The notes beneath the pieces are model-generated. The model worked only from the letters and a program-made list of their open reading frames with translations, ran no database searches and had not been told where the DNA came from. This document shows, in pieces, positions 1 to 64,000 of a stretch of 64,000 bases of DNA. The position numbers were made by a program, and so were the translations under genes. Source of the stretch: Candidatus Micrarchaeia archaeon (GTDB taxonomy: Archaea; Micrarchaeota; Micrarchaeia; Micrarchaeales; Micrarchaeaceae). The stretch lies in assembly GCA_049967795.1 (NCBI GenBank), contig JBMFSA010000002.1:7783-71782 (forward strand), read 5' to 3'. Position 1 is the stretch's first letter. The number at the start of each line of letters is the position of its first letter.

Positions 1-667
1 ATACTATAATATTACCGGAGAACAATCCCGTGTTTAGATAACCTATTTTGTAATACTTCTTTAGATTATTTATTAATAAATTAAGATTGTTTTTTGTATT
101 CTTAACAAAATTTATTGCAAGAATGCCTTCTTTTTTGAGCAAGATGCTCGAATTTTTGATAAACTGTTCTTCAAAAAATACTTTAGGTATTTCATCATCT
201 ATATAAGCATCCAAAATTATTAAATCAAAAGAATCTCTTAAATTTTCTGCATTTTTATTTACATATTTATTACCATCTTCATATATAATTTTTAGTCTTT
301 TCAAATCCTCTTTTTGTATTAATTCTTTGGTGATATTTATCATAGTTTGGCTTGTCTCTAGCGATATGATTTTGATATTGTCATAGACATGCAGCATTTG
401 ATAAGGTATTGTTCCTGCACCTAATCCTATTATTAAAATATTTATTTTTCCATTAAAGTTATTTATTTTATTAAAATAATTAGGCAAAGGCAAAAAATAA
501 TCCCAATAACCATTAACAAGTATACTTCCTTTCTTTAATTTTGAATATACAATATTATTAAAAGTAATTATTTTTTCATTTCCATTTTCAGTAAGAAGTA
601 TATTATTTTCATTCTCATTTATTGATAATTTTACATTTTTCCTAAAAATTTTATCTATTATTGACAT
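1..667 (-). CDS. Spermidine synthase-like (PABS family) SAM-dependent transferase; C-terminal end cut by the window edge
   Basis: Reverse-strand ORF open to position 1, so absent from the ORF track. ATG at 665-667 preceded by GGAA. In-frame ILIIGLGAGTIPY (G-x-G-x-G SAM loop) and DLIILDAY, as in spermidine/spermine synthases. Confidence 0.55.
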   Translation of the reverse strand, partial: MSIIDKIFRKNVKLSINENENNILLTENGNEKIITFNNIVYSKLKKGSILVNGYWDYFLPLPNYFNKINNFNGKINILIIGLGAGTIPYQMLHVYDNIKIISLETSQTMINITKELIQKEDLKRLKIIYEDGNKYVNKNAENLRDSFDLIILDAYIDDEIPKVFFEEQFIKNSSILLKKEGILAINFVKNTKNNLNLLINNLKKYYKIGYLNTGLFSGNIIV

Positions 668-776
668 TTTATTTCCTTATAACTTTTATAATTCTTCTTA
701 ATTAAATTTAATTAATATTTATCAATAACTATTATTAATATTTAAAAAATTTTAATTAATTTTAATTTCTACATAT

Positions 777-980
777 TCAATTAAAAGTCATTGCGAGTTT
801 TATATCAGAAGGATCTATTGTTTTGCGCTTTGCATGTTTTGCAAATTTTACAGATCTTGTTGCAACTTTATATGCAAGCTTATCTATATTTTCTTGAAAA
901 GCGATAACCGCTTCATCACTTACTCTTTCAGCGCCAGCCTCCTTCAAAATCTTTTTAATTGTGGATGTAGAAATATACAT
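777..980 (-). CDS. Archaeal histone (HMf-like histone fold)
   Basis: 67 aa. KEAGAERVSDEA...AKHAKRKTIDPSDIKLA closely matches the HMfB pattern AGAERVSD...A.HAGRKTI...DI.LA. Confidence 0.9.
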   Translation of the reverse strand: MYISTSTIKKILKEAGAERVSDEAVIAFQENIDKLAYKVATRSVKFAKHAKRKTIDPSDIKLAMTFN

Positions 981-1096
981 ATAATATCACCTTTCATCTA
1001 TTTTTCTTTATATAAAAATTATTAATAAATAAAAGCTAGTATATAAAAAGAAATAAGATATTTAAATAAATTGTAAAAAGTCTGATTAGTGGAATA

Positions 1097-1660
1097 TTAG
1101 TTGTATTTTGATAAACTAAATATATATTCCATCTTGCCTGATTTATTTTCAAATCCTACCTCTTTAAAATTTAATGATTTTATAAGCTTTATAGAGGCCT
1201 CATTAGTTGATAAGATTCTTGCATATATCTTATTTACAAAAAATACTCCAAAGCATATATCTATCAATATAATAACTGCTTCCTTTGCATAGCTTCTTCC
1301 TATATACTTACTATTTATCCAATATCCGATTTCTGCACTCTCTTCATTTAAATTGAATATAACCAGTCCACCTATTAATTTATCTTCATTCTTCAAAAAT
1401 ATACCATAGTGCTTTTCTATTCCAAGTTCACTTCTTTTAATTATTATCTCAGCATTTTCTCTTTTGAAGGGATATGGCAACAAGTTAGAATTAACTCCTT
1501 TAGATACATTTATATCATTTGCACATTCTGTAAGTGCTTCTATATCATTATCATTGAACTCTCTAACATAGACTCTAAAATTAGCTGTTTTTCTATCAAA
1601 TTTTTTTTCAATATTTTTCTTATAATCCTCTACATATTCGCAGTTTTTTGAATCCATCAA
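1097..1660 (-). CDS. GNAT family N-acetyltransferase (RimJ/RimL-like)
   Basis: 187 aa. Typical RimL-like layout (R.....D...L......D..V......P......E......) and GNAT core IGYWINSKYIGRSYAKEA. Confidence 0.7.
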   Translation of the reverse strand: MMDSKNCEYVEDYKKNIEKKFDRKTANFRVYVREFNDNDIEALTECANDINVSKGVNSNLLPYPFKRENAEIIIKRSELGIEKHYGIFLKNEDKLIGGLVIFNLNEESAEIGYWINSKYIGRSYAKEAVIILIDICFGVFFVNKIYARILSTNEASIKLIKSLNFKEVGFENKSGKMEYIFSLSKYN

Positions 1661-1731
1661 TTTACCTTTTAATAATTTAATAATAATATTATTTAGTATA
1701 TATTATCTTTTATCTTTTATTATTTTTGATA

Positions 1732-3879
1732 TTATTTTGGTATTTGTGAAATAATCTTTTTTCCAATCTCATTTCCTAAAAGCTTGTATATAAGCTGCTC
1801 ATTTGCTTTTATATCATTCACTGTTCTTATATTGTTATTATATAATATTCTTGCTCTCACCCTCCCTATTCCCTCAAGCCTTATCAAATCTAGCAGTTCT
1901 TCTTTTACTCCATATTTTAAGCGTATTCTTGTATTGATTAATGCATGTGTGCTCTTTTTGATTAATTTTGCAAGTTCAATAGTTGAATATATAATCCAAT
2001 CCGCGTTCATAATCTTTGTATGAAGCTCTCCGGGTGTTGTATGATACTTTTCAATTAATTTATCCTCTTTTACCTCTTCTATCCAGTCTTTAAGCATTAA
2101 TGTGGTACTTAAAACTTTTAATGGATCATAGTAATTATAATCAACTCTTTCATAATTTTCATAAATATTACTATTAAATTTTTGATAGAGCATATAAATA
2201 TTCTCTGCATCTTCCACTTCTCTGACATACGGCCTCATCTCTATAGTATTTGTGATTATATACAAAATTTCTTCGATGTCTGGTGAATTGTCTATAATAT
2301 TTAATGAATCTATAATCCATTTTGCAGAAAGAGGGTCTATATATAATTCGCTTATTCTTCTACCTAAAGGCGTTGCTTCTAATTTTTCATATTCATTCAT
2401 TTTCACAAATTTAAAATTTATAAGCTCCTTGCAGATTTCATTTGTAATTTTTTTTATTCTTAGGTTATTGCCATATTGTAAGCCATAAAAGGTGCTGTTA
2501 AGAAAAGTTATTATTGAATCTACATCATTAAAAAATTCTTCCGCAATTAATGCCAAAATATGTGTTCTCAATATTGGAAGAACGCCAAGATTAGATTCTA
2601 TAGGCTCTGGATCTGCTAATATATATCTTTTGTATAACTCTTCTTTTTTGTCTAAAGTGTTTGCAATTATCGCCGCTCTTCCTTCAGTATCATATTTTGG
2701 CCTTCCTGCTCTGCCGAAAAGCTGAAGTACTTCATTAACACTCAAATTTTCATTATATACTGAATTATATCTACTTAAATCTCTTATTAATACAGTATGC
2801 GCAGGAAAATTTATTCCATAACCTAATGTTGTAGTAGCACATATAGTTTTTATTAAATTTTTTTTGAAAGCTTCCTCAATTATTATTCTTTGATTGTTAA
2901 GGAGGCCTGCATGATGAAAAGCAACACCATTTTTAACAAGATTTGAGAGTTTAATGCATTGTTCAGTAGGTGTACTTGAAGCTTCTAAAATTTTCTTGCT
3001 TATACCTAACAATTCCTTTTTCTCTTCATCATTGATATAATCCTTCACAATAAATGCTGCTTTCTGTGCGCCTGCTTCTGCATTCTTCTTTGTTGCATAA
3101 AATATTATAATCTGCTTCTTTTTTTCTAGTGTATCCTCTAATATAAGATGTTCGGGTAAATCATTGCTGCTTTTCAATATTATTGATTCTTCTTCATTAT
3201 TTTTATTAATTGTATAAAATCTATTCTTATATATTATGCCTTTTTCTAATCTGATAGGTCTATAATCACTTTTTACAACTTCTGCATCTAACCACTCAGC
3301 AATATCTTCAGGATTTCCTATTGTGGCACTAAGTGCAATTATTTGGATATTTTTATTGCTTTTCAATTTTGTCATTAATATTTCAAGTGTTGGTCCTCTA
3401 GATAAATCATCTAACATATGCACTTCATCAAATACAATACACCTAATATCATCAAGCCATTCAATTTTATGCCTTATCAAGCTGTCAAATTTTTCAGTTG
3501 AAACAAAAAGCAAGTCATAATTTTTTAGCATAGGGTCACTGGAATCAAAGTCTCCTATAGATATAACAGATTTTATATAGGGATAAGCTTCTTTGAATTC
3601 ATTATATTTTTCCATTACTAATGCGCGCATGGGTGCAACATAAACCGCTTTCTTATTTGTTCTTATAATTGTGTTTATGCATGCAAGTTCTGCAATTAAT
3701 GTTTTTCCACTTGCTGTGGGTGATGATATTACAATATTCTTTCTTTCAAATAATCCACACCTAATTGCTTCTGCTTGTGGAGGTGTGAATTTAGTTATGC
3801 CCCTTTGCTTTAATGATTCAATTATTTCATTTGGCGCTTTTCCAATAATATCAGAGATATTCATATCCAAATTTATCAT
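1732..3879 (-). CDS. hel308: Ski2-like DNA helicase Hel308
   Basis: 715 aa. Walker A SPTASGKT, DEVH box, SAT, motif VI QLFGRAGRP, C-terminal HhH-like tail; length and order typical of Hel308/Hjm. Confidence 0.85.
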   Translation of the reverse strand: MINLDMNISDIIGKAPNEIIESLKQRGITKFTPPQAEAIRCGLFERKNIVISSPTASGKTLIAELACINTIIRTNKKAVYVAPMRALVMEKYNEFKEAYPYIKSVISIGDFDSSDPMLKNYDLLFVSTEKFDSLIRHKIEWLDDIRCIVFDEVHMLDDLSRGPTLEILMTKLKSNKNIQIIALSATIGNPEDIAEWLDAEVVKSDYRPIRLEKGIIYKNRFYTINKNNEEESIILKSSNDLPEHLILEDTLEKKKQIIIFYATKKNAEAGAQKAAFIVKDYINDEEKKELLGISKKILEASSTPTEQCIKLSNLVKNGVAFHHAGLLNNQRIIIEEAFKKNLIKTICATTTLGYGINFPAHTVLIRDLSRYNSVYNENLSVNEVLQLFGRAGRPKYDTEGRAAIIANTLDKKEELYKRYILADPEPIESNLGVLPILRTHILALIAEEFFNDVDSIITFLNSTFYGLQYGNNLRIKKITNEICKELINFKFVKMNEYEKLEATPLGRRISELYIDPLSAKWIIDSLNIIDNSPDIEEILYIITNTIEMRPYVREVEDAENIYMLYQKFNSNIYENYERVDYNYYDPLKVLSTTLMLKDWIEEVKEDKLIEKYHTTPGELHTKIMNADWIIYSTIELAKLIKKSTHALINTRIRLKYGVKEELLDLIRLEGIGRVRARILYNNNIRTVNDIKANEQLIYKLLGNEIGKKIISQIPK

Positions 3880-3999
3880 TCCTTTATATTTAATAAATTA
3901 AATAATTAAATTAAAGAATATTATTGTAATTACAATATATTATTTAACGGCATAAAAAGTAAAAATTAGTAGCAATTGAAGTTAAAGAATAAAGTGGGT

Positions 4000-5256
4000 T
4001 TATTTTATACTCCTGACAAATATTTCATCATTGTGCTTTTCTTCAATTACAGGAGCACTATAATTATTAATTAATTCATCATTAAATGTATCTAGTTTCT
4101 TAAGGTTCTCTTTAATTTTTCTGACTCTGAATATATGCATGTTTCTATACAATTCATTATTTTTAGCATCTGTTGATATTTTATTTTTATAATCGCTGAT
4201 TTTTACATATTTATTATTATTTTCAAATTTTGTTTTATTAGTATTTTGAGGATATACAAAAGAATTATAATATTTATTTATAAAAATAATTGTTCTTTTT
4301 GATAATGTATTTAAATAAGTAAAACCAATTTTTGCTTCCGTTGGAAAATTCTTAATCAAAGATTTCAAAGAAGCAACAAATTGTTTAAAGTTGATGTTTG
4401 TTAATATTACTCGTGTTTTTTTGCTATAATTATAATAAATGTTACTGTATGTATTAAGATCTAAAAGAATATTTTTAATTGAGAGCAATTTGCTTTTAAT
4501 ATTTTTAAAATTATTCCTGTTTTGACTGTTGATTATAAATATAATATAATTTTTGAAATTTTTAATATAATTATATAAAGTATAAAATAATTTTATGTTT
4601 GCATTTTTGTCTATAATTCTGCTTGTTTTTTTATTTTTTTTATAGGTATAATAAGGATTGTATAAGTTATCTATATTTATATTATTACAAATAAAAGTAG
4701 AATCTATATTTATAGAGGCGCCATTTATAATCTTTAAATTTTTATCTATATTGTTTATATTGTTTATATTATTTATTTTTATATTCTCTTTATAAGTAGT
4801 TTCTGTTCTGTGTGGCAATTCATTTTTTTGAGTTTCTATTTTATTTTTAATATTCTTATCTTTGCCCTTTTGCTTTTTGTTTGTAATATCCTCTATTAAT
4901 ACAGTATTTTCAAAAAAATTTGGCTTAACAGGTAATAACTCATTAGTTAATACTCCAAAAAGCGATAATATTCCTTTATTATTTGATTTAAATTTTATTT
5001 CTTTTTTTTGCGTTGTCTTGATTATAATCTGAGAATAAAAAAAGGATTTTTTTATTTTTATTGAAGATATTTCCTTATAGGGTAATGTAATTTTTTTGAA
5101 TGGTGTTTTATAATACAGATTTTTTTCTGTTATAATTATAGAAGAAGGTAAATAATTAATAATTTTATCAAATCTACTCTGTATTTTAAGCAAAGTGCTC
5201 TCTCTGTTATATGCATCAGTAAGGGTGTCTGTGTTCATATTATCATTCATTAACAA
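4000..5256 (-). CDS. Hypothetical protein, N/K/I-rich, with a possible N-terminal bacterial-PH-like module
   Basis: 418-aa ORF. The only readable module is LYYKTPFKKITLPYKEISSIKIKKSFFYSQIIIKT near the N-terminus; the rest is low complexity (NINNINNIDKN etc.). Confidence 0.45.
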   Translation of the reverse strand: MLMNDNMNTDTLTDAYNRESTLLKIQSRFDKIINYLPSSIIITEKNLYYKTPFKKITLPYKEISSIKIKKSFFYSQIIIKTTQKKEIKFKSNNKGILSLFGVLTNELLPVKPNFFENTVLIEDITNKKQKGKDKNIKNKIETQKNELPHRTETTYKENIKINNINNINNIDKNLKIINGASINIDSTFICNNINIDNLYNPYYTYKKNKKTSRIIDKNANIKLFYTLYNYIKNFKNYIIFIINSQNRNNFKNIKSKLLSIKNILLDLNTYSNIYYNYSKKTRVILTNINFKQFVASLKSLIKNFPTEAKIGFTYLNTLSKRTIIFINKYYNSFVYPQNTNKTKFENNNKYVKISDYKNKISTDAKNNELYRNMHIFRVRKIKENLKKLDTFNDELINNYSAPVIEEKHNDEIFVRSIK

Positions 5257-5553
5257 TTTAATTATTCTATTTTCTATTTGATTGATCTTTATTTCTAATT
5301 ATTATTTAATTAACCTTATTATTTAAACAAATATTTAATAATTACTATTAAGTACGATGATATTAAAATTCTTAAAGATTGTACTTTTCATTATAATTAT
5401 ATAGAATTAAAGTAAATTATACTATTTTATAACTATTATAAAGATTATCAATATCAATGTTGGATGTATATAATATTTATATATTTTTATTATTGAATAT
5501 ATATCAATCAAATATTTATTTGATTTTTAGTTATTTATCAATAATGTGATAAT

Positions 5554-7302
5554 ATGAAGATATTGCAGCTAGATGTTAATAGTATAGAATTTCAGCCAAT
5601 TGCTCCAGAACTTAATACCTACGAAAGGATTCAGGAATCAGAAAAGGAGAATCATATAATCAAAGATGCATTAGTTTTGATGGTGAGCATCGAAAAAGAA
5701 GATACAGAAAAAATAGGCAGCCTTGCAATTAAGGAAGCAATCGAATCTGCATTAAATCTCGGTAGAAAGAATATTGTTTTATATCCATTTGCACATCTAA
5801 GCAATAATCTTGAAGATCCGGATAGAGCTATGAAGATCATGCATTATCTATTTAATGAAGCAAAGAAGTCAAATCTTAATATAATAAACGCTCCATTCGG
5901 TTGGAATAAATCATTAAAGATTGATATAAAAGGGCATCCACTTGCTGAAACGCTTAGAAATTATAGCAAGGAAGGAGAGGAGGAGAGTGGCGAAACAAAA
6001 AGAGTAAAGAATATAACAGAAGTTAAGAAAAAATTAGAGAGGGAGAGAAGGATAGACCTATCTATTGTTAAAAAAAGTGAATTTGTAGGATTGCCAGATA
6101 CTGACCATAGAACAATTGGAGAAAGGCTTGATTTGTTTAGTTTTCAAGGAGTTTCACCTGCTATGGTATATTGGCATCCTAATGGTTGGATTATTTTTAA
6201 TGCACTTAAGCGTTTCATTCAAGAAAAGTTAAAAGAATATGGGTATAAAGAGATATCAACACCTGCGATAGCCAATATTGCATTATGGCATGTTAGTGGC
6301 CATATTGATCATTATATAGATAATATGTTTATAATAAAGGAGGAAAAAGAGGATTTAGGTATTAAGCCTATGAATTGCCCATCAACAATATTGATATACA
6401 AATCAAGAAAATGGAGTTATAAAGAACTGCCTCTTAGATTGTCAATATTTGATAGAATATATAGAAAGGAGGTCAGCGGAGCACTAAGCGGTCTATTTAG
6501 AGTTCAAGAATTGACACAAGACGATGCACACATATTCCTTGCTAATGAAGATGTGATAAAAGAGATTACTTCATTATTAAAGCTTTTTAAGGAGGTCTAT
6601 AGCAAGTTTGGTTTTGAATATAAAGTTAAGCTTTCTACAATGCCTGATAGTCATTTGGGTGATGAAGACTTGTGGAATAATGCAATTAACGCATTGAAGG
6701 AGGCGCTTGCAGCAAATAATCTCAAGTATGAAGTAAAAGAGAAAGAAGGTGCATTTTACGGTCCAAAGATTGATTTTGATATTAAAGATTCTATGAATAG
6801 AGAATGGCAGTGTGGAACAATACAGCTTGATTATCAGCTTCCACAGAGATTTAATATTACATATACAGGAAGTGATGGAAAGGAGTATACTCCTGTAATA
6901 GTGCATAGAGCCATTTATGGTACATTTGAAAGATTCATTGGTATATTAATAGAGCATTATAAAGGCAAATTCCCGACCTGGCTTGCACCAACGCAAGTTA
7001 GAATCATAACAATATCTGAACAGGCAAATAATTATGCAGAAGAATTATATAAGAAAATAGATGGTAAAGGTATAAGGGTAGAACTCGATATAAGTGACAA
7101 AACCCTTGAATATAAAATTAGAGATGCGCAATTGCATTCAGTTCCTTATATGATTATAGTAGGTAAAAAAGAAGCAGAGGCAAAAACAATTTCAATAAGA
7201 ACTCTATTAGGAAAGCAGAAAAATGGTGCAAATACAGATGAATTCATCGATTCATTAAAACACGAAATAGAAGATAGGAGCAATACTTATTTTATAAATT
7301 AA
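5554..7302 (+). CDS. thrS: Threonyl-tRNA synthetase with archaeal-type N-terminal editing domain
   Basis: 582 aa. Class II motifs (FRVQELTQDDAHIF, GTFERFIGILIEHY), anticodon-binding C-terminus, N-terminal archaeal editing domain. SD GTGAT before the ATG. Confidence 0.9.
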   Translation: MKILQLDVNSIEFQPIAPELNTYERIQESEKENHIIKDALVLMVSIEKEDTEKIGSLAIKEAIESALNLGRKNIVLYPFAHLSNNLEDPDRAMKIMHYLFNEAKKSNLNIINAPFGWNKSLKIDIKGHPLAETLRNYSKEGEEESGETKRVKNITEVKKKLERERRIDLSIVKKSEFVGLPDTDHRTIGERLDLFSFQGVSPAMVYWHPNGWIIFNALKRFIQEKLKEYGYKEISTPAIANIALWHVSGHIDHYIDNMFIIKEEKEDLGIKPMNCPSTILIYKSRKWSYKELPLRLSIFDRIYRKEVSGALSGLFRVQELTQDDAHIFLANEDVIKEITSLLKLFKEVYSKFGFEYKVKLSTMPDSHLGDEDLWNNAINALKEALAANNLKYEVKEKEGAFYGPKIDFDIKDSMNREWQCGTIQLDYQLPQRFNITYTGSDGKEYTPVIVHRAIYGTFERFIGILIEHYKGKFPTWLAPTQVRIITISEQANNYAEELYKKIDGKGIRVELDISDKTLEYKIRDAQLHSVPYMIIVGKKEAEAKTISIRTLLGKQKNGANTDEFIDSLKHEIEDRSNTYFIN

Positions 7303-7316
7303 ATAAATTAAAATAA

Positions 7317-7326
7317 TTTTCTTTTT
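7317..7326 (+). terminator. Oligo-T tract downstream of thrS (candidate archaeal terminator)
   Basis: TTTTCTTTTT 15 nt after the thrS stop. Archaeal termination commonly uses T runs. Weak in this AT-rich background. Confidence 0.25.
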
Positions 7327-7380
7327 CCATTCTTTAAATATTTATAATAGCATTCTATTTTTTATATTTTTATATTTTAA

Positions 7381-7405
7381 AAATGTCAACTTTTATTTGA
7401 CATTT
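7381..7405. promoter_or_regulatory. Perfect 9-bp inverted repeat AAATGTCAA-N7-TTGACATTT upstream of the wHTH/grpE/dnaK/dnaJ cluster
   Basis: Read directly. Arms 7381-7389 and 7397-7405. Lies about 60 bp upstream of the 7465 ATG and just upstream of the TATA-like AAAATATTTAAATA. Confidence 0.3.
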
Positions 7406-7464
7406 CAACAATTATTAATAAAAAACGAAAAATATTTAAATATTTTGTTGCTATATAATATTAT

Positions 7465-7911
7465 ATGATGGGAAAGATAGTAATCAATACAACAGAGAAG
7501 CCTTCAACTGCAAAGCTCAATGAACTCATAAAATGGTTCTGTGTAGAGTTAGGTTTCTTAGATTACAACAGTAAAGAAGATGAAGAAAATATAGATATTA
7601 ATATTTTAAAAGAATTTATACTTGCAGCTTATAACAATGAGGATGGTATAACAAGCTTAAAGTTAAAAGAAAAGTTAAAATATCCATTGGCACGAAGCAC
7701 ATTGATTTATCATCTAAATAAAATTATTGAATCGGGATTAATAGTAAAGAAAGGAAGAAAATATTATCTGCGCGGCAGAGCAATGTCAAAGGCTGTTGAA
7801 GAATTGGAATACGATCTTGAAAGGGAATTTAGTAAAATGATTGATACTGCAAGAGAGCTTGATAATTTGATGCTTAAAAGTCAAAGGCTAAAAGTCAAAA
7901 ATCAAAAATAA
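7465..7911 (+). CDS. Winged-helix transcriptional regulator-like protein (candidate regulator of the dnaK locus)
   Basis: 148 aa. ITSLKLKEKLKYPLARSTLIYHLNKIIESGLIVKKGRKYYL is a classic HTH plus wing, followed by a coiled-coil tail. The stop is 15 nt before grpE. Confidence 0.6.
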   Translation: MMGKIVINTTEKPSTAKLNELIKWFCVELGFLDYNSKEDEENIDINILKEFILAAYNNEDGITSLKLKEKLKYPLARSTLIYHLNKIIESGLIVKKGRKYYLRGRAMSKAVEELEYDLEREFSKMIDTARELDNLMLKSQRLKVKNQK

Positions 7912-7926
7912 GATTAGGTAGGTTGT

Positions 7927-8541
7927 ATGAGTGATAATAAGGATGATAATAAAGAGAATAATAAAAATAATAAAAATACAAAATCATTAGATACAGAAGT
8001 AAAAAAAGATGAGCCTAAGGAGAAGACAGAACCACAGGAGAATGCAAATAAAGAAATATCTGAATGTAAAGAGCGTCTGCTTAGGCTTGCCGCAGAGTTT
8101 GATAATTATAAAAAAAGAGTTAGAATAGAGATTGACAGTTCAAAGCAGAATGGAAAGGCGGAATTTATAAAAGAATTACTTCCAATTATTGATGAATTTG
8201 AACTTGCACTCATTGCTACAAAAAAAAGTAGTGATGAAAATATAACAAAAGGAATAGAATTATTATATTCCAATTTTATTGGTATGCTTAAGAAAGAAGG
8301 CCTACAAGAAGTACCCTCTGATGGCGTATATGATCCATATAGACACGAAATAATATTGCTTCAAGAAGATAATTCAAAACCCGATGGCACAATTCTCGAA
8401 GTGACAAAGAAAGGATATATATTTAATGGAATATTATTAAGAGCAGCATCAGTGATTGTTTCAAAAAACAACAACAATAACAATAAAGATACTAATAATA
8501 TAAGCAAAGATAAAGACAGCAACAAAGAAACTAAAAATTAA
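7927..8541 (+). CDS. grpE: Nucleotide exchange factor GrpE
   Basis: 204 aa. RLAAEFDNYKKR signature, long helix plus C-terminal beta domain, low-complexity tails. SD GGTAGGT. Confidence 0.9.
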   Translation: MSDNKDDNKENNKNNKNTKSLDTEVKKDEPKEKTEPQENANKEISECKERLLRLAAEFDNYKKRVRIEIDSSKQNGKAEFIKELLPIIDEFELALIATKKSSDENITKGIELLYSNFIGMLKKEGLQEVPSDGVYDPYRHEIILLQEDNSKPDGTILEVTKKGYIFNGILLRAASVIVSKNNNNNNKDTNNISKDKDSNKETKN

Positions 8542-8711
8542 TTATTAATTTATTATTAATTTAATTAATATTATTTATTTTTATGTGTTTATGATTTAGT
8601 GTTTAAGTTTTGTTAAATATTTCATTTATTATTATTTCAATAATTTAAAATAAAAATAATATTTAAATAAAAAATAAAAAAATAAAATAAAAAATAAAAA
8701 AGAGTGATTGT

Positions 8712-10562
8712 ATGAAAATAATTGGTATAGATTTAGGTACATCAAATTCAGCTGCTGCGGTATTAGAAGGTGGGAGACCAACAATAATACCAAGCAGTGA
8801 AGGTATTACGTTATATGGAAAAGCTTTTCCGAGTTATGTTGCAATAACTAAAGATGGACAGAGGCTTGTAGGAGAACCAGCAAGGAGACAGGCAGTTGCA
8901 AATCCAGAAGGTACAGTAACTGCATTCAAAAGAAAGATGGGCACTGATTACAAATATAATATTTATGGAAAGGAATACACACCTCAAGAGTTATCTGCTA
9001 TGCTATTACAAAAGATTAAAAAGGATGCAGAAGCGTTCCTCGGAGAAGAAGTAAAGAAAGCAGTTATTACAGTGCCCGCATATTTTGATGATAATCAAAG
9101 ACAGGCGACAAAAGATGCAGGTGAGATTGCTGGTTTAGAAGTGGTCAGATTAGTAAATGAGCCTACAGCAGCAGCGCTTGCTTACGGGCTCGATAAATCC
9201 GAGAAAGAGATGAAAATATTAGTGTATGATTTTGGTGGAGGAACTCTTGATGTTACAATCATGGAATTTGGAAAGGGTGTTTTTGAAGTAAAAGCAACAA
9301 GCGGAGATACACAGCTTGGAGGCACGGATATGGATAGAGTAATTGTGGACTTCTTAGTCAATGAGATTAAAACAAAAAATAACATAGATATAACAAAAGA
9401 TATTCAAGCAATGCAGAGGTTGAAGGAGGCTGCAGAAAAAGCTAAAATTGAATTGTCAACAACTTTGACAACAGAGATTAATCTTCCATTCCTTTCAAAA
9501 GATGCATCTAACAATCCTTTTAACTTTACATATACATTGACGAGGGCAAAGCTTGAAAGTTTGGTGTTGCCTATAATAGAGAGGACTGCACATCCTGTAT
9601 CTCAAGCACTCAAAGATGCAAAGCTTGATGCAGCTGATCTTGATAAAATAATATTAGTTGGAGGGCCGACAAGAATGCCTATTGTGCAGAGGTATGTTGA
9701 GCAGCTGTTCGGTAAGAAGGTAGAGAGGGGCGTTGATCCAATGGAATGCGTTGCGCTTGGTGCAGCAATACAGGGAGGAGTGCTAACTGGAGAAGTCAAA
9801 GATATATTGCTACTGGATGTTACTCCATTGTCATTAGGAATTGAAACATTAGGTGGCATTACAACAAAATTAATAGACAGAAATACAACTATACCTGTTA
9901 AGAAATCAGAAATATTTACTACTGCGGCAGACTTCCAGACTGATGTTGAAATACATGTTGTTCAAGGAGAGCGTGCAATGGCAAAGGATAATGTTGATTT
10001 AGGTAGATTTACACTTAAAGGGATACCACCCGCAAGAAGAGGCGTTCCCCAGATTGAAGTAACTTTTGATATTGATTCCAACGGTATACTCCATGTCACT
10101 GCAAAAGATAAAGCAACGGGTAAGGCGCAGAGTATGGATATAGTAGCGCCACACAAAATGAAGAAGGAGGATATCGAAAAGAAGGTAAATGAATCTAAAG
10201 AGTATGAAGAGCAAGATAGGATTTTAAGGGAGCACGTTGAATTAAAGAATACAGCAGAGTCAATAATTTATACAACAGACAAAACTCTTGAAGATTATAA
10301 AGATAAGATACCAAAAGAAGTTGCAGATAAAATAAATAATGCAAAGAATGAACTGCAAGATGCAGTTAATAAAGAGGATTATGACAAAATAAAAGAAAAG
10401 ATGGATGCATTGAAGAATGCGCTTGAAGATGTTGGTGCTAGTATGTATAAGAATGAAGGGCCTACAGCAGGTCCTGGCCCTAACGGCTCTGCTGAAGGCC
10501 AAGGGCCAAACAATGAAGGAGACAGCAGTGCAACAGACGCCGATTTTAAAGTGAAGAAATGA
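8712..10562 (+). CDS. dnaK: Hsp70 chaperone DnaK
   Basis: 616 aa. [27 protein letters not shown] signatures. SD GTGAT. TGA stop. Confidence 0.97.
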
Positions 10563-10699
10563 AGAGAATATAAAAACATAATATAATAATTGGAAAATTA
10601 AGTAGAAAAATACAAAATACAAAATATAAAATATAAAATATAAAAAGCAAAAATAGGAAAATAAATTTATTAATAAAAATAATAGAACTAGGAATTTAG

Positions 10700-11833
10700 A
10701 TGGCAGATGAATATAAAGATTACTATAAAATTCTAGGTGTTAAAAGAGATGCATCTATAGATGAGATTAAAAGAAAGTATAGAGAGCTTGCATTAAAATA
10801 TCATCCCGATAGAAACAAAGACAAGGATTCAGAAGAAAAATTTAAAGAGATAAATGAAGCATATGCAGTATTAAGCGATCCTGAAAAGCGCAAAAATTAT
10901 GATATGTTTGGGCCAGAAGGATTTAATCAGAGATTCAGCAAGGAAGATATATTTAGAGGATTTGATATCAATGATATATTTAATGATCTTGGATTTAATT
11001 TTGATTTAGGTTCAAATGATATTTTTGATTTGTTTGGATTTGGGCAGAGCAATAGGGGCAATCAGTCAAGAAATATGGATGTAGGTGATGATTTATTAAC
11101 ATCAGTTGATGTTAGCTTAGAAGAAGCAGCAAAAGGAACTGAGAAAGAGCTCTCTGTAAGGCATGTGGCTAAATGTGATAGGTGCAATGGCACAGGTGCG
11201 GAGCCAGGATCTAAAATAATAACTTGTGATAAATGTAATGGAACGGGCCAGATAAGATCAACTAGAAGGACTCCTTTTGGTATCATGCAGACAATTACAG
11301 TATGCCCTAAATGTAGAGGTAGTGGAGTAACATTTGAAAAACCTTGTAAAGTTTGCAATGGTACAGGACGAATCTCTAAAACAGATAAGATATCTGTCAA
11401 AATACCTAAAGGTGTAGACACTGGAACCAGACTGCGTGTAAAAGGAATGGGTGATTATGGTAAAGATAGGGTTGGGGATTTATACGTTGATATAAATGTA
11501 TTAAAGAACAGAATATTCAAAAGAGAAAATGATGACCTTTATATAGATGTTCATATTCCGTTCTATACAGCAATACTTGGCGGGGATATTGAAGTTGATA
11601 CTCTGGATGGAAAAGAAACAGTATCTGTAAAAGCAGGCACGCAGACTGGCGATACATTAGTATTAAAAAATAAAGGAATGCCTCATTTCAATAGTAATTA
11701 TATTGGAAATGAAATTGTTAAATTTATCGTTGATATGCCAAAACACCTGTCAAATGAGCAGAGAGCGCTTATTGAGAAGTTTAGAGAGCTTGATTCTGGG
11801 AAGAAAAAAGGACTCTTCGGGTTTGTACTATAA
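10700..11833 (+). CDS. dnaJ: Hsp40 co-chaperone DnaJ (type I)
   Basis: 377 aa. J domain with HPD, G/F-rich linker, four CxxCxGxG zinc-finger repeats. Confidence 0.95.
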
Positions 11834-11888
11834 TTTCAAATTTTAAAATTTTAATTTTAATCTTTTCATTTTTTATCTATTACTTTAA

Positions 11889-13844
11889 TCATTTTAATCT
11901 TATTGTATCTAAGTTCATTGGTGCTCTGGAATCAATGTGGAAGATGCGGTTTATTGAATGTGCTAAATCTTCACAACTTTGCTCTTCTCCATGCATTGTA
12001 AATACTTCTCTTGGTCTTGGTTTAAGGTCTTGTATGAAATTCAAAAGCTGCTTTCTATCACTATGGCCTGAAAATCCTTCAACAGTCTTTACCTTTATAT
12101 TTATTTTCAAAGGAACAAGGTGATCATCTTCATCAGGCAATGCAATTTCACTTAATCCATTTTGGATCCTCCTTCCTAATGAATTTGAACTGTTATAACC
12201 AACAAATATAAGACTATTCTTCTCATCTTCAGCCATATTCCTGAAATAATCCAAGCTTGCACCTCCATTAAGCATTCCACCACTTGCTAGTATTACTGCA
12301 GGCCCTTTTTCAAATATCTGCTCACGCTCTCCTTTTACAACTTCAAATATTTCACTTTCAAAAGGCGATCTATTGCTCAAAATTCTATTTGTTATATTTT
12401 CTTTTAAATATTCTGGATATGCAGTATGTATTGCGCTTGCCTCTAATATCATTCCATCTAAATATATAGGTGCATCTAATTTGTTTTTATCATTGCCAAA
12501 GAAGCTTTCCAAAACAAACATTATCTCCTGGCTTCTTCCAACCGCAAACAATGGTATAAGCACCTTTCCATTATTTTTTATTGTTTCTTTTATTGTATTA
12601 ATGAGCTCTTCTTCTGCGTTGTGCCTATTTGGTGTATTACTATTAGCCGCACCATATGTGCTCTCTATGAACAAAGCATCAATTCTAGGATATTTTGTGA
12701 CAGCAGGGTTAAATAAGCGTGTGAATCCATATTTCATATCTCCTGTATGGACTAAATTGTACATCCCTTCTCCTATATGCAAATGTACAGTTGCACTTCC
12801 TAATATATGCCCTGCATTGTGATAAGTTAATTTTATCTCGTTTGTTATATTTGTAACTTCATTATATTCTCTTGTTATAGTATGCATCAGCATTTTTCTT
12901 ACATCTTTTTCGTCATATAATAAGGTTCCTCCACTTTTCTGTACCAACTTTATATAATCATTGAGAAGCAATCCTGCAAGGTCCTTTGTTGGTGGTGTGC
13001 AGTATACAGGTCCTTCATATCCATATTTAAATAGATAAGGCACAAATCCAATATGATCCATATGTGCGTGTGTCAATACCACAGCATCAATATCATTTAT
13101 TGATATATTAGCACTATCAAGATAAGGGAAAGCTTTATTTTCATTAGAATTTGAGTTAGCATCAACACCTTTAACAGAAGGTTCTGGGCTTAATCCGCAA
13201 TCTATAATAATTTTAGAATGTGGTGTTTCTAATAATAGACTGCTTCTCCCTACTTCTTGAAAACCACCTAAAGCTGTTGCTTTCAACCACTCACTTTTTA
13301 CCAGTACTTTATTTATATTCTTTCCAACACCAAGCAGAAACTTCTTCCTAAAAGCACTTTCATTGAAATATAACTGTCTTATACTAGGTATTATTGTACT
13401 TTCGATTGTAGGTGTTCTCAATACTTTAGGCAGCCAGCTTGTCTGCAATATTATTGCTTTTAAATTAGCTCCTTCCTTCCCTATAACTAATCCTGGTTTT
13501 ATTGCATCTATATATACTTCACTAAATTCAGGAACAAATCTTATATTACTAATTCCAGCATCAGCAGGCACAATCTTTTCGATAATAGCTCTTGCTTTTT
13601 CAGGATCCATTAATGAATTTGGATCACTTCTTATGATAATTTTCTTTTTTATTGAAACAGCAACATTTCTTATTATAGAATTGTCTTCATATACAGGTTT
13701 AACATCTTTGACATACATTACTATATCAGGTCCTTCAAATTCTGACTTTGTAACTTCAACGTTTGAAGGCAACATTGACAATATCTTATCAAATAACTCC
13801 TCCTGCTCTTGCTTACTTCTATCTTTTTTATTATTTTCTGCCAA
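11889..13844 (-). CDS. aCPSF1/FttA: KH-domain beta-CASP metallo-beta-lactamase ribonuclease (transcription termination factor)
   Basis: 651 aa. N-terminal KH repeats, HAHMDHIG metallo-beta-lactamase motif, beta-CASP region; length typical of aCPSF1. Confidence 0.88.
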   Translation of the reverse strand: MAENNKKDRSKQEQEELFDKILSMLPSNVEVTKSEFEGPDIVMYVKDVKPVYEDNSIIRNVAVSIKKKIIIRSDPNSLMDPEKARAIIEKIVPADAGISNIRFVPEFSEVYIDAIKPGLVIGKEGANLKAIILQTSWLPKVLRTPTIESTIIPSIRQLYFNESAFRKKFLLGVGKNINKVLVKSEWLKATALGGFQEVGRSSLLLETPHSKIIIDCGLSPEPSVKGVDANSNSNENKAFPYLDSANISINDIDAVVLTHAHMDHIGFVPYLFKYGYEGPVYCTPPTKDLAGLLLNDYIKLVQKSGGTLLYDEKDVRKMLMHTITREYNEVTNITNEIKLTYHNAGHILGSATVHLHIGEGMYNLVHTGDMKYGFTRLFNPAVTKYPRIDALFIESTYGAANSNTPNRHNAEEELINTIKETIKNNGKVLIPLFAVGRSQEIMFVLESFFGNDKNKLDAPIYLDGMILEASAIHTAYPEYLKENITNRILSNRSPFESEIFEVVKGEREQIFEKGPAVILASGGMLNGGASLDYFRNMAEDEKNSLIFVGYNSSNSLGRRIQNGLSEIALPDEDDHLVPLKINIKVKTVEGFSGHSDRKQLLNFIQDLKPRPREVFTMHGEEQSCEDLAHSINRIFHIDSRAPMNLDTIRLK

Positions 13845-14053
13845 AAAATCACTCTGTGTTAATAGTTTGTTTTTTGTTAATAATGTAAATATAATATTTT
13901 CTTCTTTTAATCAAAGTTCATAACTAATTTATTAATAATTAATAAACTACTCTCTAATCTACAATAATAGTAATATTATAATAAAAGAAATTTTTGAATA
14001 AATTTAAACAAAAAAATAAAATAAAATTTAATTCTTTTGAAGATTTTGTATTA

Positions 14054-14698
14054 TTATTTTGAACTTAATAACTTTTCAATATCCTTTCCAGTATACTCTG
14101 TGTAGCCTGCTTTTGTTATAGTCGCAATAATCATACCATCTCCTGTTGCTGAATCCCTCTTCATTGCTATTGATAATGCCTTTGCAGCTAATTTCATTGC
14201 TTCTTTTGTTGTTATACTCTTTTCATAATGGTCCTCTAAGTAGCCCAAAGCTAATGACTCTCCACTTCCAATAGAAGCAAATTTTGATTCCTGTGTATAA
14301 CCTCCAACAGGATCCATGGAGAACAACTGATTTTCGGAATCATCAATACCACCAATAAGTAATCCTACAAAGAATGGATACATCCTATTCTCTTGAAGTA
14401 GAGTTGCTAACATCGAAGTTGCGGATTTTGGTGATAATGGTTTATTTTCATTCATTTTATAAATTTCATTCTGCGCTTTAAGTATACGGATAAGCTCCTG
14501 AGCATCACCTAATCCTCCAGCTATAGTCATAGCCAGATTATTATCAATCTTCCAAACTTTTCTTGTTTCAGAGCTAGCTATAAATGTGCCCTCTGTTGCC
14601 CTCTTATCTGCCGCCATTACAACTCCATCTGAGCATACGATTCCTATAGTTGTTGTACCTTTTAATAATTTTTCATAATCTTCTTTCTTATATTGCAT
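14054..14698 (-). CDS. psmB: Proteasome subunit beta
   Basis: Propeptide then TTTIGI (catalytic Thr). Start moved to the internal ATG at 14696-14698, which has SD GGGTGA 5 nt upstream. The 31-aa upstream extension in the track is hydrophobic AT-rich read-through. Confidence 0.88.
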   Translation of the reverse strand: MQYKKEDYEKLLKGTTTIGIVCSDGVVMAADKRATEGTFIASSETRKVWKIDNNLAMTIAGGLGDAQELIRILKAQNEIYKMNENKPLSPKSATSMLATLLQENRMYPFFVGLLIGGIDDSENQLFSMDPVGGYTQESKFASIGSGESLALGYLEDHYEKSITTKEAMKLAAKALSIAMKRDSATGDGMIIATITKAGYTEYTGKDIEKLLSSK

Positions 14699-14849
14699 TA
14701 TTTCACCCAAAAATATTAGAAACAAAATAAAAGAAGAAAAATAAAATAAGATATAATTTATTAAATACATATTTATATAAAGCTTTTGCAATTATTTTTT
14801 ATGATATTTTTATTATTTTGATTTATTAATCTCTTTTATTATTTTATTT

Positions 14850-15068
14850 TTATTGTATAATTATTGGTTTATTATTATCTACAAGCTCTCCATAAGCAAA
14901 TGTTCTATATACTTTCGTTATCTTAACTTTATACATATTGCCTATTCTTGTTTTTGCATTTTTTATAAATACTACAAGATTTCCTATTCTACCTATGCCT
15001 TCATCTCTAACGCCTTTTGCATCTACTCTTATGTCATAAGTCGCCCCAATTTCTACTTCTTCTACCAT
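14850..15068 (-). CDS. TRAM domain protein
   Basis: 72 aa. GATYDIRVDAKGVRDEGIGRIGNLVVFIKNA...G..Y.VKITKV is the stand-alone archaeal TRAM pattern. SD GGTGGT. Confidence 0.75.
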   Translation of the reverse strand: MVEEVEIGATYDIRVDAKGVRDEGIGRIGNLVVFIKNAKTRIGNMYKVKITKVYRTFAYGELVDNNKPIIIQ

Positions 15069-15362
15069 TTATACCACCTTTTAAATTATAATATCAACTC
15101 AAACCCTAAATAAACATAAAACAAACAAAAAAATAAAATTAATATTAAATTTATTAAAAAATATATTAAAAATCTTTTAATAATAATTAATTTCTTTTAC
15201 ATATTAATTTTTTAAGATATATTTAAAAATGTGTTTGCTGATTTAAGATTTGTTAGATATTTAACGTATTAAGCTTTAAAATAATTTAAATGTTGTGCTA
15301 TCTTCCGAGAGTAAATTTTTATTTTTTTGCATTATATTTTGCTGTTTTTTTGCTTTATTTTT

Positions 15363-15860
15363 CTAATTTTTATTTTTTTTATTTTCTGTAAAATATTTTG
15401 GTGAGATAATTAAATAAAGAATAAATAAGCAGATAATAGTTAATATTAACATTATAATAAATGCAATTCCTTTATAACTATCAATATGTTGCTGTTGTTG
15501 GATTGCAGCAAGCTTTGCATCATTTAATAATAACAAAGCATTTGATAAATTTTTTAATGTTTGATTATTTGCATGGCTTATAAATTTATAAGCACTGCTT
15601 AGGTTCGGATAAAATATCAAATATGCACTATTATTTACTTTATTAATTATATCAATAACTTCTTTTCTCTGAATTAAAAATGTTGTATTTGATAATACTG
15701 AAGATTTATTTGTTGAATTTATCTGCACAGTTTGGGTTAAATTAGTTATTTGATAGTTTGAGGTATTTGCTGCGGTTAAAATGTTTATTGAATATATAAT
15801 GAAAAGAAAAATAAAAATAAAAAAAGGTAAATTATTCTTTACCTCTCTCTTAAGATGCAT
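15363..15860 (-). CDS. Hypothetical bitopic membrane/secreted protein with many N-glycosylation sequons
   Basis: 165 aa. N-terminal and C-terminal hydrophobic helices; about 9 N-x-S/T sequons in the middle. Start is 6 nt after the tfb stop. Confidence 0.5.
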   Translation of the reverse strand: MHLKREVKNNLPFFIFIFLFIIYSINILTAANTSNYQITNLTQTVQINSTNKSSVLSNTTFLIQRKEVIDIINKVNNSAYLIFYPNLSSAYKFISHANNQTLKNLSNALLLLNDAKLAAIQQQQHIDSYKGIAFIIMLILTIICLFILYLIISPKYFTENKKNKN

Positions 15861-15868
15861 AGAGCCAC

Positions 15869-17020
15869 TTATAGATTTACATCAATGTTTAAACGCTCTT
15901 TTAATTCTCTATATCTATTTCTTATTGTTACTTCTGTGACTCCTGCAACATCTGCAACCTCCTTCTGTGTTCTGCGCTCTCCTGTTAATGCACTTGCTAT
16001 ATACACTGCTGCGGCACTCACCCCTGTTGGACTTCTTCCTGATACAAGCCCTTTTTTCATCGCTTCTTTTAGGATTGCATAAGACTTCTCTTGTGCTTCT
16101 CCACTAAGCTTCAACGCATTTATATATCTTGATACATAGCTTTGCGGATCTGTTAATGGTATCTTCAAATCAAGCTCATGGCTTATTACTCTATAAGCCC
16201 TTCCTATTTCTTTCTTTGGTGTATTTGATATATTTGCAATTTCATCTAATGTTCTAGGTGTTCCTGCCGCTCTGCATGCTGCATATATAACAGCTTGCAC
16301 TACTGTCTCTATTGGCCTTCCTCTTATAAGGTTGCTCTGGACACATTTCCTATATAGAAGTGCTGCACTCTCTCTTATATTATCAGGTAAGCCTAGATAA
16401 CTTGCAACTCTATTGAGTTCTGGTAATGCTATTAAATAGTTTCTTTCACTTGAACTTGCAATGCTTGCCCTCTTGTGCCACTTTCTCATTCTATATAACT
16501 GTGCTTGTCTTTTTGAGGGTATTTTAACTCCTCTAATATCTTTATTATATAAATCAATCTCTGTAACTAGACCTTTATTTGATTTTGCATATTTCATTGG
16601 TGCCCCTGTTCTTGCTTTTGCATTCTTTTGATCTGTATCAAAAGCTCTCCATTCAGGACCCGTATCTGTCATATTTTCCTCTATTATAAGACCACATGAG
16701 TTGCAAACAAGCTCTCCACGTTCGCTATCATATATAATATTTGTGCTGCCACAACTTGGACACACTCTTACCTTTGTATCTATCTTTTCTTCATAATGTG
16801 GCTGATATGGAGCTTGTGGTTGATTTTGTTCATTAATGTGGTGTTGTGTTTCATTAGGATTAATTGTTTCAACATTTATTTTTTTATCTGTTAAAACAAT
16901 TTTCTTAATAGGTTGTTCTTCTGCTTTTTCTACAAGTTCTTTTTTATCTTTTACTATCTTCTTTTTTACATTTGATTTTGCTTTTGCCTTTGCTTTTTTA
17001 TTTGCCATAATATCACTCAA
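15869..17020 (-). CDS. tfb: Transcription initiation factor TFB (TFIIB) with a long Lys-rich N-terminal extension
   Basis: 383 aa. Zn ribbon CPSCGS...CNSCG, B-reader/linker, two cyclin repeats. About 87 extra N-terminal residues. Confidence 0.93.
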   Translation of the reverse strand: MSDIMANKKAKAKAKSNVKKKIVKDKKELVEKAEEQPIKKIVLTDKKINVETINPNETQHHINEQNQPQAPYQPHYEEKIDTKVRVCPSCGSTNIIYDSERGELVCNSCGLIIEENMTDTGPEWRAFDTDQKNAKARTGAPMKYAKSNKGLVTEIDLYNKDIRGVKIPSKRQAQLYRMRKWHKRASIASSSERNYLIALPELNRVASYLGLPDNIRESAALLYRKCVQSNLIRGRPIETVVQAVIYAACRAAGTPRTLDEIANISNTPKKEIGRAYRVISHELDLKIPLTDPQSYVSRYINALKLSGEAQEKSYAILKEAMKKGLVSGRSPTGVSAAAVYIASALTGERRTQKEVADVAGVTEVTIRNRYRELKERLNIDVNL

Positions 17021-17402
17021 TATTATTTATTTTTATCATTATTTCTTCTGACAAACATCATACAATCAATAAGAGTTAAATTGTGTGTAATCATACAAAA
17101 ATCTTTTAAATCTTTCTAAAAATAGCTAATATTATAGTAAACAATAAGATATTTAAACCTTTCGGTTAAGTTTTGTTTATCATATCTGTTAAGTTTTCTA
17201 ATGAGTTTTAGATATAAATATAAGATATCTAAATAAGTAATATAAAGTTATAATAAATATTATAATATAATAAGAACAATAAATAAGCAAAATATAAATA
17301 AAAATAAATAATATAAACAGCTAAAACAAAATAGCTAAAATAAATAAAATTATTTCAATTAATTTCATTAATTATTTTATATAATGATTATATTGTGGTT
17401 AT

Positions 17403-18857
17403 ATGATATTATATAATACCTTAGGAAATAAAAAAGAAATTTTTAAACCTATTCATGATAAAAGTGTTGGTTTATATACTTGTGGTCCAACCGCATATTT
17501 TTATGCGCATATAGGTAATATGAAGGCGTATATTGATGAAGACTTATTAAAAAGGACGCTACTGTATAATGGTTATAAGGTAAAGCACGTTATGAATGTT
17601 ACTGATGTTGGTCATCTAAAAAGCGATCAAGAAAGTGGTGAAGATAAGGTAAGAGCAGAAGCAATGGCAGAACATAAAACTATGAGGGAAATTGTAGACT
17701 TCTATTCAAATCTATTTTTCTCCGATCTTAAAAAGTTGAATATAATTATGCCTGATATTATAATGAGAGCTTCTGATGCGATTGAAGATATATTGAAATT
17801 GATTGACATTCTTGATAAAAAAGGTTATTTATATAAAACAAAAGAAGGTATTTACTTCGATACCTCAAAATTTAAAAATTACGGTGCACTTATAGGTATG
17901 TCATTTGAACAACTTAATAAACAGCTAAAGGCAGGCGCAAGAGTTGAACGTTCAACAGAGCTTAAAAATATAACTGATTTTGCAGTATGGCGATTTGCAC
18001 CAGAAGATGAAAAAGAGATGGTATGGGAGTCTAGATTTGGAAGAGGATTTCCTGGATGGCACATAGAGTGCAGTGCAATAAGTATGAAAAATCTTGGTGA
18101 ACATTTTGACATTCATTGCGGTGGTATAGATCATATTCCTATCCATCATACAAATGAAATTGCACAATCCGAAGCAGCAACTGATAAAAAATTTGTCAAC
18201 TATTGGTTTCATGTTGGCTTCTTAACAGTTAATGGTAGCAAAATGGCTAAATCTTTGAAGAATATTTATACACTTGCGGATCTTGAAAAAAAAGGCTATT
18301 CTCCTTTAGCATATAGATTTTTTATAATATCAGGAAATTATCGTGAAGAGATGAATTTCACTTTTGAAGCACTCAATAATGCAAAGAATACTTTAGAAAA
18401 TATATACGTTTTTATAAATAAACTTTCAACATTAAGTAATGCAGCTACTAACAATGATTCAAAGAAGTTTTTAGAAAATGCAGATACATTAAAAAATGAA
18501 TTTTTTGATCATGTAAATAATAATCTTGATATGCCAAATGCACTTTCTACAATGTTCAAGCTTATAAAAGAAGTTAATACTAGAAAGGCGGAAGGAAAGC
18601 TAGATATAAAAGAAGCGAAGCATATATTAAAAATAATGCTTGAGTTTGATAAGATTATTGGAATCAATATGGATAATTATATTATAAAAGAAGAATTAAG
18701 CAATGAAGTAAGCGAGCTTATCAGAGAGCGTGATGAATCGAGAGCAAAAAAAGACTTTAAACGTGCTGATGAAATAAGAAATATTCTTAATACAAAATAT
18801 AATATAATTGTTGAAGATACAAAAGAAGGCACTGTTTGGCACAAAAAATTCAATTAA
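17403..18857 (+). CDS. cysS: Cysteinyl-tRNA synthetase
   Basis: 484 aa. HIGN (HIGH) and KMAKS (KMSKS) motifs, WHIEC zinc-site motif. Confidence 0.92.
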   Translation: MILYNTLGNKKEIFKPIHDKSVGLYTCGPTAYFYAHIGNMKAYIDEDLLKRTLLYNGYKVKHVMNVTDVGHLKSDQESGEDKVRAEAMAEHKTMREIVDFYSNLFFSDLKKLNIIMPDIIMRASDAIEDILKLIDILDKKGYLYKTKEGIYFDTSKFKNYGALIGMSFEQLNKQLKAGARVERSTELKNITDFAVWRFAPEDEKEMVWESRFGRGFPGWHIECSAISMKNLGEHFDIHCGGIDHIPIHHTNEIAQSEAATDKKFVNYWFHVGFLTVNGSKMAKSLKNIYTLADLEKKGYSPLAYRFFIISGNYREEMNFTFEALNNAKNTLENIYVFINKLSTLSNAATNNDSKKFLENADTLKNEFFDHVNNNLDMPNALSTMFKLIKEVNTRKAEGKLDIKEAKHILKIMLEFDKIIGINMDNYIIKEELSNEVSELIRERDESRAKKDFKRADEIRNILNTKYNIIVEDTKEGTVWHKKFN

Positions 18858-19035
18858 TTATACCTTTTTTCTTTCTTGATTCTTGTGCCTCAACAGATTG
18901 GCGTGCAATAGCAAAATTACAGCTGTTATGTGTAGAGCACCATTTTTGGCATTTTTCGGCAAGTTTTTTATCTGTATAATTAAGCTTACAAATTTCACAA
19001 AAATATGTATTTTTTTCAGCGTTGTATCCAACCAT
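18850..19035 (-). CDS. Small Cys-rich (zinc-finger-like) protein
   Basis: 61 aa with CEIC...CQKWCSTHNSC. Convergent with cysS and overlaps it by 8 nt. Confidence 0.4.
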   Translation of the reverse strand: MVGYNAEKNTYFCEICKLNYTDKKLAEKCQKWCSTHNSCNFAIARQSVEAQESRKKKGIIN

Positions 19036-19339
19036 TTTTACACCTACAAAATTATTTTATATTAATATAATATATAATAATAAGCAATGTATTATAATTT
19101 TTAAAATATTCAAAAGTAAGTATTTAAAACCTACCTTTTATAATATGATTATATAGGTTATATAAATGAATTATACATCATATAAAAAATTAATAAATTA
19201 TTTGTATAATGGAAAATTTAATGCTACTCTAATTATTATTTATACTATTATTTTATTTGCTGTAAGCCCTCTTTTTAATATTAATTGATTTGCACTTGGA
19301 GATTTTTCTCTTAGTGTAATAAATTATTATCATACTATT

Positions 19340-20533
19340 ATGATAATATTTTTATTGTTACTCATGATTGTTGCTTGTGAAATATTAAATATTTCTATAA
19401 AAATAAAGAAAATAATAAATGCAAGCACTATACCTTTACTTATTATAACTCTTATTGGACTTATAACTTTTAGTCCCACTCAAGTTACTTTTATTAATTC
19501 ATTTTTTCAAGCTTTTAGAGATTTTTATATTTTTGTATTAGGATTACTTTTTATTATTTATTTATTAATTTTTGGATTTATTGATTTTAAAGATGAAAAA
19601 AATTTAACTGGAATGTGGTCTGCATATATTCTTCTTATTGTTTCTGCTATTTCCACTTTAATTGCTGGAATATTCGGCATTGTGGCTGCAGGTGGAATTT
19701 ATATCGGCTATAATTCAATATCTATAATAAATGTTAATAGTTATATAAATTCACTAAACGAAAATACGACTTCTTTTATTAATAATGTTGTAACTTCGCA
19801 TTCACATCAAATGTTGCCTGCTATAATGGCAAGTATTGTTGCGCTCACAGCGTTGTTTCTTAAATATGATCAACTAAATAAAAAGCTAAGGATGATAATA
19901 AATTTGGGAATGATTATTTCTATTTTCGGTGTAATTGCAATGAGTTATATTTATTATATTTCTTCATTTGGAACTTATTCTATACCTGCTCTTTTTACTT
20001 CTGGTATTGGTAATATGAATGGACTTGCACTTGATGATATGCTCACTGGTCTTATTGGTATTGGTGCACTTATAACAATAATTGGCTTATTTCAAAGTAT
20101 GAAAAAAGAATATGGTAAAAATATTATTGTATTGAGTATATTTATAACATGGATTATGGTTATGATAGCTTTAGTAGGTATGGGGTACTTTATAGAATTT
20201 AATGAGACTTATTTTGGTGCGGGATCGCCAGGTATACCTCCAAATGGCGGGCCCGGTTATTTGCATGATCTGGCGTTTATTGATGCGCATTTAATGTACG
20301 CATTTTTCTTAGCTCCTTTTATTTCACTTGCACTTCTTGTATTTTTGATATTTTCAAATAAAAAGAGCAATAAACTAATTGGTATTTTCTCAATAGCTGG
20401 AAATATATTGTCTGTTATTGGACTTTTTATATATGTTGAGCTTTTATCATGGTCAATATTAGCGAGTGGAATAATATTAATTTTATTTTCCTTATTTTTG
20501 ATAATATATTATATTAACAAGACTATTAATTAA
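19340..20533 (+). CDS. Polytopic membrane protein of unknown function (about 10 TM)
   Basis: 397 aa, hydrophobic throughout. His-containing motifs SHSHQM and HDLAFIDAH. Start uncertain; see the finding on the in-frame TGA upstream. Confidence 0.55.
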   Translation: MIIFLLLLMIVACEILNISIKIKKIINASTIPLLIITLIGLITFSPTQVTFINSFFQAFRDFYIFVLGLLFIIYLLIFGFIDFKDEKNLTGMWSAYILLIVSAISTLIAGIFGIVAAGGIYIGYNSISIINVNSYINSLNENTTSFINNVVTSHSHQMLPAIMASIVALTALFLKYDQLNKKLRMIINLGMIISIFGVIAMSYIYYISSFGTYSIPALFTSGIGNMNGLALDDMLTGLIGIGALITIIGLFQSMKKEYGKNIIVLSIFITWIMVMIALVGMGYFIEFNETYFGAGSPGIPPNGGPGYLHDLAFIDAHLMYAFFLAPFISLALLVFLIFSNKKSNKLIGIFSIAGNILSVIGLFIYVELLSWSILASGIILILFSLFLIIYYINKTIN

Positions 20534-20576
20534 TATTATTTTATTGATGAAAAAATAAATAATAAAAAGGTTATTG

Positions 20577-21407
20577 CTAAGTAAAATGAAGATATCTTAA
20601 AGATTCTCCAAGCCCATTTAATAGAAGGATTAAAAAAAGCACTATACAAAATACGACAAAAATAATACTTAATAAAATAGATATTAACATAAATATTGAT
20701 ACAATATTTGAGAAATAAAAAAATAAAAATGTAAAACAAGGTAGAAAAGCACTTGATATTATAATACATCTAACTGAGTGTTTTTTAGATAATATAATAG
20801 GTAGCATAGGTATCTTTGCTCTTTTATAATCTTTACTATATTTTATTGCCAAGCTCCAAATATGTGAAGGAGTCCATGCAATTATTAATCCTGCCATCAT
20901 TAATGGTATAAGAATATGATTTATTCCAAGAAGAGACGCCCATGCAGCCATAACTGGAGTCGCACCTGCAAGCGAACCTACTATTACATTTAGTGGTGTT
21001 TTTCGTTTTAATAAAATACTATATACAAAATTATTTATAAAAAAGCCAAATAATATCCAAATAATAAAGTAAATATTAATAAATATACCTATAACAATAC
21101 TCAAAATAAAAAAAATAATTGCTATTATAATAACTTTTTTCTTAGTTAATGCCTTGCTAGGTAATGGTCTATTCATTGTTCTAAACATTAATTTATCTAC
21201 ATTTATATCAGATAAGCTTGTAAAATAATTTGATGATATTATTATTAAAGATAAAGATAACAAAGCCAGCAGAAATGGTGTAAACGGTGCTGTATTTGCA
21301 TATAAAAAATAAGCAACTAATCCTGAAGTAAAAGCTGTAAAAAGTAAAAGGCTTGTAAGAGGCAGTTTTGCATTTTCAATATAAAATTTAATTTTGCTTA
21401 AATACAT
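20577..21407 (-). CDS. ctaB: UbiA-family prenyltransferase, heme O synthase-like (CtaB/CyoE)
   Basis: 276 aa. D-x3-DKLMFRTMNRPLP matches the CtaB motif D..IDK.MERT..RP. Multi-TM. Confidence 0.75.
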   Translation of the reverse strand: MYLSKIKFYIENAKLPLTSLLLFTAFTSGLVAYFLYANTAPFTPFLLALLSLSLIIISSNYFTSLSDINVDKLMFRTMNRPLPSKALTKKKVIIIAIIFFILSIVIGIFINIYFIIWILFGFFINNFVYSILLKRKTPLNVIVGSLAGATPVMAAWASLLGINHILIPLMMAGLIIAWTPSHIWSLAIKYSKDYKRAKIPMLPIILSKKHSVRCIIISSAFLPCFTFLFFYFSNIVSIFMLISILLSIIFVVFCIVLFLILLLNGLGESLRYLHFT

Positions 21408-21460
21408 AAATATAAATAAAATATTAAACTTTAAAAAATATATGTTAACATTTAAAATAA

Positions 21461-21556
21461 GCCCGGAGAGGGGATTGAACCCTCGACCTCCTGTTTTCCT
21501 GTTCTTTTAAAAGCTTCTCTTACAAGACAGGCGCTCTGCCACTGAGCTACCCGGGC
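21461..21556 (-). tRNA. tRNA-Thr(UGU) with a 25-nt intron at position 37/38
   Basis: Reverse complement folds as GCCCGGG-TA-GCTC-AGTGGCA-GAGC-G-CCTGT-CTTGTA[25-nt intron]A-ACAGG-AGGTC-GAGGG-TTCAATC-CCCTC-TCCGGGC. Confidence 0.8.
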
Positions 21557-21744
21557 AATTTAATTAATAATAAATAAATATTATATAATTTATATTGTTA
21601 TTGTTATTTTAATTAATTATTATATTTTATTTACTTTTATATATTTTTATCTTTTGCAAATAATATATTTATAAATTTTTTGTTTTAGCTATTTTTCTTA
21701 ATTATTGTTATCATTACCTTTTTTACTTTTATAATTTTCATTAA

Positions 21745-23331
21745 TTATTCTTTTATAAAAATTTCTAGGTAATTAATTATCGGATTTATTATTAAGCCAA
21801 ATATTTTTGAAGTTTTGCTTATTTTGTTTAAGAAATCTAGGTTTGTTCTTGTAACACTTTTTGTTAATACAAGAATTGGTGGATAAATAATAAATGCTAC
21901 AAGCATGTTTGTTAATATTGTAATTTTTGAATAATTAAATATAGTTGAAGTTGCTATTAATATTAAAAATACAATTATAGAGGCAATAATTAATCTTATT
22001 AATTTACTCTGTTTGTGTATAATATTTAATTCGCGTTTTAGTGCATAAACATATATAATGACAAATATTAACGGAGCAACAATAAAAAGAGAATAAAGTG
22101 CACCTATTACTCCATATAATGGTACAAATAAAACAAGCATCACAAATTGTATTATTGTATAAATAATCTGGTATTTCATAAAGCTTTTTACATGATCATG
22201 GCTTAGTAATAGATTGCCACCATAGATGCCAATAACACTCATTAATATGCCTATAATCATTACTGAAGCATAAAAGGGAGCTTCGGTATAAGCTTTTGAA
22301 ATTAGGATAAAAGTAATCGGATTAATTGCTGAAATCAGATATACTGAAATAGGAAGTAGAATCAAAAATGTATAATAAATACTACCATTGTATGTTCTGC
22401 TAATATTTTTATAATTTTTAGTGCTTTTATCAACTACTATTTTTGCATATGCCGATAATAAAATAAAAGATAATGCTTGTACTAAAATTTCTATAAATCT
22501 GGAAAGTTTGTATGCAGCACTATAATTTCCAATAAGTACTGGCGCTACAAAAACACCCAATAATAGAATAGAAAAATTTTGTACTCCTAAGAGTGCAATA
22601 TTCGAAGTAAAAACAGGCATCGAGAATTTTGTCAAGTTTGAAATTTCCTTCTTCATTGGTTTAACTATTTTTATCTTCATCTTGACAAACAGATAAAATA
22701 TATATACAAGTGCACCTGCTATCAAGCTTATTACAAATCCTATTAATGCACCAAAGATACCATATCCTAAAAGTATCAAACAGACTACTGCTATCAATTG
22801 TGTTAATGAATATGTTATATCACCCACAAATGCTTCTTTTATTTTTCCAAAAGAAGTTAATGCTGCTTTTGACAAATTAAAAAGAACAGTAAAGAATTGT
22901 ATAATAGAGGCTATTATAAGAAAAATAGCAAGATTGGGATTATTATATACATATGTTGCTATAGGATTTGATAATATAATTCCAATTATCATAAATAAAA
23001 AAGATAATGAGAGTGCTAAAAAATAGCCATTGCTCAAAATTCTATTTATTTTTTTTACATCATTTTCTATTTGAGGTATAAATTTTCTGAATGCCGTACC
23101 TATTCCAAAATTACCTGCGGTTCCAATAAATGCAGCAAATGCAATTGCAATACTATAAATTCCAAAATCTATTGGTTGTAAATATCTTGTTAATATTATT
23201 AATAATATTAATGTTATAATGCTTGAAGTAATTTCACCTAATGAATATACTAAACCTCTTTTTGCAGTAGTTGCATGCATATCTATTAATTGTTCATTTT
23301 CTTTCTTATTCGCTTTATTTTTACTCTGCAT
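21745..23331 (-). CDS. MOP/Wzx-type oligosaccharide flippase (polysaccharide biosynthesis protein)
   Basis: 528 aa, about 14 TM. N-terminal GLVYSLGEITSSIITLILLIILTRYL is typical of the Wzx/polysaccharide-biosynthesis family. Confidence 0.65.
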   Translation of the reverse strand: MQSKNKANKKENEQLIDMHATTAKRGLVYSLGEITSSIITLILLIILTRYLQPIDFGIYSIAIAFAAFIGTAGNFGIGTAFRKFIPQIENDVKKINRILSNGYFLALSLSFLFMIIGIILSNPIATYVYNNPNLAIFLIIASIIQFFTVLFNLSKAALTSFGKIKEAFVGDITYSLTQLIAVVCLILLGYGIFGALIGFVISLIAGALVYIFYLFVKMKIKIVKPMKKEISNLTKFSMPVFTSNIALLGVQNFSILLLGVFVAPVLIGNYSAAYKLSRFIEILVQALSFILLSAYAKIVVDKSTKNYKNISRTYNGSIYYTFLILLPISVYLISAINPITFILISKAYTEAPFYASVMIIGILMSVIGIYGGNLLLSHDHVKSFMKYQIIYTIIQFVMLVLFVPLYGVIGALYSLFIVAPLIFVIIYVYALKRELNIIHKQSKLIRLIIASIIVFLILIATSTIFNYSKITILTNMLVAFIIYPPILVLTKSVTRTNLDFLNKISKTSKIFGLIINPIINYLEIFIKE

Positions 23332-23362
23332 CTTTTCACATTTTTATTTATTATTAGAGATT

Positions 23363-24484
23363 TTATGCCCTTACTATATAATCATCTATTTTACTTCTTA
23401 ATTCCTCTTTTTTCTTTTTATGTTCATCTAAGAATTTGTTGATTCTTTCTGCCAAATCTTTTTTGTGTTCCCCTGCCAAGATTTTTCCTGTTCTCTCAGC
23501 TTCAAAAATAGCTTCAAGCTTTTTGTCATCCGGTTCAAATAAATATTTATAATATTGACACACCATACATTTCTCTGGATCTCCTCCATATTTCTTCTGT
23601 AGCTCTGCTGTTGCCTGTTGGCCGGTTATTGCTTTATTAATTTTCTTTATTACTTCTTCATGTGTATCTGTTAAATATATTGCATCATTTGGATTGCTTG
23701 ATGACATCTTTGTTGAGCCGCTTAAGCCCGGTAAGAATTTTCCATGTATGATTGCGGGCTTATAATACCCAAGCTTTCCTATCACATCTCTTGCAACTCT
23801 AAAGTGTACATCTTGATCGATAGCTAATGGAATTAAACAAGGTATATTTCTGCCTTCTTCAACAGATTTAAGAAATGCAGGTACTGCCTGCATACTTGTA
23901 TAAAAGATCCAACCTATATTTGTTTGATTATCCATACCGAAAGCATCTTTTATAGTTGAAAAAGTGATAGATTTTGCAACTCTACATGCTTGTTTATATA
24001 AAACAGAAGCATACTCTGTATCTAAGAATATTTTTGTTTTTTTTGGATCAAAACCTAATGAAATAATATCTAAAATATTATCATATGCTATCTTCCTAAT
24101 TTCCTCTATATCTTTTATATTCTTTTTAGCAAGAAATTTTTCTTCATCTGGTATTTGTATATAAAGCTCTACATCGAATTTTTCTTGGAGCCATTTAGTT
24201 AATAAAAAAGGTATCAAGTGGCCTAAAGTCATACCTCCAGAAGGCGCGCGGCCTGTATAAAGATAAAATTTATTACCCTTATCATACTCATCAAGTAACC
24301 AATTAAGGTCACGATGTGCAAAAAATATACCCCTTCTAAGCATGTAATGAAGTTCGCCACCAGTATATGTTTTAATTCTTTCTAATAACTCTTCATTAAT
24401 TTCTTTTATGCCAAATTTCTTTTCTAAAATAGTATAATCTATTTTTCCCTCTACTTCCCATGGCGTAACTCTAAACTCTTCCAT
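23363..24484 (-). CDS. trpS: Tryptophanyl-tRNA synthetase (archaeal/eukaryotic type)
   Basis: 373 aa. FRVTPWEVEGKIDY...FG N-terminus, GHLIPFLLTKWLQEKF (HIGH region), KMSSS; collinear with Pyrococcus TrpRS. Confidence 0.92.
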   Translation of the reverse strand: MEEFRVTPWEVEGKIDYTILEKKFGIKEINEELLERIKTYTGGELHYMLRRGIFFAHRDLNWLLDEYDKGNKFYLYTGRAPSGGMTLGHLIPFLLTKWLQEKFDVELYIQIPDEEKFLAKKNIKDIEEIRKIAYDNILDIISLGFDPKKTKIFLDTEYASVLYKQACRVAKSITFSTIKDAFGMDNQTNIGWIFYTSMQAVPAFLKSVEEGRNIPCLIPLAIDQDVHFRVARDVIGKLGYYKPAIIHGKFLPGLSGSTKMSSSNPNDAIYLTDTHEEVIKKINKAITGQQATAELQKKYGGDPEKCMVCQYYKYLFEPDDKKLEAIFEAERTGKILAGEHKKDLAERINKFLDEHKKKKEELRSKIDDYIVRA

Positions 24485-24708
24485 TTAAATACCTAAATAA
24501 TTAATTTATATTAATTTATATATCAAATCTAAATAATAGTAACATTTATTAATCTTATCTAATAAATACCCTTATAAATATTTTGTTTAAATATATATAA
24601 TATAGAAATTAATTTTAAATTAATTTATAATATATTAATAAAATATTAAATAAAAATTTTAAGAGAAATAATTATGTAAATAATATACTTTTTTTAAGGT
24701 GTTTAAAA

Positions 24709-24861
24709 ATGGGAAAATTTCCAATAGCAGACGCAGAAATTGCAAAAGTATGGATTTGTAAAAGATGTAAAGCTAGAAATAAGGCCGGCGCAAAACATTG
24801 CAGGAAATGTGGTTATCCATATTTAAGGCCAAAAAATAAAGAAACTAAGTCTAAGAAATAA
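24709..24861 (+). CDS. rpl40e: Ribosomal protein eL40 (L40e)
   Basis: 50 codons, below the ORF-track cutoff. [51 protein letters not shown]-x2-C...C-x2-C ribbon and LRPK tail as in archaeal L40e. SD GGTG. Confidence 0.85.
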
Positions 24862-24928
24862 TAGTAAATAATAAATAATATGCAAAACTTTAATTTAATA
24901 ACATTTATAAAAATAATTTGGTGAAAAT

Positions 24929-25150
24929 ATGGTTGAATTAAATCCAACAGAACAATTGGTTATAAATGCAATGAAGGAGCTTGGAGCAACAAAAGACACA
25001 ACTATAAAAACAGCAGACGATATTATGAAGAAGTGCAACAGACCTAAGGGAATGATTAACAATGCGCTAACTTCACTTGTTCAGAAAGGAGTAATAAAAA
25101 GAGTTGCAAGAGAAAAAGCTTCTGGATATTATATTATCCAAAATGTATAA
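24929..25150 (+). CDS. Small winged-helix DNA-binding protein
   Basis: 73 aa. ...ADDIMKKCNRPKGMINNALTSLVQKGVIKRV... reads as HTH plus wing. SD GGTGA. Confidence 0.5.
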   Translation: MVELNPTEQLVINAMKELGATKDTTIKTADDIMKKCNRPKGMINNALTSLVQKGVIKRVAREKASGYYIIQNV

Positions 25151-25272
25151 AATATATAAAATAATATATTGAGGTATAAAGAGTATATTTATAATTTTTA
25201 TATAAAATTTAGAAATTTCATTTAACATATATAAGATAAATATACTCTTATACTTAAAAAGGTTGATTTTTT

Positions 25273-25758
25273 ATGGAAGAGATTAATGAACCAGAGGAGT
25301 ATGTTCAGTTTTTTGCAAAATATAAAGATTGGGTATCAATAAAAAAATATGGTATCTATAATGATACAAAACCAGAAGAAATTGCATTTGATCTTACCTT
25401 AATTAGGCGCACATTAGATAATAAAATCTATAAGCTGTTAGGTATAAATCTAGATATTTTAGATAAATTTGCTGATTCTGCAACTGCAGGAGGAAAAAAG
25501 AGTGCTTCATTACTTACAACTACTATAGAAAAATTTTTAAGCAACGAAGCAAAGAGTGCAATTGAAAATGCATGCGGCAATGATAAAAAATTGAAGCCGA
25601 TAGCAGAAGCATATTTACTCAATAAACTAATAACAAATGCAGGATATGAAACGGCTATTGATCCAATAACTTTGTCAAAAATATATCCGTATTTGAAACT
25701 TCCGAAAGAAATAACAATGGCTTTAAAGAGGGGCAAGAAGAAAAAAGAAAATGAATAA
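25273..25758 (+). CDS. Hypothetical protein
   Basis: 161-aa ORF with non-low-complexity composition, SD GGTTGA and a Lys-rich tail. No family recognised by eye. Confidence 0.5.
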   Translation: MEEINEPEEYVQFFAKYKDWVSIKKYGIYNDTKPEEIAFDLTLIRRTLDNKIYKLLGINLDILDKFADSATAGGKKSASLLTTTIEKFLSNEAKSAIENACGNDKKLKPIAEAYLLNKLITNAGYETAIDPITLSKIYPYLKLPKEITMALKRGKKKKENE

Positions 25759-25951
25759 TTGAACATTTATTAATCTTTTTTGTTTCTTTTTCTTTTATGT
25801 GTTTTATTAATTCTATATTGATTCTTTTTTATTAAAAATAAAAATTAGAATATTCTCTATAAATAATAAATAAATTTTAAGATCAGATATGCATAAACAA
25901 GAAAAAGAAGAATTAAAAATAAAAAATAAAATAAAAAATAAAAAAGGAGTT

Positions 25952-26257
25952 TTAGCTTATTCCTATTTCTATCTGCACTGTATCAGGTACAGGGATTCTC
26001 ATGACTTGCCTTAATGCTTGCTCATTTCCATCTATTATTATAAAGCGTTTATGAAATCTCATTTGCCATTTTTCAAATGTATGGCTTCCATCTGCTGCTG
26101 GTGTTTTTCTTGTTGTTTGTGTTATCTTTCTTGTAGGTAAAGGTATTGGTCCTTTGCATTTAACGTTCAAAGATGCTGCAATTGACTTTATCTGTTTTGC
26201 TATTTCGTCAACATCTTTTGGGTTTGTGCTTATTAATTTAATTCTGGCTAATGTCAT
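25952..26257 (-). CDS. rps10: Ribosomal protein uS10
   Basis: ARIKL.S......D.....I.......G...KGP.PLPT...........P...G..T...W.MR.HKR.I pattern. Start moved to the ATG at 26255-26257 (SD AGAGGGAT), which removes the overlap with tuf. Confidence 0.9.
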   Translation of the reverse strand: MTLARIKLISTNPKDVDEIAKQIKSIAASLNVKCKGPIPLPTRKITQTTRKTPAADGSHTFEKWQMRFHKRFIIIDGNEQALRQVMRIPVPDTVQIEIGIS

Positions 26258-26279
26258 TAAATCCCTCTTATTTATTATA

Positions 26280-27551
<1,272 letters not shown>

Positions 27552-27762
27552 AGTATTCACTTTTTTGTTTTTAAATATAAAGTATAAAGATAATTATAAA
27601 TAATAGTATTACTCTGTTGATATTTATCTATTTTGTAAGAGTAATATTATTAAAGCTTTTGTTTTATTTTCAATAACTGTAAAGCAAATATTAATAATTA
27701 TTTTTTATCTCTGAAAAATTAATATAAAAATAATAAATAATTAAAATATATAAAATACTAAT

Positions 27763-27802
27763 AATAAATTATATACAATAAATAAATTATATACAATAAA
27801 TA
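27763..27802. repeat. Perfect 18-bp tandem repeat, 2.2 copies (AATAAATTATATACAATA)
   Basis: Position-by-position identity at period 18 from 27763 to 27802, in the nth/tuf spacer. Confidence 0.8.
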
Positions 27803-27847
27803 TAAATATTTTATTATTTTTTTAAAATAAAAAAATTAATATTAATT

Positions 27848-28627
27848 CTATCTTTTTATATCAATATTATTTATATTATTCTCATTTTTCCTATTTCTTT
27901 TATATGAACAATAATTATTTAAAGGGCAATCTGTGCATATTGGATCTTTCTTCTTACAATACATCTTTCCAAGCGCAACAAATTGTGCATGCATATCTTT
28001 ATAAAGTTCAACATTCTTTTCTAAATTATCTTCAAAATATTTCCTTAAAACATCATAGTCAATATCTTCATTTATATTATAAAGCCTATTCATTATGCGT
28101 TTTGTATATGCATCAATCACGAAAATAGGCTTCTCAGCGGCATATAATATAATAGAATCTGCAGTTTCTCTTCCTATACCATTAAAACTCAAAAGTATGT
28201 TTCTTAATGCTTCAACATCATTTTTAAATAATTCTTTTAAACTACTATATTTACTAATTATTGCTGTACTAATTGACTTTAGTCTTTTAGCTTTTTGTTT
28301 ATAGTAGCCGCTCGGTTTTATAAGTTGTTCTAACTTATCTAATTTAATTTTTGAGATTGATTCAATAGTAAGAAGCTTCTCTTCTTTCAATGCGCTTATA
28401 GATTTTTCAACATTCTTCCATGAAGTCTGCTGTGTTAAGATTGCACCTACAAATATTTCAAACTTAGTTTCTCCTGGCCACCAATGCTGAAAGCCAAATC
28501 TTTTTAATAAAATATTATAAAGTGCATCTAGCTTAAGGTTACCTTTGCTATTTTTATCTAAGATCAAAGCTTTAGTTCTCCTTTCTCTAACTTCTTTATA
28601 ACTATCTTCGGATCTTCGTTTTCGCAT
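27848..28627 (-). CDS. nth: Endonuclease III-like HhH-GPD DNA glycosylase with 4Fe-4S cluster loop
   Basis: HhH-GPD core (WWPG...ILTQQTSW, GIGRETADSI) and C-x6-C-x2-C-x5-C (CKKKDPICTDCPLNNYC). The real start may be the TTG at 28567 (SD AGGAG 8 nt upstream) rather than the ATG at 28627, which overlaps rpl11 by 64 nt. Confidence 0.8.
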   Translation of the reverse strand: MRKRRSEDSYKEVRERRTKALILDKNSKGNLKLDALYNILLKRFGFQHWWPGETKFEIFVGAILTQQTSWKNVEKSISALKEEKLLTIESISKIKLDKLEQLIKPSGYYKQKAKRLKSISTAIISKYSSLKELFKNDVEALRNILLSFNGIGRETADSIILYAAEKPIFVIDAYTKRIMNRLYNINEDIDYDVLRKYFEDNLEKNVELYKDMHAQFVALGKMYCKKKDPICTDCPLNNYCSYKRNRKNENNINNIDIKR

Positions 28628-29031
28628 TTTACTCCCATGCTCTTACATGTGCCTAGCACCTGTTTAACTCTAGCAAGCTCATTCTTGCCATAGAGCATAG
28701 CTTCTTTTGATTTAGCAATTTTTTTGATCTGCTCTAAGCTTAAGTTTCCAATTGTTTCATCTTTTGTTTTTGCACCTGTTTGAACTCCAAGCTCTTTTAA
28801 AATAAGTGCACTTGTTGGTGGCATTCCTATCTCTACTTTAAACGTTTTTGTATCAGGATTAACAATAACTTTTACAGGTATTTTTATACCTTCAAACTGT
28901 TTTGTTTTATTATTTATTTCACTGATTACATTATTGACATTAACACCTAAAGGGCCTAATGCAGGACCTAATGGTGGGCCTCCTGATGCTTTTCCTCCTT
29001 CTACTAAACCTTGTATTATTACTTCTGCCAT
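28564..29031 (-). CDS. rpl11: Ribosomal protein uL11
   Basis: 155 aa. GGKASGGPPLGPALGPLGVN signature. TGA stop. Confidence 0.95.
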   Translation of the reverse strand: MAEVIIQGLVEGGKASGGPPLGPALGPLGVNVNNVISEINNKTKQFEGIKIPVKVIVNPDTKTFKVEIGMPPTSALILKELGVQTGAKTKDETIGNLSLEQIKKIAKSKEAMLYGKNELARVKQVLGTCKSMGVKCENEDPKIVIKKLEKGELKL

Positions 29032-29105
29032 TTTTACACCTTTAATATCACTATATTATTTTAATATCATCATTATATTTTATTATTTTAACATATTTTG
29101 ATATA

Positions 29106-29552
29106 TTAAGATTTTTCTGCTTTTGATATTATCTTGGTTGTACTTGCTTTAGCAGTAACTGGTATGGGTACAACAACATCCATTAATTCAACAGTTATAT
29201 CATTTTTAGTTTCATCTACTTTTAATACTTTTGCTTTGTATCCTCTAAATGGCCCTGATGTAAATTCCACAATGTCTCCAACCCCTACTTCTTGATTATA
29301 GCTCTTTGATACAATCATTTTATTTAATTCATCAGTGCTCAGCGGTGTATTTAGTACTCCTTTAATATTATTTGTTTTTGCTATAAATTGCCTGCAAGCG
29401 ACTTCATCTTCTGCTTCAACTATTATATAACCTTTTAAGCCATCTATAACTAATATTGAATAAATAGGAAGGTCTGTTTTTGCTGCTTTATTCTGAAGCA
29501 TATTTGCAACTATGCTCTCTTGGCCAATCGTTACTTTAACTACAAAAAACAC
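29106..29552 (-). CDS. spt5: Transcription elongation factor Spt5/NusG
   Basis: 148 aa. NGN domain (F.VKVT.GQE) plus KOW motif GDIVEFTSGPFRGYKAKVLKVD. Upstream of rpl11 as usual. Confidence 0.9.
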   Translation of the reverse strand: MFFVVKVTIGQESIVANMLQNKAAKTDLPIYSILVIDGLKGYIIVEAEDEVACRQFIAKTNNIKGVLNTPLSTDELNKMIVSKSYNQEVGVGDIVEFTSGPFRGYKAKVLKVDETKNDITVELMDVVVPIPVTAKASTTKIISKAEKS

Positions 29553-29999
29553 ATAATCACTCTCAAATACTTTTATCTATTTAATTTTTAATATTCTATT
29601 TAATATATTTAAATATTTTATTATAGTTATCTTTCTACATTCGTTATAATACTATTTAATACTTTAGAGATATTAAAGCAATAAAGTATAATAAATTATC
29701 TAAAAGTATATAAAATACTTATAATATTGGATATGCGTATATTTTTATAATTTTTGATTTATTTTAAATCTTATTTCTGATATTATTTATACATTTTAAT
29801 AATATAAAGTATTTATTGCCTTTGGAATATTTATAAACTGACAAATATTAATTTTAATTAAGTAATATTTCTAAGTATTTTAATAAAATAATATAATAAA
29901 TATAAATAATTAGTGTTTAATCAAATACTAAAAATAAAATAAAAATAAATAATAAAAATATTTTATTTAAATTATTAATAAAAATTATATTGTGTTATA

Positions 30000-31067
30000 A
30001 TGAATAATAAAAGAGCAAAATATATAAAAGTTAACAAAAAGAATGCAGAAAAAGTAAAAAAAGCATTGATTAAAAACAAATTTTTCAATTGGGAAATAGA
30101 TATTATTAGAGAAGAGAATTATATTTATTTTCCAATTTTAAATATTCAAACAAAAACTATTAATAAAATATTAAATACTCCTTTTAAAATTGTAACAAAG
30201 AAAAATTCTATAAGGCAGATAAGGAATCCCTCCTTACGCAATATATTTAAAGAGGATAAAGATATAATTAAAAGTTATGATCTGCTTGGAAATATAGCAA
30301 TAATCAATATAAGAAAAAATACAGATACACCAAAAAAAATTTTAAATAAAAAAGCAAAAGAAGTTGCTAAGATATTGATGAAAATACATCCAAATGTTGA
30401 GACTATTGTTTCAAAAGCAGGTGCTGTTTCTGGTGTTTATAGGACAAGAGATTTTAAATATGTTGCAGGTAAAAGAAACTTTATTGCAGAATACAAAGAA
30501 AATAACTGCATTTTTAGATTTGATGTGCGCAAAAGCTTCTTCTCAAGTAGGCTCTCATATGAGCGTACGAGGATTATGAAGCAAGTCAAGGATAACTGCA
30601 ATGTTGCTGTTATGTTTGCCGGCGTAGGCCCGTTTTCTATAGAAATTGCAAAAGCGCATCCCACTTCAAAAATCATCAGTATTGAACTTAATAAAGAGGC
30701 GTATTCTGCAATGTGCGAAAATGTAAAATTAAATAAAGTAAAGAATGTAGAGCCAGTATTAGGAGATGTTAAGAAAGTCGCAAAAAAATATGAAAATTTT
30801 GCAGATTATATTGTAATGCCTTTGCCGAAAGACAGCATGAATTTTCTAGATGAAGCATTTATTGTGGCTAAGGACAAAGCAATAGTAAGTATATATGTTT
30901 TCGGAAAGAGAGACAGTGTTTTAGAGGATACATTCAAGATATTAAAAGAGCATTCAAAGAAGCACAAATATAAGATAAAGATATTGTTTAATAGAATAGT
31001 AAGGCAGTATTCTAGAGAGGAGGATGAAATTGTTGTTGACTACGAAATTATTAAAAGTAAAATCTAA
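30000..31067 (+). CDS. trm5: tRNA (guanine37-N1)-methyltransferase Trm5 (Met-10+ family)
   Basis: 355 aa. YDLLGNIAII, FRFD..K.FFS.RL..ER, MFAGVGPFSI motifs of Trm5/Taw22. Confidence 0.85.
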   Translation: MNNKRAKYIKVNKKNAEKVKKALIKNKFFNWEIDIIREENYIYFPILNIQTKTINKILNTPFKIVTKKNSIRQIRNPSLRNIFKEDKDIIKSYDLLGNIAIINIRKNTDTPKKILNKKAKEVAKILMKIHPNVETIVSKAGAVSGVYRTRDFKYVAGKRNFIAEYKENNCIFRFDVRKSFFSSRLSYERTRIMKQVKDNCNVAVMFAGVGPFSIEIAKAHPTSKIISIELNKEAYSAMCENVKLNKVKNVEPVLGDVKKVAKKYENFADYIVMPLPKDSMNFLDEAFIVAKDKAIVSIYVFGKRDSVLEDTFKILKEHSKKHKYKIKILFNRIVRQYSREEDEIVVDYEIIKSKI

Positions 31068-31185
31068 ATTAGAATAAATAATTAAATATAAATTAAAATA
31101 TTTAGAAATTATATTATAGGATGAAGATAATCATTAAACATAAATATCTTTTGTGGTATATATATTTGGGCAACCAGTGACAGAA

Positions 31186-31887
31186 ATGGGCGAAGTAAGT
31201 AATACAATTGTTGAATCTAAACAGATTAATTTTGAAGAATTTGTTAAGAATGTAACATGGAGAGAGCTGCTTATCGAACTTGTTGAAACCAATAAAATAG
31301 ACCCTTGGGATATAGATATATCAAAAGTGGTTGATAATTATATAAATAGTGTTAAGAAGATGCAGACATTGGATCTGCATATACCTGCAAATATTATACT
31401 TGCAGCATCTATACTCCTTTATATGAAATCTACATCACTTAAATTATTTAATGAGCCAGAGCAAACAGAAGAGGAGCCGGAAAGCCAGCGTATTATACCA
31501 ACTGTGCCTCAACTAATCAATAAAATAAGAATACAACCAACAAGACGCATCACTTTGTTTGAACTGATAGCAGCATTGGATGAAGCGATGAAAATCAAGA
31601 ATAACAAAGAAAATATATCAAAAGAGAATTCAATGCCTTTAATCTTAGAGTTAAATAAGGAGGATATAGATGATAAAATGAATAAAGTTTTAGAGCTGAT
31701 AAATAAGAATTATGATAGAGAGAAGATGATAACTTTTAGCGAACTTTCAAATCATTTTATCAAAGCATCAGCTAATAAAAATATGCTTGTAGATCTGTTT
31801 GTGCCTTTATTGTTCCTTGCACATCAAGAAAAAATAAAGATAGTGCAAGAAACATTTTTTGGCGAAATAATAATTAGTGCAGGCTAA
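31186..31887 (+). CDS. scpA: Segregation and condensation protein A (kleisin ScpA)
   Basis: WRELLIELVETNKIDPWDIDISKVVDNYI is the ScpA N-terminal signature. Start set at the ATG at 31186 (SD GTGA 5 nt upstream) rather than the GTG at 31153. Confidence 0.8.
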   Translation: MGEVSNTIVESKQINFEEFVKNVTWRELLIELVETNKIDPWDIDISKVVDNYINSVKKMQTLDLHIPANIILAASILLYMKSTSLKLFNEPEQTEEEPESQRIIPTVPQLINKIRIQPTRRITLFELIAALDEAMKIKNNKENISKENSMPLILELNKEDIDDKMNKVLELINKNYDREKMITFSELSNHFIKASANKNMLVDLFVPLLFLAHQEKIKIVQETFFGEIIISAG

Positions 31888-31950
31888 TTATATAATATAA
31901 ATTAATAAAATTAATATAAATAAAAATTAGCAAAGAAGTTTTGTGATATT

Positions 31951-32424
31951 ATGGAGATTGATCTAAGCAATACTAATAATATTAAAAAAATTATTGAAGC
32001 TGCTCTATTTGTATCTGGAAAAGCATTAAGCTTGAATAATTTAGCTGATATTGTTGGTATTGCATCTATAGGGAGTTTAGAACAGATTATGAATGAACTT
32101 ATGGATGAATATAATAAACATGACAGCTCATTAATGATAGCTAAACTTGGCGATACTTATATTATGACGGTAAGAGAGGATTATTTAAAATTTGTTAGCA
32201 GCTTAGCGAGTGCTCCTGATATATCACGTGGAGCATTGAGGATATTGGCATATATTAGTAAAAATGAACCAATAATGCAAAATATAATTGTTAAATATTT
32301 TGGCTCATCTTCATATGAGTATATAAAAGAGCTATTGGAAAAAGATTTTATAAAAGCTACAAGAACTGGCAGAACTAAAAAATTAGAGACAACGCAGAAG
32401 TTTAAAGAATATTTTAATTTCTAG
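31951..32424 (+). CDS. scpB: Segregation and condensation protein B (ScpB)
   Basis: 157 aa. IIEAALFVSGKALSLNNLADIVG signature, tandem wHTH. Directly downstream of scpA. SD GTGAT. Confidence 0.8.
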   Translation: MEIDLSNTNNIKKIIEAALFVSGKALSLNNLADIVGIASIGSLEQIMNELMDEYNKHDSSLMIAKLGDTYIMTVREDYLKFVSSLASAPDISRGALRILAYISKNEPIMQNIIVKYFGSSSYEYIKELLEKDFIKATRTGRTKKLETTQKFKEYFNF

Positions 32425-32480
32425 ATTTTTAAATATAAAGAGGATTAAAAATAAAATAATTAAAAATAAGAATAATAGAA

Positions 32481-33053
32481 TTATCTATATGTTGGAGAAT
32501 CCTCTTCTATACCTTCTTTTTTATTCATATACCTAGCCGCAACAAATAAAAATGAAGATAATCTATTAATATATTTTAATATTATAGGATTCAATTTTTC
32601 TTTATTTTCTGCTGTTAGTGTTTTTGAAAAGCTTACAACATTTCTTTCAATCCTCCTTGTTACTGCTCTTGCATAATGGAGCCATGCAGCCGATTCCGCC
32701 CCTCCAGGTATAATGAACTTTTTGAGTTCAGGTATCTTTGCACTAATATCATCAATCTTATCTTCTAATTCCTTTAAGTCCTGTTCAGAAAGAGCTATTT
32801 TAGCTATTTTTTCACTATCTTGTTTTGAATTCTGCATAATAATTTCAGCACTTATATTAAATAATCTATTTTGTACTCCTTTAATAATAGTGACAATATA
32901 ATCATCATCAACATGCACTTGTACTAGCCCTAATAAACTATTAAGTTCATCTATATCTCCAATAACACTTAATACTTCTGCGTCCTTATCAATTTTAATA
33001 TTATTCGGAAGAAGAGTAGAGCCATTATCACCAGTTTTTGTATAATATTTCAT
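32481..33053 (-). CDS. PduO-type ATP:cob(I)alamin adenosyltransferase
   Basis: 190 aa. N-terminal YTKTGDNGSTLL motif and helical bundle (NRLSSFLFVAAR). Confidence 0.85.
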   Translation of the reverse strand: MKYYTKTGDNGSTLLPNNIKIDKDAEVLSVIGDIDELNSLLGLVQVHVDDDYIVTIIKGVQNRLFNISAEIIMQNSKQDSEKIAKIALSEQDLKELEDKIDDISAKIPELKKFIIPGGAESAAWLHYARAVTRRIERNVVSFSKTLTAENKEKLNPIILKYINRLSSFLFVAARYMNKKEGIEEDSPTYR

Positions 33054-33261
33054 CTAATCACACCAACTTATTTCAATACAATCCTAAAAATCTAAAAATA
33101 TATAAATCAAAATAACTTTAAAACCTTTCTTTATAATATTTTATAATATTATTTATTATCTATATTGCTATTATTACTATAAATTATAATAATAATTATA
33201 ATAATATAAAATAATTGTAAAAAATAAATAATTAATTAAAATTAATTATAAACTATTAAAA

Positions 33262-33333
33262 GGGCTCGTAGTCGAGTGGTAAGACGTCTCTTTCACAGAG
33301 AGAAGATCCGGAGTTCGATTCTCCGCGGGCCCA
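33262..33333 (+). tRNA. tRNA-Val(CAC)
   Basis: GGGCTCG-TA-GTCG-AGTGGTA-AGAC-G-TCTCT-TTCACAG-AGAGA-AGATC-CGGAG-TTCGATT-CTCCG-CGGGCCC-A. No intron and no encoded CCA. Confidence 0.9.
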
Positions 33334-33469
33334 ACTTTTATATTAATTTTTGTTAGTTGCTTTATAACAAAAGTTTTATAATAAAATAAATAATAAAATA
33401 AAAATAGAGAAATAAAAAAACTTTAAACAATAATATTTTTCAGCTTAATTTTATTCTGCCTTTTTAATA

Positions 33470-34411
33470 TTATCTTTCTAATTTTTTGTTTATTTTTGAA
33501 TTATTATCTAAATATTTGCTTTCTTTGACTGCAAGATAATAGGAAGGAATTGCAACTATAACAATAGAGATTATTACTAAAAAGAATCCTATATCAAGAA
33601 CATCAAGATTTGGTATATTTATAGGTGTTCTTATACCCCAATTTCCTATATCAGGGATCAGATATAATAAAAATCCTGATAAGATGAAAGCTAATCCAGC
33701 ATATGCAAGTATTCTTCCTGCGGTTTTACTGCTTATATATTCGATCTGCTTTTTTGTATACTTTCTCATGTGCATCCATTTGCTAATTAGATAGCCAAAA
33801 GATATCTGCATAATCATTGTTCCTATTCCAAACAATGCTCCTGGCAGCCATGCAATGTATGCATTAGGCATCTGCGGAACTATTGCTGTGTATAATATTA
33901 AAGCAAAAGCACCAAACCCAAATCCAGCTATGAATCCATGCAGTAATGTGAGTTTTAAAGGGACTTTTCTTGTATCTAATATAGGGTGTTCTTTAAACAT
34001 CTCATGCTCTTCAATATGCTCTTTTTCTGCATTCCCCTTTTTATTTATTAATTTATGGAAAGCATCATTAAGCCAATGCGATAATCTATGGAAGTGTATG
34101 TAGAAATGCTTTTTTAAAATATAGAATCCAGATATACTCATTACTATTCCGACAAGCACATATATGACGGCATTGATTGAGACACTTAGTAGAAAAGGAA
34201 GCAGTGCAAGATATGCAAGCTCTGCGAGCAATGCTCGTTGGATAGTGAAACCAACTGAAAAAAGTAGTCCAGCTTCTGCGCCTTTCTTTGCATTCGCTAC
34301 TCCTATAGCATAGCTAAATGTTATAGGCCAAGTGTGTTCATCTGGTGTTATTCCATGTATAAGCCCAAGCATTAGCGATAAAAGAAGAGGATAAATAATT
34401 TCCGCAATCAT
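33470..34411 (-). CDS. Membrane protein with a His-rich cytoplasmic loop (possible metal transporter)
   Basis: 313 aa, about 6-8 TM. LIHGITPDEHTW in TM1. Central loop HFHRLSHWLNDAFHK...EKEHIEEHEMFKEH. SD GTGA. Confidence 0.5.
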   Translation of the reverse strand: MIAEIIYPLLLSLMLGLIHGITPDEHTWPITFSYAIGVANAKKGAEAGLLFSVGFTIQRALLAELAYLALLPFLLSVSINAVIYVLVGIVMSISGFYILKKHFYIHFHRLSHWLNDAFHKLINKKGNAEKEHIEEHEMFKEHPILDTRKVPLKLTLLHGFIAGFGFGAFALILYTAIVPQMPNAYIAWLPGALFGIGTMIMQISFGYLISKWMHMRKYTKKQIEYISSKTAGRILAYAGLAFILSGFLLYLIPDIGNWGIRTPINIPNLDVLDIGFFLVIISIVIVAIPSYYLAVKESKYLDNNSKINKKLER

Positions 34412-34493
34412 TTTTTCACATTTTTTATATTAATATAATTTTCTATTATTGTGTTTTAATTTTTACTTATTTTTATTTAATCTTTATTTTGTT

Positions 34494-35645
34494 TTATTTG
34501 TTTGTTAGCAAATTTTTGAATAATTCACTATAGACATTGTTAATTCTTGAAATTTCAAACATCTTAAGATTTTCTTTATTGCTGATAAATACTGATGGAT
34601 TTTTACTTTTAAATATTTTTTTAAGTAATTCAACCATATTTTCTTCAAGTTCAACAATACACATATTTTTTACTTCATTAGGTATTGGTGTTTCAGAAGG
34701 TAATAAAACTGGAGTATTTAATGCAATACTTTCTATAGCCAATGCGCTTAAACCTTCTCTTTCTGAAGGTATATAAGTTAAATATGAAGAGGCTATTTCC
34801 TTATACAAGTCATTTATATTTTCATAAGGTTTTTTAACTTTTATTATTTTTTTTAAGTTTAACTCATTTATTAATTCATTTATATTATCTTCTTCAGGCC
34901 CTGTTCCAATCAATACTGCATTGAATTTTTCTTTATTATATTTTTTATGAAATGCATCAACTAAATATATAAATTTATCAAATCTTTTCTCTTTTATGAA
35001 TCTAGCAGCATATATAATTTTTTTATCTCTCTTGTTTATACTTTTCGATATATTATTCATCATTTTTATATCTATTATAGGTGAAAATACCTGTATCTTT
35101 TTAAAATCAACACCTTCATCAATTGCTTTTTGTGCTGTTATTGATGAATTTACAATATAAGCATCTGCCATTTTCAATGATATCTTCATATATTTATAAG
35201 AAATAGTTCCAAAAAATCTCCCTAAATATTCTATCCAATAATTTTTATCCCATACCTCTGCTACATCTAAAATTATTTTTGCTTTAGTTATTTTTGAATA
35301 AAATTTGATTATTGGTATATGTACTATTGGGAAAAAATTAACTATTAGAATGTCATATCTGTATTTGAAAATTTTAAATAAATTTAAGGCATATTTAATT
35401 GAATTTAATATTGATCGTCGTTGGTGTTTATAAAATTGATCATTATTAACATTCATTATTGTGTTGTAAGTTATATTATTATATTCAAATTTTTTTTGCA
35501 TTCCCGGCCATTGGCAACATACAAATTCGACTTTATAATTATTATTCTTGGCTAGCTCTTTAGCTACGAGCGCTTCAGTTTTTTCCAATCCTCCAACATG
35601 CCATGGAAAAACTGCATCAGATATAAAACCTATTTTCAAAGTCAT
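34494..35645 (-). CDS. Glycosyltransferase family 4 (GT-B fold)
   Basis: 383 aa. N-terminal GGLEK motif and C-terminal SEREGLSALAIESIALNTPVL (E-x7-E region). Confidence 0.8.
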   Translation of the reverse strand: MTLKIGFISDAVFPWHVGGLEKTEALVAKELAKNNNYKVEFVCCQWPGMQKKFEYNNITYNTIMNVNNDQFYKHQRRSILNSIKYALNLFKIFKYRYDILIVNFFPIVHIPIIKFYSKITKAKIILDVAEVWDKNYWIEYLGRFFGTISYKYMKISLKMADAYIVNSSITAQKAIDEGVDFKKIQVFSPIIDIKMMNNISKSINKRDKKIIYAARFIKEKRFDKFIYLVDAFHKKYNKEKFNAVLIGTGPEEDNINELINELNLKKIIKVKKPYENINDLYKEIASSYLTYIPSEREGLSALAIESIALNTPVLLPSETPIPNEVKNMCIVELEENMVELLKKIFKSKNPSVFISNKENLKMFEISRINNVYSELFKNLLTNK

Positions 35646-35901
35646 TATTTCACTCTTAACGCTAAAATATTATAATTTAATTTATTAATTTTATAATTTA
35701 AAATCTTTCTTTATTAATTCTTTTAAATTTAATAATTAATTTTAATATTACTACTATTATTTATTAAATTTATATTATATATTATTATAATAATGATATT
35801 TTAAATAAAATTTAAATAAAAATTAAAAAATATAAACATAATGTTATAATATTTTCTATTTAATTTATATTTAAAAATTTTAAAAATTTAAAGATGATGA
35901 T

Positions 35902-38475
35902 ATGAAGAATGAGCAGAAAGAAATGGTTGGAGAACTTAGTGAAAATGTTATTCCTTTAAATTATAATTTATCTTTTGATACAAATATTAAGACCTTTATT
36001 TTTAATTGTGATGAAACAATACAAATAGAAATTAAGGAACTGACAGACACTATTATTCTTAATGCGAAGGAGCTAAATATAAAAAAATTAGAAGTAAAAC
36101 AAAATTCCAACATCATAAAATCTAATTTTAAAATTAATGATGAAAAAGAAATAATTACTATAAAACTTGCAGAGAGAATAAAAGGTGGTGCTGAATTATA
36201 TTTCAATTTTGATGGAAAAAATACAGATAGTTTATATGGATTTTATAGAAGTAAATATAAATATAATAATAAAACAGAATATTTATTAAGCACACAATTT
36301 GAATCATCTGCAGCAAGAATGGCGTTTGTATCTTTTGATGAACCTAAATTTAAAACAACATTTAACTTGACTGTTATATCAGATCCCGATTTTGAAGCAA
36401 TATCAAATACACCTGTAAAAGAAGTTAAACTTGAAAATATTAATTATAATGGCAAAAAGAAAAGAAGGAAAGTAACAACATTTTATCAAACACCAAAAAT
36501 GTCAAGTTATTTACTTTACTTTAACGTTGGAAAATTTGATAGAATATCAACTATGGTTGGAAATATTAAATTAAGTGTAATTACTCCGAGAGGTCAAATA
36601 AAATATGCAGATTTGGCTTTGAATTATGGTAGTAAATTTTTAAAGGCTTTAGAAGATTATTTTGGTATAGATTTTCCATTGCCCAAACTCGATCTTATAA
36701 GTATTCCTGATTTTGCTGTAGGTGCTATGGAAAACTGGGGTGCAATTACTTTTAGAGAAACTGCATTGCTAATTGATAGTAAAAATATGAGCGAAAGTGG
36801 AAAGCGAAGAATTGCAGATGTTATATGCCATGAAATGGTCCATCAATGGTTTGGTGATTTGGTTACAATGAAATGGTGGGATGATTTATGGCTTAATGAA
36901 AGTTTTGCAACTTTTATGTCATATAAAATAGTTAACAAAGTATTTCCAGAGATGAAAATGGATATCAATTATTATTTAGATGAAGTTGTAGAAGCTTTTT
37001 CTGCAGATTCATTAAAATACACCCATCCAATAAATGCACATGTTAGAACTGTCGGTGAGATTGCTAGCATGTTTGATTCAATTAGTTATAGTAAAGGAGG
37101 TAGTATACTATTAATGATTGAAGACTATATGGGTGAAGAGGCATTTAGAAAAGGATTGCACAATTATTTAAAAGCACATGAATATGGTAATGCAACTAGA
37201 TTTGATTTATGGGGCGCACTCAGCGATGTGTACAGTACAGACCAAAAGAAGAAAAAAGAATTTGTTGATTTTATTAAAAGTTGGATAGATCAACCAGGAT
37301 ATCCTATAATTAATGTCTTAGAAAATAAAAAAGGATTTATATTGAAACAGAAACGATTTACATTGCTTAATGAGAAGACAAATGAAAAATGGCTAATTCC
37401 TATACATTATTTTGATGGAAAGAAGGATTATAGAATTATGATGAAAAATAATGTAATGGTACTACCTAAAAGTAATTTTATTAAATTAAATTATGGTCAA
37501 AAGGGATTTTACCAAGTTGCTTATCCAGAGAAATTACTTAACAATATTGCTGCTTATATAAATTCAAAATATTTTTCTGAATTGGATATTTATGGTTTGG
37601 AAAATGATTTGTTTATGAGGTCACGTGCAAGTTTATATCCTATAAAAAATTATTTGAATTTTGTTAAAAATTATTTGTTTGATGTTGGTTATCCAACAAA
37701 TCTATCTATTATATCACATCTTAATTGGATTAAAAATATAACGGAGGGTACTGACACTGACATCTCTGAATTTGCAAAGAATTTAAATATTGAATTTTGT
37801 AAATCTATAATTAATAAAATAGGTTTTGAAGCAAGAAAAAATGAAAAAGAGGAGAATAAATTAGTAAGAAGCAGTGCATTGTTTGTTCTAGGAATCAACA
37901 ATGACCAAAAAGTTATTGAATTTTCAAAAAAATTATTTTATAATTTTGTAAACAACAACATAATTATAGATCAGAATCTCATAAATGTAGTATATTCTGT
38001 GACTGCACATTCATCAAATAACAAAAAAATTTTAAATACTCTATTAAATATGTATAATAACTTAAAGACACCTCAAGAAAAGGCATATGCTGTAAATGCG
38101 TTAGGTTGGTTTTCTGATCAGTCACTTATAAATGAAGTATTAAACATTAGTATATCTAATAAAATAAGAATCCAAGATTTTAGAATATTATTTAATGCAC
38201 TTGTTTCAAATCCATCTGCTAAACCATTTATTATGGATTGGTTATTCAAAAATTGGAAAACACTAAAGAAAATGTTCTTACCAACAGATTTGGCGCTTGC
38301 ATCAATTGTAAAATCATTAGGTATATATAATAATGAAAATGAACTTGAGAAATTTAATAACTTCTTCAGCAAATCTGAAAATTTAAGGGACGATATAAAA
38401 TTAAGTTTGCTACAGGTTAAAGAAAGAATTAGAGCCAATATCAAATTTTTAGAATATAATAAAATTAAAGCCTAA
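35902..38475 (+). CDS. M1 family zinc aminopeptidase (tricorn-interacting factor F2/F3-like)
   Basis: 857 aa. GAMENWG exopeptidase motif and HEMVHQWFGD-x18-E zinc site; ERAP1-like C-terminal domain. Confidence 0.9.
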   Translation: MKNEQKEMVGELSENVIPLNYNLSFDTNIKTFIFNCDETIQIEIKELTDTIILNAKELNIKKLEVKQNSNIIKSNFKINDEKEIITIKLAERIKGGAELYFNFDGKNTDSLYGFYRSKYKYNNKTEYLLSTQFESSAARMAFVSFDEPKFKTTFNLTVISDPDFEAISNTPVKEVKLENINYNGKKKRRKVTTFYQTPKMSSYLLYFNVGKFDRISTMVGNIKLSVITPRGQIKYADLALNYGSKFLKALEDYFGIDFPLPKLDLISIPDFAVGAMENWGAITFRETALLIDSKNMSESGKRRIADVICHEMVHQWFGDLVTMKWWDDLWLNESFATFMSYKIVNKVFPEMKMDINYYLDEVVEAFSADSLKYTHPINAHVRTVGEIASMFDSISYSKGGSILLMIEDYMGEEAFRKGLHNYLKAHEYGNATRFDLWGALSDVYSTDQKKKKEFVDFIKSWIDQPGYPIINVLENKKGFILKQKRFTLLNEKTNEKWLIPIHYFDGKKDYRIMMKNNVMVLPKSNFIKLNYGQKGFYQVAYPEKLLNNIAAYINSKYFSELDIYGLENDLFMRSRASLYPIKNYLNFVKNYLFDVGYPTNLSIISHLNWIKNITEGTDTDISEFAKNLNIEFCKSIINKIGFEARKNEKEENKLVRSSALFVLGINNDQKVIEFSKKLFYNFVNNNIIIDQNLINVVYSVTAHSSNNKKILNTLLNMYNNLKTPQEKAYAVNALGWFSDQSLINEVLNISISNKIRIQDFRILFNALVSNPSAKPFIMDWLFKNWKTLKKMFLPTDLALASIVKSLGIYNNENELEKFNNFFSKSENLRDDIKLSLLQVKERIRANIKFLEYNKIKA

Positions 38476-38533
38476 TTACTTCTTTAAATTTTTTAAATTT
38501 AAATTGTTGGAGTAAAAAAAATAAAAGTATATA

Positions 38534-38635
38534 TGCCGCAAGCAGGATTTGAACCTGCGACCTTCCGGTTTCAAATAAATTATACTGTAATAAATTTAAC
38601 TTCAGCCGGACGCTCTCCCACTGAGCTATTGCGGC
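38534..38635 (-). tRNA. tRNA-Phe(GAA) with a 30-nt intron at position 37/38
   Basis: Reverse complement folds as GCCGCAA-TA-GCTC-AGTGGGA-GAGC-G-TCCGG-CTGAAG[30-nt AT-rich intron]A-CCGGA-AGGTC-GCAGG-TTCAAAT-CCTGC-TTGCGGC-A. Confidence 0.85.
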
Positions 38636-39097
38636 GCATTCTGATTCAAGTAATTAAAGATTATATTAATTAATATTTGTTTATACTTATAATTATATTA
38701 AATAATTAAATATTTTACTTATTTTAATGTTAATTTATTTGCAACAATAATTATTAAAATGTTAACTTTTGGATAATGTAGCACTTATTCCAAATTTTTT
38801 TAATATAATCTAACATTTTCACTGTTCATATAAATATATAGAACACTAATGATAAACAACAATTAATTAATTCATTAATTAAAATAATAGTGTATTTAAT
38901 ATTAAACGTATCAATTAATTATATTATTAATAATAAAATATATTATACAAATATTATACCTTTTATTTTTACTTTTATTATGATTTTTTATTTCGTTAAT
39001 TATTTTTATTAATTTTTTAATATTACAAAAATTTATAATTTATAATTGATTAAATATATAGATAAGTAAAAAAATATAAATATAAATTTGTGATAAA

Positions 39098-40729
39098 TTG
39101 GATGATGAAATTAATATAAATGAACTAAATAAATCAAATAATCTAAATGCTTCTAATATTAATATTAATAATGCGAATTATGATTATTTAGTACATTCAC
39201 TTGGGGAATTTATAAGATTAATTGATACTTCTAATATAGAGCCTAGAGAATATCAAATTAATATTACAAAAAGTATTTTGAATGGTAAAAATACACTTGT
39301 TATACTTCCAACAGGATTAGGAAAAACATTAATAGCAATATTTACTATAGCAAATTCTCTTTATCAAGGAAAGAAAGCAATAATTCTTGCACCTACAAAA
39401 CCACTTAGCGAACAGCACTATAAAACATTACAAAACATTCTTCTCATCAATAAAGAAAAAATACTACTTTTAACTGGTATGCTAAATTCAACAAAGCGAG
39501 AAATATTAGAAAAAGAAGCAAAAGTTATAGCAGCAACACCTCAAACTATAGCAAATGATTTAAAAAAAGGCAGACTGAATATTGATGATGTTGGTGTTGT
39601 CATATTTGATGAATGCCATAAGGCAGTTGGAAAGTATGCTTATACTTATATTGCAAATGAGTGCAAAGATCATGGCATACAGATCATTGGGCTTACAGCA
39701 TCTCCAGGAAGCAAGGAAGACAAAATAAAAGATCTAATTAGTGCATTAAATATACAGAATATAGAGATACGAGTTTTAAGTGATGTTGATGTTGAGAAAT
39801 ATGTTATGAGAAAAGATATTACAAATATATATATTGAAAAAACAAGGGAGATTAATGAAATATTATCATTGCTTAAACCTTTGATCGATACTCATCTTGA
39901 AGCTCTTTATAAGTTAGGGTTGAGTCCATACAAATATTTTGAAAGGATGCCAAAAGGAAGATTACTTCAAATTGGAGATGAAATAAAAAAAATAAGTGCA
40001 AGAAATTATAGGTTTATGGCTTTCTTTAATTACATCTATGTTTTAAATATGATTCATGCATATGATCTGGTTGCTACTGAAGGATTCTACCCTTTTTTAA
40101 ATTATTTGAACAACCTAAAAATGCGTGAGAAAAAAAGCAGAGCTATCAAAAATATACTAGCAAATAAAAGTGTAGTGGCTGCCGAATGGCTGGCAAGGGA
40201 AGCAATAGAAAAAGGAAAAGAGCATCCAAAAATGTTTAAGGTCATCGAACTTCTAACAACTGTGCATAAAAATAAGAAGGTTATAATATTTGCACAATAC
40301 CGCTCTACAATACAGAAGCTTGTTGAAATGCTGAATAAAAATAATATTAATGCAAAAGGATTTATGGGTAAAAAAGAAGGCGTAACAAATATTCAGCAGC
40401 AACAAATAATTGATGATTTTAGAAAGAATTTGTTTAATGTACTTGTTGCTACTTCTATAGGAGAGGAAGGGCTTGATATCCCTAGTGTGGATGTTGTAAT
40501 ATTTTACGAACCCGTGCCTAGTGAAATTAGAAATATACAAAGAAAAGGAAGAACTGGTAGAATAAAATTTGGCGAAGTTGTTATTTTAATTACTAAAGAT
40601 ACAAAAGATGAAACATATAGTATGATTGCTAGAATTAAAGAGAAAAGGATGCGAGATATAGTATTAAAACTTCAGCATAAATTGTTATCTGATTCATATT
40701 ACAATGAAGGACTCCAAAAAAAGCTCTAA
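39098..40729 (+). CDS. hef: Hef/FANCM-family helicase, helicase domains only (no XPF-type nuclease domain)
   Basis: 543 aa. PREYQ, LPTGLGKT, DECH, SASPG and QRKGRTGR motifs with an inserted helical domain, as in the Hef helicase half. TTG start with SD GTGAT. Confidence 0.8.
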   Translation: MDDEININELNKSNNLNASNININNANYDYLVHSLGEFIRLIDTSNIEPREYQINITKSILNGKNTLVILPTGLGKTLIAIFTIANSLYQGKKAIILAPTKPLSEQHYKTLQNILLINKEKILLLTGMLNSTKREILEKEAKVIAATPQTIANDLKKGRLNIDDVGVVIFDECHKAVGKYAYTYIANECKDHGIQIIGLTASPGSKEDKIKDLISALNIQNIEIRVLSDVDVEKYVMRKDITNIYIEKTREINEILSLLKPLIDTHLEALYKLGLSPYKYFERMPKGRLLQIGDEIKKISARNYRFMAFFNYIYVLNMIHAYDLVATEGFYPFLNYLNNLKMREKKSRAIKNILANKSVVAAEWLAREAIEKGKEHPKMFKVIELLTTVHKNKKVIIFAQYRSTIQKLVEMLNKNNINAKGFMGKKEGVTNIQQQQIIDDFRKNLFNVLVATSIGEEGLDIPSVDVVIFYEPVPSEIRNIQRKGRTGRIKFGEVVILITKDTKDETYSMIARIKEKRMRDIVLKLQHKLLSDSYYNEGLQKKL

Positions 40730-40897
40730 TCGTCATTATAATTTAAATTTATAAAAGGTTGCTGATAAAAACAAAAAATAAAAAAATTTAATAAATCTTA
40801 TTACATAATATATAATATATAATTAATAATCATTAATTTTAATTTATTATTTTATTTTTAATTATTTTAATTATTTATAGTTTGGTTGTGTGATTAA

Positions 40898-41284
40898 GTG
40901 AAAAGATATTCAAAAGGCGCTAGGGCAGAGAGAGAACTTCTAAATTATTTTGCAAGTATTGGCTATTCTGTTATGAGAAGTGCAGGTAGTGGTGTAAACT
41001 CTATAAGTCCGGATATATTAGTAATTAAAAATGGCCATGGAATATTATTTGAATCAAAGGCGTGGGATAGCACAAGCATATCTATAGATCATGAGAAATT
41101 TAATACATTGAAAACGTGGAGTGAGAATACAAAAATGGATGTTTTTATGGCATGGCGCATGAATGGTCAAGGATGGTTTTTTATAAAATTAGATGAGATG
41201 ACAAAAACAGAGAAAAATTATACTGTTACAAAGGCAACAACTTTAAAAATAAATAGAAGATTGGAAAATATTATAATTCCTTAA
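40898..41284 (+). CDS. hjc: Holliday junction resolvase Hjc
   Basis: 128 aa. KGARAERELLNYF...GYSVMRSAGSG...PDILV...ILFESKAW is the Hjc catalytic pattern (E...D...E.K). GTG start. Confidence 0.85.
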   Translation: MKRYSKGARAERELLNYFASIGYSVMRSAGSGVNSISPDILVIKNGHGILFESKAWDSTSISIDHEKFNTLKTWSENTKMDVFMAWRMNGQGWFFIKLDEMTKTEKNYTVTKATTLKINRRLENIIIP

Positions 41285-41455
41285 ATTTTTATCTCTTATA
41301 TAAATTTTTAAATTTATACAATTTTCTTAGTTATAGTAATTAAATTCTTTTTAAATTATTTGTAATCTATAATAAATCTATTTTTTTCAAAAAGTCAACA
41401 CATAAATAAATTTAAATATGCTACTTTTTATATTATAATAGAAAAGGGTGAAAAT

Positions 41456-41734
41456 ATGGAAAAAATAGAAAAAGATAAAGTTACAATAATAGATCCCTCT
41501 TTATTTTATGAGAGGCGTTTAAAGTATGAAGAAAAGCATAGCGCTTGGGAAGGATTTAAATCAATTTATTGGAGCATATACATACTATCTTTAGGTTCAT
41601 ACCTGCTTTATTCAAACACTCCAATAACTGCAACATCCTTCTTTGGGGTTGCATTGGTTCTGTTTGCATTCTTCTATATAGTATTTGGTCTAACAAAAGT
41701 GTTACATCTAAAATTGATGAAAAGGTTCGCATAA
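41456..41734 (+). CDS. Small two-TM membrane protein, hypothetical
   Basis: 92 aa, two hydrophobic helices. SD GGGTGA. Same orientation as secF-secD downstream. Confidence 0.45.
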   Translation: MEKIEKDKVTIIDPSLFYERRLKYEEKHSAWEGFKSIYWSIYILSLGSYLLYSNTPITATSFFGVALVLFAFFYIVFGLTKVLHLKLMKRFA

Positions 41735-41880
41735 TATTATAAAGAATTTTTAAATATTTTTATTTTATTTTATTTTTGTTTTTAATAAAATAATATATAG
41801 TTTTAAATAGATTTCTATAATAAATATAACAATATCTACATCTAAAATAACAAAAATAATTAATAACAAACTTGATTGCA

Positions 41881-43059
41881 ATGGATACTGAAAAATATAA
41901 TATTTATAAGTCTAAACATTATAAATTATTTCCAATCTTGCCTATATTACTGCTTATTATAGGTCTCTATTTTATACTTGTACCTCATATTCCATTAGAT
42001 TCATCATTGAGAGGAGGTATAGAAATACAGCTTCAGACGAATTCTCTAATAAATGTTCAAATGCTAACATCAGCGATAAATGCAAAGATACCTAATGCTG
42101 AAGCAAGTGTATCAACCACATCTGCTGGTGTTGATATAACAATTGCTACTAATAGCAGCTTGTCTAATGCTGAAAGTGGTTTAATAACATTATATGGATA
42201 TTATAGTAATTATACTAATGAAAGTACAAAGATTGCTCTTTATCAAAATATATTGTCAAAACAATCAAATGCTACTATAGAATCATTGCTTAATTCAGAA
42301 GAAATCAATCAAACAAAAACTATAGAAGCAATGCATCTAGAAGCATCTTCTATAATATCAACATTATCTCCTCTTCTAAATAATAATATTAATAATTATT
42401 TAATAACAAATGCTACCCCACCCTCACAAATTATTAGCATTACACGAAGTGCATATCTTAATGCTTCAAATAATTATGAAAATAAAATAATAGCAATATT
42501 AAGAACAATAGTACCTTTTTCATCATATACATACCAAGAAACAACAGCAACACTTGGCGCTTACTTTTTACAACAGATTGAATATATAATAATAGTATCG
42601 TTTGTTATTGTCGCTATTGCTGCGTTCTTTATATTTAGATCACCAATTCCATCAATAGCTGTAGTATTTGGTGCTGTCAATGATCTTGTTGTTGCACTTG
42701 CAGGAATGGCGATATTTGGCATACCTCTGGGAGTTGCATCAATAGGAGGTCTTTTGATGCTTATAGGTTATTCAATGGACACTGATGTTTTAGGTGCAAT
42801 AAGAATATTAAAACATACAGAAAACTTACCTGCCGATAGAGCATTTTCAACACTTAAAACAGGATTAACTATGACTATTGCAGCCATAATTACATTCTCA
42901 ATACTTCTTATTACGGCATATATAAGTTTTATACCTACATATTTTGAAATAGCAAGTGTTGTACTATTTGGATTATCTGGTGATATCATAACAACATGGT
43001 TTGGTGATACTGTATTAATTTTGTGGTATAAAGAACACAAAGATTCAAAGTTTAGATAA
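41881..43059 (+). CDS. secF: Protein-export membrane protein SecF
   Basis: N-terminal TM, sequon-rich extracytoplasmic domain, C-terminal RND-like 5-TM bundle (LGYSMDTDVL). First ATG used; the track start is a TTG at 41872. Confidence 0.8.
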   Translation: MDTEKYNIYKSKHYKLFPILPILLLIIGLYFILVPHIPLDSSLRGGIEIQLQTNSLINVQMLTSAINAKIPNAEASVSTTSAGVDITIATNSSLSNAESGLITLYGYYSNYTNESTKIALYQNILSKQSNATIESLLNSEEINQTKTIEAMHLEASSIISTLSPLLNNNINNYLITNATPPSQIISITRSAYLNASNNYENKIIAILRTIVPFSSYTYQETTATLGAYFLQQIEYIIIVSFVIVAIAAFFIFRSPIPSIAVVFGAVNDLVVALAGMAIFGIPLGVASIGGLLMLIGYSMDTDVLGAIRILKHTENLPADRAFSTLKTGLTMTIAAIITFSILLITAYISFIPTYFEIASVVLFGLSGDIITTWFGDTVLILWYKEHKDSKFR

Positions 43060-43122
43060 TATAAATTGATTTTAATATTTATTATAATAATAAATAAAGA
43101 TGCTATATAAAAAAATTGATGA

Positions 43123-44724
43123 ATGATTAAAATGTTAAGCAATGATTCATATTTAAAAGATAAGAGAATTTTAACATTGATAATAGTAGCAATTGCTTTC
43201 TTAATATTAGATATAGTATATGGAATACATTTCGGAATAGAATTTGTAGGTGGAACGCAGATTCCAGTTATGTTAGAGCACAGTGTTAATATAACAACAA
43301 TGACACAACTTATTACAACACTTAATCAAAGATTGTCTACTTTTGGTCTGCAGCAAGTGACTATTGAAGGAATAGGAAATTCAGAAATATATGTTGTTAT
43401 ACCTAAAGCATCAAATGCTGAGATTAATCAAACAATCAGTATAATTAATAGTCAAGGTAAATTTGATGGTATAGTTGATGGACGTGAAGCAATTAATGGC
43501 AGTGATATATTAAGTGGAAGTATAGGTGCACTACAGCCTCAAGTTTTGAATAATACTGTAATATGGCAGGTTGATTTCTATATCACAAATAGCGCAGAAA
43601 AGCCTTTTGCGCAAGCAGTATTTGGACAAGGCAATAAGCCCATTTATATGTTCCTTGATAGGCCAACTTCTTCCGTAGTTCTAATAAATAGTACATTACT
43701 TAGCAGTAAGAATAGTAGTATTCTTCTGAACCCTACATCAAAACTTAAGGCGATGCAAAATGCTCTACAGTTTGGAAATAATACAATACCTATTTTGACA
43801 GTTTCAAATACTCAGTCAAGCATAAAGAATGCAGAAACTTTCTTATTAAATAATAAGAATAAGTATCATAAAGTCATTATGAGCGATAATCTGAATTCTA
43901 CTCTTGTATCTTATATTAAATCATTAAATTATACTATTGTTTTAGAGAATAATGCTAATATGACTCCAACATTCATATCAAATGGATTTAATTCTACTAT
44001 TGTAGATTCATGGCCTGCGGTAGGATTAATTTCCTCTCCTATATTATCACCAGGTCTTGCAAATGGTAATGTAAGCAACAGTTTTCAAATAAGCGGTGCA
44101 GCGCCAATTAATATAACTTCAATTCAAGGAAAAATAAATTATGCGCAGAATGAGAGTAAAAAAATTGTTAGTGTTTTGAGCGGAGGCGCACTGCCTGTTG
44201 CTGTAATAACTGAATCACCAACAATTATACCTCCAACACTGGGTTCGCATTTCTTATTTATAAGTGCAATAGCTGGAATTATTGCAATAATTTTTGTATC
44301 AATTTTTATGGTGCTAAGATACAAGCGTTTGTTCTTAGTTGCACCTATTCTGCTTACAACTATAATGGAAGTATTTATTATAGTGTCTGTAATAGGTTTG
44401 ATAGGTACTATAGATTTGGCTGCAGTTGCAGGAATAATTGCAGTTATAGGCACTGGAGTTGATGCACAGATAATTATAACAGATGAAATATTAAACAAAG
44501 GGCATGAGCTGACTGCTAAAACTCTATTGAGCAATGCATTCTATATTGTATGGATTGATGCAGGATTATTAGTAATTGCAATGCTACCATTATTCTTTTC
44601 AACATCACTTGTAAGTGTTATAGGCTTCTCTGAATCAACAATATTTGGAGCACTTTTGAGTGTCTTTATAACAAGGCCTGCATACGGTGCTATAGTGAGC
44701 AAACACTATCTCAAAAAGATATAA
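43123..44724 (+). CDS. secD: Protein-export membrane protein SecD
   Basis: 533 aa. GIEFVGGTQI motif, large extracytoplasmic domain, C-terminal 5-TM bundle (GTGVDAQIIITDE). Archaeal secF-secD order. Confidence 0.85.
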   Translation: MIKMLSNDSYLKDKRILTLIIVAIAFLILDIVYGIHFGIEFVGGTQIPVMLEHSVNITTMTQLITTLNQRLSTFGLQQVTIEGIGNSEIYVVIPKASNAEINQTISIINSQGKFDGIVDGREAINGSDILSGSIGALQPQVLNNTVIWQVDFYITNSAEKPFAQAVFGQGNKPIYMFLDRPTSSVVLINSTLLSSKNSSILLNPTSKLKAMQNALQFGNNTIPILTVSNTQSSIKNAETFLLNNKNKYHKVIMSDNLNSTLVSYIKSLNYTIVLENNANMTPTFISNGFNSTIVDSWPAVGLISSPILSPGLANGNVSNSFQISGAAPINITSIQGKINYAQNESKKIVSVLSGGALPVAVITESPTIIPPTLGSHFLFISAIAGIIAIIFVSIFMVLRYKRLFLVAPILLTTIMEVFIIVSVIGLIGTIDLAAVAGIIAVIGTGVDAQIIITDEILNKGHELTAKTLLSNAFYIVWIDAGLLVIAMLPLFFSTSLVSVIGFSESTIFGALLSVFITRPAYGAIVSKHYLKKI

Positions 44725-44905
44725 ATAGTTTGATTTAATTTAAATTTAAACATTTTTATTTTATTTTTAATTTTTATTATTTGAGCTTCCTATTTATATA
44801 TATAAAAAATAGATCAACAAATGAAAGCAAACCTATAAATATGAAATATAATTTATATATTTCTTTATTATATAATTTTTATTTTGTTTTTATATTTGTG
44901 CTTTT

Positions 44906-44937
44906 TATTTTTTTAGTATATATTTTTTTAGTATATA
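44906..44937. repeat. Perfect 15-bp tandem repeat, 2.1 copies (ATTTTTTTAGTATAT)
   Basis: Identity at period 15 from 44906 to 44937, in the secD/NMD3-like spacer. Confidence 0.75.
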
Positions 44938-45026
44938 ATAAAAATGATAAAAATTAATAGTTATTAAATATTAATAATTTATAATCATAATCTAAAAAGT
45001 TCAAATAAAACAAGTTCTGTGATATA

Positions 45027-45680
45027 ATGATTAAATATTGTCCATTATGTAATGCTTCAAGCAGCGAAGTGCGATTTGTCGGCGAGTTTTGTGAAAACTG
45101 CTTGATTAAAGAAGCAAAAAAGAAAATTAAAGAAGATATAAAAATTGAGTTTTGTAAGCGTTGCGATAGGCTCAAGGTGAAAGGCACCTATATAGAAAAG
45201 AATGAAAAAAATTTGGGCGCAGCAATGCTTGAAGCATTAGATGATAAGAAATGTATGAATGTTGTTGTAAATTCATTAAACAAAGATGAAGTAAACTTGA
45301 ATATTAAATATATGATAAATGACGATTATATAAAATTTGACAAAATTGTAAGGTATAAAATGATCCATCAGATATGTCAGGATTGCTATCGAAGAAGCTC
45401 TGGCTATTATGAAGCAATTATACAGCTTCGTGGTGATGAACAGCGCATTGATAAAATAATCGAAAAAATAGAGACTTTTCTATCTAACAACAATGCCTTT
45501 GTATCAAAAATAGAAAAATTAGAAAATAATGGTATTGATCTCTATATAAGCGATAAAACTTTAATAAAAACTTTCTTCATAGCACACAAATTAAAGCCTA
45601 AAGCATCATATACTCTTTACAGTATAAAGAATGGCAAAAAAGTTTATAGAAATACATATTTTTTAAAATTTGAAAAATAA
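45027..45680 (+). CDS. NMD3-family (ribosome biogenesis/export factor-like) zinc-ribbon protein
   Basis: 217 aa. CPLC...CENC...CKRC...CQDC followed by YYEAIIQLRG, the NMD3 hallmark (..A.VQ.R). SD GTGAT. Confidence 0.7.
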   Translation: MIKYCPLCNASSSEVRFVGEFCENCLIKEAKKKIKEDIKIEFCKRCDRLKVKGTYIEKNEKNLGAAMLEALDDKKCMNVVVNSLNKDEVNLNIKYMINDDYIKFDKIVRYKMIHQICQDCYRRSSGYYEAIIQLRGDEQRIDKIIEKIETFLSNNNAFVSKIEKLENNGIDLYISDKTLIKTFFIAHKLKPKASYTLYSIKNGKKVYRNTYFLKFEK

Positions 45681-45741
45681 TAAAAAATATAATTAAAGCA
45701 AGTATTTTTCAAAATTTTTAATTTTTAACTTTAACTTTTTG

Positions 45742-46224
45742 CTATACTGGTTTTATATAAACACAAGGTAAAGTAGGATTAGAAGGGCAAGAATTTTCTG
45801 CACTTATATTGATAAGATAAACACCTTCTGAAGTAAGTCCAGTCAGTGAGCCACTTACATTTACAGGAGTATATGCACTTACATAACTAGGGCCTGCATT
45901 TGTATCAACAACAAACGTTATTATATGGCCTATTGTTCCTGTTTGAGTCCCTATTGATGCACTTTTTATGTTTTGCGGTATCTGAATAAGTACCAACTGT
46001 TTTGCAGGATATCCTTGCAAACCAACAGATGTTGCAACACTTGCTAATTTTTCAGCTGCAGCATCCGCCTCTGATGATGATAGTGTTGAAGCTGAATTTG
46101 AGATTTGTATAAATGCAATTGATATTATAGGTAAAAGAATTATCAATGCAAATGTGAGTGTTATCAATAGCTCTAAGCTAGACTGTGCTTTTCTGTGTTT
46201 ATTTATAATTTTCCTATTCCTCAT
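45742..46224 (-). CDS. Class III signal peptide (archaeal type IV pilin-like) protein
   Basis: Basic N-terminus then KAQSSLELLITLTFALIILLPII (prepilin-like cleavage context with Q at +1 and E at +5). Start set at the ATG at 46222-46224, preceded by SD GAGGAGGAA. It lies 1 nt after the stop of the upstream CBS gene. Confidence 0.7.
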   Translation of the reverse strand: MRNRKIINKHRKAQSSLELLITLTFALIILLPIISIAFIQISNSASTLSSSEADAAAEKLASVATSVGLQGYPAKQLVLIQIPQNIKSASIGTQTGTIGHIITFVVDTNAGPSYVSAYTPVNVSGSLTGLTSEGVYLINISAENSCPSNPTLPCVYIKPV

Positions 46225-46225
46225 T

Positions 46226-47383
46226 TTATTCCTCCTCATGCTGATTTGCCATCTCTTTACTCTTTTTTCTATTGATATCTCTTTTCTTTAATATCTCTTT
46301 CCATAGAACATCTAATAAACTATCAAAGGTTCTATCAAAAAGGTAGCCACTAACATTCATTGTTATAATTCCTTCTTTTCTCAATTCTAATCTAGCATGT
46401 ATTTCATAAGTTTTTGTTTTTAATTTCTTAATATGTATGCTTATAAATTCTACATTTTCGCCTCTTAATTTTTCAACTTTCTCTATAAAGTTCTTCAATT
46501 CCTCTCTTATTTCATCTTCAAATTGATAAGTATCTTCATTCAATCCACTGATAAATATTTTGTTTCTAAATGCTGTACTTCTTGAAAGCATACTTACTAT
46601 TGCATCAAGTTCTGTTAATATACCTACGGGTTTATTTTTATCAACAACAACTATCGAAGAAATATCATTCTCTATTAATTTTCTTACTGCTTCATCTAAA
46701 TTTGTACTAATATTTACTGTTATTAAATTAGGCTCTATAAAATCTTTAACTTTAAAGTTTGACAGATTAAAAACTTTTGTTTTAAATTCCGGCAGCCTTT
46801 CTTCGGGTTTGATAAATTGTTTTATTAAACTATAGCTAGTTAAAATGCCTTCTATATTGCCCCTATTATCTACAACAATTAATCTATTTATTCTATTAGT
46901 TTTCATTAATTTGATTGCTTGGAGTATATTAGCATCTTTTTCTATTGTTATTATAGGAGAAGTCATCGTATTTTCAACTTTTAATTCATTAAACTTTTTT
47001 AATGACAATAATATTTTTAATAATGTGCTTCTTTTTAAGATTCCTCTAATTTTATCATTTTTTATGTACGGCAGAGCTTTTACTCTTGCTTTATAAAAAT
47101 AATATGCGACGTCTTCTATAGTTGTTGCATCTGTTATTTTAGGCACTCTAATCAATAAATTTTCTAAAGATTCCTTTTTATCTATTTTCAAACTGTCTTG
47201 TATATGTTTATATAATGCTCTTGAATCGACTATACCTACATATTTGTTATCTTTTTTAACAATTATTGCATCATATTTTTCAATATCTTGCAATACTTTT
47301 GTTATTGGGGTTTTAATATTATAAAATTCTGTTTTTGATATCAACTCCTCAGGTACATTATATTTATTTATAAGATCATCCAT
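46226..47383 (-). CDS. Four-CBS-domain protein with a C-terminal RaiA/HPF-like domain (candidate ribosome hibernation factor)
   Basis: 385 aa. Four CBS motifs in residues about 20-265. Residues about 275-372 show a beta-alpha-beta-beta-beta-alpha pattern with ...FDSLLDVLWKEILKKRD, resembling the HPF signature ...AIDGLIDKLARQLTKHKD. SD AGGTGA. Confidence 0.6.
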   Translation of the reverse strand: MDDLINKYNVPEELISKTEFYNIKTPITKVLQDIEKYDAIIVKKDNKYVGIVDSRALYKHIQDSLKIDKKESLENLLIRVPKITDATTIEDVAYYFYKARVKALPYIKNDKIRGILKRSTLLKILLSLKKFNELKVENTMTSPIITIEKDANILQAIKLMKTNRINRLIVVDNRGNIEGILTSYSLIKQFIKPEERLPEFKTKVFNLSNFKVKDFIEPNLITVNISTNLDEAVRKLIENDISSIVVVDKNKPVGILTELDAIVSMLSRSTAFRNKIFISGLNEDTYQFEDEIREELKNFIEKVEKLRGENVEFISIHIKKLKTKTYEIHARLELRKEGIITMNVSGYLFDRTFDSLLDVLWKEILKKRDINRKKSKEMANQHEEE

Positions 47384-47569
47384 ATTTTCACCTAATTATT
47401 TTTGTTTATCATATTATACATGATATCTTTATAAAATTATTGCTATAGCGCAGAACAATATAATATAATTCAATTATAAAAATAAGAAAAGTAAATATAA
47501 TGAGGTTGAATAGAAAAATATTTATATGATTCGGTGTATAAAAATTTAACATATATATTTGGTGGTAAA

Positions 47570-47701
47570 ATGAAAATGCCAATATACGAAATAAGTCCAA
47601 AAGCTCCAAAGAAACCAGAGGACGAAGAGGATGAAGAAGAGGAAGAGGATGAAGAAGACGATGACTACCCTCCTGAAGAAGATGAAGAGGATGAAGAATA
47701 A
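47570..47701 (+). CDS. Unannotated 43-codon hyper-acidic small protein
   Basis: MKMPIYEISPKAPKKPEDEEDEEEEEDEEDDDYPPEEDEEDEE. SD GGTGGT 3 nt before the ATG. GC island in an AT-rich spacer. T-rich tract downstream. Below the ORF-track length cutoff. Confidence 0.5.
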   Translation: MKMPIYEISPKAPKKPEDEEDEEEEEDEEDDDYPPEEDEEDEE

Positions 47702-47766
47702 AGTATATAAATAAATATAATAATATAACACGTCTTATATCTTCGTAAATTGTTGTGTGCAATTTA

Positions 47767-47816
47767 TTTTTTTTGTTCATTTTTATAAGTTATTTTTGTT
47801 TTTATTTTGTTTTTTG
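47767..47816 (+). terminator. T-rich block (T8, T5, T5, T5, T4, T6 runs) downstream of the acidic sORF
   Basis: TTTTTTTTGTTCATTTTTATAAGTTATTTTTGTTTTTATTTTGTTTTTTG, read directly. Oligo-T tracts are the usual archaeal intrinsic termination signal. Confidence 0.35.
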
Positions 47817-48033
47817 TTTATCTTTATAATTTGTAAATATTTCATATTTCTATTTATAATAATCTTATATTATAAAATTTTAAATTTATTATTATATTAT
47901 AAATCTATCAGTAGATTTTATATTTTGGAATCTTTCTAAATAAATTTTAATATATTTATATATAAATTTATTTGTAATTTATTGACATCATTTCTTAAAA
48001 TAAGTGTAATATTTTATATTACTATTGATATAA

Positions 48034-48080
48034 TTAAATATAATAATTATTTAAATTTAAATATAACAATTATTTAAATT
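48034..48080. repeat. 23-bp tandem repeat, 2 copies with 1 mismatch (TTAAATATAA[T/C]AATTATTTAAAT), upstream of cdc48
   Basis: Period-23 identity from 48034 to 48080 except 48044 vs 48067. Lies 57-103 bp upstream of the cdc48 ATG and contains TATA-like elements. Confidence 0.75.
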
Positions 48081-48136
48081 GATTAAACTAATATAAATTA
48101 AACTTATATTAAAAAATAATATTAAAAGTGATAATA

Positions 48137-50290
48137 ATGGCTGATGGAATAGAATTAATTGTTTCTGGTGCATTAGTTACAGATGATGCAAGAAGCATTG
48201 CAAGAATAGATTCAAAAGCAAGAAAATTGCTAGGAGTTACATCTGGCGACATTATTGAAATAAAAGGAAAGAAGAGGTCTACTGCTGCTATAGTATGGCA
48301 AGCTCATCAAAGCGATGAAGGGCTTGATTTTATAAGGATTGATGGATTTATAAGGAAAAATCTTGGTGTTGGAATTGGTGATAAGGTATTTGTAAAAAAG
48401 GTACAAGCGCTAGATGCAGAGCGCGTAATTCTTGCACCTACTTTAGATCAAAAGACTAATATATCTCCAGATTTTGCTGAATATGCAAGAGCAAAGTTAG
48501 AAGATAAGCCTTTAATGAAGGGAGATATAGTTCCAATCGCAATGTTTGGTTATGCATTTACATTTGTTGTTAATCAAGTTGTACCTCATGGTGTTGTAAA
48601 GGTTACAAGATCGACAGAGATAATTATAAAGAATGAGCCTGTATCAGAATCAATGGTACAGATTGGTGATGTACATTATGAAGATATTGGAGGGTTAAAA
48701 GGAGAGATACAAAAGATAAGGGAGATGGTTGAATTGCCTATAAGGCATCCAGAACTTTTTGAAAGATTGGGGATAGAGCCACCAAAAGGAGTACTCCTCT
48801 ATGGCGCTCCTGGAACAGGAAAAACTCTTCTTGCTAAAGCAGTTGCAAACGAAAGTGATGCGCATTTTATAAACATATCAGGGCCTGAATTAGTTAGCAA
48901 ATTTGTTGGTGAAAGTGAAGAGAAATTGAGAGAAATATTTAATGAAGCAAATTCAAAAGCACCATCAATAATATTTATGGATGAGATTGATGCAATTGCG
49001 CCAAAACGTGAGGAATCAACAAATGAAGTTGAACGCAGAATGGTTTCACAATTGCTGACCTTAATGGATGGTATGAATTCTAGAGGTCAGGTAATCGTTA
49101 TAGGTGCTACAAACCGTCCAAATGCTATTGACCCTGCATTAAGAAGGCCAGGGAGGTTTGACAGAGAAATAGAAATAGGAGTACCTGATAGAAATGCGAG
49201 AAAGGAAATATTACAAATACATACAAGGAATATGCCGCTTGCTGACGATGTAAATTTAGATGAGATTGCAGATTTGACACACGGTTATACAGGTGCAGAT
49301 TTGGCGGCACTGGTTAGGGAAGCTGCAATTACTGAATTAAGAAAGATAATACCAAAGATAGACCTTGATAAGAAAATACCAAATGAAATTTTAATAAGCC
49401 TTAATGTCACAAAAGATGATTTTATGAAAGCGCTAGGTAGCATACAGCCAAGTGCTCTCAGAGAGGTGTTTGTTGAAAGGCCTAATGTACACTGGTCTGA
49501 TGTTGGTGGATTGGAAGATGTAAAGCAGGAGTTAAAAGAAGCGTGTGAATTGCCTATTAAAAATCCTGAAGCATTTGAAAATATGGGCATCAGACCTATA
49601 AAAGGTATATTACTTGTTGGCGCTCCTGGAACAGGAAAAACTCTTCTTGCTAAAGCAGTTGCAACAGAGCGTGAATCAAATATGATATCAATAAAAGGGC
49701 CTGAAATACTTAGTAAATATGTTGGAGAAAGCGAAAAAGCAGTTAGAGAAATATTCAGAAAAGCAAGATTGTCTGCCCCTTGTATAATCTTTATAGATGA
49801 GATTGATGCAATTACGGGAATTAGAGGAGAAGGCGATGATTCAATGGTGACAGAAAGGGTTGTTGATACTTTGCTTACAGAACTTGATGGTCTACAAGAA
49901 ATGAAAAATGTTATTGTACTGGCAGCAACAAATAGGCCTGATATGATTGATCCCGCATTGCTCAGACCAGGCAGAATCGACAAAATAATAGAGATACCAT
50001 TACCTGATGAAGCAACAAGGTTAGCGATATTCAAAGTCCATACAAGGCGCATGCCTATTGATAAGGATGTAGATTTAAAAGTGCTAGCAAAAGCAACAGA
50101 AAACTATACTGGAGCAGAGATAGAAAATGTAGTTAGAGAAGCAGGTATGAATGCGATAAGAAACAAAAGAAACAAGGTTACTAAGGAAGATTTTGAATTT
50201 GCACTTACAGAAGTCAAGCCAGCGATACCTAAAGAATTGGCAGATCGTATTAAGAGATTCAAAGAAGAGCCTGAAACAATGTATAGATAA
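48137..50290 (+). CDS. cdc48: Cdc48/VCP-like AAA+ ATPase (two AAA domains)
   Basis: N domain plus D1 and D2, each with GPPGTGKT-like Walker A (GAPGTGKT twice) and DEID Walker B. C-terminal M-Y-R fits the HbYX proteasome-docking motif. The ATG at 48137 is preceded by SD GTGAT; the track start is that GTG. Confidence 0.95.
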
Positions 50291-50514
50291 ATTTACTTAA
50301 TTACTTTTATTTTATTTTTGTTATTTTCATTTATTGAAGGTGAATCAAAAGATATTTATAGATATTATAATTAAATTATGTAATATAAAAAGAGTATATA
50401 TTTTAAATATTTAAATAATAATTATTAATTAATTGTTATTTATTTTATTTTAACTGTTATACATTTTATTTAAAAATAATAAATAAATTATACTTATATT
50501 TAAATGGTGATTTT

Positions 50515-50910
50515 TTGAAAATAGTTTGTTCAGATCCAAAAAGTGGCAAAACTATGCAGATAGAGATTAAAGAAGATGCAGCATCCTATTTTATAAATAA
50601 AAAAATAGGTGAAATTGTCGAAGGTTCTATTTTAGATTTGCCTGGTTATAAATTGAAGATAACAGGGGGCAGTGATAAGAGTGGATTCTCTTTGAATAAG
50701 AGTATTAGTGGTACAGTTAAAACAAAAGTACTAAGAAAACAAGGTAAAAACAAAAATGCTATATATAGAAGAAGAATAGAAAGAGGTAATATTATTGCTT
50801 CAGATACAGAACAAGTTAATACTGTTATAGTTGAATATGGTGACAAACCTGTTGAATCAATATTCCCACAAAGTCAGCCTAAAGATAAAGAAGAAAAGTC
50901 AAAAGCCTGA
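50515..50910 (+). CDS. rps6e: Ribosomal protein eS6 (S6e)
   Basis: 131 aa. KIVCSDPKSGKTMQIEI...G..I.G......Y.L.ITGGSDKSGF pattern. TTG start with SD GGTGA 7 nt upstream. Confidence 0.88.
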   Translation: MKIVCSDPKSGKTMQIEIKEDAASYFINKKIGEIVEGSILDLPGYKLKITGGSDKSGFSLNKSISGTVKTKVLRKQGKNKNAIYRRRIERGNIIASDTEQVNTVIVEYGDKPVESIFPQSQPKDKEEKSKA

Positions 50911-51032
50911 TATATAATATTGATATAATTAATGTTAATAAATCTCATAGTAATTTTTTAGAAGTGAACTAGATTATTAAAAGTTTTGTATTATTTTTAT
51001 TTTATTGATTTTATTACTTTACTGGTGTTATA

Positions 51033-52250
51033 TTGGATTCAATAAATCAAAGCGTTTTAAATATAGGGACATTAGGTCATATAGATCATGGAAAGACCTC
51101 TTTAATTAAAGCTATAACTCACGTATGGACTGATAGGCATAGCGAAAGTTTAAAGAGAAATATGACAATTAAGCTTGGATACGCCGATGCTTTAATAAGA
51201 AAATGTCCTAAGTGTCCAGAGCCCCAAGCGTTTACAACATCTGATAAATGCAGCGTATGTGGATCAATTGCAGAACCTTTAATGAGGATATCATTGCTTG
51301 ATGCTCCAGGCCACGAAACGCTTATGGCTACTGCAATAGCAGGAGCAAATGTTATTGATGCAATACTCTTTGTTATTGCAGCAAATGAGCCTTGTCCAAT
51401 GCAGCAGACTAAAGAGCATCTAATGATAATTAACATATTAGGTATTAAGGATGTTATTGTTATACAGACAAAAATAGATATTGTAGGCAAAGAAAATGCT
51501 TTAAAACATTACTATCAAATAAAAGAATTTTTAAAAGGCAGCATAATAGAGAATGCACCAATAATACCTGTGATGACTAATTATGGAATAAATATTGATG
51601 TTGTTTTAGATCATATAGCTAAAATAAAGATTCCAGAGCGCGATATAACATCAGCGCCATTGATGTATATAGTGCGTTCATTTGATGTTAATAAGCCAGG
51701 AATTGATGCAAAGGATATTATAGGAGGGGTTATTGGAGGTGCAATTATAAAAGGCAAATTTAAAGTTGGAGATATTATAGAAATAAAGCCCGGTATAAAA
51801 CCAATTTCAAAAGCCAAAAAAGAGATTTATATACCTGCTGTTACTAAAATTGTTGGATTAAGCAATGGCGATAGGCAGCTTAGTGAAGCACTTCCCGGTG
51901 GATTAATAGGTATATCAACAGAATTGGATCCTGTGTTTACAAAAGCAGACGCACTTGTTGGTAATATTGTTGGCCTTGAGGGCAAACTTCCACCAGCAGT
52001 TACATCAATTTCATTTAATTATTTCAACCTAAAACGAAAAGATATACCAGAACAGCAGCTAAAAGAAGGAGAGCCTATAGTGCTCGGTATTGGTACTGCA
52101 ACTTCTGTAGGTTTTATAAAAAAGATTAAAAAAGACATAATTGAGGTTGAATTTAAGAAGCCGGTTGTTGCTTTGAGTAAAGCAAAAGTAGCGGTTATGC
52201 AGAATATTAATCAAAGATGGCGCCTAGTTGGTTATGGGATTGTACTATAA
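51033..52250 (+). CDS. eif2g: Translation initiation factor aIF2 gamma subunit
   Basis: 405 aa. GHIDHGKTSL, DAPGHE, QTKID G motifs and zinc knuckle CPKC...CSVCG. TTG start with SD GGTG. Conserved rps6e-eif2g adjacency. Confidence 0.93.
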   Translation: MDSINQSVLNIGTLGHIDHGKTSLIKAITHVWTDRHSESLKRNMTIKLGYADALIRKCPKCPEPQAFTTSDKCSVCGSIAEPLMRISLLDAPGHETLMATAIAGANVIDAILFVIAANEPCPMQQTKEHLMIINILGIKDVIVIQTKIDIVGKENALKHYYQIKEFLKGSIIENAPIIPVMTNYGINIDVVLDHIAKIKIPERDITSAPLMYIVRSFDVNKPGIDAKDIIGGVIGGAIIKGKFKVGDIIEIKPGIKPISKAKKEIYIPAVTKIVGLSNGDRQLSEALPGGLIGISTELDPVFTKADALVGNIVGLEGKLPPAVTSISFNYFNLKRKDIPEQQLKEGEPIVLGIGTATSVGFIKKIKKDIIEVEFKKPVVALSKAKVAVMQNINQRWRLVGYGIVL

Positions 52251-52299
52251 TATATAAAAATATAATTTCTTTATAATTTAAAGTTCTTTTATTTATCTT

Positions 52300-53415
52300 T
52301 TAATTAATTTTATTGATGACCTCTTTTATTTTATCAATTAACTCATTTTTGCCCTCTTCTGTCTTTATTTTATTTAATGTTTTTTTATCTAAATTAAATC
52401 CAGAAGCATAAGCGTGGCCTCCACCACCAAAATATGATGCTATTTTTCCTAAATCTACATTACATTCGTTTTTTCTCCTTAAACTAACACTTCCACTTTT
52501 TATATTTACAAAAAGAGCAATATTTGCATATGTTTTTTTAAATATTGCTTCACATGCATTATTACTTTTAAGATTTTTACTGAAACCTACACCTATTTTT
52601 AAATTTCCTTCATCATTTTTGAATTCAAATAGATTTCCCTCACTTAATAATATTTTCATATATTTTTCTTCCTCTTTTTTATATTTTTCAAAAATCTTAT
52701 TTATTTTAGTATCATTATAGGCTCCTAATGAAATATTCTTCACCATATCCTTCAATTTTCTATTTTGTGTATCTATACTTCTTGAGTGGCTATTTATATA
52801 ATCAATCACCTCAGATAATTTCTCAACATGATATTCATATACAGTTCCTTTATAAAGATAAAAGTCTGATAGATGTGCAAGATTAGTTATACTATCAAAA
52901 ATTTCATCAATATCATCATTTATGTTTTTGATTATATATTCATAGACTAGATCAGCACCACAAAATTTATTTTCACCAATTACTGCTACATCTAACATTT
53001 TTGCTACATCGTTAATATTAGATTTAAGTGGATGGTGATCTAAAACAATTATTTTATTTCCATCTTCTCTAAAATGCTTTAAGAATTCAGTAAAATTAGA
53101 TTTATCTAAATTGTTAATGTCTGTCAATATTAAACAATTATTAGAACCTTTTATCTCTTTTAGTTCATTAATTACTCTTTCAATATCCTCTTCAGAATAA
53201 TTTCCAAAATACACCTTATCTAAATTAATTATTTTTGAACGTAATAGTAATGCAGCTGATACTATGCCATCAAGATCTGTTTGATGTGTAAGATTATAAA
53301 TATTATAATTTTTAATAATAGATTTTATTGCATTTTTTACTTCATTATCATCATCATTTATAATTTTATTGTTTACAACATAAAAAATTCCATTTTCTTC
53401 TTTATCTTTAATCAT
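52300..53415 (-). CDS. DHH/DHHA1 family phosphoesterase (NrnA/RecJ-like)
   Basis: 371 aa. DLDGIVSAALL, VLDHH, and DHHA1 motif GGGGHAYASG. Confidence 0.75.
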   Translation of the reverse strand: MIKDKEENGIFYVVNNKIINDDDNEVKNAIKSIIKNYNIYNLTHQTDLDGIVSAALLLRSKIINLDKVYFGNYSEEDIERVINELKEIKGSNNCLILTDINNLDKSNFTEFLKHFREDGNKIIVLDHHPLKSNINDVAKMLDVAVIGENKFCGADLVYEYIIKNINDDIDEIFDSITNLAHLSDFYLYKGTVYEYHVEKLSEVIDYINSHSRSIDTQNRKLKDMVKNISLGAYNDTKINKIFEKYKKEEEKYMKILLSEGNLFEFKNDEGNLKIGVGFSKNLKSNNACEAIFKKTYANIALFVNIKSGSVSLRRKNECNVDLGKIASYFGGGGHAYASGFNLDKKTLNKIKTEEGKNELIDKIKEVINKIN

Positions 53416-53447
53416 TATATCACTTTATAACCCTTATATAAACTTCT

Positions 53448-53521
53448 TAATAAGGTATATAATCTTTTCTATTTTTAATTTAAGTAATAAGGTATATAAT
53501 CTTTTCTATTTTTAATTTAAG
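53448..53521. repeat. Perfect 37-bp tandem duplication (2 copies) spanning the aspS stop codon and the DHH-gene promoter region
   Basis: TAATAAGGTATATAATCTTTTCTATTTTTAATTTAAG at 53448-53484 and again at 53485-53521, with no mismatch. Confidence 0.9.
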
Positions 53522-54806
53522 GTGTTATCCTTTTTCTGTCTCGTGGAAACATTGCGCACTCTCTTATATTGTCTGCTCTTGTTATCATCATTGTCAACCT
53601 TTCTAATCCTATACTCCATCCCGCGTGCGGTGGTGCACCACTTCTAAATGCATCAATATAAAATTTAAAATTATCTGGATTTAGTCCCTTCTTTTTTAAT
53701 GCTGCTATAAGCATTTCAGGATCATTAATTCTTTGAGCACCACTGCTTATTTCAAGCCCTCTATATAATAGGTCAAATGAATGAGTTAGCTCTGGATTAT
53801 CTGCATGTGGCATAGAATAAAATGCTCTTAATGATGTTGGAAAATCTTTGATTACTATACCTTCTCCATACTTATTTTCAAGAGATTTTTCATATTCTCT
53901 AGTTATATCTGCTCCATGATCTACACTATGACCAGCATTTTTTAGTGTTTTTATCGCATCTGCGTAGCTTATTATTTTTATATCTGGAACTTCTAAGTCA
54001 ACATTTAATGTCTGGAGCTCTTTTTGGTTATTTTCTTTCACTGATTTTATTATTGCTTTCAATACTTTTATAATTGTATCTATAACATCATCTACATTTA
54101 CAAATGCTCTTTCTATATCCATTTGTGTTATCTCTGATAAATGATATACTGTATTTGATTTTTCTGCTCTAAAAACAGGTGTTATCATAAATACTTTGTC
54201 AAGGCCACCTATAATTGCTAATTGTTTATATAATTGTGGTGATTGTGCCAGATATGCATTTTTTTCATAATATTTAACTGAGAACAATTCTGCACCTCCT
54301 TCACTTGCTTCTGCTATAATTGATGGTGTTCTTATTTGTACATAATTTTCATTCATCAAAGTAGTTGTAAATGTATTTAAAATTGTCGATTGTATTTTAA
54401 ATATTGCTGCGGTTTCAGCTCTTCTTAAATCAACATATCTATAATTTAATCTTACATCTAATTCTGCTGGTACCTTTCCAGTAACTTCAAATGGAATTTT
54501 TGTTGATAACGGATTCAAATTTTTTATTTCTAGAGGAATTATTTCACATCCTGTCTTTGCTTCTTTACTAGCTTTAACAGTTCCATATATTTCAACTATA
54601 CTCTCTTTAGGTAAAGACATGGATTTTATTATTTTCTGATCTACAATACCTTTTTTACCAATAACTTGTATTATACCTGTATTATCTCTTAACAGTAAAA
54701 ATGTAATATTTGAAGTTTCTCTTACTTCATGAACCCAACCAGCTATTTTTACTTTTGTACCATCTAAATTTGGTGTTATTTCGCTAATATAGTGGTCTCT
54801 TATCAT
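53517..54806 (-). CDS. aspS: Aspartyl-tRNA synthetase (archaeal type)
   Basis: 429 aa. Collinear with Pyrococcus AspRS (R.HY.SEIT...G.KV..AGWV, LDVRLNYRYVDLRR, FRAE, GGLERL...FPRD..R..P). Confidence 0.9.
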   Translation of the reverse strand: MIRDHYISEITPNLDGTKVKIAGWVHEVRETSNITFLLLRDNTGIIQVIGKKGIVDQKIIKSMSLPKESIVEIYGTVKASKEAKTGCEIIPLEIKNLNPLSTKIPFEVTGKVPAELDVRLNYRYVDLRRAETAAIFKIQSTILNTFTTTLMNENYVQIRTPSIIAEASEGGAELFSVKYYEKNAYLAQSPQLYKQLAIIGGLDKVFMITPVFRAEKSNTVYHLSEITQMDIERAFVNVDDVIDTIIKVLKAIIKSVKENNQKELQTLNVDLEVPDIKIISYADAIKTLKNAGHSVDHGADITREYEKSLENKYGEGIVIKDFPTSLRAFYSMPHADNPELTHSFDLLYRGLEISSGAQRINDPEMLIAALKKKGLNPDNFKFYIDAFRSGAPPHAGWSIGLERLTMMITRADNIRECAMFPRDRKRITP

Positions 54807-54991
54807 ATATGCACCACATAAATTTATATTATAATTATATTTTGATTTTAAACTTTTTATTTTATGAATATAAGTATTATAAATATAAGTATAAATATTA
54901 TATAAATTAAAAGGATAAGTTTAATAAATTATATCCAAATTCAAAAAAAGAAAAGAAATAAAAATAAAAAAAATAAAAAGGAAATAAAGGA

Positions 54992-55288
54992 TTACTTTGC
55001 TAATACTATCTGTATAGCACTAACTTTTGACCTTGTACCATCTTCGTTAGTTAATTCTTCTGATGATGTTGTTATGCCTTTGAGGGTAAGATTCTGTAAG
55101 AATCTATTTGTTACTATTTCTTTTACATCTACTGCTTTCGATATAGAGTTTCCTCTTGCTTTTATAATTACTTCAGATGCACCGCTGTTAAATTGTGTTA
55201 CAACAGCAAGTACATAGTTCATTGTAGGTTTTCTTCCTATATAAATTACATTTTCATTTCCTTTTTCGTTTTGTTCTTGTTCATTCAT
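54992..55288 (-). CDS. albA: Chromatin protein Alba
   Basis: [43 protein letters not shown] is the Alba signature. The ATG at 55286-55288 is preceded by SD GTGAT; the track start is that GTG. Confidence 0.92.
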
Positions 55289-55508
55289 AGAAATCACTTT
55301 CTGATCGCTTTATTGTTAAATATGTTTATATGCAAATATATTTAAGTATTATGTATCTTTTTATTTTGTATCAAATAAAATTAATTATTTTTATAATATT
55401 TATAATGTTAATAATAATGAATTACAATATAAAATTATTAATCATATTATTTTTATTGTCTTATTATTTATTTTTTATTTAAGAATTATTTTAGAACTAA
55501 TATTATCA

Positions 55509-56387
55509 CTAATCAAGTAATTTTTTTATATCTTTATCTTTAAATAGATCCTCTATATAAATATCTTTATTTATTTCTTTTATTTTATAAAGAGGATAAA
55601 CTGCTGCAATATTTCTCAATAAAATTATTTCATCGTAAATATTTGCTTCTTTTGCATTGTCAATTTCTACATTGATTGATTTAATTGTATTTATTATAAG
55701 ATCCTTGAGTAATTGTTTTAATCTTCCTTCAGAAATTAAATTATCAGAAATAATCATTTCTGCATCTTTTTTATCTTCGAGTTCGCAACTCTCCTTATCA
55801 AAAAATTTTTTGCCAAATGATCTTATATATGTAGGTGCAATAGGATAAAAAATTTTATAAAATACATAGCCAAATGGAATTGCATACGAATAATTTAAAA
55901 TAATTTCTTTTGATACAATTCTTTCATTCCAGTCATTAAGGTTCTTAATGTAATTAAAAGTATTTTCTAACTCTTTTGATGGTGGATTTTTATAAATGTT
56001 ATAATTTAATCCTTCAATAAGATTTTTTATAATAAGTGCTCTTCCATTTTCTATATCTGTAATTGAGATAAATCTCTCCTTTAATTCTAAATTATCCCAT
56101 GAGTGTTCTGACCAGTATTTAGAAACAGAACTCATCGAATTTATACTATAATAAAGCAAATTTAATAAGTGTACCATATGTTTTCTTTTGAACACAACAC
56201 CATTGGGTAGTGTTATGTTTTCTGCCTTAACATCTCCTTTTTTTCTTCCATAATTAATAAAAGTCAATATATATTTTATATTATAATTCTTTTTCTTTAG
56301 ATAATCCTTAATATACGGTATAAGCCATTCAGGTAAATTGTATTTATTTATAAAAGATCTAATAATTTTTTCATCAAATTTTAACAT
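55509..56387 (-). CDS. Hypothetical protein
   Basis: 292-aa ORF of ordinary (not low-complexity) composition. No motif recognised. Confidence 0.5.
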   Translation of the reverse strand: MLKFDEKIIRSFINKYNLPEWLIPYIKDYLKKKNYNIKYILTFINYGRKKGDVKAENITLPNGVVFKRKHMVHLLNLLYYSINSMSSVSKYWSEHSWDNLELKERFISITDIENGRALIIKNLIEGLNYNIYKNPPSKELENTFNYIKNLNDWNERIVSKEIILNYSYAIPFGYVFYKIFYPIAPTYIRSFGKKFFDKESCELEDKKDAEMIISDNLISEGRLKQLLKDLIINTIKSINVEIDNAKEANIYDEIILLRNIAAVYPLYKIKEINKDIYIEDLFKDKDIKKLLD

Positions 56388-56492
56388 TACTAACGCCTTA
56401 ATTGTTTCTGCGTCAATACAAAAAATAATATAAAAAAATATAAAATAAAAAAATAAAATAATTAATAATTATAAGTTTATAAAAATTATTTG

Positions 56493-56532
56493 ATTATTAA
56501 TTATTATTTTTAATTATTAATTATTATTTTTA
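56493..56532. repeat. Perfect 20-bp tandem duplication (ATTATTAATTATTATTTTTA x2) spanning the dnaG stop codon
   Basis: 56493-56512 equals 56513-56532. The dnaG stop is at 56517-56519. Confidence 0.85.
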
Positions 56533-57965
56533 GTATATATTAGTACATCCTCATACGGCCTTGATATCTGACTTGTTCTAACACCATAAATTGCGCGTAT
56601 GCCTGATTTATGTGCTACATCGATAAGTCTTTGTGTTATTATGCCATTGAAAACAATAATCTTTGCATCTTTAATAGCAGGTATTTTTGGTATTAATTCA
56701 CTTATAGGTAATTCAGTTATAATATTTCCTGAAGAATCATATATTCTTCCACGGAGAGTGTTATGTAGTTCATTTAATGCAGAAATAAACTTTTCCTTAT
56801 TTGAGGCATAAAAATTTATATTTTCTTTTTCTTCATCTGGTTCACTATCATGTTCTGTTTGCTGGAAAATTGAAGGCACATCTTCACTCTCATCTTCTTC
56901 ATTACCATCTATACTTTTTATATTAAATGTATTAAGTTTCTTCTCTTGTGTTTGCTGTGGCTTGAAGAGATTTGATGATATGGCAGTTGGACTTAAAGGA
57001 GTATTTTCTGTATTATGCTGTTGTGTTTGCTGCGTTTGCTGTGGTTGCTTAAAAAATTGATGTTTATTTTTTTGTATATTCTGATTCTGCTGTGCTGGTT
57101 GCTGATATAAATCTTGCCTATTGTCCTTCTTAATGGTATGTATTATCTGTTCTAATGGTATCCTTGATCTCAATGATTTAATTATTTCTTTTCTTGTAAG
57201 TTCTTCAACTTCCTTTCCATCCGGTGCTCTTGCAACAAAATCTACTTCACCAACATTCATTATTCCTTTTAAGATTATATCGCCGCCTCTATCACCATCA
57301 AGGAATAATGTTGTTTCCTTAGTTTTTATAAGTTCAATAATTGTTTTTGGAATTACTCCTGTTGCACCACCAATAGCAATACAATTTGTTATATCATTTT
57401 TCAATAAATTGACAACATCTGCTCTTCCCTCAACTAATATTACATCGTCGCTTGTAGCAACATCAGGGCCTGCAGGCAGATTCTCAGGTCCATAGGTTGT
57501 AATTACACTTGCTTTTACATCAGATTCAACAAGATCACTTAATTCTCTACTATCTGGTAATTCCATAGTAAGCAATTGTTTTATTAATTCTTTTGCTCTA
57601 TTTATTATTTTCTTTCTTTTTTCGTTTCTTGTATCTTCTATCTTCACTATTTTAAATGTAGTTTCAAAAGGGCCAACTCGATCAACTGATTCTATAGCCG
57701 CTGCAAGTATACAAGTTTCAACCCTATTAAGCGATGAAGGTAAAAATAATTTACCTGTTGTATGATTGTTTGTCGGGTTTGTATCAATTTCTATTCTGCC
57801 TATTTTTCCATTTTTTTGTAATTCTCTTAAATCAAGATCTCCTCCAAGAAGCCCCTCTGTTTGCCCGAAAACAGCCCCTATAATATCTGGCTTTTCTACA
57901 AGCCCATTAATCTCAAAATCTGCTTCAACTAAATATTTTAAGATGTCTATGTATGTTTTTGCCAT
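56517..57965 (-). CDS. dnaG: Archaeal DnaG-type Toprim protein (primase / exosome-associated)
   Basis: 482 aa. N-terminal KYLVEADFEINGLVEKPDIIGAVFGQTEGLLG signature, Toprim (VEGRADV...DGDRGG), about 100-aa Q/E-rich linker, then a C-terminal domain. Confidence 0.9.
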   Translation of the reverse strand: MAKTYIDILKYLVEADFEINGLVEKPDIIGAVFGQTEGLLGGDLDLRELQKNGKIGRIEIDTNPTNNHTTGKLFLPSSLNRVETCILAAAIESVDRVGPFETTFKIVKIEDTRNEKRKKIINRAKELIKQLLTMELPDSRELSDLVESDVKASVITTYGPENLPAGPDVATSDDVILVEGRADVVNLLKNDITNCIAIGGATGVIPKTIIELIKTKETTLFLDGDRGGDIILKGIMNVGEVDFVARAPDGKEVEELTRKEIIKSLRSRIPLEQIIHTIKKDNRQDLYQQPAQQNQNIQKNKHQFFKQPQQTQQTQQHNTENTPLSPTAISSNLFKPQQTQEKKLNTFNIKSIDGNEEDESEDVPSIFQQTEHDSEPDEEKENINFYASNKEKFISALNELHNTLRGRIYDSSGNIITELPISELIPKIPAIKDAKIIVFNGIITQRLIDVAHKSGIRAIYGVRTSQISRPYEDVLIYTKNNN

Positions 57966-58415
57966 ATAATCTACCTCTTTATTTTTTTATTTTTTTTGTA
58001 TTTTATATTTTTATATTTAGGATACGTCATAAAAAGGTTTTATATGGATGTCAATTAATGAGTTAATAAGTTATACTGTTAGAATAATTTGTAATCTACT
58101 TTCTAGTAAAAGAAGGTTGATTGCATATTTAATATTATATATAAACTTCATTATTATTGACATAATATAAACCTTTAAATATGAGTCTCCTAAATAATAT
58201 TATATAATAAAGATAAATATATAAACTTTAGCAATCTTTATATCTTATAATATTTTATATTTATTTTTTTATTTTAAGGTTTTGAAATAAGAAATATAAG
58301 AAGTCTTATTAGTTTTTCATTAATTTTATCAATATTTTGGTACTTTCTTAATTTTGATTCTAATATTAAAATCATCAAAAGAGTTAAAATACAAATACAA
58401 ATATAAAGTGACAAA

Positions 58416-59195
58416 ATGTCAATATATAATGATGAAGAGGATGAATCACTTAGAAAGGAATATATATCAAAAGGAAAGGAAAAATCAACTACTAATGAAT
58501 TTAATGAAAAAACTAGCATTATTCTTTCAAAATTTTTTAATAAAGGAATTATAAAAAAAGTTGATTATATAATTGCAAGGGGTAAAGAAGCTGATATATA
58601 TATTGCTGAAGCGGGAGGTTCTGAAATTGTTGCAAATGAAAAATTTATAATCCTTAAATTATTTAGAATTGAAACTTCCTCATTTTTTAATATAAGGGAT
58701 TATATTGTGGGTGATCCTAGATTTAGGAAAATTAATAGAGCAAAATACAGTTTAATTAATGAATGGTGCAAGAAAGAATATAGAAATCTACAGATTGCAA
58801 TAGAAGCCCATGTTAATGCACCTAAACCTTTTATGTTTAAAAAGAATATACTTGCAATGTCTTTAATAGAAAACAACGGCAAACCTGCGCCAAAATTACA
58901 CGATATTTTATTAGACAATCCTCAGAATGTTTATAATCAAATATTAAAAAGTGTAAGTTTACTCTACAATATGGAACTTGTTCATGCGGATTTGAGTGAA
59001 TATAATATATTGATAGCAGATAAAGAGGTTCCTTATCTAATAGACTTTGGTCAAGCTGTTGACATTAAGCACCCAAATGCACTTCAATTCTTAAAGCGCG
59101 ATATTACAAATATTTCAACTTATTTTTCAAATAAATATAATATAGAAACAGATCCTATAAAAATAATAGATAAAATAATAAAAGGAAGAGATTAA
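58416..59195 (+). CDS. rio1: RIO-type serine/threonine kinase (Rio1-like, no N-terminal wHTH)
   Basis: 259 aa. GKEADIY, HADLSEYNIL and IDFGQAV motifs. SD GTGA. Confidence 0.88.
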   Translation: MSIYNDEEDESLRKEYISKGKEKSTTNEFNEKTSIILSKFFNKGIIKKVDYIIARGKEADIYIAEAGGSEIVANEKFIILKLFRIETSSFFNIRDYIVGDPRFRKINRAKYSLINEWCKKEYRNLQIAIEAHVNAPKPFMFKKNILAMSLIENNGKPAPKLHDILLDNPQNVYNQILKSVSLLYNMELVHADLSEYNILIADKEVPYLIDFGQAVDIKHPNALQFLKRDITNISTYFSNKYNIETDPIKIIDKIIKGRD

Positions 59196-59202
59196 TAATA
59201 GC

Positions 59203-60393
59203 TTAATTTTTGCTTATTAGATTAGATATATTAATTATTGATGTATGTTTTAATGTATCTGCTTCTGCTCTATTAATTTTATATTTTTTATATAGTGTAT
59301 TAATTATTTTTTTATTTACTCCTGTTGATGGATTTTTTGCCTTTAATGAACATACGTCAATATAAGGTTTAATAGAAATTTCATATGTACCAAGTTCTTT
59401 CGCTTTATCTATTATTTCTTGTTTATCAAATCCTATCAATGGTCTCATTATAAATTCATTTATTTTACTTTCAGTTGCTATGAGATTATTAACTGTTTGA
59501 GAAGCAACCTGTCCTATACTTTCACCAGTCACTATAACGTTTGCACCTTCTTTTATAGCAATTCTATGCGCCATTCTATAAAGGAAATGCTTGAATACTA
59601 TTAATTCATATTTTCCATTGATACCAAGTATTGATGTCTGATAATAGTGTGAAGGCATTATATAACAGTTAGCTTGCGGATAATATTTATTCAATAAAAA
59701 GAGGATTTCTTTCATTTTTGAGTTCATAATATCATCATTACTAGAGAAGGCGTGCATATGTAAATAAATTGGTAAGAGCCCTCTTTTCATCGCATAAATT
59801 GCGGCAACTGGTGAATCTATTCCACCTGAAAGTAGTATTATAGCCTTACCTGAAGAGCCTACAGGTAATCCGTTAGCACCTTTTATTTTTTCTTTGTATA
59901 AAAATGTGCCTTCTTTTGTAATATTTATATATAAATTATTTTTGCCATTTTTATCTATACTAAAATTAAGCGCTTTAATATTATTAATAAATTTAGTAAC
60001 TATTTGGTGTGAATCATATTTAAATTCTTTATAAGATCTAGTTACAATAATTTTTACATCATGTTTATTATTCATCAAAATATCTGCAGCTGAAATTATT
60101 TTGTTAATATCATTCTCAATAATTAAGGTTGGGGCAAACCAAGATATTCCAAATATATATTTAAGTTTGTTAATTATCTTATCTATATCTGAATTGTTGC
60201 TTAACTCAATTAAAAATCTATCTCTTAAATTTTCTATTTTGTCATATTTTTCTTCTTTGAGTGCAATTTTTATATTTTCAAGAAGTTTGTTTATAAATGT
60301 GGACCTATTTTTGCCTTTCATCCAAATTTCTCCAAAATGAATAACAATCTTGTCATATTTATTATAACCTAAATTATAATTATGTCTTTTCAT
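59203..60393 (-). CDS. thiI: tRNA 4-thiouridine sulfurtransferase ThiI (THUMP plus PP-loop)
   Basis: 396 aa. N-terminal ferredoxin-like/THUMP region and PP-loop LLSGGIDSPVA. No rhodanese domain. Confidence 0.88.
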   Translation of the reverse strand: MKRHNYNLGYNKYDKIVIHFGEIWMKGKNRSTFINKLLENIKIALKEEKYDKIENLRDRFLIELSNNSDIDKIINKLKYIFGISWFAPTLIIENDINKIISAADILMNNKHDVKIIVTRSYKEFKYDSHQIVTKFINNIKALNFSIDKNGKNNLYINITKEGTFLYKEKIKGANGLPVGSSGKAIILLSGGIDSPVAAIYAMKRGLLPIYLHMHAFSSNDDIMNSKMKEILFLLNKYYPQANCYIMPSHYYQTSILGINGKYELIVFKHFLYRMAHRIAIKEGANVIVTGESIGQVASQTVNNLIATESKINEFIMRPLIGFDKQEIIDKAKELGTYEISIKPYIDVCSLKAKNPSTGVNKKIINTLYKKYKINRAEADTLKHTSIINISNLISKN

Positions 60394-60698
60394 AATATCA
60401 TCTAATATTATACTAATAATTAATGGATTTTAATCAATTTCAATTTTGATTCAGAGTTGTTTATCAATGTTTATAAATATTTATATTTTTATACATCTAT
60501 CTAATTTTACATATTTGAATGTTCATAGCAATCTATAAATAGCTTATTTTTAAATATTTTCAATAAATCAATAAAAATATAAAATTAATAATTGATTTAT
60601 AATTAAATATAAATATATAATGAACTATAATAAATAATAAATTTATAAAAAATAAAATATACTTATATAAAAATTAAAAAGTAAAAAGGAGTGATAAT

Positions 60699-60884
60699 AT
60701 GTTTACAAAGAAAATTAATGATTTTATAGAAAATTCAAAACATATAATCAATATAAGCTACAAACCAACAAAAGAAGAATTCAATAAAGCTATTAAATTA
60801 ACATTATTAGGTATTATATTGATTGGACTTATTGGTTTTATAATATCTGTAATTATCAGCTTTATAACTGGTACTCCATTATAA
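60699..60884 (+). CDS. secE: Preprotein translocase subunit SecE/Sec61-gamma
   Basis: 61 aa. KPTKEEF then a single C-terminal TM. Strong SD GGAGTGAT. Not adjacent to spt5 here. Confidence 0.8.
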   Translation: MFTKKINDFIENSKHIINISYKPTKEEFNKAIKLTLLGIILIGLIGFIISVIISFITGTPL

Positions 60885-60969
60885 TTTTATAATAATATTT
60901 TTTATAAAATTTATTTTTTCATTTTTCCATTACTAATATATTTATTGTTTATTATTTTTAGGAAATTTT

Positions 60970-61776
60970 ATGGAAGTTGAAATAAATTTTAATAAGTCAG
61001 CTCAAGAAAATGCTAATGAATATTATAATAAATCAAAAAAGATGTTTACTAAAATAGAAGGAGCAAAAAAAGCAATCAAAGAACTTAAAGATCAACTAGA
61101 TAAACTAGAGAAAATTAAAAATAAAGAAATGGAAAAAGCCAAAAATACTAAATTGATTGTAAAGAAGGAATGGTATGAGAACTTCCATTGGTTTTTTACG
61201 AGTTATGGTAATCTTGTTATAGGTGGAAGAGATGCGGGACAAAATGAATTGATTAATTCTAAATATTTTGAAGATAATGATCTCTTTTTTCATGCAAATA
61301 TTTTTGGAGCATCATTAGTGGTATTGAAAAATGGTGTTTTTTCAAATAAAGAAGAGAAAGAAGAAGTTGCTCAATTCTCAGGTTCATATTCAAGTGCATG
61401 GAAGGAGGGGTTAACATCGATTGATGTTTATTCTGTAAAACGCAATCAGGTTAGTAAATCAACAAATAAAGGTTCATTAGGAAGAGGTAGCTTCTTAATA
61501 ACAGGAGAACGTGAATGGTACAACGTCAGCTTGTCATTAGTTGCTACTATTATAGAAAACAAAGATGTTAAAAAATTTAATATAATGCCTAAATTATGCT
61601 ATGATAGATTGAATAAAGATAATAGTAGCAATAATAAATATGCAGTAATAGAGATTGGTGATGAAGAGAAGTCAACAGCGGCAAAGAAACTGGCAAAATT
61701 TTTCAATATAGAAGTTGATGAAGCAATGAAGCAGTTGCCTAATGGTGGGTTTAAGATTATTCTAAATTTGAAATAA
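60970..61776 (+). CDS. NFACT-R (DUF814) domain protein; RqcH/NEMF-like C-terminal half lacking NFACT-N
   Basis: 268 aa. Coiled-coil N-terminus, then WFFTSYGNLVIGGRDAGQNELINSKYFEDNDLFFHANIFGASLVVLK (NFACT-R signature) and a C-terminal region. Confidence 0.7.
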   Translation: MEVEINFNKSAQENANEYYNKSKKMFTKIEGAKKAIKELKDQLDKLEKIKNKEMEKAKNTKLIVKKEWYENFHWFFTSYGNLVIGGRDAGQNELINSKYFEDNDLFFHANIFGASLVVLKNGVFSNKEEKEEVAQFSGSYSSAWKEGLTSIDVYSVKRNQVSKSTNKGSLGRGSFLITGEREWYNVSLSLVATIIENKDVKKFNIMPKLCYDRLNKDNSSNNKYAVIEIGDEEKSTAAKKLAKFFNIEVDEAMKQLPNGGFKIILNLK

Positions 61777-61793
61777 TTTATTTTATAATATAG

Positions 61794-61878
61794 TGCAGGG
61801 AGAGAGATTTGAACTCTCGAAGTCCTAAGACACTAGGCCCTGAACCTAGCGCGTTTGACCAAGCTCCGCCATCCCTGC
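61794..61878 (-). tRNA. tRNA-Leu(CAG), class II with long variable arm
   Basis: Reverse complement folds as GCAGGGA-TG-GCG-GAGCTTGGTCAAA-CGC-G-CTAGG-TTCAGGG-CCTAG-[14-nt variable arm]-GAGAG-TTCAAAT-CTCTC-TCCCTGC-A. Confidence 0.88.
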
Positions 61879-62126
61879 TTTATCAATTTATAGTCTGTAT
61901 AAATATTATAATATCTATAATTTAAATATTATTTATAAAGTTTAAATAAGTCTGTTTATTATATCTTTTGCAATTATTTCTAATATTCTTAATTTATTTT
62001 AATTTTAATATGTTTCTTTATATTTATAATAAATTAATTTAAATTATATTAGTTAAATTATATTTAATATTTATTGATATTTTATTTAATAGTATTTAAT
62101 AAAGGTAAAATAACAAATTGGTATAA

Positions 62127-63443
62127 ATGTCAGATAAGAAAAAGATTAGTGTTGCAGTTGCAAGTGCAGTTGGATTAGGTGCAATAATAGGTGCAGGTAT
62201 ATTTGTATTGAGTGGTACAACAATTGCCCTAGCTGGTGCTAATGCTATATTAGCATTTTTACTTGTTGGATTAGTAGTTATAATATTGGCGATGGAATAT
62301 GGAGAGCTTGGGTCAATCATGCCTAATGCGAGCGGTGCATCATATTCATATGTTTATCAAGCATTTGGAAGCGAAATGGGCTTTATAACAGGTATATTAT
62401 TTTATCTGAGTTTTGCTGTAAGCATATCAGTTATAGCTTTAGGATTTGGTGCTTATTTTGTCAGTTTATTTAATATTTCAATTAATCCTATTATAATAGC
62501 AATAATTATTATCGCGATATTAACATTAGTAAATTTGAAAGGTATAAAAAAAGCCGCAAAAGCAGATAGTATTTTAGTAATAATAAAGATCTCTGCTTTA
62601 ATCCTTTTCATTTTGTTTGCGATTTTTGTTGCTTTTAAATCTACTGGCATTAATATATCTAATTTTTCTATAAGTAAATCACAGGGAAGTATTCAATCAT
62701 TGATAGCAGCTACTATAACAATTATATTTGCGTATTCTGGCTTTCAGAGCATCTCTAGTATAACATCTAAGATAACAGGTGGTCCAAAAGGAGCATCAAA
62801 ATCTATACTAATAGCGGTTATATCGAGTATGATAATTTATATATCTATAGTAATAGCACTTTTACTCCTAGCTCCTGCTTCAAAGTACACTATCAGCGGT
62901 GATCCTTTATCTACTGCACTTTTGTACAGTCATTCTCCTACATGGATTGTTGATATAGTGGATTTTGGTGCACTGGTTGCGACTACTTCTGCAATTTTGG
63001 CGCTGATATTAACTTCTTCAAGAATACTATATCAAATAAGTAAAGATCGATTATTACCGAGATTTTTCAGAAAATACAATAAAAATGACGATGTGGCAAT
63101 AAATGGTGTGTTAATAACTGCCTTTATTGCAGTAATTTCATTATTTGCAGGAAATATTTTCATAATAACTGCAATCAGTGATTTTGGCCTAATATTTTCA
63201 TATTTAATGACAAGCTTGTCATTGATTCATTTTAGAAGGAGGAATATAATAGGCTCTGTTAAAACTCCTTTATATCCCTATTTATCAATCATCGTTATAT
63301 TTGCGCTAATACTCTTTATGTATGGAATGCCAAGTGAATCTTTATTAATTGGTGTAGTAATAATCATAAGTTTGCTTATAATATACTACTCTCTCAGAGA
63401 AGTTGAAAATAAAAAAGTTATTAGGATACATTTATTCAAATAA
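62127..63443 (+). CDS. APC superfamily amino acid permease
   Basis: 438 aa, 12 TM. N-terminal GLGAIIGAGIFVLSG signature of APC transporters. Confidence 0.8.
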   Translation: MSDKKKISVAVASAVGLGAIIGAGIFVLSGTTIALAGANAILAFLLVGLVVIILAMEYGELGSIMPNASGASYSYVYQAFGSEMGFITGILFYLSFAVSISVIALGFGAYFVSLFNISINPIIIAIIIIAILTLVNLKGIKKAAKADSILVIIKISALILFILFAIFVAFKSTGINISNFSISKSQGSIQSLIAATITIIFAYSGFQSISSITSKITGGPKGASKSILIAVISSMIIYISIVIALLLLAPASKYTISGDPLSTALLYSHSPTWIVDIVDFGALVATTSAILALILTSSRILYQISKDRLLPRFFRKYNKNDDVAINGVLITAFIAVISLFAGNIFIITAISDFGLIFSYLMTSLSLIHFRRRNIIGSVKTPLYPYLSIIVIFALILFMYGMPSESLLIGVVIIISLLIIYYSLREVENKKVIRIHLFK

Positions 63444-63548
63444 CAAATACAAATAAAAGGTATGAAGTAAGATAATAAGTATTTATAAAAATAATTTTAT
63501 AATAATACAAGTTAAATAAATTAAAATATAAACAATAATTGTGATTAT

Positions 63549-64000
63549 ATGCTTGTTGGAATTGTTGGTGCACCAAACAAAGGAAAAAGTACCTTATTTT
63601 CAGCACTTACAATGCACGAAGTTGAAATTGCTGATTATCCTTTTACCACTATAAATCCAAACTTAGGTGTTGCATATGTTTCCAAGGAATGTGTTGATAA
63701 AGAATTAAATATAAGTTGCAATGCACGTAATTCTCTATGTATCAATCATGTAAGATTTTTTCCAGTTAATATAATAGATGTTGCAGGTCTAGTCGAAGAT
63801 GCACATTTGGGTAAAGGTATGGGTAATCAATTTCTCAATGATCTTGCTAGTGCAGATGCGTTAATAGTTGTAGTTGATGCAAGTGGCAAGACAGATGCAC
63901 ACGGAAACAAGGTCGATTACGCAGATCCTATCAATGATGTTAATATGGTTACAAATGAAATTATTGAGTGGATTAGTGGCATAATAAAAAAACATATAAA
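63549..64000 (+). CDS. ychF: YchF/OLA1-type Obg-family GTPase/ATPase; C-terminal part beyond the window end
   Basis: MLVGIVGAPNKGKSTLFSALT (P-loop), YPFTTI (G2), DVAGLV (G3). SD GTGAT. The ORF is open to position 64000. Confidence 0.8.
   Translation, partial: MLVGIVGAPNKGKSTLFSALTMHEVEIADYPFTTINPNLGVAYVSKECVDKELNISCNARNSLCINHVRFFPVNIIDVAGLVEDAHLGKGMGNQFLNDLASADALIVVVDASGKTDAHGNKVDYADPINDVNMVTNEIIEWISGIIKKHI

Follow-up and report, generated by a model that had tools for sequence, protein, structure and literature searches.

Introduction

The closest described relatives of the gene studied here are archaeal ribosome hibernation factors in which four CBS domains and a domain of the HPF/RaiA type are joined in one protein. 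HibA of Pyrococcus abyssi and Thermococcus barophilus consists of four CBS domains (residues 1-269) and an HPF/RaiA-like domain of β-α-β-β-β-α topology (270-392), and its function in hibernation has been demonstrated experimentally by cryo-EM and ITC, in an assay of in vitro translation and through a deletion phenotype (PMC13324472). The same family was described independently in Haloferax volcanii as AHA (AMPKgamma-HPF from Archaea, HVO_2384), by cryo-EM with two bound AMP and by a deletion phenotype (PMC12934967). The fusion appeared on bioRxiv in October 2025 and in Nat Commun in April 2026; the preprint on AHA dates from February 2026 (PMC13324472, PMC12934967).

On the 30S subunit the HPF domain contacts h44, h28, h24, h23, uS12, uS7, uS11 and other elements and blocks the A and P sites, while up to three positions on the 50S subunit have been found for the CBS module, at the PTC, uL5 and the L1 stalk, and a long loop of CBS3 wraps a universally conserved PTC adenine (PMC13324472, PMC12934967). 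Deletion of hibA gives smaller 70S pools and a slower exit from stationary phase (PMC13324472), and deletion of AHA lowers the viability of H. volcanii (PMC12934967). The CBS3/CBS4 pair of P. abyssi HibA prefers AMP (Kd 12 uM) to ADP and ADP to ATP (PMC13324472).

HibA is reported from 47% of archaeal genomes and from all major lineages, and standalone HPF/RaiA-like proteins from 8%, mostly in DPANN and Nitrososphaerales (PMC13324472). According to a survey whose seeds include the Micrarchaeota protein A0A7D6BN20 of Fermentimicrarchaeum limneticum, AHA occurs in 2,723 species from 17 phyla (PMC12934967). In the published phylogeny HibA-CM is monophyletic, and a single fusion has been argued for, with standalone HPF proteins explained by loss (PMC13324472). 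Where the archaeal HPF domain comes from is debated, the two proposals being LUCA (PMC12934967) and an early transfer from Bacteria (PMC13324472), and both papers describe the domain as short and fast-evolving (PMC13324472, PMC12934967).

Three further groups of proteins share one of the two modules. Bacterial and plastid HPF/RaiA/YfiA/pY proteins (PF02482) are of about 95-113 aa when they stand alone, and the long HPF form has a dimerisation domain at its C-terminus; none of them has an N-terminal CBS tetrad. Dri (Pyrobaculum), SriA-D (Methanosarcina) and ARC-A/ARC-P (Methanolobus) are ribosome-binding CBS tetrads without an HPF domain, Dri being made of two tetrads whereas Sri and ARC are separate proteins; their phyletic pattern is reportedly largely exclusive with that of HibA/AHA (PMC13324472, PMC12934967). 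The eukaryotic AMPK gamma has the CBS tetrad fold and adenine-nucleotide sites at CBS3/CBS4, as HibA/AHA do, but it is a regulatory subunit of a kinase and lacks a ribosome-binding module.

The gene and its homologues

The gene, which we call hibA, lies on the reverse strand at 46226..47383 of the window (the whole stretch of 64,000 nucleotides of DNA that was analysed), where the list of open reading frames gives a coding sequence of 385 aa with an ATG start and a TAA stop. This frame, the peptides quoted from it in the earlier note and the assignment there of nt 46268-46561 to residues 275-372 all agree with the translation. A Shine-Dalgarno-like AGGTGA, read from the sequence and therefore putative, is found 4 nt 5' of the ATG (47388..47393, reverse strand). 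The G+C content of the window is 27.6%, and an NCBI entry identical to the 385-aa protein is named 'MAG: CBS domain-containing protein [Candidatus Micrarchaeia archaeon]'. The host is an uncultured DPANN archaeon of the Micrarchaeota, known as a MAG.

The gene order around hibA is eIF2-gamma, S6e, CDC48, a 43-aa acidic ORF, hibA, a pilin-like gene, NMD3, SecD, SecF, Hjc and a helicase, and it is syntenic with that of a 73%-identical relative. Upstream of hibA there is also an ORF of 123 aa (47409..47780, reverse strand), which we judged to be non-coding; it is antisense to the small acidic ORF and of low complexity.

The protein database contains 53 full-length homologues of 373-396 aa, which are 35-73% identical to the 385-aa protein, and those among them with a taxon name are all proteins of Micrarchaeota-type or Marsarchaeota MAGs. 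Together with the window protein they form the 54-sequence alignment used below, from which we made a profile of the full-length family (A1) and one of the C-terminal domain only (A2).

The CBS module

Residues 1-267 (46583..47383, reverse strand) contain four CBS domains, that is two Bateman modules, as had been claimed from the sequence. A Pfam scan finds PF00571 in four stretches (E 2e-33), and a full-length AlphaFold2 model made from the 54-sequence alignment has four CBS units (mean pLDDT 85.3, pTM 0.82). The best Foldseek matches of this model are CBS tetrads: SSO3205-AMP (3ddj), SriA/B, MJ1225, AMPK gamma and Dri. Those of the CBS-only factors have E values of 1e-14 to 2e-17, which is a structural resemblance to the CBS module, and AMPK gamma is 14-18% identical over the Foldseek alignments. 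The HibA entries were not found in this search, probably because the structure library ends at 2026-04-08. A CBS-only factor such as Dri, SriA-D or ARC was nevertheless rejected as the identity of the protein, because an HPF-like domain is present.

After CBS3 there is an extended loop of about 23 residues (189-211, FIKPEERLPEFKTKVFNLSNFKV; 46751..46819, reverse strand), seen both in the model, where pLDDT falls below 50 at 194-203, and in the alignment. It aligns with residues about 190-212 of P. abyssi HibA and is the counterpart of the 'PTC loop' of HibA and of 'loop 3' of AHA. E195, R196 and P198 in this loop (E-R-x-P) are nearly invariant across the 54 homologues. We infer a role of the loop at the PTC by carrying over what is known of HibA and AHA (PMC13324472, PMC12934967).

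The two nucleotide motifs differ. Asp260, the ribose-binding Asp of the CBS4 motif GILTELD (codon 46604..46606, reverse strand), is canonical and invariant in 54/54 homologues. The corresponding position of the CBS3 motif GILTSYS is Ser185, with the codon AGT (46829..46831, reverse strand), and in this column the window protein is alone with its Ser, the other 53 sequences having Asp. P. abyssi HibA too has an Asp here (GLVTLHD), and AHA binds its two AMP at the equivalents of AMPK gamma sites 3 and 4, while the window protein has the canonical Asp in CBS4 only. From the sequence, Ser185 may weaken one of the two nucleotide sites known from AHA. A single canonical CBS motif is however common in the wider family (36 of the 99 full-length representatives), so that Ser185 may mean one nucleotide site rather than two, and not a loss of function.

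The C-terminal domain

Residues 275-384 (46232..46561, reverse strand) form the HPF/RaiA-like domain. The full-length Foldseek search was swamped by CBS tetrads, and the C-terminal domain was therefore modelled by itself (pLDDT 86.1). The secondary structure given by AlphaFold2 is β1 276-279, α1 286-304, β2 311-322, β3 325-334, β4 338-346 and a long α2 349-384, and this β-α-β-β-β-α topology is the one that had been read from the letters. Ranks 1-12 of the Foldseek search with the separate model are all HPF/RaiA/pY/PSRP1 proteins (E 1e-4 to 2.5e-2; TM 0.47-0.66, normalised by query length). The matches include 8fmw_W, 5x8r_y, 5mmj_y, 6qbz, 8uu7_w and 7m4z_v, and several of the 12 best structures show the factor bound to a bacterial or chloroplast ribosome.

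In sequence the relationship is remote. The window protein has no match to PF02482 at E<=10 in hmmscan against Pfam, and thus stays below the gathering threshold of 23.7 bits; neither the protein nor its C-terminus picked up PF02482 in hmmscan searches of Pfam and NCBIfam, which yielded only noise, e.g. UCR_UQCRX_QCR9 and Thioredoxin_8, and phmmer with the C-terminus alone against the PDB found no HPF, only chance matches with E>0.1. The comparison with PF02482 that the earlier note had proposed thus fails for the single protein, but not for the family: when scanned individually, 28/54 full-length homologues match PF02482 Ribosomal_S30AE at E<=0.01 (best E 3.9e-7), and for the homologues P0026, P0027 and P0033 the match is also precomputed. 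Across the homologue set the last 118 residues are conserved.

With profile A2 the three best PDB matches in hmmsearch are all E. coli HPF (E 2e-4, 1.4e-3 and 7e-3), and V. cholerae YhbH, Borrelia HPF and Listeria HPF come just under the threshold. In hhalign A2 aligns with E. coli HPF over 77 columns (E 3e-6, probability 88%). The register of both alignments is the one proposed by eye, in which EIREELKNFIEKVEKL is set against EITEALREFVTAKFAKLEQY and DSLLDVLWKEILKKRD against DGLIDKLARQLTKHKD. Among the relatives found via A2 there are also standalone proteins above the PF02482 threshold (P0190 with 35.0 bits, P0202 with 31.3 and P0143 with 29.1). At the level of sequence profiles the similarity of the domain to HPF thus exceeds chance, although it is undetectable from the single window sequence, and by its own score the protein is a remote member of HPF/RaiA at superfamily level, not at Pfam level.

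The domain shares the β-α-β-β-β-α fold and profile-level homology with the bacterial and plastid proteins, but its β2-β3 turn is 3 residues longer, and α2 is far longer, with a tail that is first basic and then acidic. A terminal helix longer than that of E. coli HPF is found in AHA as well as in our model (349-384).

Relationship to HibA and AHA

Among PDB sequences the window protein has its best match in 9sr9_H (E 1.2e-25, residues 17-330), a 392-aa chain deposited as 'Dehydrogenase'. The entries 9SR9-9SRF and 9T7H are ribosome complexes of P. abyssi with HibA (PMC13324472). When profile A1 is used, the alignment with 9sr9_H becomes a single stretch over both modules (16-369 to 15-378, E 1.9e-40). 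HibA outranks Sri, Dri and SSO3205 in these searches, with 93.8 bits vs <=68 in the search with the window protein and 142 vs 120 bits for A1, where SriC/D and other CBS tetrads follow at about 1e-33 or weaker; 9l96_a, a 406-aa CBS protein, is among the top three profile matches. For two distant full-length representatives of the family HibA is the best solved relative too.

The window protein matches P. abyssi HibA (PAB0961) and T. barophilus HibA (TERMP_00697) in architecture and size, with modules of 1-267 and 275-384 here vs 1-269 and 270-392 there, and both have the extended loop after CBS3 and the canonical nucleotide motif of CBS4. The similarity in sequence is however low and comes from the CBS module, and the β2-β3 hairpin of P. 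abyssi HibA is 5 residues longer. AHA, which we compared by its published description (PMC12934967), has the same two-module architecture, and on the ribosome its HPF domain lies in the 30S A/P site with the CBS3 loop reaching to the PTC (PMC12934967).

An exhaustive HMMER search with A2 alone gave 259 cluster representatives at E<=0.001. Two thirds of the 149 that were retrieved (99/149) are proteins of 340-420 aa, which in the listed hits are matched near residues 255-380, and 15/149 are standalone proteins of 100-139 aa.

The weak point is the C-terminal domain of P. abyssi HibA, which A2 alone does not find in the PDB at E<=10 and to which it aligns only weakly in hhalign (E 0.0088, probability 4.6%). 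What ties the protein to HibA is therefore its CBS module, an alignment that is collinear over the full length, and a common architecture; the proposed orthology does not follow from the C-terminal domain by itself. The weak score between the two C-terminal domains can be explained by the archaeal HPF domain being short and fast-evolving, as both papers describe it.

The gene has the architecture and the fold of HibA, is homologous to HPF at profile level and to HibA from end to end, and is conserved across Micrarchaeota. It is very probably the Micrarchaeota orthologue of the ribosome hibernation factor HibA/AHA, with a role at the ribosome that is predicted by analogy. The reading as a fusion of four CBS domains with an HPF domain, made from the letters alone, is borne out by PF00571, the A2 profile, Foldseek and the alignment with HibA, and that of a nucleotide-sensing hibernation factor draws its support from the experiments on the homologous HibA and AHA (PMC13324472, PMC12934967). 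By the same analogy, we infer that the window protein binds ribosomes, silences translation and binds nucleotides.

A different history would be that a CBS tetrad like SriA or CM-5 and a bacterial-type HPF were fused independently, by convergence, which would make the protein HibA-like in its action but not orthologous. The better score of A2 against E. coli HPF (E 3e-6) than against the C-terminal domain of P. abyssi HibA (E 0.0088) would fit such an origin, as would the reports of standalone HPF/RaiA-like proteins mostly from DPANN and Nitrososphaerales. The fast evolution of the short archaeal domain is however enough to account for the score, and the CBS module itself matches HibA better than any other solved structure, Sri, Dri and SSO3205 included. 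Domain order, lengths and the CBS3 loop are shared with HibA, and the monophyly of HibA-CM together with the published argument for a single fusion (PMC13324472) makes a second fusion improbable.

Less probable still is that the protein is a CBS-tetrad regulator acting mainly off the ribosome, either as a transcription regulator like HhpR or as a nucleotide-gated partner in replication or recombination. Some sources label homologues 'predicted transcriptional regulator', in pull-downs from Thermococcales HibA has been found together with replication and recombination proteins (PMC13324472), and there is a weak NCBIfam match to HhpR (NF053603) of 48.9 bits. This match covers the CBS repeats only and is far from the cut-off of 520 bits, and an identity as HhpR was rejected on these grounds; HhpR moreover belongs to the CM-3 family, which has no HPF domain (PMC13324472), whereas the window protein has a conserved domain of the HPF fold, the sole known role of which is binding to 30S. 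That the C-terminal segment is an ACT/ferredoxin-like (β-α-β-β-α-β) or unrelated small domain resembling HPF by eye only, as the lack of a Pfam or PDB match to HPF for the single sequence might suggest, can be dismissed as next to impossible, since the predicted topology is β-α-β-β-β-α, Foldseek ranks 1-12 are all of the HPF family and the 50 listed matches include no ACT protein, and the profiles match PF02482 and E. coli HPF.

Possible mode of action and significance

As an orthologue of HibA/AHA, the window protein would place its HPF/RaiA-like domain in the decoding centre and the mRNA channel of the 30S subunit, where it would exclude mRNA and A/P-site tRNA. The CBS tetrad would dock on the 50S subunit, with the extended CBS3 loop reaching into the peptidyl-transferase centre. 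With one module on each subunit, a single polypeptide would bridge the two, and might hold inactive 70S ribosomes together and shield them from degradation.

The CBS3/CBS4 cleft would bind adenine nucleotides, which could link the factor to the energy status of the cell. Gating of ribosome silencing by energy charge, as the earlier note had proposed, is unproven even for the type member of the family, since the binding of P. abyssi HibA to ribosomes in vitro is unchanged by AMP or ATP (PMC13324472).

Two other expectations have been overtaken by the literature. The statement that HPF proteins are outside the archaeal gene set is outdated in view of the published frequencies of HibA and of standalone HPF/RaiA-like proteins (PMC13324472). 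HPF-like and CBS factors do exist as separate proteins in archaea, as the earlier note had it (Dri, SriA-D, ARC and standalone HPF-like proteins), but the fused form is published as HibA/AHA, and the gene in the window is therefore not the first to join the two modules. The structural and functional reading made at that time is supported; the fusion itself is already known.

For specialists aware of the papers from 2025-2026 the picture is unchanged. A gene that carries no more than the label 'CBS domain-containing protein' in a MAG of Micrarchaeota can now be named as a factor of the HibA/AHA type, and the full two-module factor is kept even in the strongly reduced genomes of DPANN, beside genes for translation and ribosome biogenesis (NMD3, S6e and eIF2-gamma). 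The HPF domains of Micrarchaeota are also unusually close to bacterial HPF at the profile level, and are possible intermediates for the debated origin of the archaeal HPF domain.

The neighbouring pilin-like gene

Directly downstream of hibA and on the same strand there is a pilin-like gene (45742..46224, reverse strand), which encodes 160 aa from its second ATG, or 165 aa from the ATG at 46239, so that its start abuts or overlaps the hibA stop. The protein has a class III (type IV pilin-like) signal peptide and no match in Pfam. A GGAGG is located 6 nt 5' of the ATG at 46224, which is itself 1 nt past the hibA stop codon, and this arrangement suggests that hibA and the pilin-like gene are co-transcribed.

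In 8/9 related loci (L001-L003 and L005-L009) an orthologue of the pilin-like gene follows hibA directly on the same strand. Seven of these eight were fetched separately, and L001-L003 are copies of one relative. The ORF is about 151-165 aa in these loci and either overlaps hibA or starts a few nt past its stop. Compared with the copy in the window (alignment A4), the orthologues are 51-82% identical, have a class III signal peptide and share 2 invariant Cys, while HibA of the related loci is down to 35% identical to the window protein. In the ninth locus (L004) the orthologue instead lies about 3 kb upstream, and the gene that comes after hibA is a different pilin-like one.

One may speculate that hibA and the type IV pilin-like gene are a conserved two-gene unit that is functional in Micrarchaeota, beyond an inherited gene order, but we consider this unlikely. 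If it were true, these host-dependent DPANN cells would regulate ribosome hibernation together with a structure of the cell surface or for attachment to the host. A smaller variant of this reading concerns HibA itself and the substitution D185S: the ribose-binding Asp of CBS3 would have been lost in the lineage of the window, and nucleotide sensing would proceed via a single site.

As a separate observation, the pilin-like gene is more conserved than HibA itself.

The HPF-like and CBS domains of HibA

HibA's C-terminal domain, taken as a profile of window residues 268-385 and their homologues, aligns with E. coli HPF at an hhalign E-value of 3e-6, but with the HPF-like domain of HibA from P. 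abyssi (PDB 9SR9 chain H) at 0.0088, and the bacterial protein is thus the better-scoring match to the Micrarchaeota HPF-like domains. These domains may be useful as slowly evolving intermediates in the debate on whether archaeal HPF dates from LUCA or from an early transfer. Among the three best matches to the profile of the full-length family is 9l96_a (E 1e-33), a chain of 406 aa annotated as a "CBS domain-containing protein", which stands alongside the further PDB entries 9l98, 9l9c and 9l9v. No paper naming its entry was found in the literature searched, and the chain could be a further CBS factor found bound to ribosomes.

The ribose-binding position of CBS3 (motif G-h-h-T-x-x-D) is Ser185 in the window protein (codon at 46829..46831, minus strand), and this replacement of Asp is found in 1 of the 54 homologues only. 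The codon is AGT, so two base substitutions are needed from GAY.

Genes around hibA

Directly 3' of hibA, and often overlapping its stop, nearly all Micrarchaeota loci examined have a pilin-like gene. It lies at 45742..46224 (or 46239) on the minus strand of the window, and the orthologues are at L002:7148-7636, L004:1585-2055 (minus strand), L005:6148-6639, L006:6131-6586, L007:5134-5616, L008:5139-5612 and L009:5139-5606. The proteins compared are 151-165 aa long and have two invariant cysteines. Their signal peptide, K/R-x|QSS[LF]ELLIT, is of the archaeal class III (type IV pilin-like) kind, and no Pfam family was found for them. Across lineages they are 51-82% identical, whereas HibA is only 35-73% identical.

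An NMD3-family gene, homologous to a large-subunit biogenesis factor of the ribosome, is present in the window (45027..45680, plus strand), L001-L005, L007 and L009, each time no more than a few kb from hibA, and is absent from the stretches examined of L006 and L008. S6e and eIF2-gamma are also close to hibA in the window, and the closeness of all three may be plain synteny. In L004, the GrpE, DnaK and DnaJ genes follow about 1 kb downstream of hibA with one pilin-like gene between; the window's own GrpE-DnaK-DnaJ operon (7927..11833, plus strand) coincides with its most G+C-rich block (33.6% vs about 27%).

Between hibA and cdc48 there is a 43-aa ORF (47570..47701, plus strand), whose product MKMPIYEISPKAPKKPEDEEDEEEEEDEEDDDYPPEEDEEDEE has a short basic head and is then extremely acidic. 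It has no Pfam match, and the 73%-identical relative has a called gene of equal length, 43 aa, at this position (L001/L002 5606-5737). Antisense to it, a 123-aa ORF (47409..47780, minus strand) is probably spurious.

Rfam places two tRNAs on the minus strand, of 97 nt (21460..21556) and 102 nt (38534..38635), neither of them reported by ARAGORN; their lengths are consistent with intron-containing archaeal tRNA genes.
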